DNA of 63,619 nucleotides, filler included, from Lenisia limosa (Eukaryota > Protista > Breviatea): assembly GCA_001655205.1 (NCBI GenBank). It is 12 parts of 12 records of this genome, joined end to end, with 100 filler letters (N's around TTAATTAATTAA, not from the genome) between each part and the next. Parts side by side here need not be neighbours in the genome. Positions count along the whole stretch, not along the records: positions 28,771 to 36,293 come from LPNZ01004011.1; 11 more parts are not named here. The stretch is one strand, 5' to 3'. A program made the translations under genes and the position numbers. Positions 1 through 63,619 of this stretch are shown here, piece after piece; the stretch's first letter is position 1, and each line of letters begins with the position of its first letter. The notes below the pieces were generated by a model. The model had not been told where the DNA came from and searched no databases. It saw only the letters and a program-made list of their open reading frames with translations.

Positions 1-3000
1 TCAAAAAGACTGAATTTCTTGATAAATATTCCAAAATTTTCGATATTTTCCAGTATTGCCTAACCCTCCTACTTCCACAGCCTCAGCAGAAGGTAAGGAC
101 TCGAGGGAACCAAGGATGGAAAGAAGACGCGAAGAAACCTACATGGTAACACTAGTGCATTGACACACTTCCCTCTCCACATCACCCCAACCCATCATCA
201 AAATTTGTACCCCCTCCCCCCCACAGCGGCCTTCCTGTCTCGGTCCATGTAGTCGGTATCGGACTCAAAGACCTCATCAAAGGGATCGTCCGAGTCGTCC
301 TGTTCGTCATTGGCAACTTTGACCACAAGAAGCTCATTGTCGTTCTAAAAAATGAGTGTGTGTGAGTAAAGCATCATAAGAATCTCTGCCCACTTGGTCA
401 TCATCGAATACATCAACGCCGATATCATCGTAATTATCGTCATCTTGCTCAATGAAGCGCTCGATACTTCCGGCTAATTGATGAGATCAAATTTCAGTAG
501 CATGTAAGGTTTTGAAAATAATATGCGAAACTGTTCATTCAAACAAAACGATCGAATCAAACATTTCGGATCATGATGAGAATTGTGTTAGATAAAACCA
601 ATATGTTAAAATATAACAGTATTCTGAAGGCTTATTTTTTTTATTTGTTTTCTCTCAAAAATAAAAACCACGCCTACCTTCGTTCTGAACAATGTGGTAG
701 TCTTCGGGTCGAATCAACTGCGGTCTTGGGCGCTAGATAATAAACAAATGAAACAGTGCAGAATTGGTGTGTTCTCTAAATCATTTCGCTGTTGGATTGA
801 AAATCAGAGCAATCCTTGCCATTTGACTAACAACTTTAAGAACACAAAACGATTGCACCCAACCAAAACCATCATGACCCAATTCATGTTGTTACCCACC
901 TCTTGGGTAGTGGGGACCGGCTCAATATCAGCATCATCGAAATCGTCATCCCAATTCTCCTGTTGCGTTAATAAACCATTAATGCTTCCATTGAACAATT
1001 CTAACAGGGGAATACCCCCCCCCCCTCCGTCCCCCACATCATCATCTTCAACAACATCGTCTTTCTTGCCGATTTGCAGCTTATCAAGGTTGCCAGAAAG
1101 ATCATCATCCCAGTTGAGTTCGTCTGTGAAGAGTGAGGCTGGTCACAAGCTCAGCACAAGTGTTTCCAGTGCTGTACTGTTGATCGCGTATAAAATCATA
1201 TTAATAATGTATTAGTATCTAAAAAGTAGTGCTTTCCTACAGTTTCGATAAATTTTCGATAATCCTGAAATTTACTAGTTTTTTAACTGTGGTACGTTAA
1301 GAATGTTTAAAAAGGCATTCCAATTATTGTTTCAACTTAGTATTCAGAGAGCTTTTGTTCCCTTTGACAGTGCATAGAGAGCTTACCTTCCTCTTCTACA
1401 GGCAATTCGGTTTTCTTCTTTGGCTCCTATTTAGTTAAACAATCGTAAAAAGGGGAATGGGTGGGGACAGAATAGAATGGAAATAATCCAAAATTCCAAA
1501 ATGTAAATAGTATTTCATACGCTATAAAAAGATCTTAAATGCAGTAGTGTGTTTAATGATAGTTATATTTCAGTAAAAGAGGAACGTAAACAACGATAGC
1601 AAAAAATGAGTATTCAATTGTAATATCGTAAATAGGTTAAGAGACTAATTCAGTTCATCGGATATTTGATTCACAAAATAAAATTACAATTCCTCTTTTG
1701 AAATTTTTGAGCCCCTCCTCATCCCAGGTCAATTCCTAAACTAGGCTCTTTATGTTTCTTCAATATACACTAGGGCTCCATGAAGGGTTTTCAAGCCCCA
1801 AACACAATCGTCTGACATGGTTGTACCAGACTCGCAATCTCCATAATATTCATATGGAATAAGAATGGGTATTGAAAGGACTTCTCAATCAGCCAACAAA
1901 TAATCCATCCCTTACACTTTCACACACAATAGACGATACTCCCACTTACCTAAAATATTAGAGGAATACGAGAAATTCAAAATAAGTTACATTTTTTGAG
2001 ATAGTAACATGCTATCAGTTTACATAACCTTGAACAACTGTGAAATAAAAGTCTTCCATTAGCCTGCCCCCAAATGAAGTGAATGTTGACCCACCGGAGC
2101 AGGAGCAGCCTTCTTTCTTTTGTTGTTTTGGAATCGATCTGCTGCCAGAGTAGTCTTTGCCTCAGCTGTAGTGTAAACAATTAGTTCATAGAACTGAGTT
2201 GGAAAGAAGTGTGACTTAATACTATGTTTCACTAATAGAACCCCCCCCCCCCCAANNNNNNNNNNNNNNNNNNNNNNNNNNNNNNNNNNNNNNNNNNNNN
2301 NNNNNNNNNNNNNNNNGGTTGAAGGCTCGGATGTTTTTCTCCAGTTCCTCCATGGTAGGCGGCACGGGAAGGGATGATTCTTCTTCCGTCTTTTTGACGT
2401 GGGAGGTGATCCAAGGATGGCGACGCAATTTGCGCGCGGAGACACGAAGGTTCGGGTCTTTTTGGAAGCATTGGATGAGGAAGTCTTTGAGAGCCTGTGT
2501 GGTGAAATATATCATTAATACTATTATTTATATAGTAGAGTATATATGATATGTTTATGAAATGGTAATTCAATGTTCCAGTATATTACTAGTATTAGAT
2601 GGAATTACACACTTCGAGATATGCAAAGTACTACAATAATAAAGAAACGTTCAAAGAAATGCCAAATCGTGTGTTTTACTAGCTTGTCAATCATAATTTC
2701 GATGTATTTTATAATGAGAATAAAAAAACAAAAAAAACGCACTTCATTTACAAAGCCATCCCAGCATACTGGGGTGATGTGGTCGGGAAGCGGGGGGTAG
2801 TCATCAGAGACGATTTTGAAAAGGGCAGACATGGAGTTCAGTTCAAAGTATGGAGGCACTCCCGTGAGAAGTTCAACGACCGTGCACCCCAGGGACCTTG
2901 GGAAGTGAAGTTTCAACAGAGATCAGAAAGTAGCTCAATTAACTCATGCATATGAAAGTTTCAATGTTGGAACTAGGACCGTTCATGAGAGTAATATAAA

Positions 3001-4378
3001 GATTTTCATAATAAAGAGAGGGGGTATCCTGTTCTGCTTTCAAGATGGACTCTTTCCCCAACAGTGAAGAAGCTTACCAGACATCCGAAGCTGGTTGCGC
3101 ACCGCTCAGCTCGATAATCTCAGGGGCCACTAAAGAGTAAGCTCTTTTTGAGAAGAGTTACACGAAATAAACATAACACACGACAAGTCCTTCCATGGAT
3201 ACTTTTTGTTAATAAAACAAGGCCTATTTTGAAAAAATTTTTGTGTAATTTTCCAAAGAATTACAATTTCAAAAAAAAACCGTGAACATCTCTATTCATT
3301 AGAATTACTGCACCCGGTATAGAAGTTAATCCACCCGCCAGCCCACTCCAATACGGGGTACCAACAACATCATTTGCGTCTTTTGAAGCGAGCTTGGTAG
3401 CAACACCAAAATCAGCCAACTTTACATGTCCGTTCTTCGTAGTCAACACGTTGGCTCCTACAATGTTTATTGACAATACCTCCTATTTTAGTTCTCCAAA
3501 ACTTTCCATCCCTCTGGGAAATATCTCAGGCATATATCCCAAAATAAAACAAACAACATTACATCTCGATCTATTAGAAATATACAACCACTGCGTCTTA
3601 TAAGAAGGGGGGGGGGGGTCACCCACTCCGACCTTTGATATCTCTATGAATAACACCCTGGTCGTGGAGGTAAGAAAGACCTTCCAGGATTTGAGCGAGG
3701 TAGATTGCCACAAGGGGTTCAGGAAGTTTTCCAAAACGTTTCATGACCGAGGTGAGAGACCCGTTTTCCACAAGCCTAAATGGAGGTGAGAGATGTGACC
3801 CTCCTCCATCCCAAAAAGATTTATCTTCACTCAAAACAACCCCCACGTACTCCATCACAATATTGAGATGATCCTTGGTCTTGATGAACCCGACATATTG
3901 CACAATACAGTCGTGTTCCAGTCGTTTGAGGAGATCAATTTCGCTCTTACAAAGTGAGAAGAATCAAAGAGAATGGTTTCTAAGCCCTCAAAAAAAAAAA
4001 AAAAAAAAAAAANNNNNNNNNNNNNNNNNNNNNNNNNNNNNNNNNNNNNNNNNNNNNNNNNNNNNNNNNNNNNNNNNNNNNNNNNNNNNNNNNNNNNNNN
4101 NNNNNATGGATAGTAAAAACAAGCATATAGAGCTGAAGAGTAGTTTTTCAAGATCCAACCATGAATCCCTCCAGCTCGTCAGTGGGAAGATCCTTCAGCC
4201 TAATTTGCTTGATTGCCACCATTCGCCCAGTTTGGCTGTTAAGCGCTTTGAAGACGGTACCGAAGCCACCCTTACCGATTGATTCACCAATAAGCTACAA
4301 AATGAATGCCCCGTTTTCAGGGTGGTTTCCTACATAGTGCTCCAGTTTATGCCCTGTTCCATGGTTGCTCTTCCCCAT
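1..4378 (-). CDS. Ser/Thr protein kinase, STE group, Cdc7(S. pombe)/Cdc15/SepA/MAP3K-epsilon-like; multi-exon, 3' part runs off the window start
   Basis: Spliced exons give [144 protein letters not shown]. All kinase subdomains are present, followed by an acidic tail (WDDDFDDAD) like those of this family. Confidence 0.92.
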
Positions 4379-5579
4379 GATGCAAGAAGACGCCTGGGGC
4401 GGGGTAGGAGGAACTTAATTTCAGTATGTTGCGTTCCCCTACGCCTTAACGACACTGAAACCTCGCGCACTAGACACTATTATTCACTATCAACCCTGTA
4501 GCTAATCACCCTCACTTAGCTTGTTACTATTTTCTATTTTTTTTTTTTTTTTTTTTACTCAAATAGGACCCGGGTAACTCCGGGGTCCGCGTACTTGTGA
4601 GTGATTTTGAGGCGGCCCGGATACTAAATTTCAACAATGCAAACATACAGCAAATATGCAAATATACAACATACATAGATATATATTGTATATATCGATT
4701 TATGCAAATCTGCAGTCGCATTGTCGCATCATCGCAATATTCATATTAAATGCGTAGTCGTAGGAACGTAGGAACACATATTGGCATAATGGCACAGACC
4801 TATCCACCGTATTGAATCACAATTAAGGAATTCATAATAATAAATAAGTAAATTTCCACCATGTTTACATATACATCGAGCCATATATCTGCTTCTCCTG
4901 TTGTAACCTCCTATCCTCCTAAATGGATCAGAATAATCAAGGGTGTTGTGGGGGGGGGGGGGGGNNNNNNNNNNNNNNNNNNNNNNNNNNNNNNNNNNNN
5001 NNNNNNNNNNNNNNNNNNNNNNNNNNNNNNNNNNNNNNNNNNNNNNNNNNNNNNNNAAGGGCGGGGTAAAATTGGACAATTTATGAAACAAAAAAAGTCC
5101 AAAATAACTCTGTTGGCTAACAAAACATGCGTGTTGAGAACAACAAAACAAACAAAGCCCAGGTCAGTTGTTTCTGCAACACTGCATCCCGTCTTTTAGG
5201 AGTGTTGTTAGTGACACTACCAAGGTGACTTTTATGGATTTCTACCTCAGAATAATTGGAAGGAGCAAACCGTTCGTTTCCTTGCATCTTCTCGGAACTG
5301 GAAAGGTTAAAGAAGGGAGTGGATGGAAGAAGGAAAATGAATTATATTTACCACAAGAATACACACAATTATTGGATAAATTAAAGCTTTGTGCTATATC
5401 CTGCATTGTACATTAACCGCCTACGCTGATGTTGGCATAGGCACCCGGCTGTGCCTTTTGGTCAAGTGACTTTGAAAAATAGTCCTCATTTCTAGAACAA
5501 TGAGTATCAGCCACTCAGAACTCAACGTTTCAACCACAACACTATTTTCCCAAAAAAAAGACTGAATTTCTGACTACAT

Positions 5580-8513
5580 TCTTCAGAATACCAAATGACA
5601 ACCCGCATACGTCTGACGGGACGGTGCAAGGACTTGCGTGGTTGTCGGCGTATTTGACGGTCGCCGGTGGTACTTCGGGAAAATCTGGCTCGGAGGGGGG
5701 CTAGAGCGTGAGCTGAATTAGTAGAAATGTGGGGAAACAACCGTATCAAGCTTCAGACCAAACCTTGGGAGGGTGTTTTCTCGCGGTGATGGTATTCGTA
5801 TACTAGTTGTAGATATCGGGGAGCAACTGGATACAGATGAAGATCTGCGGGGATGGGGTGAGGAATAATAACTATTGGACAAATTTTTCAATGACTAAGA
5901 TCAAATGCTTTGTTGAAAGATTAACATTGCAATACTAATCCATTTTTGGTACAAGCACTCAACAAGCAAACCTGACAGGTGATGTGCCAGGGGAAGCCAT
6001 TTTCGAGTTGGGAGGTATGCGGACTGGGATGGCTGGGAAGTTGTATGACGCGCTGAGAGGAGTTTCGATTGCGGGTGCTGGGGTGGGGACTATGGGGGGA
6101 GGGGTTAATATCTGTACCAAAAAATGACATCAAAAAGACTCAAATATTTCATTCTTTTTGCATTAATTGCAGATTTTTGGTCACTCACCTGCAGGAGATT
6201 GGGTGTAGGAACGGGGCGCACTTCGCATTGTATGTCGACTAAAAACATGAGCCATATTTTATAAAAGATGACTTCCAGAACATAATTCGTGTAGCTTTGG
6301 AGTAAAAATTGCTTCCTAATTGTAGAATGTGTCCGTATTTAGAGCTTTGGAATAAGAAGGTCTTATTACTTTTATCCTAAACGCGAAAACCTGCTTGGAC
6401 CCCTCAAACATAGGAGCGTCACTGATTGTAACAGGCGTTGAGGTCATTCTTCTACAAGATGAGCCAATGGAACTAGTATATCATATCTAGAGCTTCACTA
6501 CGGTTCCAGAAAAGACCGAATCTTTCGATAAATTCTTGATAAATATCGATATTTAAACGGTCCTTTTGGGACCGTAGGGGTGCCCTAATCATATCAACTG
6601 TCTTGGTCCGATTGTCTGGAAAGGGGGCTTACGGGGATGATTGGGCGATAATGGGGGACGGGTCATACGACGGTGAAACTAAAAGAGGAGTGGTTTCATC
6701 TAAAACAAGTTAAAAGCCTTCTCGCCATCCATGGCGATTTTCAGTCTTACATACCAGTTCCTTGACATCCGCAGCAAGCCGCCCAGCCTGCTACTAGCTA
6801 TAAAAGTAAAATAATATCGAGAAAAAAAAGCCAAATGAATGAAAATATCACTGTTAATGAAATATAAGACCAATATACTTTTTTGGTACAGCCAAAAATG
6901 ATGGAGAGAAAAAGGCCTTGGGACGATGCCAGGAAAGTGTACACACAGGCCACAAAAAACCGCTTTTCTTTGAGGCGACTGTTGACATCGACAAAGAATG
7001 CGAACGCACTCAGCATGGACAAGAGATAGAAATACGAGAACAATCGCAATCGTCGCTGAAAGGAGGTGAGAAATTGGTGAGAAACAAGCAGTAAAATGTG
7101 AATACAAGAGTTTGTATTCATGTGAACTGATGAGACCACTTCTTGCCTTCATGAAACCAAAGACATAATACTCACCGCAATAGATAGCTTTTGCATGATC
7201 AAATTTCTTGATATTGCCCTGAAAAGTAAACATAAAAAACAGATTTTTGATTAGCGGTTCCCTTTTCCTACTTTGAAATTCGCACTACGCCGTACAAAGA
7301 AAAGCCCCAAACAAACAACTAAATAATGAATTTCTGAGTGGACACTTAAAACACGAGCGAACCTGTGGTAACATTGCGATTGCTTCCATTTTCTTCCCTG
7401 AAGAAGACACCCAACACCTACTCATAAAAAGAAGTGGCAAAAATCCCATAGTTCTCCAATTGCAACAACATGAAACATGAGCTCCTCTCACCATCCAGCA
7501 TGGGGTTTGGAGTCACCATAAAGTCCGATAAGTAGGGCATACACCAAGGAGAGCCCCCAAGACAGGCTATGATATATGACTGCTTTTCCTAAAGAAGTTA
7601 AGTTTAAGATTAAAAACTGTGGACCCTGTGCAATAAGACCAGAAATATATCAGCTTGCTGAGACATTAGAAAAAAGTCAGTCAGCCAAAGCTGTTCAACC
7701 ATTACATATTGTAATTCACCATTACATTTCAACAAAAAGTATTCCACCATGATATAGAATATGATATGCATATTAAGTAGGTAACCTACTCGTAGTGTGG
7801 GTCTCATTGATCTTCTCAAACGATCCCATGACTTTGGGGTTGAATGTTGGGAGAAAAAATTTCATGGCTGAATGCACAAGACAAGCAAACCACATGTAGC
7901 TCGCAAACGTACTAAATGCCAAGGCTGGAATCGGTTAATCGAATTAAAAACTAGTATGAATGAAAACAGAGCTGAAACAAGCACCATCATACTACCATCA
8001 CTATCATCACTATCGTTACCATAGCACCTCACCATCATAACCCAAAAAAAGTATTTACCGAACAAACCTCCAGCTTGTGAGTTACATAAAGTCTGGTCCT
8101 CAAAGACAGCTCGTTTGATGTCATCATGAGAAGTGGCGATCAGTACCGACTGCCCAAAGAGAATACTAAGGGCAAAAAATACCAGGTTTCTACATTATTA
8201 GGACAATGTAAAGGGGAAACTAAAGGAATTATAGGAGGAGATGACATGCATCTGGTAGGTCAAGCATACTGTTGGGGTGACGATCGTAGCTCTTTTATAC
8301 ACAGCAATGAAAGAATGAAGAACACCAAGACTGCCACAGAAGTCACCCCCACGAATACAACAATTCCAAGGAGTGTGTTCTCTTCATCTGTAATAGTATT
8401 AAAAAAAAAAAAATTTTGATGGGTGATGTAATCTCAACAATATTGTAGCCAAACATACCTTCCGTCCATTCTTCAAGCTCAATGTCCTCAGAAGCAAGGA
8501 GACTTATCTGCAT
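5580..8513 (-). CDS. 7TM GPCR-like receptor (cAMP-receptor/secretin-like type); C-terminal boundary approximate
   Basis: Spliced exons show TM1 LLGIVVFVGVTSVAVLVFFILSLL, TM2 NLVFFALSILF followed by LCNSQAG, TM3 FSTFASYMWFACL, TM4 YHSLSWGSPW, and TM6/TM7 RRLRLFSYFYLLSMLSAFAFF...TFLASSQGLFLSIIFG. TM5 and the tail exons are not fully resolved. Confidence 0.65.
6488..6587. mobile_element. MITE family A, 100 bp, TA-flanked, palindromic termini (intronic)
   Basis: ta-gagcttcactacggttcc...gggaccgtaggggtgccc-ta. It shares the internal atatcgat/gaatt core with the other copies. Confidence 0.7.
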
Positions 8514-8934
8514 TTAGCCTATTTCTCCTTAATGGTGAGCACATTCAATTACTGAAAGGAACGAAGGAACAGGAGAAGAGGAGTAGTATGTCAGCAAAAT
8601 ATCTATACCAATTTTGGAAGAGAGAGTTGTAACCCAGAAATAACCTTTTATTATTGGTATTTTATGATATACTGTACATAGATCAGCAACTAAAACGCCC
8701 AGGGCCCACTTAGAATGATTTTAGAAGAAGTCAGTCTTCTAGTTTTCAATATAGTATATAACTAATGTTTTTCATACACATTCCAATCAAAAAAGTGATC
8801 TCTTGTTCTTTCTGACGGAGCACGCTTATAGTTGATCATAGAGATCACATTTTTAAACTATATTTTCCTCCTGTAATCCTGTTTCTGTCCCAGTTCTGTC
8901 CTATCTTTTATTTATTTCAACATCACCCAACATC

Positions 8935-11592
8935 ATGTTTTTGACACGACTAGTTATACTCTTGACGCTTGTCCATTTTGTACGTTTTGTTTATCCGACA
9001 ATTTGAACATGCTTTTCGCACACTCCAACTTACTTGGGCAGATTTTCGGCTATGTTTCTGAGATCATCCATGACCCAGAGTTTGAGAATTCGAATTGGGA
9101 GGTCCGCTACTCACCAAAGGCCATCGACTTCGCCAAAGCAGTGCCAAACAACTTCTCCTGGTTGGTTTGGATTGGTTCTGCGACGTGTGATTCTGCCTCT
9201 CAAATGAGTTCATTGGTTTATATATGGCATTCGTGATTCTTAGTCATTTTCTTATGTTGGTAAATTCTGCTCATGCATATTGTGTAACGTCATTACCTCA
9301 CCAAATTCATGACGAATAATTGCTTACGCTTCAGCTGGTATCCTACTTTTTAGTTTTAAACATAATCTTACCCTGATCATTTCAAAAAAGAAATAGAAGT
9401 AATCAATACGGGTCGCAGAAGAGGCATTTTCTGTACACTCTTTCCATCCTTTCAAATCTGGAATCCAAATAACACATACTATTACCTGATTCAGGCGAAT
9501 CTTTCTGAATGTGCCCAAACCTTTGATTGTACCTCTTGAAAAGGACCTAGATTCCTTATTGCTTTTGGTGTCATTTTTCCCAACACTATTATTGCAGCTT
9601 GACCGTTTTTATTGCTTATTATTGTAGGAGGAATTCTACCTTCATTGCCCTGACACCCGTTCGTAACCAACATATACCAGTGTGGTGTATGAGGGTCTGT
9701 AATGATTCAAAATGAGGCAGTATCTGTTTAATGGTGGCGTATTAAGACTGTTACCAACGTATTTAGGTGGAAGTTGCTGGTCATTTGCTACTCTATCAAC
9801 GTATGCTGATCGCTATGCAATTGCTCAGCAGGTCTACGCGGACAAGTACCAAGAGTGGGCGGCTTTAATGACCTCTTGATAGGGCTTCCCCACTGTCTGA
9901 AAAACCAAATTTATTGACATATATTCTCTATATACCTAGTACCGACCATTAGGAGCCTTTATGTTTGTATCTTCAGTGTCCAAGATAAGGTCTGACCTTC
10001 TTTTCGTATTTTTCCTATCAAAGGGGCCAGACCCCTATCGTCCCGTGAAGATGCTTCAAGGCGCTTTCTCCATTTTGACACAATTAGCGGCGTACCCGGG
10101 TGTCGTTTTATAAGTATGTTGTTCACCAACCTTTAGTAAAAGAAGGTTCCCATCCCTTGTTCTGGCACCCCAGGAGGTTTTGGCTTGTTCAAAGGTGATT
10201 TGGCTATCATACATTTCCAACCTCCATTACCCGTCACGCTACCATTTGTTGTGTTTTTCTGCTATATTATTCTGCTCTTACATTTGAGGTTGGAACTTGC
10301 CATGGTGGCAACTCAATGAAACTCTACAAGTAGGAAAAGGGGGTAATTACTTTTTGCCTCCATCTCAGTATCTTCAGTCAGTATTGTATTCACACTCTTC
10401 AGGTATGGTCACGACTTCGGATATGTTGATGAGTCTTGCAACCAGTATAGAGTAAGATGGTCATTAACATACATTCAGTGTTACTATAGACAACATCGAT
10501 TGTCGGCTTGTGAGTAATAATATCATCAGTTTATGTTTCTAATGAATATTTCTGCAGGCCATAGATCAGAGCTGTGAAGCGATGAACATTTGTTACACTT
10601 GTGAGCTGTCCACTGGCTGTGCTGCACTTGCAAAGGTGGGGGTGGATTCTCGTTTATTCTCAGGCACTTCTCTGTTTCATTTTTTTTAGGACGAATTCAG
10701 GCGATACAAGTGGAGCGAAGTTGCCTCTCTTTCTGGTGCCGAAGAAATGAAGGTGGGGACTGTGTTGGGATGACTTTGGGCTTATGAAGTTTTTGATAAA
10801 CTATTTAGGAGACAGGATATATAATAGCTACAATACACCTTCAATTGAAGATGATTTCACATATTAGGCTGAAATATTCGCACGCGGACCTATCACTTGC
10901 TCAATTCACGCCACTGTGGAGTTCCACACTTTTAAGCCCGTGCCAGGAAATACAGTTTTCAAGTTTTATGAAGACAAGATGGTTTGCAGCATCAAACGCA
11001 GAACAACTGAGAATCGCTCTTCTAATCTTCCAGAGCACGAATCACGTTATTGAAGTTGTTGGATTCGGAACTGATCCCTCAGAAGGGTCATACTGGGAAA
11101 TCAAAAAGTGGGCTTAATAATAGGTCTACTTCTGGATTTTGTCTCACCGTTTTTTTCTTTTTTCTTTTCTTACATTGATTAGCTCCTGGGGTGTCAACTG
11201 GGCTGACAACGGTTTCGCCAAAATCAGCCGCGAGCATGGATACGAGTAAGCCACTTCCGATTGTTTTGATTTTGGTTCAAATATTAGTTTTGGTTTCTTT
11301 ACTTTCTTAGTCTGAATATCTCGGGATGTGTCTACGGAACAGTCGAACTCTAATACATGGTTAATTTGTGATGAATTGGATTCGCCACAATTGCAATGAG
11401 CCAATATTGAAGATCATCGGCTGTCACCGCCAGTCATTGAAATAAACTGATAACAGGTCATTACTTGTCTCCTTTTAGAAACCCAGTTGAAGCAGGACCG
11501 AGAAGTGATCAAGTGGCCTTTTGAAATAAATACGATATATGATATGAACTAAAACAATGAAATCAGAGGCTCCTACCGCAGCTATCCCATGA
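8935..11592 (+). CDS. CTSZ: Papain-family (C1A) cysteine protease, cathepsin Z/X-like, with signal peptide
   Basis: Signal peptide MFLTRLVILLTLVHF; RNQHIPVWC-GSCWSF (catalytic Cys plus the cathepsin X mini-loop); LAPQEVLAC; AEIFARGPITCSI; NHVIEVVGFG (catalytic His); YWEIKN-SWG (Asn); ends EAPTAAIP-stop. Confidence 0.88.
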
Positions 11593-11642
11593 AGCCGACA
11601 TTCTGGAACATAAGATGAGACCAGGCTCAAAACAGAGTCTTT

Positions 11643-14430
11643 TCAAAAGCCCACTTTTTTGCCTAGTGCCGGGATACTTGCTTCAGCTTCTTCGACTGTG
11701 ATACCAGTGATATCCTTGAACAGTTCGCTAGGCACTAAGGGGGTGAATAGGATCATAGAGTTCACAATATAACTGGGGGGGAAAACAAGGGAAACAGTAA
11801 TGAAGTAAAGGAGTGTAAAGGAGTGTGTGGGAGAGGGGGGTAAGTATCGAAACTTTATGTAGAGATAATAAAGAATTTTGGAACATGAGCCTCCACGTCC
11901 CATCATGGGTGACGTCCCGAGGACTTGTCAAAAAAATTCCAAAATGCCAAAATCTATCATCTTATCATCTTATAAATACATTCTTCAAAAACACACAAGG
12001 ACGTCGTAAGGACGAGTGTCTCACCACCTCCAACCACACAGCCACTTTTTTTAACCACCTTCTTGTTCACTTTTACAGACAATTAAACTCCCTTTTGTTT
12101 ATTTTTGCTTGCATGTGATCAATACACCAGGATAAACCAGTGATAAATGATAAAAAGTGACAACGAAATAGTCCCCCAAGCAACAATGGTCACTAAAAGA
12201 CTGAGGGAGTATCCATTGGAACCGTTTGTTAAATCATTTTAGGGCGTGGGCGGAAAAGTGGGACGTGGATCTACGTCCCAAAGTACCAAAACCCCATATT
12301 TTTTTTTTTTGCCAAATTCTCTAATGATTCATCGATATTCTCGCTTTCAAAAAAGTATAACCCACCAAGAGTGACGTTCATAGAGAAGGAGTCAGAAGAC
12401 CACGATTCTACACCATCTTTGTCAGCTGTGGGGCCTCTGAAGTGTCAGTTGTATCATAAAACATCGTGAGAGATTGGGTGTACCGTGAGTTCATTCACAT
12501 TGGCAAACAGTGCACCCTTTGCCTACGTGGGGGCAAACATTGACGAAAGCTGAGACGATGCCCTTGAGGGCTTCTTCTTCCGGCGTAAAGTGGACATGTA
12601 GCCTGAATCAATTAGGTGGAAACCCCTCAAGCTCTCTAGAAGCTTTTGCTACCCATATAGCGATGATAAATACAATTAGGTAGTAGTAAATTATCTTTAA
12701 CCACAGTTCAATTGAGCATCGTTGATTTGCCCCCCCCCCCNNNNNNNNNNNNNNNNNNNNNNNNNNNNNNNNNNNNNNNNNNNNNNNNNNNNNNNNNNNN
12801 NNNNNNNNNNNNNNNNNNNNNNNNNNNNNNNNNNNNNNNNNNNNNNNNNNNNNNNNNNNNNNNNNNNNNNNNNNNNNNNNNNNNNNNNNNNNNNNNNNNN
12901 NNNNNNNNNNNNNNNNNNNNNNNNNNNNNNNNNNNNNNNNNNNNNNNNNNNNNNNNNNNNNNNNNNNNNNNNNNNNNNNNNNNTGAAACCCTCCCCCACG
13001 TGACGCAGTCGCCATCAAAGAAGGCGTAATTGGCAACACGGTGTCCCTCATTCATCACCACATCGCCTTCGTCACAACGCATTTCGTACGATAGGTTCCA
13101 CTCTAAAGAGAATAAATAACTCATGTACATTAGGAATCGTTCTAAATAGAGTTGAAAGAAGAGAGGTACACTCTCCTTACAATTTCCAGATTGTCAGACA
13201 TAATCTCAACACTGTCAAACCTTTAGCGCCCATAAGGTCCAAAATGGCGTTATACTCATCAGAAGACACGACTTCCTCAATCATTGTCATGACACGCGAC
13301 GATAGCCGGGGCTTCAGCTCCTCTGTAGCGTGAAGGAGGTAACCAGTAGAGCTCTTCAAATAATGGATTTGCTGTTTTTGTTCTTGTCGCTTGTTGTACA
13401 GTTTTGGAGTTTTGTTTTAGAATTATCTTAATGTGGTTTCTTGGATTATGTTTCATACCCCCCCCCCCCANNNNNNNNNNNNNNNNNNNNNNNNNNNNNN
13501 NNNNNNNNNNNNNNNNNNNNNNNNNNNNNNNNNNNNNNNNNNNNNNNNNNNCCACGAACTGACACCTTGCTCCCCTCCTATGATGGTCATTCAAGGATCA
13601 TCACAAAACACATGCTTCAAAGAGACAAAAAAAAAAAAAATCATTTGAAAACCACCTTGAAACCCCCCAAGATATTCCTGGCTGCTATCAAGATAACAGT
13701 TCCTATTGTATTGATAGCTCGCTAACCAACCCACCCCAATTCCATAATCGGCTGGTTTTGGTGTAACCCGTTCTTCAAAGAGAGGGCTTCTTAGCTGAAG
13801 ACTGGCACCTGGCAAATGGCCGTTCTGAGTGGTAAATAAACTTCTTTATGGAAAACCAGTCAACTTCCTATATTCATGTTCTGAAACCTTTTCGAAGTTC
13901 ACAACAACAAAACATGGCATTGGATAGAAAATAGAAAAGAATAGAGGTTATGCGAAAAAAAAACTTGCTCCCGTAAACTTTGTCGGAAGTAAAAACTTTC
14001 TGCTTCCGAAGGCTTCCGGCATGGAAAGTCTCTGAAAAGCTGATTTTGAAAACAAGTTTTTATTTGGCAACTTTCTCCTACTCGGATTGTCCTCGGATGT
14101 ATTAGAGTTGTCCCTTCTTCTCCTCCATTTCCCTTCCAATAATCAATATTTGTTACTGGATATCAAATATCAAATATATATAAGTTGTGAGTTATATGTG
14201 GTATAATAAACCTAATTTGTCCTTACAAGAGCCACGTTGAGTTTTTCACAAGGCAGCAGTCTCTTTCTTCAGCAAAAAATATCGTCATTGACATTAGAAT
14301 ATTACAATAACGGGATTTAGAAGCAGTAAAAAGAGAAGTGACAACGACATTCGCATCTCCAACTCAACAAGTGTTCTTCCTCTGTCAAAATATCTACTCT
14401 CCTCTTCTAACAAGTCTTTATTCGCGGAAA
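11643..14430 (-). CDS. Uncharacterised multi-exon protein-coding gene(s); boundaries uncertain, spans N gaps
   Basis: Open exon-like blocks bounded by GT/AG, e.g. KSSTGYLLHATEELKPRLSSRV, WNLSYEMRCDEGDVVMNEGHRVANYAFFDGDC, LHVHFTPEEEALKGIVSAFVNVCPH, and a final PLVPSELFKDITGITVEEAEASIPALGKKVGF-stop. No family recognised. Confidence 0.4.
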
Positions 14431-14892
14431 ATTAATTCTCATCTTGTATCCAGGAAATGAATGTGTATAAATGGTCCAGAGTTGGGGAGGAAATTTTCGC
14501 ATAACCTAAACTCAAAAACCAGCCAGAAAACTTTCCAAAATAAAACTTGCACAAATTCACGGGAAAAAGTAATAATATAAGATAAACTGTTATCGATCAA
14601 TCTGAGCATAGAGCATGGAATATATATGATATATACTAAATAGTACGATGAGTAATATGCTTGTGTACAATGCTATAAACCAAGCGGTGCATATTGTAGA
14701 AAATAAATATTGGAGCCTCTCACAGACCTCAGCCGGTGTTTTTGTAATGTCATCACTCTGACCAAGAACGCCAGACTCGGAAATACTAAAGTCGGTGCGG
14801 AGCTGGGGGGAGGGGGTGAAAAAAAAAGCTGGATGGACAAACTAATGACTCACACCTCTCTTTCATCACATAGACATCTAATGTTATAGTCG

Positions 14893-15456
14893 AAGCTCCG
14901 GACATCATTCAAAATCTCCGGACACATCAAAACTCCCGGACAGCTTGAATTTTCCTATAAAAGTACTTTCAACTTCATTTTCATGTTACTTTCGAAAGTA
15001 ATTTCAGTCATAATCACAGGTTTGAATGCGGTTTTTACATATTCTTGGCTCAAACCCAACTTAAGTTACTTGGCTACCCGTTTGCGGCCCTTAAACTGCC
15101 AAAAATAACCAAAACCGTTACAATCGGCCACATTCAAGGAATAAATCCAACTATCCGGGAAAGTTTGACCTTGTAGAAAGCACCATTTTGAACATTTTTC
15201 TCTCAAAATTCACCATTACATAGCCAAAGCAAGGGGGAATCCATNNNNNNNNNNCCGGGAGACCATATTCACGGATTTTTGACACTTGCTCAAAATTGAA
15301 ATAAAAAGTTGGGGAACATTAAGAGGTCGTTTTCTCTATATATCTGTCGAACCAGTTTTGTATTAAACACTACCGTTGACCCATACAAGGGGTCAACTTC
15401 AAGCTGTCCTGGGAGTTTTGATGTGTCCGGTGAATTTTGAATGCTGTCCGGAGCTT
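14893..15456. mobile_element. Non-autonomous DNA-transposon-like element with ~55 bp terminal inverted repeats
   Basis: Left arm aagctccggacatcattcaaaatctccggacacatcaaaactcccggacagcttgaa (14893-14950) is the near-perfect reverse complement of ttcaagctgtcctgggagttttgatgtgtccggtgaattttgaatgctgtccggagctt (~15399-15456). No coding signal inside. Confidence 0.7.
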
Positions 15457-15599
15457 TGAGGACCCACATATATGTTATCATGTGATAGTATACAGATTCT
15501 CAAATAATACGCTACTAAAAAAAAAAAACAGTGCATACCCTGGAGTGGAGGCGTATTTCAATCTTTTCGGGAGCGGAGGCAGCAGTCAAAATAGATCCT

Positions 15600-16896
15600 G
15601 CATCAATACGGGGATCTAAATTGGTAATCATTTGATCCAGATTGAAATGAAAAAGATTCAACACGTCTATGACAAATGACAAGACCTCCCACCGTCTTGA
15701 ATAACAAAATAGTTCTGGGGGTCCGCTGAGAGGGATTCGGAACTGTTTTCAGCTGCAACATTTTGGCCCTTGAAGGCAACAGTGGCAGCAAAGGGGGCGA
15801 AAGCTGCATGATCATGGATTAAGTCTCTTGACGGACCGAAAAACCAAGAAACAGAATTTCTGGCACATACTCAATCGATATTTTAACCAACTTATGATAC
15901 TCATTTTTCAAGTGTTTGAAAGCATACGCTCGTCCCCACCTTTAAAGTTCAGAGCAACAGGGCCAGATACGGGAACACATGCGACGCCATCAAAAAGAGA
16001 CTACAGGTGTGAGCATTATAAGTATAAATGGAGAAAATACCTTTTGAAATTAATCAATATGATGCTCGAAAAAGAGTACCAATGCATTATTTAATATAGA
16101 GCGTCACTTCGGTTTGAAAAAAGACTGAAAATCTCGATAAATCCTAGAAAACTATCGATATTTTACCGGTATTTTTTGAACAGAAGTGAAACCCTAATTT
16201 CATGGACCAAAAGGTATCTTTATTCAAAAAGACTACAGAACGTACCTTGGCCATGGGCAACGCAGTTGCCATTGACGAGTCCTTTCCGGCGGTAACAAAG
16301 AGGGATACTTCGCTGGCATCAAGTTTGCGCTTGTTGATGGATGCCTCCACTTCCACCTGGAACGTGAGAAACCCATGCGAAAATAGTGTTTGGCTTTTCC
16401 TTTAGAAAAAATTGGATGTACATTTCCCCCCCAAAAAAATACTCCCATTCCGCAAACCGATTTTTTTGTTTTCTTTGCGAAATAATTATCGAAGAACACC
16501 CGGAGAGGGGTAGAAAAGCCGATCACCGCAGGGTCCGCTGCCAGATCATCTTCTTCCCCAACCAGAAGAGGAATGCAGTGGGGGACGTCTCCTTCGAAAA
16601 TACTGCAGATGCGTAAGTAAATATTTTAAATAGCAGTGTTGGAAGAGTTGAAGTGGTTGGAGGCCCTCTTACTCTTTGGTAAAGGAGATAATAACATCGT
16701 CTTCGCTGTGACCAGGAAGTACCGCCTCAGAACAGATTTTCTTGAACTCAGCAAGTGTCAAGCCCTCCGACACCTCAATATCCTGGGTTGCGGTTGGAGA
16801 TTCAACAAAAACCTTCATTGTTGCCTCTTTCAATTGACCTTTTTCTTCTGTAGTTTCTTCTTCTCGTTCACTTTTCTTCTTACAACATTTAAACAT
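15600..16896 (-). CDS. Uncharacterised protein with N-terminal MFKCCKKK motif and a possible ubiquitin-like domain; 3' end uncertain
   Basis: ATG at 16896. Exons read MFKCCKKKSEREEET...MKVFVESPTATQDIEVSEGLTLAEFKKICSE, IFEGDVPHCIPLLVGEEDD and FLTFQVEVEASINKRKLDASEVSLFV. Confidence 0.45.
16097..16196. mobile_element. MITE family A copy (intronic)
   Basis: ta-gagcgtcacttcggtttgaaaaaagactgaa...ttgaacagaagtgaaaccc-ta, 100 bp. Confidence 0.75.
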
Positions 16897-17150
16897 CGGC
16901 TTTGTAGGAAATTTTAATATTTTTTAAAAAAGTCAAAATATACTAGGGGTGCTACGTGTTGGGTGAGTTCCACATGCCTTAAGCCTTGGCCCTTGTTGGG
17001 TAAACAAATGCTGAAATCAAAACAACGAAAAAATAAAAGAGAGCAAGAAAGAAGACCCATGTCAACCCCAAAATGTAGTTTGCTTTAGTAAATAGACATC
17101 ACATAACGAAGACAAGAGAACAAGAAAATACCTAAATGAGCCACGCAGCT

Positions 17151-19221
17151 CTACTCGAAACCAGGAATGAGATTCACCACAAAAATGCCTCCTCCGAACA
17201 TAAACGCAGTCACGATGAGGGACCGGATTGACAGGAAGGAGTTGCCGGAGATTCCGTGACCCGAAGTGCAACCGCCACCAATGCGTGCACCGAAGATGAT
17301 CATGAAACCGCCAAGAATAAGCTGCCATACGTCCCTGATGACTGTTAGAAAAAGCCACTGCGCAAACACGAATGATGTTTATAATAGAGCAAATTGTAAA
17401 AGGGGATACGAACCTGGGGTGATGGATAGAGCCTTCGCTGTCGGAGGCGGTGGAGGAGATGAACGCGCCAGCAATGGTGAAGATGACGTAGAGGAACTGA
17501 TGTGTGAATACACTTCATGCTGACACAAGTAGGGCTTCCCTACAGTCCGAAAAACCTCGTAAAAAGCTCGTTATTTACCGAGAATTTATCAAGGAATTCA
17601 GTCTTTTTTGGGACCGTAGGGAAGCCCTATTTACAAGTTCCCCCCATACCTGCCACCAATTGCCCATGCCGCTCATAAAACGACCATAGAGAGGGGGGTT
17701 GAGCAGGTTGCCTTCAGGAAGTATGCGACCAACAGTGTTGGCAATGAGGGTTGAGAATGATGATGAGCAGCCGATTGTATCGTGGCAGAAGAGCATGCAT
17801 GGAATCTGAACCGATTAGTAAGGCGCAATAATTTGGCAATTAGTTGAAAAGAACGCTCAACTGATTGAAGAGGAAAAGCGGTGCTTATCTCTTATAAATC
17901 ATCATAATAATAAAAGGGTTGTGTTGTACCAACCTGGAGGGAGCCGATAATGGCACCGCAGATGACGGGGTGCCAGATCTTCTTGTCCATGAAAGTGCCG
18001 TGCTCGCTGTCAACATCGTCAAGCTCTTCCTTGTAAGGGGCGAGGTAAACAATGGTACCGACCACGGCGGCGTAGCAGATGGCGAAGGGGACGGCTACGG
18101 CAGGGTAGGGAAGGCCAGCCAGCTATTTTGGTCAGTAGGAACGTAAGATTAGTGATTGACTTGCAGCAGCCCCCTTACGATATCGAAAGTTGGGAACTTC
18201 TTGAGCCAGGCTGGGCAGCCGCTCTTGACAAACTTCATAATGGGCTTCTCGAACAATCCATAGACGTATGATGCAACGAGTCCAGCTCCGATTGACCACC
18301 ATGCTGAGTGAACGCCCGCACCAACTTGAGAGAAAATAGTTCCTAGGGGTGTTATTGAGGAATACTTTTTCTTGACTACAGTAGAAAGACTGACGGTAAC
18401 ATGTCGAAAAGGTCAAATTAAGACTAGAACCCGAGGAACGTTAATAAACCCATTAAAACGGAAAGTGCTGATCAATAAACAAAAAAAATAGAAGCAGGAA
18501 AGCAAAAGAGAGAAAGAATGTTCAATAATCGGAGGGTTGCAACTAAACACACACACGCAGTCAATGGGGGAAGACTATCTTATGATAAATCTACAAAACT
18601 TGTAAAAAAAAAACCCATAGTGAATAAAAAGGCAAGATTTACTCCAAAACAGGAGGAATGAATCAATAATCCAAATGCAGTCATATTTCGGAGGGTTGCA
18701 TCCAAAGCAGCTTGATCTCAAGCCTGGCCACGGGAACACCCTTTTCCGTCGGGAAACAACAATATTCAAATAACATATTATTAACGTTCTAAAATGCCAA
18801 TAAACCAACCTGGGCAACCGCCGCAGACTCCCATTCCACCGCCAAGAATGAAGCCTCCGAGCATTGAAGGGAAGATGCCGCGAGGAGGAGTTAAGTCACC
18901 GGCTCGTGGAATACAGACGTGAGACGGTTTACCAAAGAGGTTAAAGAGCGACATCCAGACGAGGGAGACAGCAACGGCTGATAAGAAGACTTGAAGCATC
19001 ACGTTCTTGCTGAAGGTGAATTGATCGATGATAACACGAGGGTCTGATACTCTAGCCTTATCAAGCGCAATTCCAAAGCAAAGGCCCATCAGAATGGCAA
19101 TTATCACCACAACGACTGGTGAAAACTTCTTCCTTTCATCTTTGATGTTGTGAGCAAGGAAAGGGCAGTTAGGGGAGTCCTTAATTGGCACAATAGCCGA
19201 CTTGTCGTGAATATCGGACAT
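17151..19221 (-). CDS. yeeE: YeeE/YedE family (thiosulfate/sulfur-compound) transporter, two-repeat full-length form
   Basis: ILMGLCFGIALDKARV...DQFTFSKNVMLQVFLSAVA...LGGFILGGGMGVCGGCPG-TIFSQVGAG, and C-terminal LGGFMIIFGARIGGGCTSGHGISG. Both conserved Cys/Gly motifs of the family are present and the exons splice in frame. Confidence 0.9.
17530..17629. mobile_element. MITE family A copy inside a yeeE intron
   Basis: ta-gggcttccctacagtcc...ggaccgtagggaagccc-ta, 100 bp, near-perfect terminal inverted repeats. Confidence 0.8.
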
Positions 19222-19495
19222 TTCAAAAGTCGCTGCGTGAAAATTATTTAGTGATTTTTAGTCGTCTTCCCTAAGCTTCCCCCAAATGAATTAACACATT
19301 AACTTGACATTAACATAACTTTGATTTTTTATATAGCATGGCGCGGGGCGTGTACGCCAAGAGTACACACGAATTTTTTCCTGCTGCATGCAAGTTGCCC
19401 TTTTCCTTTCACCTTCCCGGTTAATTACCTATTGAAGAAAGATATACATAGTCATATTGGGATTAAGCAATACGGAACAGATTTCGTTTTTGCAC

Positions 19496-22400
19496 ATGGG
19501 ATCCTTAGATTTGAACTCAAGGTTGGATGTTTTTTATTAATTTCTTTTTGCCTAATTCTATTTTCTGATTATATATTACCATATTCTTAATAATTGAATT
19601 TTCCTGAAAGGAGAGAATGGGATAAACAGTCCCCAGTAAAGGTTGCAGGTTGGCGCCTTTTGGCCTGGAAGTCAAGCAGTGTGACGAAGAAGGAAAAGGA
19701 AGAGGCGTGTTTGCTACCCGCAACTTCGAAATTGGCGAGGTGAGTGTAGCTAAATATTTTTCTTAGTTCTTTCACTGGGTCTATTTCATGCTGCTTCTCA
19801 TGTTTAAATTTATGGTTATTTGAAAGAACTTATCAGGTCTCTAGGTGGTGTTTGCCTGTGACTCTGTTGCAAGCCATGTTCTGCCATCTGAACGTTTGAT
19901 GCGCTGTGCTTGGTGTTACAGGTGGGAAGATGGGTGTGGTTGGGTGGGGTGTACGCTTCTCCTTCCATCTCCTTATAATAGATATATTTATTTCAAGTAC
20001 GTCTTATCAGAACCAGGAGAGGAGACGAAGAAGGTTTCGATGGGAAGCCAGTGGAGCTGAAGAATTGTTCCAAGTGTCAGGCAATGGCATATTGCAGCCG
20101 GGAATGCCAGGTAAGCAATTCTAAACTACTTGGCCGGATACTTCCTGGATGGGAATATTTACATCTACATGATATCTTGTTTTGCCCATGCGAAATATAG
20201 TGTATAAATACATCTTAGCTTTGTAGACGAAAGATTGGAAGAAGGGACATAAGGTCGATTGCAAGGTTGTGCAAAACCCCAAACTGATCAGCTCTGTTTG
20301 TGGGCTCAACCATATTGTTTGGGTACATCTTTACCTTTTTGTTCTTTTTGGGTTCTGCTCTCACAGGTAAATTGTNNNNNNNNNNNNNNNNNNNNNNNNN
20401 NNNNNNNNNNNNNNNNNNNNNNNNNNNNNNNNNNNNNNNNCCCCCCCCCTCCCACAGTTGGTGCAGGAACATATTCCCCCTGAATCCCTTGCGGATATGT
20501 TCCTTGCCGGTCGAATGGCTCTCAGAAAGAAGGACTATGTTGCGAAAGAGGTAGGACCTTTGATGCTCTCTCTGAACTGAACGTTGCTTCAAGAGTGATG
20601 GGATGCGGTGCTACAGAAGCGACTGACCTGGGCTTTGTTTTGTTGTTCTCAACCATCGTGTGTTCAGCCAACAGAGTTTTTAGGCTTTTTTTTAGTTTCA
20701 TAAATTTTTNNNNNNNNNNNNNNNNNNNNNNNNNNNNNNNNNNNNNNNNNNNNNNNNNNNNNNNNNNNNNNNNNNNNNNNNNNNNNNNNNNNNNNNNNNN
20801 NNNNNNNNNNNNNNNNNNNNNNNNNNNNNNNNNNNNNNNNNNNNNNNNNNNNNATGATCTAGGGCAACATCGTAACACTAGAGGAGAAAGAAGAGTTTGG
20901 AGTGTGTACCAAATACTTGGAGACTACATGGGAGGATGTGGAGCAAATGAATTCTTCTCATTGTGAAAAGTGGGGAATCATGACCATCTGAATTGATCTC
21001 TTTTCTTTGTTCTGTTTATTGCGTTACCGTCCTAGGTTCGCAGGAGTTGAGCAAGAGGACTTGAAAATAGCCAAAATTGCCAGTACCTACGGTGTTGGAA
21101 ATGCCAGCGCTGAAGTGATCTCTGATCTTTTGGGCAAATTCAAGGTTTGGTGATTAGGGCTGCCACAATTGAAACGTGATTATTAGCTGTTCATTGAGGT
21201 GGACCCGGTTAGATCTGGTTTTGTCGTTAGATAGTCTGGTTTTATTTCCCATTTCTACATAGTTTTCAAGCATGGATTGCGCGTTGCTCTATTAAGTATT
21301 ACTGGCTGTGACTCTCATTCAATTGAGCTAATCTTTCTAGGTCAATAATTTCAGTTCAGTTAACTCCCTTCTGATCCCACAAGCTGCTGTGGTTTCTCCC
21401 TTAGCAGCACTTCTGAACCATTCGTGTGCCCCCAACACCTTGCTCTCCTATCCTCAAAAGTCAGTGCGTTTGAAAATGTTGTGGTATTTATGCTTATTTA
21501 TCATTTTGTATAACCGTGTCATGCTGTAAAGCTAATACATATCATATGTTCTCATCACGTCCAGGTCCTCTGCACATGACCCTGATATTATCGTCTTCCG
21601 ATCCTGTAGATCTATTTTAGCTGGAGATGAAGTATGCGGCTGGCTAACTCTATTTTTCATCAGGATATTATGGCCCCATGTTTTCAGGTGTATTTTCTGG
21701 ATCACATATTCCGTTTACCCTTTCACTTTAGATTTCCCATTGCTATTGTGATGCTGCTGGTACAACAACAATGAGAAGGCAGCAGCTATCGCAATATGGC
21801 TTCACATGCATGTGTCCTATTTGTACTTCTTCGGATAAATGCGTAAGCTAAAGAAAGACGATTTATTGATTCATTGCTTTTATTCATTTGTTCCTTTTTC
21901 TCATTGCATTACAGAGGGAAACCAACTTAACAGGTTACCTGCCTGAGTCTTCTCCGGAGGTAAGTATTCGAAGTGAACACAAAGACAAGACTTACCGTAT
22001 ATAGAAGGCCAAGAAGGACTTAGAGCGGGCCACTAAGCTGATTAAGGAATCGCAGTCTCTTGATGACTTAGAGCAAGAAGTTATTTTACTGCTTGAGGCA
22101 TTCCGTAGGCTTCATAAAATTATTGTGTCATCTTCCATCCCCAGTGTTCCCAATTTTTTTTTCAATATGTTTTGTTTTTATGGTATATGGTTTTTTCTAG
22201 TTTTAACGTTTGTTGCTCGTGTTTGTTATTGCTTGTTATTGTTTTTTTTTTTAGAGTTTCAGAATATTCGTTTCTCTCCTATATTTCCAAATAAAAAAAC
22301 AGTATTTAGTGATGGTGTCGGTGTTGCAGAAGCGACTGGCCTAGCCTTCTTTCTTTCTTTCTTTTTTATGTTCAACCCTTGTGTGTAGTTAGCCGTCCAA

Positions 22401-23190
22401 TTTTACCCCCTCCTCAAACCTTTTAATTTACTTTTTTTGTTTCATACATTCCCTCCTCAGAGTTGCGTGTGCGCCATTTGAACGCGCTCAATCTTGACGT
22501 ACAGGAGGCAGCATCGCGCCTTTTCCAGTCGGCCCTCATGGTGGATCTCGCGGACCCCAGACCCGTCATTCGTGGGGGGGTATATTGTTTTACTGCGAAT
22601 GGTCACAAAGGATTCAATGTTTCAGTTTTGTAATCAAAATTATAATCTACCTAGATTCCCTTCTCACCACAATTTCTTTCTGGAAGAGCATTCCCGACTA
22701 CCCACACCCCATGCTTGGGCTTCAGGTGAATGGATATTTTATGAAATTAATTTCACTTTTGTTATCAGTCTCACTCGCACTGAAAACCATGACGAAACCC
22801 AAATCATTTCCAGTTGCATACCTGCGCCGATCTTTACGACTCGAGAAACGACCCAAGAGCCATGGAATTCTATATTGAATGCCTGTCTATTATGAAGTTG
22901 TGGTTGGGGCCGAGGGATTCAATTGTCATGAATCTGATCAAGAAATTAGGCTCCATGGGTATATAGGTTTATTATGGTATTGAATGATTTGGTAATGAAG
23001 GCTTTTTCTGACAATATTCGGGGGAGAAATGAGGGGGGGGGGTAAACGATTCAATTTGGAAGAAGTAGATCTACTCAAAGGAACAACAGAAAACATGATG
23101 TTAGCAAGGTTATCTCAAACATTTGTGGTTAAATGTTGAATGATCAAGCGTTCTTCTTAGCGGCACGTCTGAAGCGGTCAAATCAGTGAA
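19496..23190 (+). CDS. SET and MYND domain protein (SMYD-like lysine methyltransferase); 3' end approximate
   Basis: MGSLDLNSR-LAPFGLEVKQCDEEGKGRGVFATRNFEIGE (SET-N); MYND Cys motifs RCAWCY...NCSKCQAMAYCSRECQ-TKDWKKGHKVDC; SPLAALLNHSCAPN; post-SET YGFTCMCPIC; helical C-terminal domain. Confidence 0.88.
20592..20710 (+). repeat. Intron-resident repeat family B (representative copy)
   Basis: gagtgatgggatgcggtgctacagaagcgactgacctgggctttgttttgttgttctcaacc...cagccaacagagttt. Related copies or fragments near 5075-5200, 22305-22410, 27036-27150, 28630-28670, 37708-37750, 38440-38495, 39145-39219, 42715-42760, 45507-45580, 47675-47790, 49930-50012, 53445-53570, 55000-55100 and 62678-62700. Confidence 0.85.
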
Positions 23191-23299
23191 CTACAGTCCG
23201 AAAAAAAAAAAAAAAAANNNNNNNNNNNNNNNNNNNNNNNNNNNNNNNNNNNNNNNNNNNNNNNNNNNNNNNNNNNNNNNNNNNNNAGTGTTTTACAAA

Positions 23300-26200
23300 G
23301 CCCAAGGTACCATCTAGCCTAACCCGTCCGATGATACTTCACCTCACCTAGCTTTTCTGGACTGGGGTTTGTCGGAGCTGAGAGCCGGCAGCATAGTTGG
23401 CCGATCCGGGGTGTGCGGTGGCGACCTACGGAGTTAGGCAGAAAACAAAACAAGAGGCAAAGGTCCAAAATAACAAAACATATCTCAAATTTGTACGAAA
23501 CCGATCTTATGGCTATAACGATTGGAAAGCCATCCATGTATAGTCCATACAATCAAGAGAAAATATATTTATTGAGAGTTTATTCATACGTAGGTTTACA
23601 AACCTTGCAGATTTTGTGGGACTGTCAAAGTCATCCAGTCGCTCAGAGTCTGCCATTTCGGGATCATCGAGGAGGCTTTCCTTATTGAGGTTGTCCTCGC
23701 CAAGTTCTTCCAAATCGGGTTGTTCGTCGGAGCTTTTCACACTGGTTGCGGCAGATATATGGGAAGGCGGGCTTCCCACCCACTTGCCTAATGCGTCGAC
23801 AGTTCGGAAGTTGGGTCCGATCCAGAAGGACTGAGGTGTGAAATACATCTTAAGAAATGATTGCCGTTGTACTAATACTCTATTATTGTGATTGAGGGTA
23901 GGCAGCTTCTTACCTGTTGGCAATCCAGTTTCGGACAGACTCTGAACGAAGGAGGAGGGTCATTCCACACTGCGGCTGCGATCTTAGCCTTCGCCTGTTC
24001 CCACTGAAGCGTCAGAACATAACATGGCTTCTTAATACCCTCCTCCCTCTCAGTATACATATGATTGTATATTATCACTGAGAAACGCAAAGGGAACCCA
24101 ATGAACTCAAAAACAACAAAAGAACCAACCTTTTGGTCGGAGTTGAACTCGTCAAACGGCACTTCCACGAGGCCCTTCGTGTTGCAAACCGTACAGCTGG
24201 CGGGGTTAGGGGGAAGGGTGGAATAGAGCTTGGAAGGCTATTTTCTCAAAAAAAAAAGGGGGGGGGGGGNNNNNNNNNNNNNNNNNNNNNNNNNNNNNNN
24301 NNNNNNNNNNNNNNNNNNNNNNNNNNNNNNNNNNNNNNNNNNNNNNNNNNNNNNNNNNNNNNNNNNNNNNNNNNNNNNNNNNNNNNNNNNNNNNNNNNNN
24401 NNNNNNNNNNNAAACTCTCTTATCTCACCGAGTCATCAAAGCGTCGGGGTTGATTACTAGGTTCATAGCCTTGACGGTCTTAACCGAGGTTAAAGGTGTA
24501 AGTGATGATTGTTAAGAGTTTGCAAGATGTGTCATCTCAAAAAGGTCCTTGTTTGGCGTGTTCCTGGGGTGATGGCTTTATTCTACATACATACACTGTG
24601 TGTAGTTCAATACACTGAGCTTTTGCACTAACCTGTTGAAGTTGAATGCTGAAGTCTTTTTGCTCAGTAATCACAACCACCAAATAGCCAGGCATTTGCT
24701 GAACTAAATTGCTTGCTCTCTTCTCACCCCTTGTGATAACGTAGCGTTTTGACGCGCCTTCTGTGGAGAGAGTGGATTAGTGGTGAAAGTACTGATGGTG
24801 GACGATGAAGAGAGCAGTGGTGATAGGGAACAAAATCGATCCCCCCCCCCCCCCCNNNNNNNNNNNNNNNNNNNNNNNNNNNNNNNNNNNNNNNNNNNNN
24901 NNNNNNNNNNNNNNNNNNNNNNNNNNNNNNNNNNNNNNNNNNNNNNNNNNNNNNNNNNNNNNNNNNNNNNNNNNNNNNNNNNNNNNNNNNNNNNNNNNAC
25001 TCGGGGGGATGACACAGTCGACTCCACAACCCCTGAGTGTGAAAAGAGCAGCAAAATGGCTTCTTATTATGTATTGCATGCAGCCCAAGCACAATTGCGG
25101 GTGGGATAAAACATATTCAATGTCAAAACACAAAACAAACCTGAGCAATTTGCCTAGTTTTATGAAGCACGAGTCTACCGCCATAAGAACAGTCTCTGCG
25201 TTTTTCGACGCTGATGGGATGGAGGGAAGGGGGACTAGAGCTGGAGCTGAAGGGGGGTGAGGGGCAGGATGTCATGAAATTGCGTAAATAGTGGGTTGTT
25301 TGTGAAGGTGTACATGTATGTGATGTGATTGGAGCAGTAGCTTAAAAAAGTATGGCGGGACCTCAGCCAACCAGTTATACCTAACCAAGATTGTTAAATT
25401 CTCAAATCAAAATCATCAAACTTCACACCAAATAAAGAATAAAAGGCGGGGGAAGCATTCTGATAACAGAATATTCTCTTTTGCTTGTAGCCCCTTAGTT
25501 GGACCAACCGCTGTGGGTATCTTGGTCGTAGAACATGGGGTGGTTCGCGGGCTTGGGTCGGTCCGACGACGGCTTGATTAGGGAGGAGATGGCAGGGGAA
25601 AGGGGGAGGTGTGGACGGGGGAAGGACTCTAATTTGTGCGATTTGGGGTTCTGGGTGAGAAAAATGAGAAAGATAAAAACTATAAGAATAAGAAAAATTA
25701 AAATTCCATACTTTTGAGAATACTACCCCCCCCCCCCACGTTGNNNNNNNNNNNNNNNNNNNNNNNNNNNNNNNNNNNNNNNNNNNNNNNNNNNNNNNNN
25801 NNNNNNNNNNNNNNNNNNNNNNNNNNNNNNNNNNNNNNNNNCCGGGGGAGACAAGTTGAAGCCTGAATACGTCACAATAATATGATATAAATCGTAGAAA
25901 TGAAACCCAACTTCGTCACAATAATATAATGCAACTTCTTCACAATAATATAATTCAACTTCGTCACAATAATATTCAAACTTCGTCACAAGACAGATGG
26001 AGCCCCTCCAACGGAGTGATGAGACTTTTGAGATTGTTTTTCCTCTGAATGAGCTCCTCAGCAACCTCAACCAAAACATGGGCATCTTGGGCTGGGAGGG
26101 GTGAAGGATGTTTTAGGGGTTAATGTTGAAAACTATGAATTTGAGTGGTGCCCTACACAGTACACAAAAAAGCTATTATATCCCCAAATCTGAATGTTTA

Positions 26201-26540
26201 TGGAGGATAGAATAATAGTGAGGTGCTTTGTAACCATACCAGCATAGACAGTTTGCCCTTCGGAGAGGGGACGAGCCTCCCAGTCAGAAAGCTGGTACAC
26301 CTTATTGATGGACCTTCCAAAGACGGTGCGAACCTGTCATGGTAAATGCCAAGCAACCAGACTATTTTTTGTTGTTGTTTTGTTTTTTTCAAAACGCATG
26401 AAATAGACGAACAAATGGGCAAATAGGGTTGAAGAACTGATGTACAAATGCCCCCCCCCCCCTCACCATTTCCGATAAGGCAAAGTTGCCCTGGAATTTC
26501 TCATCAGAGACATCCTCCTCTTCCTCAGTCGTATCAATGT
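23300..26540 (-). CDS. Uncharacterised multi-exon gene(s) with Ser/Pro-rich regions; boundaries uncertain, spans N gaps
   Basis: Exon-like blocks such as WEQAKAKIAAAVWNDPPPSFRVCPKLDCQQ and YFTPQSFWIGPNFRTVDALGKWVGSPPSH...DDFDSPTKS, bounded by GT/AG. No family recognised. Confidence 0.4.
25909..25991. repeat. Minisatellite, ~24 bp unit, about 3.5 copies
   Basis: aacttcgtcacaataatataatgc / aacttcttcacaataatataattc / aacttcgtcacaataatattca / aacttcgtcacaa. Confidence 0.8.
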
Positions 26541-26782
26541 TGAGTGTTTGCTGGGGTGTAAAATCGTATTTATTGGATAATAGGACTCCTTCCTACACAC
26601 ACATACACACACATAGACATAAGTCAACACAGGATAAAAAAATCAAAAAATNNNNNNNNNNNNNNNNNNNNNNNNNNNNNNNNNNNNNNNNNNNNNNNNN
26701 NNNNNNNNNNNNNNNNNNNNNNNNNNNNNNNNNNNNNNATGAGCTAGCCACTAAGGCGTCAAAACATGAGTGCGGAAATTAT

Positions 26783-26863
26783 TACAGTGACCGGGATAAG
26801 TATTGACCAATTTTCCTTGGAAATCGCATAGCAACTCTGTCAAGACTTATCAAGGTCAAGGTA
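26783..26863. mobile_element. MITE family D (~80 bp, TA-CAGTG termini, Tc1/mariner-like)
   Basis: ta-cagtgaccgggataagtattgacc...gtcaagacttatcaaggtcaagg-ta. Related copies at 27405-27487 and 51714-51795. Confidence 0.65.
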
Positions 26864-26979
26864 TATACCATTGAGACACAATGATATACATCTTATCTAT
26901 ATTCCAATTAACATAGGGGTTCAGTCTGTCTATCCNNNNNNNNNNNNNNNNNNNNNNNNNNNNNNNNNNNNNNNNNNNN

Positions 26980-26991
26980 TTAATTAATTAA
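26980..26991. other. Artificial contig-join spacer TTAATTAATTAA embedded in ~100 nt of N
   Basis: Identical 12-mer (stop codons in all six frames) flanked by N. It recurs at 28716, 36338, 37652, 40341, 42920, 45451, 47619, 50868, 55145 and 61882. Confidence 0.97.
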
Positions 26992-28173
26992 NNNNNNNNN
27001 NNNNNNNNNNNNNNNNNNNNNNNNNNNNNNNNNNNAACACACAAGGGTTGAAAACAACAAAACAAACAAAGCCCAGATCAACTCTGCAACACACAAGGGT
27101 GAACAAACAAAGCCAAGGCCAGTCGCTTCTGTAGGGCCGCATCCCATCACTCCAACGGGGGTATTGGGAGTATATGAAATAAAAAGTTAACTCAGTTATC
27201 CAGCAAGTTACACGGGTTTTTATTTACAATCAAGAAGATACTTGGTACATTGCATTTCATAAGAGCGTAGTATAGTGAAATATAACAGGCTTCAACCCAA
27301 CAGTATCGGTAAGGGGAACGTTAGTTTTTCAATAACAGATATATAAGACGGTCAAAATGAAATATACAGTTACTGGGATAATTCGGCCGATTTGCCATCT
27401 GATTTACAGTGTCTGGAATAAGTCTTGGCCGAATTCCTATGTGATTTCCCAAGAAAAATAGGTCAAGACTGATCCCAATCACTGCATATACCCATTGTTA
27501 TACCCCCCACAATGGCAGACGGACAGGCTCCGGGCAACATTGGGAACAGTGGTCAGGGCGGAGTCGTATACGTAGTAGCTCATGCCGTTGTTATACACCA
27601 CGCGCATGGCGCCAGTGCCATCGTGCACAAAAAACTGGGGGAGAGGATCATAATATTAACATGATCATAAAAAAGAAATGATAGAATACCATAAAATATT
27701 ATCTAGTAATTCTATAGATATCGATATAATATGATATATCATCATTTGAAATATAATAGTATATATGTACAAAAAAACGTTTGCATTGCATGAAATATAC
27801 GATGTAATTATAGAGGCCACCCCCACAGAAGGGTTTTTCAAATTTAGCTATATTTTGGGTTCGGTTAGCAAGATTTGAAAAATATTTACAAATTGACGCT
27901 CTATTCTCCTATTCTCTTGTAATTTTTACTCGAATTTTAATTCGGAAACCTGTCGTCGGAAGACAAAACCCAGACTCCCAAAAATCCCATCTGTGGGGGT
28001 GGCCCGTATTATGTAGTGTTTGTGTACCTTTTTCTCACTGAAAGAAGACACGACATGATCCTGAGTAACGCCTTGTAAACTGATCGCACTACATAGTTTG
28101 AGATCTGAAAACACATCGTATTATAATAGAGTTAACATGAATATCTATTAAATATTTTGAGATATGATAGAAT

Positions 28174-28273
28174 TAGGGCTTCACTTCGATTCGTAAAAGG
28201 CCTTTAAAATATCGATAGTTTTCGAGAATTTTCGAGAAATTCAGTCTTTTTTTCGAACCGAAGTGAATTTCTA
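28174..28273. mobile_element. MITE family A copy
   Basis: ta-gggcttcacttcgattcg...cgaaccgaagtgaatttc-ta, 100 bp. Confidence 0.75.
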
Positions 28274-28320
28274 CCAGTAATACATATCATCTCATGGTAA
28301 GAAATGAGAAAAGAAAAAAT

Positions 28321-28385
28321 AAGGTTGCATCTGCTGGCCGAAGCCGTCCACAGCATCTCGCTTATAAGAGATATAGGATTAATAT
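28321..28385. repeat. Repeat family C (representative copy)
   Basis: aaggttgcatctgctggccgaagccgtccacagcatctcgcttataagagatatagga. Related copies near 39605-39715, 40800-40835, 46135-46175, 50095-50160, 53728-53770 (reverse), 55221-55305, 55480-55545 and 60490-60545. Confidence 0.8.
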
Positions 28386-28770
28386 TTCCCTAGAGATATT
28401 GGATAAAATTCACCCAATCATTTAGGAATAAACAAAGTTGTTGAAGTAATAAACTAGGCATTTCAAAATCAAAATCATCTCCGTCCAGCAACGAGGTAGT
28501 CAGTGAATCCCAACGCACGGTCCTGTTTTACTGTAGGAAGCGGGGCTGGCTTCAGACAATTCCGTTGCATCAAACCTGAAATGTCACAGGTCTGAAATTG
28601 AAATTACAAAGGGGGGGGGGTAGTAAAAAAAGAAGATTTATGAAAACAAAAAAAAAGCCGAAAATCAACTNNNNNNNNNNNNNNNNNNNNNNNNNNNNNN
28701 NNNNNNNNNNNNNNTTAATTAATTAANNNNNNNNNNNNNNNNNNNNNNNNNNNNNNNNNNNNNNNNNNNN

Positions 28771-31700
28771 GGTCTGAATGGTGCGGTCCAAGGCTTCAAC
28801 GGACATAATGTGTAGTGAGGGGTCGATATCCTAAAAAGTAAAACGCCGAACGCAAAGAGAAAGATAATCTGAAGATAATCTCGAGGTCAGGAGGGTGGGA
28901 GGTGATGAGGCAGACAATCTAACAAACCTGGGGGGTGAGGCAGGCGCGACCAATGAAGGACTTCAGAAGCTCGGCGGGCTTGATGAAGGAGTGGTATGTG
29001 ACCATGAAGACGTGGACAAAGTTGGGGCGTGGCGTGTCAGGGTGCGTAATCCNNNNNNNNNNNNNNNNNNNNNNNNNNNNNNNNNNNNNNNNNNNNNNNN
29101 NNNNNNNNNNNNNNNNNNNNNNNNNNNNNNNNNNNNNNNNNNNNNNNNNNNNNNNNNNNNNNNNNNNNNNNNNNNNNNNNNNNNNNNNNNNNNNNNNNNN
29201 GGGGTCTTCCTCGTTTTCGCTCCTTATGAAGTCAAAAAAAGCGAATATGGAAGAAACAGAGTTCTGTTATGTTTGGAAAATCATTGCTACCCCCCACTTG
29301 ACAACAACTTCGACCTTATTTTCGGTTTCTTCCTCGACAATGTCTTCATCAGATGAGTCAGACTCAGAGGCCATACGCACACGTTCTGTATTTGATAAGC
29401 CTTTCTTACAATCAAGGAAAATACTGAATTCTTCTATGAAAGGACCGAATAGTCCATTTCGAAACGGATTCACCAACCTTCTTCTCCAGGCTCGAGACCC
29501 TCGGACTCGTCGCCGGAATTGATAACTCCACGGCCGATCATGGGTGTCTCAATATCGCTGTCGCTTTCGCTCTGGTGCGTTAAAAGGGATTTACGCTGTT
29601 GGACAGTATGGTGAAGAGGAAAAGAGGGTTGTTACTGATTGTAGCATGCGGAGGAGGAATATGTAGCAAATGAGAAAAGCAACGAGTGCATTTGAGTAAG
29701 GGTATTGAAAAAGATGGCTATGAATTAATACATACGATATCAAGGGGTGACACCAGGTCCTCTGAAGAGGCGTTAACAAACTGCAGCTTGCTGGCAGTCT
29801 TCTCGGGGTGGAAGTTTTGGTCAAGGTGGGTGGGTCGAAGGTCAAAGTATCTACAGGGTTAGGATACACTGTGAGAAAGGTGTTATGTATGGCTGGAATA
29901 CAGGTATAAAATGATTGGCTCACTTGGCTCTGGCCTGGGCGTTTCTAGTACGGATGATATTACGTCTGTTTTCGAGCTTCATACGCTTAATCGCATCAAC
30001 AATAGCCTCGGCTTCGTCTTCGTCATCATCAATTTCTGAATGATGAGCCTTTAAAGCGCTGTTCAGGTCATTAAAACAAAAGTGAGTCCACAATGCTAAG
30101 CACTAAGAATTCAAAGACAAAAAACAAAAACCGTATTTTAGAATAATAATAATAATAATAATCATAAATATAATAATAAAAAAAAAAGGTCTGGATTCTG
30201 ATTGACTGCTCCTTCATAATTACCCCTCGCCTACCCTTTCCTTCTTGACGCTTCATGCTAGTCACCATTTCGAGCATTCTTTCGAAGGGATTCAAGACAA
30301 GGGTGCAGGTCGCACGGTGAAGAGACATGTTGCCGATAGTCAGAAGAGTCATCAGCATGACAATCAGAATAATTGAGACAAGCGCGTCGCGTCGAACTCG
30401 TCTGAAAAAGTAAATCCCTTCATTTTACTGAAAAGAAAGGTAAAATATCAACAGCAAAGAGTTATCGAGAAAATCAGTGCTTCTGAGAGAAGAAGCCATG
30501 GTGGTAATAATATTCAGACCCACTCGGTGACATCGACAATGGTTGTGAGGGTGCCGACAGAACGAGTTTCCATTCGAGCCTCTTGCAGCTCTGCAATGTC
30601 GTCTTCGTAGTTGATAATCACAGTGCCGTCTGAAGTCAGTGAACTTAATTTTTCAAGCCGTTGCGTATCATATTTATTAAGGTACTGATAGTGCTATTCC
30701 CGACAAAACATTTTATAAGGCTAAACACCCACCAATTGCAAGTTTAAGGATGTCTTCGTCGTGACTGGCGCGATAGAGTGAAAGAGCCGAACCAAAGAGG
30801 TCCGATTGTCCAAGGAGTGGGTCACTGAAATGAATAAATCAGGCATTCGTATCATTTCAGTATATACATATATATAATACATATATACTCATATTATATG
30901 GTTTTTATCTATACAATCATATAGTTTATATAGTTTATAGTAATTATTCAATAAATATCGATATTTTACTCACTTGAAATAGTTCATCTGAAGAATTCTG
31001 AGCTCGCCGTTAATAGCATCATCGTCAATGTAGGAAGATCCCTGCAAAAAATGACTGGTAAAAAAAGCGTAAAATTGATGCTTATTCAGAGCCTAATATA
31101 TGTGCCTACGAAAGAAGAGGCGACAGCATAGATGACGACCGAGAGGAAGATGAAGAGGACGAAGCGTGACGAAATGACGTTGGCAAGCTTGTCGCCCATA
31201 ACACCAGCCTGGCGTGGCTCGGTGTTGATCGGGGCCTCGGCGGCGTTGTCGTCCCATTGGTCAGTGTCCTCTACGTTGCGCTTCCGGAATACTTTCGACA
31301 CAGACGTGAGTCGAGACTGGGGGGTTAAGAGGTGCGGAGCACTCAGTAAACACGCCAAATTGAACCTGAAACAAATTACAATTTGTTGTTCCGAAAATAT
31401 ATAAAGGGGTGGCCTCCTTTGGATATCAGACTGACAAAGAGAAAATAAATACCATCCAAGAGAAGGTACTTCAACACCAACACAGCCAAGCACTCCAACG
31501 TACAAGAGAGAAAAAATAACTAAAAAGTGCATTTACCTGTGATGCTTGATAGAACAGCACACAGAGGATTGCCAAGAGAGCCCATTGCAAACCAGTTTAG
31601 CTGCAGCTCTAGCGGAACGGCCTGACCTAGCAAGGAACAACGCCATGACAGCACCAGGAACTTCACCATCATTGAGAATCATCCAGATGTCGATCACCAA

Positions 31701-32178
31701 AGAAAGGAGGGCAATGGCATCAAGAGCAAAGAAGATCTTCGAAAACTTTGCACGGTCTTGCAGTAAAGTGATCAATAATTCCACAAAGAACACGAAAAAG
31801 ATTACAACCTGCACAAATTAGAAAGGAGGTCACGGAGGAAGGAAAATACCTTCACAATGAGCGATATCATGTCGATTTGACTGCTTTTATCGGTCGTAAG
31901 GATCAAAACATCATCCATAAGTGACACAATCACAATCAGTGGAAGCACAACGAAGATAATGTAGTGAGGAGAAGCGATTAGGCCAGTCAGCTTTTGCCTC
32001 AAAGTTCTGGAGGAAGTTAGCTCCAATAAACAACAACATACTTCTTCTTTGGTTTTGAGGACCTCTGTAGAAGCTTTGAGTCTTGGCTGGACTGCTCATA
32101 GGCAGCTCGGTAAGCAGTGACGCGGTCAGCATCATTAATTTGCTGAACAGTAGAGGAATACTGTCGCCAGGAAGCCAT
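28771..32178 (-). CDS. Multi-pass membrane protein: voltage-sensor/ion-transport-like TM module, HAMP-like linker and RasGEF N-terminal (REM) domain; truncated by the contig end
   Basis: Hand-spliced frame from MASWRQYSS (ATG 32178) through S1-S4-like helices (FFVFFVELL; IFFALDAIALLSLVIDI; FLARSGRSARAAAK), GDKLANVISSRFVLFIFLSVV and DALVSIILIVMLMTLL...LVLNPFERMLEMV, then an acidic linker. After an N gap: ITHPDTPRPNFVHVFMVTYHSFIKPAELLKSFIGR, which matches the SOS-type REM motif [21 protein letters not shown]. Confidence 0.8.
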
Positions 32179-32485
32179 TCTTAAGGAGGAATAGCAACTT
32201 TAACAACAATTTAAACAGCAGAACCAACCAAGTAACTAACCATTTCTAAATATTGACACACTAGATTAAGCGACAATCCGAATTGTATCCAAACTAATTT
32301 TTGGAAAATTTTCTGATTTTTGTTTTCGCTTTTTACAGTAACTGGGTTCCGGGGTACTCGTATTTCAAAAAAACTTTTTTATAAAATCGAGGAAGTGACA
32401 ATCTCTGGAAGTTGTCTGGAACATAGTATCATATTTTTTAAGCAGACAGTACGTGTTTTGAGAGAGTTTAGGAAAGAAATTGGCA

Positions 32486-34899
32486 ATGTCAGGTAAGTCA
32501 CTCCGACTATGGATTAGAATCTATCATTTAATCCATTGAATTATTAATTTTTAACATATTTGTAGAAGACTGTGATCCAGTTTGCTCTGAAAAGGGCAGT
32601 CATTGGGTATGTCAAGCAGATTCTACCTGCGGGTAAGGCCTTTCTGACCGAATGTCTTGTTTCTTATGCTTTAAAGGTGTGAGGACGGGTGGTCTGGAGC
32701 CAATTGTGATAATGGCCCACCAACATGGTGGGAAGACAACCTCATCATTCTGATGCTTGGTGGAATCGTTGGACTCGTCTTCCTTCTAGTTATTGTTATT
32801 TGCATGTAAGAGGGTTATTGAAAAGGTTTTAAACGTCAAAAATATCCTTCCTTCTTATCTGGTAGCAAAAAGAAGCAGGCTCAGAAGCGTCTGAAAGCGG
32901 TAGAGAAGGAGAAAATGTTCAACGAGGCCCGAACAAACCCGGGAACTAAGCTTAACCGCCCCATTGGACGAATCAAGGGTTTGACATAAGCCTCATAAAA
33001 TTTCCTCTCATTTTATTTCAGCACCTCGCTTCCTCTTTCAAATGAACTACAACTACATTGTGATTGGCAGGTACAATCGCGAGGAGTATGTCGATCTTGG
33101 TTTGTTTTTCCGCTGCCAACTGGACAGTTCTGACCTTCGAAGATCTTACTGACTTCCCTGGTGTGTCAACGCAGTACGTTTCCCGTGTACACTGTTCCAT
33201 ATTCCTTGATGAAGATCGCAATCAGTTTATGCTTGAGAACCATGGACGTCATGGAACTTATGTTGATAAGAAGAAGCTCAAGGAGGTGAGATTGATTTGG
33301 AAAGTCTCCTGTCTATTCGGTTTCTTGCATAGAGCGCCTCTTCTTCTTCTACAAAATATTTCCAAAATAGTTGTGTACAATTCTATCACATCATGTTTCC
33401 AACAGCCCTTCGTCATCTGACATGGATTTTAAACATCTTAACCCCACTACCTACGATTGGTTGTTATTCCATGTCTCATTTCACTGCAGAATGACCGTGT
33501 CCGTCTCTATGATCACTCCATGATTGAAATCGGTGGTGCTGAGTTCCTCTTCAGAGATGATATTCACCCCAATCCCAGACAAGTGAGTGAATTGAATTTA
33601 CCGGAGGAGTGGGGTTTTTGAGGACTCCCTCTTTGTTACGAATTGTCTTTCCTGTGCGTTATCTAATTCACGAAGGCAAGTGAATCACGTCGCGGAGCGC
33701 CTCAAGGACGCGCACCCTCGCGGCCACGTAAGGGCGGATATGACGAGTTTGATGACGAGGAAAAGCCCCGCCGCCGCACTCCTAGTTCCCAGCAGGGCTC
33801 AAGAAGCAGACCTCAATCTCGTTATGAGGAGCGAGATAACCGCGATAGCCGAGGTGATAGGAGCGACAGGGGTGACAGTAGGGGACGCGGCAGGGGCGAT
33901 TCACGCAGTGGTGAAGCTCCTCCGTCCCGGCGAGGCAGTTCAAGCAGAGGAAGCGACCGTGGGGACCGTGAACACGCCCCACGCCGTGCGCCCAGCCGCG
34001 AAATGGAGGAGATGTCCAGACCCTCTTCATCAGCCGCCGCTGGCGCGGGTCGAAGAAGCTCGCGTGCCAATGGGGCGAGAAGGCAGCCTCGCGACCAGCC
34101 TCTTGCATGCTTCGATGGTAGGCGGATTTGTGACCTCCCTTTATTTGGACAATACTCTTTTCCTAAATGTTGGACTTCTTCATTCACTTTCCAGCTGGCT
34201 ACTTTGTGTTTGACGTGTACTACGAAACCTGCCTTATCGGTCGCTGTTCTAACGGTGGTCCCCCTGTTGATCTGGGTCTGCTGGCAGCACTACTTGTTTT
34301 TACCAAGAACAAGCAGAATTTCTTGAATAATTATCACTATTGTGTTTTTTTTTGGAATTCACTTTTCTAACTGCTCAGACCTTGGAGAAGTTAAGGGTTG
34401 TGACACCACTCATATTTCTCGCCAGCATGCTAAGCTCAGCTACAACGCTGGATCACAAGAATGGTCGGGGGGGGGGGGGNNNNNNNNNNNNNNNNNNNNN
34501 NNNNNNNNNNNNNNNNNNNNNNNNNNNNNNNNNNNNNNNNNNNNNNNNNNNNNNNNNNAGTATAGGTCTATTGAGTCCCTTGGCCGTAATGGCACAATCG
34601 TAGACGGCGTCCGAGTGGGAGAGAAACAGTCAATGCCGCTGTACAACCGCTCAGTCCTCACTCTTGGCTCCGTGGACTTCACTTTCATCGACAAAACGGA
34701 CATGGTAAGTTCTGATGATATCGTTGTTCACGTTCACTTGTTTTTTGTTTCCGTTTGTCAGAAGCGCGCCTCCCTCGTTTTACCCCTGCAGGAAGATGAG
34801 ATCCAGCCTGCTAGTAACCCGAATCTGGCCCCTGCCCCCCTTGGCTACGATGCTGACCGCGACCCTGCGTACGCCCAGCCCCCTCCCGACATGGTCTAG
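32486..34899 (+). CDS. Single-pass membrane protein: EGF-like domain, TM, FHA, Arg/Gly/Ser/Asp-rich linker, second FHA
   Basis: MSEDCDPVCSEKGSHWVCQADSTCGCEDGWSGANC (6-Cys EGF); TM LIILMLGGIVGLVFLLVIVICI-KKKQ; FHA1 IVIGRYNREEYVDL...VSRVHCSIF...NHGRHGTYVD; FHA2 CLIGRCSNGGPPVDL...HISRQHAKLSY...SLGRNGTIVDG; stop at 34899. Confidence 0.82.
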
Positions 34900-35199
34900 T
34901 GACCTTCTATTTAGCTTTCCGATGCATTTTTGACACCTCGCGTTTAACTGGTGGGCTACAGGCTTTCTCTTTCTTTCTCACTCTCAGACACCAGTAGAGT
35001 TTACGAATAATACATGCATAAATAGATTAATGGACAGTAGAAAGGTCAATGCCTTTTTATTTCTAGCAGCATAGGCATTTAAATGGTTTGCAAGCACATT
35101 TGGTCAAGCAGCACAGACAACTTAGAAGAATACCCAGTCCTCCAAAAGCAACAAATAACTACAACATCAATAACATCATCTTCCGCTCACTTTTTGCTG

Positions 35200-36290
35200 A
35201 TCATTTATGAATTCCTCGTCATCTTCCTAACAAGGTGAAGGAACAGGGAAATATCAACACCAGTTATTGCATAGCCCTGCAAATCTCCATGTAAAGCTAT
35301 CATTTTGTATAACACAATTCATTGCACATACATATCAGGATATGGTATATTGATATCCCCCGACCTTGCAGTTGCCGTCCTGGTCCATGCCGTTGGGGCA
35401 GCGTGCACAGACAACCTCCTGCGAGCAGCCGACTGGCTTGCACTCGTTGAAAGGCTCAGTGCCGCACCCTCCGTTGTTCTTGAGGCACGGGCTCTCCCAG
35501 GTGTCATCGCACTAACATGTTATGATATTTGAAGAAATGACGTACCTCTTCTTCACTAGAAAACTTTAGTGCAATACTTTCGCCGGTTGTGAACTCCCCT
35601 TCGCCTTGCCTCTTGGTACCAAGGCCAAAGTAGGTCAATCTTGAAAGCAATTAATTTGGAACATGATATCAGTGGCAAAGTACAAATCACCCTGTTTTTG
35701 GAACCTACGCAAATGTTGTGTCGACCCGAAAACCGGTTGTTTTGTGGGGCGGGAAAAGATCATATTTATTATCACCAACGGATGCCCTGAATTGTCAATA
35801 TACTCAAATGAAAGCCAACTTGAAGGAAAATTCCACGGTTTTTTGAGGAGAATCAGCTGCATTCAAGAGAATTCTGAAGCCGTTTTGATGGGCTATGTCA
35901 GAAGGTTCGCCATTATAGAAGAGAAGTATCTGATGAGAATAGAAGTGAATGGCCGGATTTTTTCTTAGTTGTAACTTACACTGTTTCCATCAACTGATAA
36001 GGAGATGAATAGGGGCATGACAGTGCTAATCTAATTTGTCAAACTGGATTGTGCTACGAATGAATACGTCACGTTTCCACTTTCAATAGGGAGTATTCAG
36101 TAGTTTATAGTCCTACTTTGGCATCATTACTTCTAGCGACAACATTGATAGTAATGATGTCATCTTTCGAAAATAGTGCCAAATCCCCTGAAATGTAATA
36201 TGGTTTTCAGTTTGGCAGTCTTACCCTTCGTTTTCATTTCGAGGTCTACATTGACGTCAATTTGGAAAGCCTAAAATCGTCAAGAATGTT
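35200..36290 (-). CDS. Cys-rich EGF-like-domain surface protein, partial (5' part beyond the contig end)
   Basis: Exon PCLKNNGGCGTEPFNECKPVGCSQEVVCARCPNGMDQDGNCK, followed by a short hydrophobic C-terminus. Upstream exon-like blocks are present. Confidence 0.55.
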
Positions 36291-36393
36291 CTTNNNNNNN
36301 NNNNNNNNNNNNNNNNNNNNNNNNNNNNNNNNNNNNNTTAATTAATTAANNNNNNNNNNNNNNNNNNNNNNNNNNNNNNNNNNNNNNNNNNNN

Positions 36394-37595
36394 TCATTAC
36401 CTCACCCCACAGCTGCTAATGTCGTACCTCAGTAACATTGACCGGACTTACCACGCCTCTAACGCCTACCACAATGCGGTTCATGCCATGGACGTTGTCG
36501 CGTCCGTTGCAGCTATGGTGTCCGATAGAGATGTGGGAGGTGTTGGGTGAGATGTGGGAGGTATCGCTTTCCTCTATTGTCTTGACCATTCAGATCTGCG
36601 ATCTCATTCCACCAACTGAACGTGAGGGGACATTATGATTCATAGTCTATGTTGTTCATTGCGTTTTGGAAGTATTTTGTAATCGTTATGTGGTCATGTA
36701 TTATTTGCAGTATTCGGGTTGGTGATTGCGGCGGCGATTCACGATGCCGACCACCCTGCCTCCAACAACTCCTTCCAGGTCGACACGCGTTCGGAACTCG
36801 GTGAGTCGTCCGATGTCGCCATTTGACTGATTTCTCAAGCTCTCACCTACAACGACAAGTCCGTGCTGGAGAACCACCATTGTGCGGTGGGACTGAAAAT
36901 GGCGCATGACGTGGGACTACTTAGCCACCTGCCACTTGGAGAGAGCAAAGAAGTAGGCGATTGCCTGTTGTGGTAGTTGCCATTCTGGGCTTGACCTGTG
37001 CAGATCCGACACGTCATTGTCGAGTCGGTGCTGGCGACGGATATGGCGCGACACTTTGAGATTGTAAACGACTTCACGGACCTCCTCACTTCCGACAGTT
37101 GGCCCGTCTCCATACATGCTCATCCTCTAGATCTACCGGACTTCAGCCGGACTGGCAACAGACTCAAGCTCTACCGCATGGTTCTCAAGGTTGGTTGGTG
37201 ACGTCATGAAGTTTGATGGCTGACTGGCTGCTGCATGATATGATTGCCTCAGGTCGCCGACGTGGCCCATGTTATAAAGGACATTTCCATGACGGTGGAG
37301 TGGACGAAGCGCATCAATGAGGAGTTTTTCGCCCAGGGTGACCGCGAGGTCGGATTGCACGTTTAGTTGTATCACGTTTTTAGGAAGCCCTAGATCTCCC
37401 GATCAGCCCTTTTATGGATCGGAGCAAAATCAACATCCCGAAAAGCCAACTCGGCTTCCTAGATTTTGTGATCAGGGTAGGTCACGTGACCATTTGTGAC
37501 TCTTTAGCCGATGCTAGAGTCCTGGGTCAAGTTTAGCAACCAGTCCTTCTTGCTAGACTACCTGGAGAGAAACCGGGCGTATTGGGCGGCGTTGG
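36394..37595 (+). CDS. Class I 3',5'-cyclic nucleotide phosphodiesterase catalytic domain, partial
   Basis: YHNAVHAMDV, AAAIHDADHPASNNSF, YNDKSVLENHH, VLATDMARHF, VLK-VADVAH, EWTKRINEEFFAQGDRE, PISPFMDR, SQLGFLDFV. Confidence 0.95.
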
Positions 37596-39219
37596 GGGGG
37601 GGGGGGGNNNNNNNNNNNNNNNNNNNNNNNNNNNNNNNNNNNNNNNNNNNNTTAATTAATTAANNNNNNNNNNNNNNNNNNNNNNNNNNNNNNNNNNNNN
37701 NNNNNNNGTCATCCAACAGAGTTGATTTGGGCTCTTTGTTTCATAAATAATTTACGATCAAGTCATAACTAGGGCTTCTCTCAGTTACACAAAATTCTGG
37801 AAAGGAGTGAAGCCCTAGTTAGCATACCCACCCCCAAGTATCCAAAGGGCGACCCTTTGATACCAAAAAAGGACGGAATTTCTCGTTAAATCCTTGATTA
37901 ATATCGATAATTTTCCGGTATTTTTCTGACCGTCGAAAAGCCTTAGTGAGGCTTTGTTTGTTTGAGTTGTCTTCAACCTTAGTTTGTTCAAATATGAGAC
38001 AATACCCCCTTTTTTTTTTGTTTGGAGTTTCAGATTTTTCGGTTCGTGGTCAGTAACATCACGTNNNNNNNNNNNNNNNNNNNNNNNNNNNNNNNNNNNN
38101 NNNNNNNNNNNNNNNNNNNNNNNNNNNNNNNNNNNNNNNNNNNNNNNNNNNNNNNNNNNNNNNNNNNNNNNNNNNNNNNNNNNNNNNNNNNNNNNNNNNN
38201 NNNNNNNNNNNNNNNNNATAAACACAGTTGATGATCATGTATGTAGGGGGTAAACACTGTTGATGGTTACTGTTGGAGGGTAAACACTGTGGATAGTTAT
38301 GTGTGTTTGAGGTGTTAAGTATTGCCTATGGTCATGTTTGTGGTATTTTTTGTTTATCAAAATATGTCACCCTTCGTTTACCTTTTTCTTCGTTTTGATA
38401 CCCCCTCTCCCTCAAAATTTCCTTCGTTTACCTCCCCATACAGAGTTGATTTTGGTGTTTCATAATTTTTCAATTTTACCCCCCCCCCCCCAGCTGGNNN
38501 NNNNNNNNNNNNNNNNNNNNNNNNNNNNNNNNNNNNNNNNNNNNNNNNNNNNNNNNNNNNNNNNNNNNNNNNNNNNNNNNNNNNNNNNNNNNNNNNNNNN
38601 NNNNNNNNNNNNNNNNNNNNNNNNNNNNNNNNNNNNNNNNNNNNNNNNNNNNNNNNNNNNNNNNNNNNNNNNNNNNNNNNNNNNNNNNNNNNNNNNNNNN
38701 NNNNNNNNNNNNNNNNNNNNNNNNNNNNNNNNNNNNNNNNNNNNNNNNNNNNNNAGGCGGTAAATGTGAAGGAAATGCCAATGAAGAATCCTGGCAATCT
38801 CCATTGTACTCCCCACATACACACACTGAAAACACCAAAATTTGAACCATCCCCTGGAGTCTGTGTATGTGAGGCAGGTGGATGGAAGGAACTAATAAAG
38901 CGAAAAGAAATCAATCAACAAAATCGACTTCACTTTTTGTTNNNNNNNNNNNNNNNNNNNNNNNNNNNNNNNNNNNNNNNNNNNNNNNNNNNNNNNNNNN
39001 NNNNNNNNNNNNNNNNNNNNNNNNNNNNNNNNNNNNNNNNNNNNNNNNNNNNNNNNNNNNNNNNNNNNNNNNNNNNNNNNNNNNNNNNNNNNNNNNNNNN
39101 NNNNNNNNNNNNNNTTATCTTTGCACCAATATTCTTCATCGAAAATTCCATCGTTTTAGAGTTGATTTGGGTTTTTTTTTTTGTTTCATGATTTTTCCAA
39201 TTTTACTCCCCGCTCCCAG

Positions 39220-39290
39220 GTTCTCTTCCAAAAAGCCTGCCGACCATTAGTGGACTCTGTCTGTGATGGTTACAACGCCACTCTTTTTGC
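39220..39290 (+). CDS. Kinesin motor-domain exon (region just before the P-loop); rest of the gene not recovered
   Basis: AG-bounded exon VLFQKACRPLVDSVCDGYNATLFA, matching the kinesin consensus PLVxxVxxGYNxTIFAYGQTGSGKT. The next exon was not found. Confidence 0.6.
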
Positions 39291-39499
39291 GTTAGCTCCA
39301 CTTTTGCATATTTACATCCGCTTATGCTTATTGTTTACTCTCTTCCATTATCTGCCATACAGTACTGATATTTATTCTATTGATTATATATTATGTATAT
39401 TATATCATATGATGCTGGGGAGGCACGCAGAAGGCTGTATGCACAGAGTTGTAAGGCATGGGTGAACTAATATATCCAATATCTCTTGTTAGCTGATAT

Positions 39500-39630
39500 G
39501 GACGTTCGGCCAGGTACAACCTTATTTTTATTTCTCATTGCACCACCCTCCCCCCTTATCCCCTCTCCTCCTCCTTGGGGGGGAGGGTGCAATGAGACAT
39601 AAATATAAGGTTGTACCTGGCCGAACGTCC
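39500..39630. repeat. Long foldback palindrome built from two inverted family C ends
   Basis: ggacgttcggccaggtacaaccttatt...ctcattgcaccaccctcccccc pairs with ggggggagggtgcaatgag...ataaggttgtacctggccgaacgtcc around a short loop. Confidence 0.85.
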
Positions 39631-40649
39631 TTGCAAGAGAAATTGTATGGTAATAATATTAATGCACCCAATCATTTGCCTTACAACTCTGTGCACACAG
39701 CTTTCTGTGGGCCTCATTAGGGTAATAGTGAGGGGGGCGTAATATTAACTATTAGTGAATACCCTATTAAAAGCAGGCCGCTAAACCATGAAACCTCGCA
39801 GTGTATGGTTTTTTCAATGGATTTGGGGGGAGCCATTTTTGACCATATATTTGGGGCTTGTAGTGCTTCAAACATAGCCAAATTGCGCAGTTAGAGCTTG
39901 ACAAACCTTTTTTTACGAGTAAATACAATGGTGTGTACTTTCGAATAGTAAAAAACATCGATCACAAGCCTCAAGCAGGATTTTGGACATTTTACAGCAT
40001 GTCATTTTCTTATATCTCTTTCCATTTATGAAAGAAATGAACAAATGAAAAGAAATTTGGATTTGGGGCTCGGTTAATATCACCTAATGGATCTCTTTAA
40101 CAGACTGCTTGAAAGAGAAGAGACATGAAATGTTTATTAAAATCTAGGGCACCCCATTCTTCTATAAATTTTCCTTTTTTGTACACCCCCTCTCCCTTTA
40201 CCAATATTCTTCATCGAAATTTCATTTTCACCTCTCCACCCAAATTTGGGGACTCTTTTTTTTTCTCCAAAATTTCCCATTTCACCCCCCCCCCCCNNNN
40301 NNNNNNNNNNNNNNNNNNNNNNNNNNNNNNNNNNNNNNNNTTAATTAATTAANNNNNNNNNNNNNNNNNNNNNNNNNNNNNNNNNNNNNNNNNNNNGATA
40401 TGGCTATTAAAACACGGGCTCTAGAGGCAGGACGATGCCAAGGAGCGTGGGCGCGGAAGTATGGTAATTTGTTTATGGTCTCCCTATGTATTTATTTGTA
40501 ATCCTAGATTTCTAATGTATATGATATTATTTATCTAATATCAAAAAGAAAAGGAGGTGGGGGGGGAGGTCCACAATGATAATATTGATGAAATACGATG
40601 TCATAAAAAGGGGTCAATTTAATAAAATAAGTGACATGAATGGCAACAC

Positions 40650-42700
40650 GCGAAAATTCCAAACAGCCGAACAATCCCTCCAACCCTTGAATCTCTGGAA
40701 GTTTGTAGCCCTCACTTGGAGAAGAACTGCTATCGTCTGTTTCGTAAGTTTTTGCAAGCATGAAGAAAAATAAAAATTGAGAGATTAGAAATGAAACAAA
40801 GTTATATCTGGCCTCACCATCACACTTATAAGTAAGGTTTCCCTGCGGTCAGAAAAAAATGTATTTTTACTTCACTTAATTACTTGCCAAACATCCCTTT
40901 ACATACAGCTTTCTGGGTGCCTCACCAGTTATTGTGAATAGAGCTTCAATTTGGTTCGAAAAACTCCTGTAAAATATCGACTGTTTTTGAGAATTTCTCG
41001 AGAAATTCAGTCTTTTTTTCAAATCGAAGTGAAGCCCTCAATATGAACGATATTAGTCATTCTTCCCATCATGTCGAAAGGCTACCCCATACCTTAAGAA
41101 GATAGGCCGCCGACTCAGCAGTGACACACGGAGACAAAGCAACAAGCAGCCAGTTGAAAGAAAACACCTTCAAAGTTATATTCGAATATCAATGGAATAC
41201 CAAGGGAATATCACAGTCAGTGTTAAGATACCAAGGAAAAATCAAAGTCAGTCAGTATTGCTCAAGATCAAGAATCTGTTTCGATTATTACCTTAAGTAC
41301 ACAGTCAATGTCTCTCGGCTGACCAGCGTTCAGTACCTAGGGTGGTGATGACCAAGTTTTACAGATACCATAAAAAATATAGAATTACACCTCAACCCGA
41401 AGAGAACAAAGTAACCTCTCACTCAAATATTGAAACTAGCCAATGATTGGAAAATAAACCCCCAATATTCAGAATTCATCACTATTCAAGCAATAGAATA
41501 GCCCTCTTCCCAAACAACAACTGAATAACCCCCAAAAGCAAGAGTACAATACACACACCCACCTCCAAGACAGTACTAAGCGCGATGTTGGTGAGAGCCT
41601 GCTTCCTGCCATTATCTGCCTCGCTGACCGACAATAAGCCTGAAGATGTGCATCCGAGGTCAAGATATCCCATGTCTGAGTCGCTAGGCTTCTGGAGGGT
41701 TAGCAAGCGGATGGGGCGAGGGTAGTGGAGGTTGATCGTATATCAATGATTTTTGCTCCTCAAATATAACAAGAAAAATCCTAAATGTAGTAGTTTCAAA
41801 ATTATAAATAGTTTGAAAACGCTGCAGAACCTCAGTAACAAGTGAAACAACAACAACAAAAAAAAAACCCCCAACGCACGAATTTTATTCCGTTAGAGCC
41901 AGAGAACGACAAAAGAACGGTCGAGCTAAGTAGGCGAAGGGTGTCAATACGCACATCGGCTGTGACGGTCGTGTCTAAAACGGGTTAATGAATGGGGGAA
42001 ATATGGTGCTGAGTGTATTGATGGAAGGGATTTACTCAAAAATGAACAAAGATGGTTGAAAAAATTGAATACAGACATAAGACCATTCAACTAAATGCCC
42101 TTTTTGCTAACTAAGTAGAGAGCTGAGATCGGAGAAGAGGTTGTAAGGAACCTGCGGGAGAGTAAATGGAAAATTTATGAAAAAAAAAAAAAAACCCAGA
42201 ATCTTCTATTGGCTACCCCCTCAGGGCGGCGACGGCGGGGGGGTATTTTGTGTTGAAAAATAAAGACAAAATACAAATGTGCTTCTAAAAACAAAATATC
42301 ATATTGTTGAAAAATGTAATATTGTTATAAAAACAATATTGACATAAAATGTTGTTACAAAACGAAGTCGGAAATATTCACTTGGAGAACCACGGGGGTA
42401 TTCTTCACATACCTTTGAGTCCGTGAGAGTGAAGAGAAGCAAGTCTATCAGATGCAACGACCTCAGAAGGGACTGCGGCACTCCCAGGCTTCCGCTGAAC
42501 CGGACCACTCTTCGAATACTAGTGGATAATTGGGGGAGGCCTTCAGAGATATATAATGTCACGCCTCTCCCAAGTTAAGATATATAATTACAAGCCTCAC
42601 CAAGTCAAAGCAGCTTGCTGAGAGACAAGGGAGGCTGAACGCCAAATATCGAAGTTGATGAAGAACGCCTGGGGTGTTAAACAAAGGCTTCAAATAATAC
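40650..42700 (-). CDS. Uncharacterised Leu-rich multi-exon gene, partial
   Basis: Exon-like blocks GVLHQLRYLAFSLPCLSASCFDLVRL, GLPQLSTSIRRVVRFSGSLGVPQSLLRSLHLIDLLLFTLTDSK and QKPSDSDMGYLDLGCTSSGLLSV. No family recognised. Confidence 0.4.
40939..41039. mobile_element. MITE family A copy
   Basis: ta-gagcttcaatttggttcg...caaatcgaagtgaagccc. Confidence 0.7.
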
Positions 42701-43373
42701 AAGCAGGTGATATCAACAAAAAAAAGCCCTAAATCAACTCTGTTGGCTAACAACACACAAGAAATAGTTTTTATTACAAACATCACAGATACCAAGAAAA
42801 GTACATACTATTTACTAACCCCCCCTGCTAGTGTATTTGTCAAAATTTCAAGAATATTTCGTTTTACTCTCCTTCNNNNNNNNNNNNNNNNNNNNNNNNN
42901 NNNNNNNNNNNNNNNNNNNTTAATTAATTAANNNNNNNNNNNNNNNNNNNNNNNNNNNNNNNNNNNNNNNNNNNNCACTCCAGAATGTTGGAATGGTTAT
43001 GTTCTTTCTCACTTCTGTTTGCCCTGACCACAAGGAGCACTTAGACGGCAATATTGTTGGATGGGAAGATTGACAGGGTTGAGTGAATCTTCTCCAATTA
43101 TTTTTTGTCATTGCTAAATGCAATGACTTTCCAGCCAAACTGCCCTCAATGTGACAAGGAAACCGAGCTTCTACTACAACCTGCTGTTCTTCTTCTAGAA
43201 GAGGTGGGCTGAATTTCTTTTTGCCTTGACTCTTATACGGGTTAGTTTTGGGGGCAACATGTTGCAAGGGAAGCCCTTCTCTTCGCTGTGCTTGACATGT
43301 GTGAGCACAACATTCTCCCTGAGAAGGCCATGACTTTTGTCTGGTGCTGCAAACAAAACAACCTTCGCTCACA

Positions 43374-45390
43374 ATGGCTTGCCCGTTCCTTCATGGCTAG
43401 GTTTGTACTGCTCCCTTCTTAATTATGTTAATATGCAATAAATGTTCTATCTTTTGATATCAGATTGTCAACCCTCACGCCCCAGTCCTCATAACTTCGA
43501 CCGAACTGACAACACCATTGAATTGGACTTTGTGCTTCCTATCCCCAAAAACATCAAGAGTGGGTTGCGCACAATTTCTTAAGCAGGATGTTAACATATA
43601 ATAGGCAAAATTGTTCAGTTAGTTGAAAAGCTCCGTGCCGACTTAGAGACTGAAAATGAAGCTCGTTCTGTCAAGCTTCCTGGAGGTATGGTGGCGGGAA
43701 TTGGGAAGGCTTTCTCATGATAGTTCACTTTTGTGTTTTGTTCAAAGTGTGGCAATGGAAGCAGCTTGACCTTACAGGAGAGCCGTCATTGGAGGGCGTG
43801 CTGCCATTCTTTAACATAGAGTCCAAACGAGAGGTTCTCTTTGTGGAAGAGAAACCCGTGTTTACTGTGCTGATTGATGCAGGACTCATGGGATCTAACG
43901 GTAAGCATCGGGACATTTTAGAACATATCGTCGTATTGGAAACATATCATATGTACACAATCTGGTCTTCAGTAGGATTCTGATAACTGTAGCACCTCCT
44001 GTTCTGTATGTATCAGTGACCGTGTTTAACCTTGGAGATGAGAAACTCAGTTTGTGGCGCAGGAGGATACCCATTTGTTTTCTGTATTGACATTATAGAT
44101 GTCGGGCGAACAGATCTCGATTTCTGTAATGACTACACCCTCCAGCCCCCACACCTGAGTTGGCTGGCGAAGACCTACTTATTATTGATACGTATACATA
44201 AGATTGTCACCTATTCAGGTCATGGATTTGTTGCTCAGTTCAACTTGGCTCAAGGCGAGTACATGCTCTTTAGAAAGGGAACAGGTTTGCTTATTTACCA
44301 TTAGTTTTATTTCTTTACTCCACTCATGTTGTTTACTCACTATGAAGGCAAACCCCAGAAGCACGATTTGGCACACCAGATTTCTTTCAAACTTAAAAGC
44401 GTGGCTGGTAACTCTGAAAGTGAGTCAGGTTTTCTTAATCCAGGAATGCTATATTTTTAGATTGGTTACCCAAAATGTTTTTTCCCCCGTAGTTTTTTGT
44501 TAGTACTTTTTAAAAATTTCATTTTTTTTTGTAATCCTGCAGGCCGTCGTCCAAATGGCAAGACTCTGACATGCGCGTATGTCCGTTTTGTGCTCTCTGT
44601 TGACCCAAAGTTCCAAAGCGAGAGTATAGTTGAGGTAGGTAGTTAGCCTTGCTGTGCGGAGTTGACACCACAGGTCCACCGCACCCCAACGATGTTAGTT
44701 CAAAGCAGCCCGCGAGGCCAACGGAAGCGCCGTCGGAATCAATCTGACCGCCCCCTTCAGACCGTTTCCGTCTACACCTCAGCCGGCGACTTGACTGTCG
44801 ATCGAGAACCTGTTTACTACGACCCATCGGATACCGCATCACAATCAAGGTGAGCCCAGCCTTCTCTTCCAAAGATTAAATGGGTTTATTTGATTTTAGT
44901 CCTCTTGTGTTCCTTTTTAGTCAAGTAATGGTGACTAATTGCACTTCTGAAGTGACATTATAGTCATTCGGAGTCAACTTTACCGTCTGTTGCACCGGTA
45001 CCTTCCCAGCCCCTCCCCCAGCAACTGCCCCTCCCCCAGCCAACCGCTTATGTATGGTCACTGATGGAAAGACCCATATTTTTTCATGGCTATGTTTACT
45101 CTCAGGATTCACACCCCCCACCATCGCCTGCANNNNNNNNNNNNNNNNNNNNNNNNNNNNNNNNNNNNNNNNNNNNNNNNNNNNNNNNNNNNNNNNNNNN
45201 NNNNGCCAGGGACACCCAGGTTCGCTTTTTGAATGATAATTATATTGTGAGAGAATCAGTCTCATTGTCAAATAGCCTATTGTGACACAGACTATTTTTA
45301 TCCATTTTGGACTTTCTGACAATCAGATGACCAACTTCCCTATCATGAACCTGATCCCTCCAGTGACCACGGATCCCAATAACTTGTAAT
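43374..45390 (+). CDS. Uncharacterised multi-exon gene, partial
   Basis: GT/AG-bounded blocks DCQPSRPSPHNFDRTDNTIELDFVLPIPKNIK, VWQWKQLDLTGEPSLEGVLPFFNIESKREV and KTLTCAYVRFVLSVDPKFQSESIVE. No family recognised. Confidence 0.4.
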
Positions 45391-45646
45391 TGGGGGGGGG
45401 GGGGTTNNNNNNNNNNNNNNNNNNNNNNNNNNNNNNNNNNNNNNNNNNNNTTAATTAATTAANNNNNNNNNNNNNNNNNNNNNNNNNNNNNNNNNNNNNN
45501 NNNNNNTGGCTGACAACACACAAGAGTTGAGACAACAAAACAAACAACGCCCAGGCCTGTCGCTTCTGCAGCACCGGGATTTCAATATTTGTCAATTATT
45601 GTTTTCAAAAAACAGGAAACTCCTTGACAAAATCCATAGAACATAC

Positions 45647-47009
45647 CTGGGGGTGACGTAATGTGAACCGAACTGCCCCTCGAAGCCGACGGTAAAGACT
45701 GACACACCCTCTCCAACTTCACGGGTTTTCTAGGGGTGAGGGGGTCAAAATGGAAAATTCATGGGAAGGGGTTGGTAAAATGGAGGACAATTTGTGGGGA
45801 GGGTGAAGCCCAAAATCAAAGAGGGAGTGGAGCAACAATAGACAATTTAGAATTTCAAATAACACACCATATATCAACTCTGTTGGAAAACAAAACTCCT
45901 TGATTTCGGTTAGCGATAATTTTTTTTTTTTTTTTTTTTTNNNNNNNNNNNNNNNNNNNNNNNNNNNNNNNNNNNNNNNNNNNNNNNNNNNNNNNNNNNN
46001 NNNNNNNNNNNNNNNNNNNNNNNNCTAATATCTCTGTCAAAACCACTTCATACATATAATATTCATTGTGAGAACTTAGGGTATATTCACGCTATTGTCC
46101 AGACTCATTATATGCGGAAATGAGAAATCAACATTGGTTGTATTTGGCCGAAGCCGTCCACTCCATCACGCAGACACTTTCTGTACATATGATATTATAG
46201 CTGTTTGGTACTAGGGGTCCAAAAAGTCAGATAAAATACCGATATTTTCAAGGATTTATCGAGGAATTCAGCTTTATTCGGACCGAAGAGAAGTCCTAAT
46301 TAAAACGAAGCCAAGGAAAAATTCAGTTCTTCATTGGATGAAAGGGAAATTCTAGTAGTTCGTATGTGTACTAATCACCAAAAAAGTAGTGGAATGGACG
46401 GACTCAGCTAAACACCGCCCTTTACACTTATATTCATGCTGCAGATCTCTCCTTGAATATATTATCATTTCAAAGAGTTGATTGTCTAACAAAATGTAAC
46501 GGTTTCTTTGATCATCCTAAAGAAGAGAAAAATCCATAGTGCTGCAGAACCAAAGGCTAATAACCTCCCCCATAAATAAACAATATTCCGATAATCTGGT
46601 AATTTAGAACGGTTTCCATACCATTTTCACAAAAGACGGGTCAAGGCTTTCCATCTCGATCTTGACTGCTTCTTCAATTGCGGGAATGAAGTCACTAGGA
46701 CGTGCAATCATCCTGAAAAGTGGTTAAGCGTCATAATGAAGAGAGAAAAGGGCCAAAGAGAGCCAAAGGCAAACCGTCTTGCAAGATCTGGGTCATGTTG
46801 GCGGAGATCGTCCAAATCAATGATGAGGCGGTTGGAATCAAGGTCAACCATGCCTTGAAGCTGCAGAGTTAGCGCTTGGAACGACCGATCGTGTAACGAC
46901 TTTCCAAAAACCCGCTTACCTTTTCACGATAGCCATCTCCAGTATCTGGATTCAAGAAAAGAGAGAACTGTTTGACGATCTCGACGTCATGGGTCTCTGT
47001 GTCGGCCAT
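45647..47009 (-). CDS. MCM3: DNA replication licensing factor MCM3, N-terminal part (truncated by the contig end)
   Basis: MADTETHDVEIVKQFSLFLNPDTGDGYREK-LQGMVDLDSNRLIIDLDDLRQHDPDLARR-MIARPSDFIPAIEEAVK...SFVKM-KTREVGEGVSVFTVGFEGQFGSHYVTPR. The last block matches the MCM3 motif VGLEGSFGxxHVSPR. Confidence 0.88.
46212..46298. mobile_element. Degenerate MITE family A copy in an MCM3 intron
   Basis: ta-ggggtccaaaaagtcag...gaggaattcagctttattcggaccgaagagaagtcc-ta. Confidence 0.6.
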
Positions 47010-47428
47010 TGTGGGACTCGGGTAGCAAAGTCGTCTGTTCTCCTGCTGTCCAAGAAGGATATAAGTAAAGCCTTTTGTAACAACTGCTAATTCAACTAAT
47101 TCTAAGTAGAAAGCTCGAAAAGGCCGGTTTTTCAGTTTATTTATTGAGGAAAAGAAGGGCTTTTATACCCACCCCAGGTTGCTTCCCCATATAATTTCCT
47201 CAAAAGGCAAGTGAACGGCTTCAAACCATTTCCACTCAACAAAATTGAGTATCTATGGTTCTATTATTATTTTATTATTATAATTATTAGAAATCTGATC
47301 CACAGGCAAGTTATCAATTACTTTTGCCACATCTCTCTATTCACAGAATTGGGTTAGTGGCTTCTTTGTTTTTTCATCCGTTTGTGCCAGTAATTTGAAA
47401 CGGTAACGCATATCCACCTACACATTAG

Positions 47429-47506
47429 TTTCATGCTTGACAGACGATTGCCGGATTTCCTTTCATGCTTGACAGATGATTGCCGAATTTCCTTTCATGC
47501 TTGACC
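47429..47506. repeat. Tandem repeat, 32 bp unit, about 2.4 copies
   Basis: tttcatgcttgacagacgattgccggatttcc / tttcatgcttgacagatgattgccgaatttcc / tttcatgcttgacc. Confidence 0.8.
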
Positions 47507-48849
47507 TGGCCAACTTGCCGCCAATCTACAGTGAAGTACAATGCCGCACCCAGGCCCTGGACCAGGACTGCAGTNNNNNNNNNNNNNNNNNNNNNNNNNN
47601 NNNNNNNNNNNNNNNNNNTTAATTAATTAANNNNNNNNNNNNNNNNNNNNNNNNNNNNNNNNNNNNNNNNNNNNGTAAAATTGGAATATTTATAAAACAA
47701 AAAATAAGCCCAAAATCAACTCTGTTGGCTGACAATACACGATGGTTGATATCAACAAAACAAACAAAGCCCAGGCCAGTGCTTCAATCAGTAAGAATCG
47801 TAGAGTTTCCTTAATGAATAAATGTATTATATACCATAACTAATACGAGATTTCAAATAGAGTACATACCTAGTAACATTTTTCATGAGAGTTACAACTA
47901 AGATATCACCCAATGGAACTCAATGCTACCTCGTCGCTGGAATTGTTTTTGAGAACGTAAACCACTTTATTGTTGAGAGAAAAAAAACACTGTTATACGA
48001 CATGAAACCTGTTCATGTGTGTGACTTTTGGAACCGAACGTGAAGATCTAATCATCTTGGAGAAGCTTTTAAGTCCCTCTTCGATGAATCTTGCTTGGGG
48101 TATCCCCGCTTTAAAGGACCTTTGAATTTACCATTTGATATTATTTAGATCTTTTTAAAATTGGGAAAGTGAGGCTACCTGTGCATTCTGTACAAACCCG
48201 GAAGATATGTTATTAACAATACTTTAAAGTCACCATCCTTATCAGTACCCCCACTGACTGCCATTTTTGTTTAATTGTTTTGCTTCATTATCTCCCAAGT
48301 TCTCTTTTTTGGATCCGGCCTTTGCCTCCTCTTTTACCTGTTGGTGAAGCTACATTGTGAACCATCACAAATTATTTCACGGTATGGTGTTATTCGTAGA
48401 TTCATTGTTTCAGGGAGGGTACAATCCAACAGATGCCCAGCTTCTTTACCAAGGGTATTCAAATTGCATTACACATGGGTAGTACGTCATGGAAAAGCAG
48501 CTCAGAAGCTCGGGAAAAAAGGGTTGTTATTTTTTTCTTTTCCAAACTATCCACTGCTTTTTTGTTTCATTGTCTTTTTTTGCGCTACTGCACCTGTTTC
48601 CCCCTATTCCTTGAATATGATAAGGAAAAAATGGATGTCTTTTTTTTGGAGCTAATTGTACCATAAAACTAAAGTATTATCGGCTCCTGAAAACACAAGG
48701 CTATTCTCAAGTTTTTGCTTCAAGACACTCGAATATTACACGTGGCTTCTGAAAAAGAGAGCAACCATGAGGCAACAATGACTCAATGGTGAAAAGGTTA
48801 TTCAAAAGAGAGAAGAAAAAAGGAAGAAAAAAAAAAAAAGAAATATTAG

Positions 48850-48858
48850 AAAAAAAAA
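48850..48858 (-). terminator. RNA polymerase III terminator (oligo-T) downstream of tRNA-Ala
   Basis: A run of T on the minus strand begins 2 nt after the tRNA 3' end. Confidence 0.7.
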
Positions 48859-48859
48859 C

Positions 48860-48932
48860 TGGAGAAGCTGGGCATCGATCCCAGTGCCTCTCGCATGCTA
48901 AGCGAGCGCTCTACCACTTGAGCTACATCCCC
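48860..48932 (-). tRNA. tRNA-Ala (anticodon AGC), intronless
   Basis: GGGGATGTAGCTCAAGTGGTAGAGCGCTCGCTTAGCATGCGAGAGGCACTGGGATCGATGCCCAGCTTCTCCA, 73 nt. Cloverleaf, G3:U70 alanine identity pair, and the T-loop ATCG variant typical of eukaryotic tRNA-Ala. Confidence 0.96.
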
Positions 48933-51329
48933 GACAAAAAGTAGTGGCAAAGATTCAAGAAGGATAGTAATCAAAAAATTCCGGCCGCGCAACGTGAATT
49001 TTTCTTACTCCCGCTTTTTAACCCCTTTCCCTCGGACAAATAGCAAAATAGAGGTTAAGGTTGTTGAGAAGGGAGTATGTAGTTGATGTTTACAGAAAAA
49101 AATAGACCTATTTAGGATGCTAGATTCACAAAAGACATCGAAAATGGACAAATACGTTGTTTCCCCCCCCCTTTTTTTCTAGTTCTAACCAAGACTGAAT
49201 TATGTCCTAGTTTCCATAGAGACTTTACTGCCAAAAAATTATCTGTGCCGGTGTTATTTGTGGACATCTTTTATGATCCTAGTTTCAATAGAGACTTAAT
49301 TGCATAAATATTGATACTTTTATACAACTTTGGTGAACTAAAAGGAGCTCAGCATTATATTCATGAACTTAGACTGATTTCAAAGAGGTAGAAAAGAGCA
49401 ATATTTTTGAGGGTAGAGAAGTGTTTGGATCTGTTCCCCTAGTTTAGAACTACTGTTGATGATTGCATGTTGACCCCTTCCCCCAACCTTATCATATTGC
49501 TTCATCGCCACCCTTCGAGTCAATGTGCTTTGGAAGGTCTAAAAAGGTCAGGCCTTATAAAACAATTGATTGAAATTGAACTCATAATCCCCCCCCCCCC
49601 CCTGGATTNNNNNNNNNNNNNNNNNNNNNNNNNNNNNNNNNNNNNNNNNNNNNNNNNNNNNNNNNNNNNNNNNNNNNNNNNNNNNNNNNNNNNNNNNNNN
49701 NNNNNNNNNNNNNNNNNNNNNNNNNNNNNNNNNNNNNNNNNNNNNNNNNNNNNNNNNNNNNNNNNNNNNNNNNNNNNNNNNNNNNNNNNNNNNNNNNNNN
49801 NNNNNNNNNNNNNNNNNNNNNNNNNNNNNNNNNNNNNNNNNNNNNNNNNNNNNNNNNNNNNNNNNNNNNNNNNNNNNNNNNNNNNNNNNNNNNNNNNNNN
49901 NNNNNNNNNNNNNNNNNNNNNNNNNNNNTGTTGGCTGACAACACACAACGGCTGAGAACAACAAAGCAAACAAAGGCTAGTCGCTTCTGCAGCACCGCAT
50001 CCCATCACTCCAGCGGGAGGGGTGAGATAAATTGTGTATATATACGTGGGAGTTGGGGTAAGGTATAGAGTTAGATATGCAATGAGAAATGGAAAATAAG
50101 GATGTATCTGGCTGAAGCCGTCCACATCATCACGCTTATAGTAGATATGTATAGATAAGTTTTTTTTGGGTATGGGGAGTAATATAATGGAAAATTTATG
50201 AAACAAAAACAGGTGTGGGGGTGGGGGTGAGTTTGCCAAATAGTATACTATGCTTGTTCTATTTCTCATTGCTATCTGCTATATTGTCATTCCCACCTTA
50301 TCAAACTTATTCCAGACTTCCGAGCCACAGGTGAAGGCGGGTTGGCTGATGTTTCGGCTCAGAATCTGGTCCGCCGGCTCAACCAGGCTGTCGTATGCGG
50401 GTGTCTGGAGTTGTAAAATGACATGTTCTGTGAAACAAACAAACCAAACAAAAAGAATCCAAAATTGTCTGGGGGGTGGGGGGAAGGGTGGAAGGCAATT
50501 TCGATGAANNNNNNNNNNNNNNNNNNNNNNNNNNNNNNNNNNNNNNNNNNNNNNNNNNNNNNNNNNNNNNNNNNNNNNNNNNNNNNNNNNNNNNNNNNNN
50601 NNNNNNNNNNNNNNNNNNNNNNNNNNNNNNNNNNNNNNNNNNNNNNGAGACTTTATTATTCGCAGCCTTTCTCTTCTTTCTTCTTCATCTTTTCTCCACT
50701 GCTGCCGGGCTGTGTTTGAGTGAAATGACTGGTCCCAAAAACAGTAAAATATCAATATTTATCGAGTTCCGAACGACAAAGCCCCCCAAACCATGACAAC
50801 AAGCCTCACAAACCATGACAACNNNNNNNNNNNNNNNNNNNNNNNNNNNNNNNNNNNNNNNNNNNNTTAATTAATTAANNNNNNNNNNNNNNNNNNNNNN
50901 NNNNNNNNNNNNNNNNNNNNNNCAATGGTAGAGGTAGCATTTTAGGTTGAAGATGGTCCCCCATATTCCGACCTGTCGAGTCATTGCTGAGTCGGCCTGA
51001 AGCGAAGTGAAAAATAGAAGGAGAATACTAAAACCAGTCCCTCATTGAAAAATTATTGTTTAATGCCCATCCGCCTAATATTACATGTATATATGCATAT
51101 CATCTCTTTCAATACCCCTGCAAACAGAGAAAAAGGTCCATGTAGTCGTGCCACACGCGTAGTTCTCATGGAAGGGCAAGGGGCATGACAAGGCTGGCCA
51201 TCCGGTTGCAGGATCACAGGTGAACTTCGAAGGATACTGATGGTGGTTAATTGATATTAGCGAAGATTTACTCAAATTTCCCAACCTTTCCAATGAATTT
51301 TTATATTTGGATCCTGGCAGTTGAATGTC

Positions 51330-51428
51330 TTGGGCTTCACTTCGGTTAGAAAAAGACCGGTAAAACATCGATAGTTTTCGAGGATTACTCGAGAAATTCA
51401 GTCTTTTTTTAACCGAAGTGAAGCCCTG
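51330..51428. mobile_element. MITE family A copy
   Basis: gggcttcacttcggttagaaaaagac...gtctttttttaaccgaagtgaagccc, with about 25 bp of terminal inverted repeat. Confidence 0.8.
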
Positions 51429-51713
51429 TGAATGTCTCTTGAAAAGTAGCCCCCCCCCCCACCGAATTTCCCTTGCAAAGCAGTTCGCAGGTGCGAGAGC
51501 CGTTCTCAGCTTGATCCTCACAGGAGAAGTAGCTGCCTAAGGTTCTTTATTTCCATCAATGGACTGAATATCATCATAAATCATTGGAGAAGTTTCAACA
51601 TTTGGCAATGTTAAGCAATCAATTAAAAATTGTGGATAAATGGGCAATTTTCAAAGGTGAAAAGAGGCTGTTTTTTTTCAAGAAATTTACTCTATTTTGT
51701 TGGAATGTAGATA

Positions 51714-51795
51714 TACAGTGACCGGGATAAGCCTTGACCCATTTTCCTTTGGAAATCGTGGAGCAAATTGGTCAAGACTTATCCTGGTCAGTGTA
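51714..51795. mobile_element. MITE family D copy
   Basis: ta-cagtgaccgggataagccttgacc...ggtcaagacttatcctggtcagtg-ta. Confidence 0.75.
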
Positions 51796-53057
51796 TTTCT
51801 GACTTCGGGGAGCCCAAAAGATGGATATTCCCAAACAGCACCATCAAGAAAATAAATTTATGTACATGTAGTATATGAATAAAGTGTTAGACTCGTTTGA
51901 TTTAAGCCCATTCAGATACCCGAGGTAAAAATGAAGATTGAAGTCAAAAAGAAAGAAAGAAAGAAAGGAAGGAAGAAAGAAAGAAACCTGGAACAAATGG
52001 CGAACCTTTGGGAAGTCCCACGGGGATTTGGTTACAGATCGAAGCTTTATGAAGAGCCTAAAGGGTCAGAGTCTCACTAACTGAAATATTTATGAAGAGA
52101 AGGTTCGAGTTTCACTAACTAACATATTTTACCACTGACTCGTTACAGCCCTAACCACCACTCCCCTTATAGGACCATCTCCCCCCCTAATTCACCACAA
52201 ACCCTTGACTACACTAACCCACATAGGTCACGGGATTCAGGTCGCTTGTTGGTGCTACAACCTCCAAAACATGATGTCCGTTAACGTCGATCGTGCTGTA
52301 CTGTTAGCCAAGCTTGTTATACTACTAAAGGCGCCAAGGGTGGGTAACACGATTGACTTGGATAAGTTCATATCAACCTATGACCAATAATACTATGATA
52401 TTAATAAAGCTTTCTAACACTAGTGCAACATGCTATGAAAACACTAGTGAGATTTCCTATTGTGAGAGAGCCGCCATTGAACAAATTAAAATCAATCATG
52501 CTGTATAAGCGAAACTCCTCTCGCATGATATTTGAGCCTTTTCACAATCATACTATGGTATTCAGTAACTTCTAATAAATATAAGTAATTTGGGACAATG
52601 GCACACCCTTCGTAGATCAATAGAAATACAAACTATCATCCGCCTCTGAAAAAAAGGTGGGTTCGAGAGGATAATCCGAGAAAGTCTTCCCAGCGTCATT
52701 GAGTCTATCTACCCCACAGACCTTGAAAGCGCCAGGAGCGGGAGGAGCGCAAGGCTAAGCAGAGTCAAGAACTGCATCGCAAAACCGAAGGTCCTCTTAT
52801 CGATAACTTTATTACTCGTGAATTGCTTTTTCTTTGCTGTTTCTATGATTTCCATGGATTCCAGTTTATTTTCACCTTTATACTAGTTTGTTGCATTCAG
52901 ACCCCTAGGTTCATTATAAGAAAAAGCAATTGAGATTTTGCGAACGAAGAGAGGAGAAAAGAGAAAGCATTACTTGTATATTGAGACGGTTTTGAATTTG
53001 AACGTAAAAGGAGGAACAGCCACCAGGAGAAAAGAACCAGCCGATTCGGTCGATGTA

Positions 53058-54924
53058 ATGCTTCTACTCGACCTGGCTCCTCTTGTCTTTACAGCTGGAT
53101 TAATAATATTCACAGCTCTACTGATATATCAGTGGAAGACCTCTTCCCCCACTCTCCAGACCCGTCAGCAGCGATCATCGCAACATAAACCGTTGACAGC
53201 AGCTCAACGACAGCACCTCCGCCCCATTTCAGATCTTAAGGAAGACGTTAGTATGCTAATATGGCGGAAAATTGTGTTTTTATTTTGTGGTTCCTTCTGA
53301 CTTTTCCGCGTTTATTATGAGGAGATTTGTGCTAGTATAGGAGTATAGGGTTTATTTTTGAACCCTTTATTGCTGAAATATAATCTCTTTATTGTTTTTT
53401 TGGTTTTTAAACAGTCAAAAAAGTAGATACAGGAGCATAAATGAAGCGAGTGGCCTGGACTTTTTTTGTTTTGTTGTTATCGACCCTCGTGTGGTGTCAG
53501 CGAACAGAGTTGATTTGGGCTGTTTTGTTTCATTAATTTTCCAATGTTCCAATCCCCCCCCCCCCGAGCATAGCAACGAGACTCATCAATCTTAGGCAAG
53601 CCAACACCCCCCGAATTAGCAGCTGCGTACCCCCATCTTCCCGCCCACGCTCCCCTCACAGAATCCTTCCTTCCCAGCCCTCCCCACGTATGTTGCTTTG
53701 TTACCTTTTATGATTTTTTTTATTATTAGCGTGATGGTGTTGACAGCTTCGGCCAAATACAAACTTGTTTTATTCTTATCTCTATAAATATAACATAACA
53801 CAGCTTACATTTTAGGGGATTTGCAAACTTAAGAAGAAGCCAAATCATCGTACTTTCCCGACTGTTCCAGAGAGGTTTGAAATTTTTCATAATCATTTAT
53901 TTCTCTTTTTATTCGTTTTGATACTTTTCCTTTCGTTTTCTCTCTATTTTGCTTTTGTTAACCTTTTGTGATCAATATATATATTAATGATATCATATAT
54001 AAATTAACCTAAGCATTTTTATTCACATGATGAAATACGTAGATTGCTTCTTTATCATTACTGACAGTGTAATACATGCCTTTTAAAAATTTCTTATTCC
54101 TAAAAGATGACTTCAACCAGTTATGCCCTTTTATTATTTCTCATTCCTACTACAGGTTATTGGCTTTTTACATTTCCTTTAGAGCGGATGCTGAATCTCA
54201 ATATCGTCTATTATTACACAAGCGCCATCCCCGCATTCTTTTGTCTTTCTCATCTCTACATATTCTCATCAAATCAGCATGGGAGACTACGGACGAATGA
54301 TGACCTACATTCACCAGGCGGTTACGGAGGATGAGAAAGGGAACGTCCAGGTTAGATGGAAACATTATACTAGTAAGTAATATGATGTCATATAATATTC
54401 TCTGACCGTGATACCACCTGAGCTTTATCTTGGGTCAATGGTTATTGTATTGTGTGGAATTTTTGACGAACATAACGAGAGGGAGGGTTGAATCAAATTG
54501 ATGAGTAATTTTTCAAACTAGCATGTTTGATTTTAACTATATAGCTATGCATATATGTATTTTAACTTTTTGCTGTTTATAAGGCAATTTGGTCTCCTGA
54601 TATTTCCTCACAATTTTGTTCATACAGGCTGAAATATTGATTAAACTCGATAAATATCGATCTTACCACGATTCAGGAAGCCTACGACCTGTATCGAGCT
54701 GGAATCGAGGGCCTTATCCGCCTCATTAAAGGTAGTGCTTCACTTCACTTTGTTTGGTTCCGAAACCGACACAGTATTGCCCATTTATGCATATATGCAT
54801 CTATCTTCTATTATACATATCATATGTATGACAATTCTAGGAGAAACCAACCCCGTCCGTAAGAATGAACTCAGAGAGAAAACTGCTACCTATTTATCAA
54901 GGGCCGAAGAGCTTCAAGATGAGG
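53058..54924 (+). CDS. N-terminally membrane-anchored MIT-domain protein, partial (3' part beyond the contig end)
   Basis: MLLLDLAPLVFTAGLIIFTALLIYQW (TM/signal anchor), then Pro-rich exons, then MIT SMGDYGRMMTYIHQAVTEDEKGNVQ-EAYDLYRAGIEGLIRLIK-GETNPVRKNELREKTATYLSRAEEL. Exon phases are compatible. Confidence 0.72.
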
Positions 54925-55329
54925 TGAGTATGTAACTTCATATGGGCTGTGTTCTGCTTCAATAGCAAAATAGCTTTTATTAACAATGTGATACTGTTTG
55001 CTTCACAGAGTTGACTTGGGTTTTTTATTTTTATTTTTTTAAGTATGGTACATTTTTTTGTAGTGATGGATACGGTGCTACAGAAGCAACTGAGCTGTAC
55101 TTTGTTTTGCTAATTATTCTNNNNNNNNNNNNNNNNNNNNNNNNNNNNNNNNNNNNNNNNNNNNTTAATTAATTAANNNNNNNNNNNNNNNNNNNNNNNN
55201 NNNNNNNNNNNNNNNNNNNNCATCACGCTTATAAGAGATATTGGATTAGTATAATATTAGTTCACCCAATCATTTGCCTTTCAACTCTGTGCACACAGCT
55301 TTCTCCTAAATATTGGAATATAGATAATA

Positions 55330-56824
55330 TTAATTCCCCCCAACCGAAACGGGCAAATCATTGAGCATGATCACGTCGCCAACAGAAAAAGAAGTTCCAG
55401 CATCAGGGTACGCCATTAAGTTGATCTGTGGAGGAGTGCAATAATGAATGTTACAAATATATAACAATGATAAATAAAAAATAAGGCTGTATCTGGCCGA
55501 AGCCTCCACACCACCACGCTTATACGAGATATTGGATAATAGTATAGTATTAATCCAAAATGCCACATTACTCTGTTCATATAGCTTGTTCGATACTTGT
55601 AAATTAATTGGCAAACCTCAGAAGGCGTGTCATCACCCTTTAAGCGGCTAGGATTGAATATAAAGGAGGGAAGAACAGCTGGCGGGGGGGGGGGGGGGNN
55701 NNNNNNNNNNNNNNNNNNNNNNNNNNNNNNNNNNNNNNNNNNNNNNNNNNNNNNNNNNNNNNNNNNNNNNNNNNNNNNNNNNNNNNNNNNNNNNNNNNNN
55801 NNNNNNNNNNNNNNNNNNNNNNNNNNNNNNNNNNNNNNNNNNNNNNNNNNNNNNNNNNNNNNNNNNNNNNNNNNTCGAAAATATAAAATAAAACAAGCTG
55901 GTATCCGGTTGAAGAGATTAAATAGGGCGGGGGTAAAGAAGACACGCCAAAGATATGTACATGTAGCCAGGAAACAGAACATCAACGTATAGTAGGATGT
56001 ATTGAGTAATTTGATTTTTTTCGGATCGAAGAGAAGAGCTTCGTATCTCCCGGCATACAAAGTGCTACAAGCACGATGGTTAACACGAAGACCAAGACTG
56101 TCAAGTAACGGTTGTGGACATCCTCGGTGACAAGGTCTGCTGATGGCTGCAGGGGGGCGGGGGGCATATTACAAATCAAAATAGGAGTTTTGAATAATCA
56201 GAAAAACTCAACCCTATTGGTTTAACATCGAGGATAAAAACTAAATAAAGAAGAAAAATATGATATTACATCTGTTAAACAAATGGAGCAAAGAGGGGGT
56301 GAAAAGAATCCAATTTACTCAGGAAAAGGAACAAAAAAACGGCCTAAAATGAAAAACAAATCAAAAATAAAAAAACAAGAGAAAAAAAAAAACGGGAGTC
56401 TACAACAGGANNNNNNNNNNNNNNNNNNNNNNNNNNNNNNNNNNNNNNNNNNNNNNNNNNNNNNNTCAAAACATTTCCTAAAGTAAATTGGATAGAATGT
56501 TTCATTGCCGTAAAAGGTGATCAGTATGTAAGAGAATTGAATTATTTAATTAAGAAACAAAAACAAAAATGAAACTCAAAAAATTGCAGCTTTTGTTTTG
56601 CCTAAAAAGTCCAACAAATTCAAATCCTGTTCAAATCCAAAGAGGAATATAAAAATAAAAGAGAGTGAAAAATAAGCTTATAATATCATATCGTTGTTCA
56701 TTTTTGAAAAATGCAAGAAACGTAAGAAGGACCCACAGCATTACTTCTTTCCTTCAGCTCTGTTTCAGTCAACGCCTCTGGTGATCCAGGATCATTGTCC
56801 TTAAGCTCAACGTAATTGCCATCC
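55330..56824 (-). CDS. Uncharacterised membrane protein, partial
   Basis: MDGNYVELKDNDPGSPEALTETELKERSNAVGPSY, then an exon containing HNRYLTVLVFVLTIVLVALCMPG. No family recognised. Confidence 0.35.
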
Positions 56825-57083
56825 ATGATTACGTTTCTATCATCAGAACAGTGGAAATAACATTTATCAAACTAGCATACCCCCCTATTGTCGTATTCTT
56901 TTCTTATGTTTACTGAGATACTTAAATGTAATTCTTAATGGATTGTATTGATTGTTAGCACAAGAAGAGGCCTTATTTCCATCCAGGTATTCTTTTTGAA
57001 AGAGATATAAATACTCCATAACACTGCCTTTATTAAACGAAAAACAAGTTTGTTTTTTTTTCTCCTAACTTGCCGTTAACATT

Positions 57084-58349
57084 ATGCCTGTCTCCGACGA
57101 ACAATTTGCCCAGCTCCTTATGCGCCTTGAGGCCGTCACTTTCCGTCTCGAGACTGTTGAGGCTCAACTCGCCGGCCGCCCCACTTCTGGTGCTGCTCCT
57201 GCTGGTGCTGAAGAGGCTACTGCCGGTTCGTGGCTTCGGAAAAATTTTCTGATATTTTCAGTCAACCCTCGCATTGCCGCCTACGATGAGTTCCTTAAGG
57301 AGTTTGTTACCCCCTTTGTTGATGTTTCCAAGAAGATTGGAGGCGACTGCGAGAAGGCTGTAAGGATTAATTTGTCTTCGGCTCTGTTTCACTCTTCTGT
57401 AGACCGCTCTCTTTGCTGAGACTCTCCAAGAGACCCGTGGTCTCATTGAGAAGGCCACTGAGCACAAGAAGCCCACCGGTTTGAGATTCACCTACCTTTT
57501 ATAATCCTTGAAAAGTTTCAATCAAACTCTTCTTCTCAGATGATATATTGTGTAACAATAAGAACCCTTCGTCATATTTGGCCAATGTCAAGGTCTTTCA
57601 TAACCGATCAGACGAGAAATTCGGCGAGTTGATTGCTGTGATCTCCAAGCCTATGTGCGCTGCTGGTGAGCTTAAGGACAAGGCTTTCCGCTCCAAGGAG
57701 GTCAACCACGTCAACGCTGTTGGGGGGGGGGGGNNNNNNNNNNNNNNNNNNNNNNNNNNNNNNNNNNNNNNNNNNNNNNNNNNNNNNNNNNNNNNNNNNN
57801 NNNNNNNNNNNNNNNNNNNNNNNNNNNNNNNNNNNNNNNTCAATGAAATCATGTTAAGGCTGTGTTGACTTCAAGTAATCGATTAGATTGCCGAGGCTGT
57901 CCAGTCTCTTGGATGGGTCGCTGTTCCCAACACCCCCGTTGCTTTCATCAACGACATGAAGGCTTCCGCTGTGTTCCACACCAACAAGATTCTTGTGACC
58001 AAGGACGAAGAGTATGGGGATATATTGTGTTCTTTGAATCTCTTTTTCTTTCTTAATATGCTACTAACCTCCATAGTGGCATGAAGTGGGCTAAGGCCCT
58101 TCCTGCCTCTCTTGATGCTCTCCAGAAGTACGTCAAGGAGCACCACATGACTGTTGGGGGGCTTTTAAAAAAAGTTTCAGACGCTTATAAGTAAATAGTT
58201 TTTTTTTCACTATGCCAGATATAACCTTTCTCATCTATATATTCATGTCACTTCTGCATTGCTCTTAGCCTGTATGTGCGTACATCCCTTTTTGGTGTCT
58301 CTCATCTATTTAGGGACTTACCTGGAACCCCAGAGGCGAGGCTCTCTAA
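57084..58349 (+). CDS. CAP: Adenylyl cyclase-associated protein (CAP/Srv2) N-terminal half only (oligomerisation helix plus helical folded domain)
   Basis: LLMRLEAVTFRLETV (RLE repeats); AYDEFLKEFVTPFVDVSKKIGG; NHVNAV-AEAVQSLGWVAVPNTP; WAKALPASLDALQKYVKEHHMT-GLTWNPRGEAL-stop (TAA 58347-58349). Confidence 0.88.
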
Positions 58350-58571
58350 GTGTTCTTCGTTTTGGGTTTATATATCTTGGGGTTTTAGTCTTACTGGATT
58401 GAACGGTCGTTAGTCAATTATGTCGACCGGTTTGAAGTAAATGTTCAATATTATGACCCTTCGACAATCATTGACGTGCAATGTGAAGAGAATATGAAAG
58501 GATATCAAAAAATTGTTCTGTAGTTACCATAAGTCCAAAAATAAAGGGGTAAAATGCATAACATCAATACC

Positions 58572-59157
58572 TTAGGCGACAAGAGCGGAAGCGTTGGCAG
58601 CTTGGTACTTCCAGTTGGGAGGGAGCTGACGGTTGCGCTTGTAGTAGCGAGCAAGACGGTAGATGCGAGACTCGACGAGGATAAGGCGGAACTTGGAGTC
58701 CTTGTCACCGTGGTTGCTCTCAAGATGCTTGCGCATGTTCATGGCCTTACGGATCATGAAGTAGAGATCCTCGGGGATGGCAGGGGCAAGGCCGTTGCGC
58801 TTGAGGATGCGAAGGATAGAGGTACCGTTAAGCTTCTTAACCTGAGCAACACCGTGGGAGTCACGAAGGGTGACACCTAGATTAATGAGCAAAATCCACC
58901 AAAAAAAAACTTTACAAAAGGTAATAATTTAAAACGTACCAATCTGAGAGGGGCGGAGACCCTTCTTGGCGAGCTGGCAGATAGACTTCTCGGTCTCAGC
59001 GGCGGTACCCTTGAACCACTGGGGAACAGCGCGAACGTAGGGGAGAGAACGGCGGGAGATACCCTTTCTAATAATGTCAAAGAGAGTAAAAGGAACGTGC
59101 ATAGAATACGTCAAAAAAACACCCATTTGCAAACCCAGTAGAATGCATGCGACCCAT
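58572..59157 (-). CDS. RPS13: 40S ribosomal protein S13 (uS15), complete, 3 exons
   Basis: [18 protein letters not shown]...[24 protein letters not shown]...[17 protein letters not shown]...[22 protein letters not shown]...LPPNWKY. Confidence 0.97.
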
Positions 59158-59416
59158 ATTGACTTTTTTTAAGCAAAAGAGAGCAAAGAGGTTTTAAAAA
59201 AACCAAAAATAATTGACAAAAAGACAATGAACTGAACTGTTTCAGAGACTATTTACGGATTTAGACGCCTGTTTTGTTCTTCTCACCTTCTTCCCTTGAC
59301 CTCTTCCATGCTGGCTCTCCCTCTATCTTTATATAAAAAACAAAAATAAGTAATATCTGATGGATAAAACTTGAACCCTGCTTCTGCGACGCTAGCCAGT
59401 GATCACAACTTCTAAA

Positions 59417-60944
59417 ATGATACCGTTTGGCCAGGTATCCCTGCATCTAAGCCAGTTATTCCTCTCAACAAGGTAAGATAGTATTAATAGAGAATTTGAG
59501 AGAAACATTTCACGAACTGGCGGTATACTGTGCTTTCCTTGTCTGACTGTATAGGTTTTCCCATGGTGTTGTCAACTTGAAGCCTATTCTCCCTGGCCGT
59601 GGGTGGGATGCTTCTGGAACTAACTCCGGTTCTTAAAAAGATTGAAAAATTCTGATATATTATTGAATATACACATGTCTTTTGAAAGTGAAGCTCTACG
59701 TACGTGCTGGGTTCAAAGCTGAACCGTAGTAGGTAGTACAAACGATAATGAAGTACAACATAAAATGTAGTAGTTTAACTGATTTGCTGCTTTCATTTCC
59801 TCATCTTTACATGGTTACTTACATACTACTTTTCACTTTCTCATTCTCACCGTGTAGATGTCATGATTATTCCGAAACGACCAGCTAAAAGATTAGCGGA
59901 CCTCCACCCACATGAAGTTGCAGACCTTTATATCACAGCACAACGTGTTGCCAGGTGATTGGGCTGAAGACTAGATGACCAACCTTTAGAACTGGGATTA
60001 AATAGGATATTTGATCAATAAATAGTAATCCACCGAAATATTTACCTTTTACCAACGGCTTTCTACCTGCCTCCCTAAGAATTAGTGCCCCGTACACTCA
60101 ATTTCATATCATATTACATGGCCAGACGTTCCCTTTTCACTGGCATTTCGTATGTGATTCGACCTTCACATTCAACTTCATGACATGCCTTTAGCTAACT
60201 GTTCCTAGTGTTGTTGAAAAGGAATTTGACGGGAGAGCCATTACTATGGCATGCCAAGTATGTGGGCTATATGACAAGTAATTCCGCAGGACGGAGCAGA
60301 GGCCGGACAATCCATCCAGCACGTGCATATTCACATCATCCCAAGGAAAAAGGGGGATTTCAAGGTATGATTATCAGTATGTAGCCTGTAATGTAGATGG
60401 CTCCGGCTTGATAACCTTTTTTGAATAAATCTGGTAGAAAATTCGTTTCGGAAATGACGTGAAGTTCTATATTGCAATGAGTAATAATAAATAGGTTTTA
60501 TCTGGCCAAAGCCGTCCACACCATCACGCTTCTAGATATATTGGAATACACATTTTAATATACTGACTTCTAAAACGCGTAACATTTGGGTCATCAAAAT
60601 GGGGAGGTTTTCATTAATTAAATAGGGACACTTTTGGATAAACTACCTCATGGTTGGACAATCTGACATTGTAGGAAAATGACGAAATCTACGATCGAAT
60701 TGACGGGTGGGGAGAACTCAGAGTGGCCCGATCGGCTGAAGTGATGGCGGAAGTGGGAAGAGGGGAGGGTTATATCATATGATAGTCTTTCACTTCATCA
60801 CTGTAATATAATATACTGTTTCATCATATACTTCTATATCACTCATCTTGACTGGAAATAACAGTACAATTTCAGCTTTCTGATTCCATTTAGGAAGCCA
60901 TGCGCTTGAGAGAGTATTTTCCCGACCTTCCCCCTCACGAATAA
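59417..60944 (+). CDS. FHIT: HIT-family bis(5'-adenosyl)-triphosphatase (Fhit/Hnt2-like); start approximate
   Basis: [18 protein letters not shown]...[13 protein letters not shown]; [28 protein letters not shown] (HIT motif); ENDEIYDRI; [17 protein letters not shown]. Confidence 0.93.
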
Positions 60945-62099
60945 GCCCCCTGAAAGGAGACTTGGTGGTGAAATGCAACTTCGAAGTGAAAATGGTAACA
61001 TGTTTAGTATGGTGGTTTTTGATGTTGGATGAAAGATTGATTTCCTTGATAGCTTCATGTCATTTTTAGAAAAAAAATATTTTGAACGCTCTCTTTTCTG
61101 CCCTTAGTACAGGGTGGTCCGGAGTGAACCTGACGTTTCCCTATACATCCAAGAAACCACTAAAAAACAGTACCAAGATTAATTCCTTCAAACTTAATAT
61201 TTCTGATTTCTATACACGTTTGAACTGTAGTAGGAGGCCTCTTTTGAGATGAAACAGAAGAAAAAGTAAATAATGGAGGACTTAGGAACGAGTCATTTTC
61301 GCGGCTTGGACGAAGCTATCCAAGTGGCCAAGGAAGGGGTCAGGATCTTCAACTGCCAAATCGGACACCTGCAAGATAAAGAGATAAACTGGGCAGAGTA
61401 TTTTGGAGGGATATCTTGACGTTCTTATCCTTCCCCCACCTGTGTATTAGTCTCTCTCAGAACCTTGGCTTCAGCGGCATACTGCTGGATATCCTTCAAA
61501 AGTTAAAAAAAAAATCTAGGAATTTGGAACACTTGTTGTTATTTATTAGAACCCATATGATAGTATTTAATATGAAGTCTGGTCAGAAAATTCTGCTAAG
61601 GTGAAATAATAATCGATATCATCTGACACAAGACATGAACGGCATCACTCTTATTGGAGGAGCTCCTAGAAAAACAATCGCAATTCTTTCGATGAAAAAT
61701 GACACCGATCATACGGGATTGGAGGATTTGGAGAAGGCTTCGGGCAGGGAGATGGGGCGGACAAGGGAGAGAGCAGCAGCCCATTGACGGAGATCTGGGG
61801 GGCAGCCGTTTTCGGTCTGCGGGAGGGGGGGGGGGGGNNNNNNNNNNNNNNNNNNNNNNNNNNNNNNNNNNNNNNNNNNNNTTAATTAATTAANNNNNNN
61901 NNNNNNNNNNNNNNNNNNNNNNNNNNNNNNNNNNNNNCAGATACGCGGTCAAGGCCAAATACGCGGTCAAGGCCAAACTCGGCCACTTATATATATAAGT
62001 GATGGAAGGGATATTCTTCGGCTTTATCTTCCCGTAATACTTCTGTTTTTGCAATTCTGTGTGATGGAATTGCGATCTGCGAAGTTAATAAAGGGCATC

Positions 62100-63138
62100 C
62101 CGTTAATCACTTCTCACCACCAGCCCCCTGGTCTTTCCGGTAACGCACCTCGCGGCTATCCCCGACACGAGAAGGACAGACCAGATCCCAGAGATCGCGG
62201 CATGGACCCCAGGGATCGCCCACTTGACCGTCCGCCCCAGCTCGACAGGATGGACAGACCCCCACAAATGGATAGGAATATGGACCGAAATGTAGACCGG
62301 CCTCCTCACCTTGACCGTCGTGGTGATATGAAGCCCCAGGTAGTGTGTTGGATTCACTTTTTGGACTGAAGACTTTTTTTGGGATATTGAATCTCCTATT
62401 AACTCATCCCCTTACCCTTTCAGGTGCAGGAGCCACCAAAAAGCCAAGGATTGGTATGGGGGGGGGGGGNNNNNNNNNNNNNNNNNNNNNNNNNNNNNNN
62501 NNNNNNNNNNNNNNNNNNNNNNNNNNNNNNNNNNNNNNNNNNNNNNCCTAGCACCCAATATTTTCTGTTCGTAATTCTCCTCCCACCCCGCCTTCTCACT
62601 GGTTCGTAACTGTTTACTTTGTGTTAGCTCAGATTTTTGTTTCTTTTTTTGTTTCCAAAACAAAAATAGTATTTTATTGGAGTGATGGGATGCGGTGCTG
62701 NNNNNNNNNNNNNNNNNNNNNNNNNNNNNNNNNNNNNNNNNNNNNNNNNNNNNNNNNNNNNNNNNNNNNNNNNNNNNNNNNNNNNNNNNNNNNNNNNNNN
62801 NNNNNNNNNNNNNNNNNNNNNNNNNTTGACTTTTGTTCCAACCCCTCCCTTTCCCCCACATCTAGTTTTATGTTGCATAATTCCCTCTTTACCCCCTCTC
62901 CCAGTTACAAACGCCAGTTGCCAATGTGCCCCCCATGAGGAAGGAGCTCTCCCATCCCCCCAACATGAAGAAAATGCCCGATACCCACCCGGTGAGGGCT
63001 TTGGCTCGGGGTGTAGTTTTCCAATGGCAAGAAGTGCTGGATTTTAAGAGGTTATGTTCCATATCTACGAGTGCCTTTCGAGTCGAAATGATGAAGATAA
63101 CACGAGGGTTCACCCTGAGTGTATCAGAGTATCATTGA
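62100..63138 (+). CDS. Partial gene with Asp-Arg/Pro low-complexity repeats
   Basis: GYPRHEKDRPDPRDRGMDPRDRPLDRPPQLDRMDRPPQMDRNMDRNVDRPPHLDRRGDMKPQ-VQEPPKSQGL, and a later block PPMRKELSHPPNMKKMPDTHPVRALARG. No family recognised. Confidence 0.45.
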
Positions 63139-63619
63139 GACTCGTTGGTCAATTATCATACGAGTGGATATGATATAACTGCGCGAAAAATGATGTTCAC
63201 ACGAGATATAATGGTACAAAATGTGATACTATTATCCTAAGCTGCCTTTTGAGGGTTACTTTCAATGTTATCAGAACCATTACTTTCTTGTCTTGATATT
63301 TTGTGTCAAACAGAGTCAGTCAACAATCATATTTCCAACATTCATAACATGTTTAGAACATGGACAAGCCCCCTGCCCCCATGCCGCTCCCTCCAGCCCT
63401 CTCCACTGCTCCAGTAAGCCATTATTTGGATCATGTTTCCCAGCATATTTGGATATATTGGAGTGCTTCCAATGCCTGTGTTATTAGTTATGTTACTTGA
63501 CCAACAAATTTCCAACATTTACATCTCATACTTTTCTACACTGAATTAATCTTTGGAATTGAAGAAAACACTTCTAACTCGCCTTTAACACACAGATCCA
63601 AACCCCGTCCGTACCCCCC

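Follow-up and report, generated by a model that had tools for sequence, protein, structure and literature searches.

The minus strand of positions 28771-32178 in the window (the whole stretch of Lenisia limosa DNA that was analysed, 63,619 nucleotides with filler) raises the question of whether a membrane module of the voltage-sensor type and a Ras exchange factor are encoded by a single gene. A first-pass annotation had proposed such a fusion from GT-AG introns joining into one frame and from the peptide strings FFVELL, FFALDAIALLSL, ARSGRSARAAAK, LVLNPFERMLEMV, EAEAIVDAIKRM, SENEEDP and PNFVHVFMVTYHSFIKPAELL, all of which were found on the minus strand where they had been placed. Together with ENA contig L001, the segment gave a full gene model of 26 exons and 1013 aa with a complete open frame to the stop codon, encoding in order S1-S4, TM5, an ectodomain of about 90 aa, TM6, a two-helix juxtamembrane element, an acidic linker, and the REM and CDC25 domains. 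It is very probable that this is one L. limosa gene of about 26 exons, specifying an integral-membrane Ras exchange factor with a voltage-sensor-type module.

The frame proposed earlier proved to be single and open in the model, and nine introns in the segment were confirmed exactly by contigs from a polyA RNA run (31592-31317, 31109-31042, 30973-30825, 30732-30630, 30523-30402, 30234-30036, 29923-29851, 29735-29572 and 28927-28831). Among the RNA contigs no confirmation was found for the junctions between exons 1 and 2, 2 and 3, 11 and 12, and 12 and 13, and exons 1, 2 and 12 are covered by none of them. RNA contig 2 stops at 29511, within exon 11, the donor of which lies outside RNA coverage. 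The 5' boundary of the gene is clean, as the neighbouring gene on that side is divergent. The features of the segment are as follows.

32042-32178, minus strand: exon 1, with the ATG at 32176-32178 (first ATG after an in-frame stop); cytosolic N-terminus ending in polybasic KPKKK.
Exon 1/exon 2 splice, minus strand: predicted GT-AG intron of 35 nt; the P0008 alignment crosses the junction with just a 1-aa gap beside it.
31850-32006, minus strand: exon 2, helix S1 (HYIIFVVLPLIVIVSLMDDVLIL) and S1-S2 loop; hydropathy peak; aligns with S1 of L003, P0005 and P0008.
31593-31808, minus strand: exon 3, S2 (F105-x-x-E108), S3 (D128) and the N-terminal half of S4 (R159, R162, R165, K169).
31317-31592, minus strand: intron 3, 276 nt, splitting S4; RNA contig joint 31316/31593.
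31110-31316, minus strand: exon 4, the rest of S4 (R172, K178, R181-R183), an acidic loop in the cytosol and TM5; flanked by RNA joints, with hydropathy and P0003 alignment.
30524-31041, minus strand: exons 5-7 (31041-30974, 30824-30733, 30629-30524) with their introns, TM5-TM6 ectodomain of about 90 aa; RNA joints at all three introns.
30235-30401, minus strand: exon 8, TM6 and juxtamembrane helix LVLNPFERMLEMV; RNA joints.
29924-30035, minus strand: exon 9, acidic connector followed by the second helix DEAEAIVDAIKRMKLENRR; RNA joints.
29478-29850, minus strand: exons 10 (29850-29736) and 11 (29571-29478 or 29571-29474), acidic, Ser-rich linker; RNA joint at intron 10.
29298-29433, minus strand: exon 12, predicted only, acidic linker; in-frame GT-AG model.
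29053-29222, minus strand: start of exon 13 (29222-29201, SENEEDP) and N gap (29053-29200); L001 7035-7166, X2 contig and RNA loose end.
28928-29052, minus strand: exon 14, REM start (EWITHPDTPRPNFVHVFMVTYHSFIKPAELL...); Pfam RasGEF_N; in RNA contig 1; 54% identical to the end of L003.
28771-28830, minus strand: exon 15, REM continued, cut by the edge of the segment; RNA joint 28829/28927.

The N gap separates the membrane part of the gene from the REM domain, and a mis-scaffolded gap had been named as a possible source of error. Its true length is 110 nt, as read from a DNA contig of run X2 that has 110 letters between the flanks, and it is also bridged by L001, which is 100% identical on both flanks. 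The missing sequence comprises 43 nt that complete exon 13 (...EPDVAAASSVPAMI), then a GT-AG intron of 64 nt, and finally 3 nt belonging to the REM exon; the intron carries 13 consecutive G, which probably caused the assembly gap. The loose end of RNA contig 1 is the spliced gap junction and not genomic sequence, thus the gap intron is spliced in RNA with the frame kept. Bridged twice, in frame and with its internal intron spliced, the gap is continuous rather than mis-scaffolded.

The gap intron is spliced and the frame is continuous, but TM exons and REM exons are not linked within any one RNA contig. Exon 12 occurs in none of the RNA contigs, and its skipping by way of an alternative donor at 29473 keeps the frame. 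An alternative reading is that the locus makes two products, namely a stand-alone TM-module protein like P0005 and a soluble REM-CDC25 exchange factor with its own promoter, separate or internal, close to exon 13; the apparent fusion would then be an artefact of adjacent genes on one strand. In line with this, the RNA contigs are unjoined across exons 11-13, contig 1 ends 25 nt into exon 13, intron 11 if unspliced leads to an immediate stop, a conserved Met (PAMIEW / LGMIEW) lies at the REM start, and stand-alone modules are known among relatives. RNA depth also differs three-fold, being 23.4 for the REM-CDC25 contig versus 6.6-7.7 for the TM-exon contigs, a step that could come from an internal start as well as from 3' bias. 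However, the open frame of exon 13 extends upstream of the REM-start Met and joins exon 11 in frame by two GT-AG paths, and the RNA-verified exons 11 and 13 are only about 290 nt apart, a distance into which a promoter or terminator would not fit; a shorter isoform, moreover, is compatible with a fusion.

The same order of TM module and REM is packed into L003, a 2.2-kb contig from another organism that is 37-54% identical to the L. limosa gene, and this too argues against two products. Its parts are S1, S2-S4-TM5, the ectodomain, TM6 with LVLTPLEKLL, the second helix and then a 130-aa ORF, which begins directly at the acceptor of a 35-nt intron located after the second helix and runs through the post-helix linker into REM (RasGEF_N, E=1.3e-4). 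Two separate products at the L. limosa locus are accordingly considered improbable, and the single fused gene is retained in what follows.

The first four helices had been likened to a voltage sensor. Hydropathy peaks span aa 62-80, 93-111 and 125-143, and S4, at 150-183, is weaker and amphipathic, so that four consecutive TM helices are present by hydropathy; the AlphaFold2 (AF2) model of the relative P0005 likewise consists of four long helices. The basic residues of S4 are R159, R162 and R165, then K169 and R172, then K178 and R181-R183, compared with five to seven such charges in relatives. The residues between the arginines are small (S, G, A), not hydrophobic. An RNA-verified splice brings the halves of S4 together, and the sequence across the joint (AAAKL/SRLTSVSKVFRK) corresponds to S4 of P0003, which is uninterrupted. 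The residues of the charge-transfer centre, F105, E108 and D128, fall in columns that are invariant in family alignments A2, A4 and A7.

A search of 1.84 billion proteins returned relatives of exon 3 at E=2.2e-6 and 2.8e-4, thus its helices are not a chance resemblance. Of the seven matches in this representative search, three (P0002, P0004 and P0007) were tandem-repeat proteins and were discarded as spurious. When the ORF of exon 3 was used as query in a word-index search, that ORF itself was the sole match. Among the Atlas features of exon 3, Ion_trans clusters were the nearest, accounting for 91 of 100 hits. Pfam Ion_trans (PF00520) was matched above its cut-off in relatives (P0010:240-420 at 27.4 bits, L009 at 36.3 bits), over profile positions 7-120 only, and these relatives are linked to the L. 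limosa sensor by blastp (3e-5 to 7e-16) and by hhalign, in which the RasGEF-type S2-S3 profile matched the cyclase-type sensor profile (94.8%, E=5e-8). No Ion_trans match was obtained with single TM exons of L. limosa, because these are too short, and phmmer with exon 3 against the PDB gave nothing. When the family profile including the L. limosa exon was compared with the PDB, human Hv1 (5OQK) was matched over S1-S4 at E=2.6e-4, with the F/E, D and R repeats aligned.

The AF2 sensor model of P0005, which is 33% identical to the L. limosa sensor, superposed on Ci-VSP (4G80) with TM-scores of 0.61/0.65 and an rmsd of 3.6 A and on Nav sensors at a TM-score of 0.6, and its top Foldseek matches were nearly all voltage sensors; the models are of low confidence (pLDDT 56 for the whole P0005 module, with pTM 0.35, and 64) and the Foldseek E-values are not significant. 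On the basis of the family-profile match to Hv1, the Ion_trans matches of relatives and the superposition of the P0005 model, the assignment of S1-S4 as a voltage-sensor domain (VSD) homologue is supported.

Six helices in the order found in channels, and a loop FGSALSLYRASHDED loosely resembling Nav/Cav pore helices, might suggest instead a voltage-gated cation channel with a tetrameric TM5-loop-TM6 pore and an exchange-factor tail; full channels were also the top, non-significant, Foldseek matches of the whole-module model of P0005. This is very unlikely. The Ion_trans alignments in all relatives reach only to about position 120 of the 241 in the profile, where S4 ends, the loop exon had no match in the PDB by phmmer, no GYG or T-x-E/D-x-W motif is present, and homology to pore helices is reported to be missing from the published VSD-cyclase family (PMC12223298). 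A Nav/Cav-like pore in the loop was dropped as a candidate, given that the motif is not kept in L003, P0005 or P0010 and that the Ion_trans matches stop after S4. The earlier statement that no canonical K-channel filter is visible extends to a pore or selectivity filter in general.

The ectodomain exons gave no sequence match in Pfam or the PDB. After TM6, the helix-connector-helix element begins with LVLNPFERM, and a motif LVLxP[LIF]Ex[ML] in this place is common to the L. limosa gene, L003, P0010, L006 and L009; the pattern of the second helix is also kept in L003 (DESKEVIKAFQKM) and in cyclase-type relatives. The element had been called HAMP-like, a description that holds as a shared motif and pattern but not as a Pfam domain. 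HAMP (PF00672) was not matched at E<=10 on exons 8 or 9 or on P0010:600-744, nor at E<=0.01 on the ORFs of L006 or L009, and in the L. limosa gene, where the element is split over two exons, the test is a weak one. Bacterial HAMP-containing receptors and cyclases share the order of TM, ectodomain, TM, Pro-containing helix, connector and second helix with DE-x-x-x-[IV]-x-x-A-x-x-x-M, whereas the L. limosa connector is longer and very acidic. Between the element and REM lies an acidic, probably disordered linker of about 145 aa, and the sequence following the second helix has no significant similarity between L. limosa and L003 (score 28.5 versus a shuffle mean of 30.7). In the predicted topology the N-terminus, the loop between S4 and TM5, the transducer element and all that follows it are cytosolic.

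A resemblance of the membrane part to the N-terminal module of ion-channel-type cyclases had been pointed out, and this is now documented in P0010, L006 and L009, where the sensor, TM5-ectodomain-TM6 and LVLxP[LIF]ExM precede a class III cyclase. L006 matched Guanylate_cyc at E=3e-4. The C-terminal fragment of P0010 had no Pfam cyclase match, and its PDB matches were two class III cyclases only, at E~1, so that its assignment depends on motif reading and on alignment to L006. The module also occurs with an SH3 domain only, or with no enzyme or other output (P0005). VSD-cyclases form a family described in PMC12223298 and PMC10651576, with PPTG_13136 and PPTG_13761 of Phytophthora parasitica (PMC12223298) and the 'ion channel/enzyme fusion' adenylyl cyclases of Paramecium, Tetrahymena and Plasmodium (Weber et al. 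2004, cited by PMC10651576) as examples. The protist VSD-class III cyclases share with the L. limosa protein S1-S4, TM5-ectodomain-TM6, the post-TM6 LVLxP[LIF]ExM helix, the second helix, the lack of pore homology and a cytosolic enzyme, but differ in having a class III cyclase as output instead of REM and CDC25. In the cyclases the catalytic domain lies within about 40 residues of the second helix, whereas in the L. limosa gene the acidic linker is inserted.

The REM motif noticed after the gap was identified as RasGEF_N (PF00618) at E=7.6e-6 and 26.5 bits, over profile positions 16-50, with a single 41-aa exon as query; the cut-off of 28.3 bits is meant for the whole domain. A CDC25 domain, anticipated downstream of 28771, is complete past the edge of the segment: the gene continues on L001 7449-10046 with the remaining REM (VRRRVLGTINLWINDHPGDWVDF) and the entire CDC25 domain, the exons of which lie at L001 8403-9302. 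Four exons matched Pfam RasGEF (PF00617) at 29.1, 28.4, 42.3 and 28.2 bits, all above the cut-off of 23.1, and are collinear (profile positions 2-32, 36-75, 76-109 and 135-162), in agreement with precomputed matches of L001 ORFs. No exon of the L. limosa gene that was scanned matched Guanylate_cyc, and REM-CDC25 stands in the place of the cyclase.

REM-CDC25 is a predicted Ras exchange factor. The canonical factors of this type (SOS, RasGRF, RasGRP and the Dictyostelium RasGEFs) share the order of REM then CDC25 and the blocks MAEQMTLIEEELF, NFNGVMEIISGL, SRLKKTW and CIPMLGVYLSDLTF. They are known as soluble proteins, brought to membranes by adaptors, lipids or Ca/DAG, in contrast to the six-helix membrane protein of L. 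limosa. As judged from sequence, the sensor module is homologous to that of stramenopile, alveolate and ciliate VSD-class III cyclases, with the cyclase replaced by REM-CDC25, which agrees with the swap of output proposed at the outset. The protein is thus a known sensor module with a new output.

As to how the two parts might work together, the input would be a movement of S4, a signal sensed by the ectodomain, or both; it would be passed on through TM5/TM6 and the juxtamembrane helices, and the tethered exchange factor would be released or positioned, leading to the loading of GTP onto membrane-bound Ras. This explanation taken whole, with a six-helix sensor module on REM-CDC25 and the coupling just outlined, is held with modest confidence. 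That voltage may be the controlling input of the exchange factor is put forward tentatively, from sequence features; a voltage-controlled Ras exchange factor in which S4 movement, on de- or hyperpolarisation, would act as a switch through TM5/TM6 and the juxtamembrane helices is possible, if rather doubtful. Rigid mechanical coupling is unlikely because the linker is long, acidic and probably disordered, and the module need not drive an output, since the enzyme-less P0005 exists.

It is also conceivable, though on balance unlikely, that the fusion is real and voltage is not the signal, the module serving to anchor the protein in the membrane or flagellum, or as a receptor with ectodomain or ion input, and the sensor helices being a structural relic. 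Ligand receptors have the layout seen here, in which two helices enclose an ectodomain and a two-helix juxtamembrane element comes next, and the small residues between the S4 charges, the long acidic linker that speaks against tight coupling, and the occurrence of the module with only an SH3 domain or without output all fit this reading. A Phytophthora VSD-cyclase is located at one flagellum, with its function unknown (PMC12223298). Against a relic, distant members with only 25-40% identity keep the F, E and D of the charge-transfer centre and the arginine repeat of S4 in invariant or conserved form, which implies selection for the machinery of voltage sensing as such.

Voltage sensors that act on something else than a pore are few: the sperm Na+/H+ exchanger has one, as do the VSP phosphatases and the protist cyclases, which are still uncharacterised (PMC10651576). 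Ci-VSP shares with the L. limosa protein a pore-less voltage-sensor domain and a cytosolic enzyme acting at the membrane, and it is the structure on which the P0005 sensor model superposes; it has four helices and a short linker from S4 to the phosphatase, whereas the L. limosa protein has two more helices, an ectodomain, the two-helix element, a long linker and another class of enzyme. Hv1 is the best sequence match among solved structures, with S2 F-x-x-E, S3 D and S4 RxxRxxR aligned. Its selectivity Asp in S1 aligns with a hydrophobic position in the L. limosa sensor family, the L. limosa protein carries additional helices as well as an enzyme, and there is no sign of proton conduction.

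Full-text literature searches found no description of the sensor module-RasGEF architecture, consistent with the first-pass view that it is not known from characterised proteins. To our knowledge, no integral-membrane REM-CDC25 exchange factor has been described, and even without a voltage input the L. limosa protein would be one. The cyclase-type sensor module is portable, being found on a Ras activator in at least two organisms, and the fusion could tie membrane electrical or surface signals directly to Ras. If the exchange factor is voltage-controlled, it would be a third class of enzyme under a voltage sensor, after phosphoinositide phosphatases and cyclases, and the protist sensor module would be an interchangeable input device. 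If the coupling works, it would constitute a direct electrical-to-Ras pathway with no Ca2+ or second-messenger step, relevant to excitable or flagellated protists that turn membrane events into decisions on motility or polarity, and may offer a natural template for voltage-controlled small-GTPase tools.

The RasGEF gene lies on the minus strand of the piece at 28771-36293 (GC content about 42%), and its ATG at 32178 is the first after an in-frame stop. All peptide strings quoted in the first-pass annotation were found in the sequence, and the GT-AG model formed a single open frame, as had been proposed. Logan contigs of the polyA RNA run X1, the sole RNA run available, and of the DNA run X2 were mapped on 28771-32600, and exact joints were obtained from RNA contigs for nine introns, setting the exon 8/exon 9 boundary and the exon 11 acceptor in the model.

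Introns joined by X1 RNA contigs
31592-31317, minus strand, intron
31109-31042, minus strand, intron
30973-30825, minus strand, intron
30732-30630, minus strand, intron
30523-30402, minus strand, intron
30234-30036, minus strand, intron
29923-29851, minus strand, intron
29735-29572, minus strand, intron
28927-28831, minus strand, intron

Removal of a 276-nt intron joins ...ARSGRSARAAAKL to SRLTSVSKVFRKR, giving a single long S4-like helix, the uninterrupted counterpart of which is present in the related protein P0003. Exons 1, 2 and 12 were not seen in the X1 RNA contigs; the frame holds with exon 12, or without it via an alternative donor at 29473. The alignment to P0008, another protein with a related sensor module, passes through the exon 1/2 and exon 2/3 junctions with gaps of only 1 aa beside the former and 3 aa about 7 residues before the latter, and supports both.

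The N gap at 29053-29200, across which continuity had been assumed, is spanned by a 5831-nt contig of X2, with 110 letters between, and by the ENA assembly contig L001 (11,668 nt), which was located via lookup of a mechanical ORF from the window and is 100% identical to the window either side.

Content of the N gap according to L001
minus strand, 43 nt, end of exon 13 (...SENEEDP, then EPDVAAASSVPAMI)
minus strand, 64-nt GT-AG intron with a run of 13 G
minus strand, 3 nt of the REM exon

The run of 13 G is the probable cause of the gap. L001 and the window's assembly probably share their source reads, because the end of L001 nearly coincides with the piece end; L001 therefore resolves the gap without replicating the locus independently, and independent support comes from the RNA joint. 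The loose end of RNA contig 1 at 29052 has 44 letters, and the 30 printed ones occur in spliced exon 13 plus exon 14 and were not found in genomic sequence, so the 64-nt intron is removed in RNA. Across the gap the frame runs unbroken. The REM-bearing transcript covers all of exon 13 but at most 25 nt at its predicted start. Of the single transcript proposed for the gene, RNA supports the stretch from exon 13 into the REM; among the X1 contigs no link was seen from exon 11 to exon 13. RNA contig depth was 23.4 over REM-CDC25 (including 28771-29052) versus 6.6-7.7 over the TM exons (29511-31692), a step that is compatible with polyA-library 3' bias and may alternatively reflect an extra, shorter transcript with an internal start near exon 13. 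Two separate products from the locus, to which the depth step and the missing link would correspond, are improbable.

Contig L001 runs 4.2 kb beyond window position 28771, and its splicing model contains the remaining REM (VRRRVLGTINLWINDHPGDWVDF) followed by the whole CDC25 domain to the stop, the full gene model comprising 26 exons and 1013 aa. The CDC25 domain expected past the piece end is thus complete; four of its exons each scored above the cut-off of Pfam RasGEF, their matches falling collinearly at profile positions 2-32, 36-75, 76-109 and 135-162, and the motifs recognised as conserved are present. Pfam RasGEF_N matched the REM exon with E=7.6e-6. Least certain among the boundaries is the last splice, where a 385-nt intron precedes the final exon.

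A second N gap (34480-34558, 79 N) corresponds to 47 nt in L001 (1731-1777), after a poly-G run; homopolymer G runs seem to break the assembly, both gaps being beside poly-G. Two genes lie upstream of the RasGEF gene.

32483-32990, plus strand, divergent small gene, starting about 300 nt upstream of the RasGEF ATG
33000-34900, plus strand, gene of several exons, FHA domain (Pfam FHA at L001 2837-3160, window 33097-33420)

The small gene is covered by an RNA contig from 32483 (depth 12.3) and probably shares a bidirectional promoter region with the RasGEF gene. One long exon of the FHA-domain gene, at about 33680-34110, is of low complexity and rich in Arg, Ser, Gly and Asp. A Cys-rich coding stretch at 35359-35513 has a 96% identical inverted copy at L001 10436-10590, beyond the RasGEF gene, and the L001 ends (1-55 and 11614-11668) form a perfect 55-nt inverted repeat; the locus may be flanked by an inverted duplication, or these repeats may be an artefact of assembling at k=55.

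Searching 1.84 billion representative proteins with exon 3 by phmmer gave four genuine relatives beyond the window's own ORF; three further matches were dismissed as repeat proteins. The closest, P0003 (51% identical), is encoded on the 2177-nt contig L003, which comes from a different sequencing run, is of equal GC and likewise has introns of ~35 nt.

Parts of L003, in order on one strand
S1
S2-S4-TM5
ectodomain
TM6, then LVLTPLEKLL
second helix DESKEVIKAFQKM
130-aa ORF directly after a 35-nt GT-AG intron, stop-free into the REM start

The L003 REM start (VEAAASVLGMIEWLTY...AHVFLFTYHLF) is 54% identical to that of the window, and RasGEF_N matched the ORF with E=1.3e-4; linker similarity between the two was not significant. 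This order of parts places the fusion architecture in a second, fairly distant organism.

Hydropathy indicated six helices in the membrane module, the first four with voltage-sensor hallmarks: F105-x-x-E108 in S2, D128 in S3, and R159, R162, R165, K169, R172 and others in S4. The F, E and D columns were invariant across all family alignments made. A four-member family profile including exon 3 matched the sensor of human Hv1 (5OQK) across S1-S4 with E=2.6e-4, the S2, S3 and S4 hallmarks being in register. Distant relatives (P0010, L006 and L007-L009), obtained by word-index search and a JGI metagenome scan, matched Pfam Ion_trans only at profile positions 7-120, the sensor part (P0010:240-420, 27.4 bits; L009, 36.3 bits; cut-off 25). 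They are connected to the window by profile-profile comparison (94.8%, E=5e-8); blastp of the window gave 7e-16 with P0008 and 3e-5 with P0010. Protein-language-model features of exon 3 fell in Ion_trans clusters in 91/100 matches. The AF2 model of the P0005 sensor, 33% identical to the window's, was of moderate confidence (pLDDT 64, pTM 0.48), and its best PDB matches, with Foldseek E-values that were not significant, were voltage sensors almost throughout: Ci-VSP 4G80 (TM-score 0.61/0.65, rmsd 3.6 A), a Nav1.7 VSD4 chimera, Nav1.4, Nav1.5, Nav1.8 and SLC9C1. The whole-module model was poor. The voltage-sensor-like helices recognised at first pass accordingly hold, through the Hv1 match and the relatives' Ion_trans matches.

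A true channel is very improbable. A Nav/Cav-like pore helix was considered for the segment FGSALSLYRASHDED in the TM5-TM6 loop, but L003, P0005 and P0010 do not conserve this segment, and the Ion_trans alignments of all relatives end after S4. The exon encoding the loop had no match in the PDB, and the loop looks like a small ectodomain.

After TM6, all enzyme-bearing members share LVLxP[LIF]Ex[ML], followed by a variable acidic connector and a second helix of shared pattern.

Motif after TM6
window, LVLNPFERML
L003, LVLTPLEKLL
P0010, LVLIPLERMM
L006, LVLHPIESMA
L009, LVLGPLEIMI

In P0010, L006 and L009 a class III cyclase stands within about 40 residues of this element (Guanylate_cyc on L006, E=3e-4; for the P0010 fragment, weak alignments to two PDB structures of class III cyclases and nothing stronger), and in the window and L003 an acidic linker and REM-CDC25 follow it, in agreement with the proposed exchange of cyclase for RasGEF. 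Of the HAMP-like motif, the layout pattern stood and a Pfam HAMP match was absent from the window exons and contiguous relatives; the element may be called HAMP-like by pattern only.

The sensor module was found with several kinds of partner. It occurs without enzyme in P0005 (366 aa, intronless, L002 178-1278), and behind an N-terminal SH3 domain and Gln/Pro-rich linker in P0008 (Tara Oceans contig L005, 344-2200); on these GC-rich, intronless marine-metagenome contigs it consists of sensor domain, TM5-ectodomain-TM6 and coiled coil. The VSD-cyclase contigs L007, L008 and L009 (17-25% GC, composition ciliate-like in appearance) have S4 and TM5 separated by an insert of ~200 aa rich in Lys and Asn.

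VSD-cyclase fusions are known from Paramecium, Tetrahymena and Plasmodium (Weber et al. 2004, as summarised in PMC10651576), with no definite functional characterisation of a recombinant one according to that review. Phytophthora PPTG_13136 and PPTG_13761 combine an Ion_trans/S4 N-terminal domain lacking pore-helix homology with a cyclase, and one of the two is reported to sit on a single flagellum (PMC12223298, 2025); the supplements of that study do not mention RasGEF. Full-text literature searches for proteins that combine RasGEF with a voltage sensor or with Ion_trans returned nothing relevant, in line with the unfamiliarity of the architecture at first pass.

The observation is confirmed, and its interpretation was supported at every testable point, with GEF activity and voltage response as putative functions. 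At sequence level, the modelled domain order is established, as is the sensor module's homology with its counterpart in protist cyclases. The module might take a non-voltage input or serve as an anchor, a less likely reading. Helix order predicts an output in the cytosol. Most likely, TM5/TM6 and both juxtamembrane helices would relay either the motion of S4 or a signal sensed by the ectodomain, and so control the tethered GEF acting on membrane-bound Ras; the long acidic linker suggests control by release, occlusion or positioning, not by a rigid lever. The protist sensor module is known already; its output through a Ras exchange factor is new.
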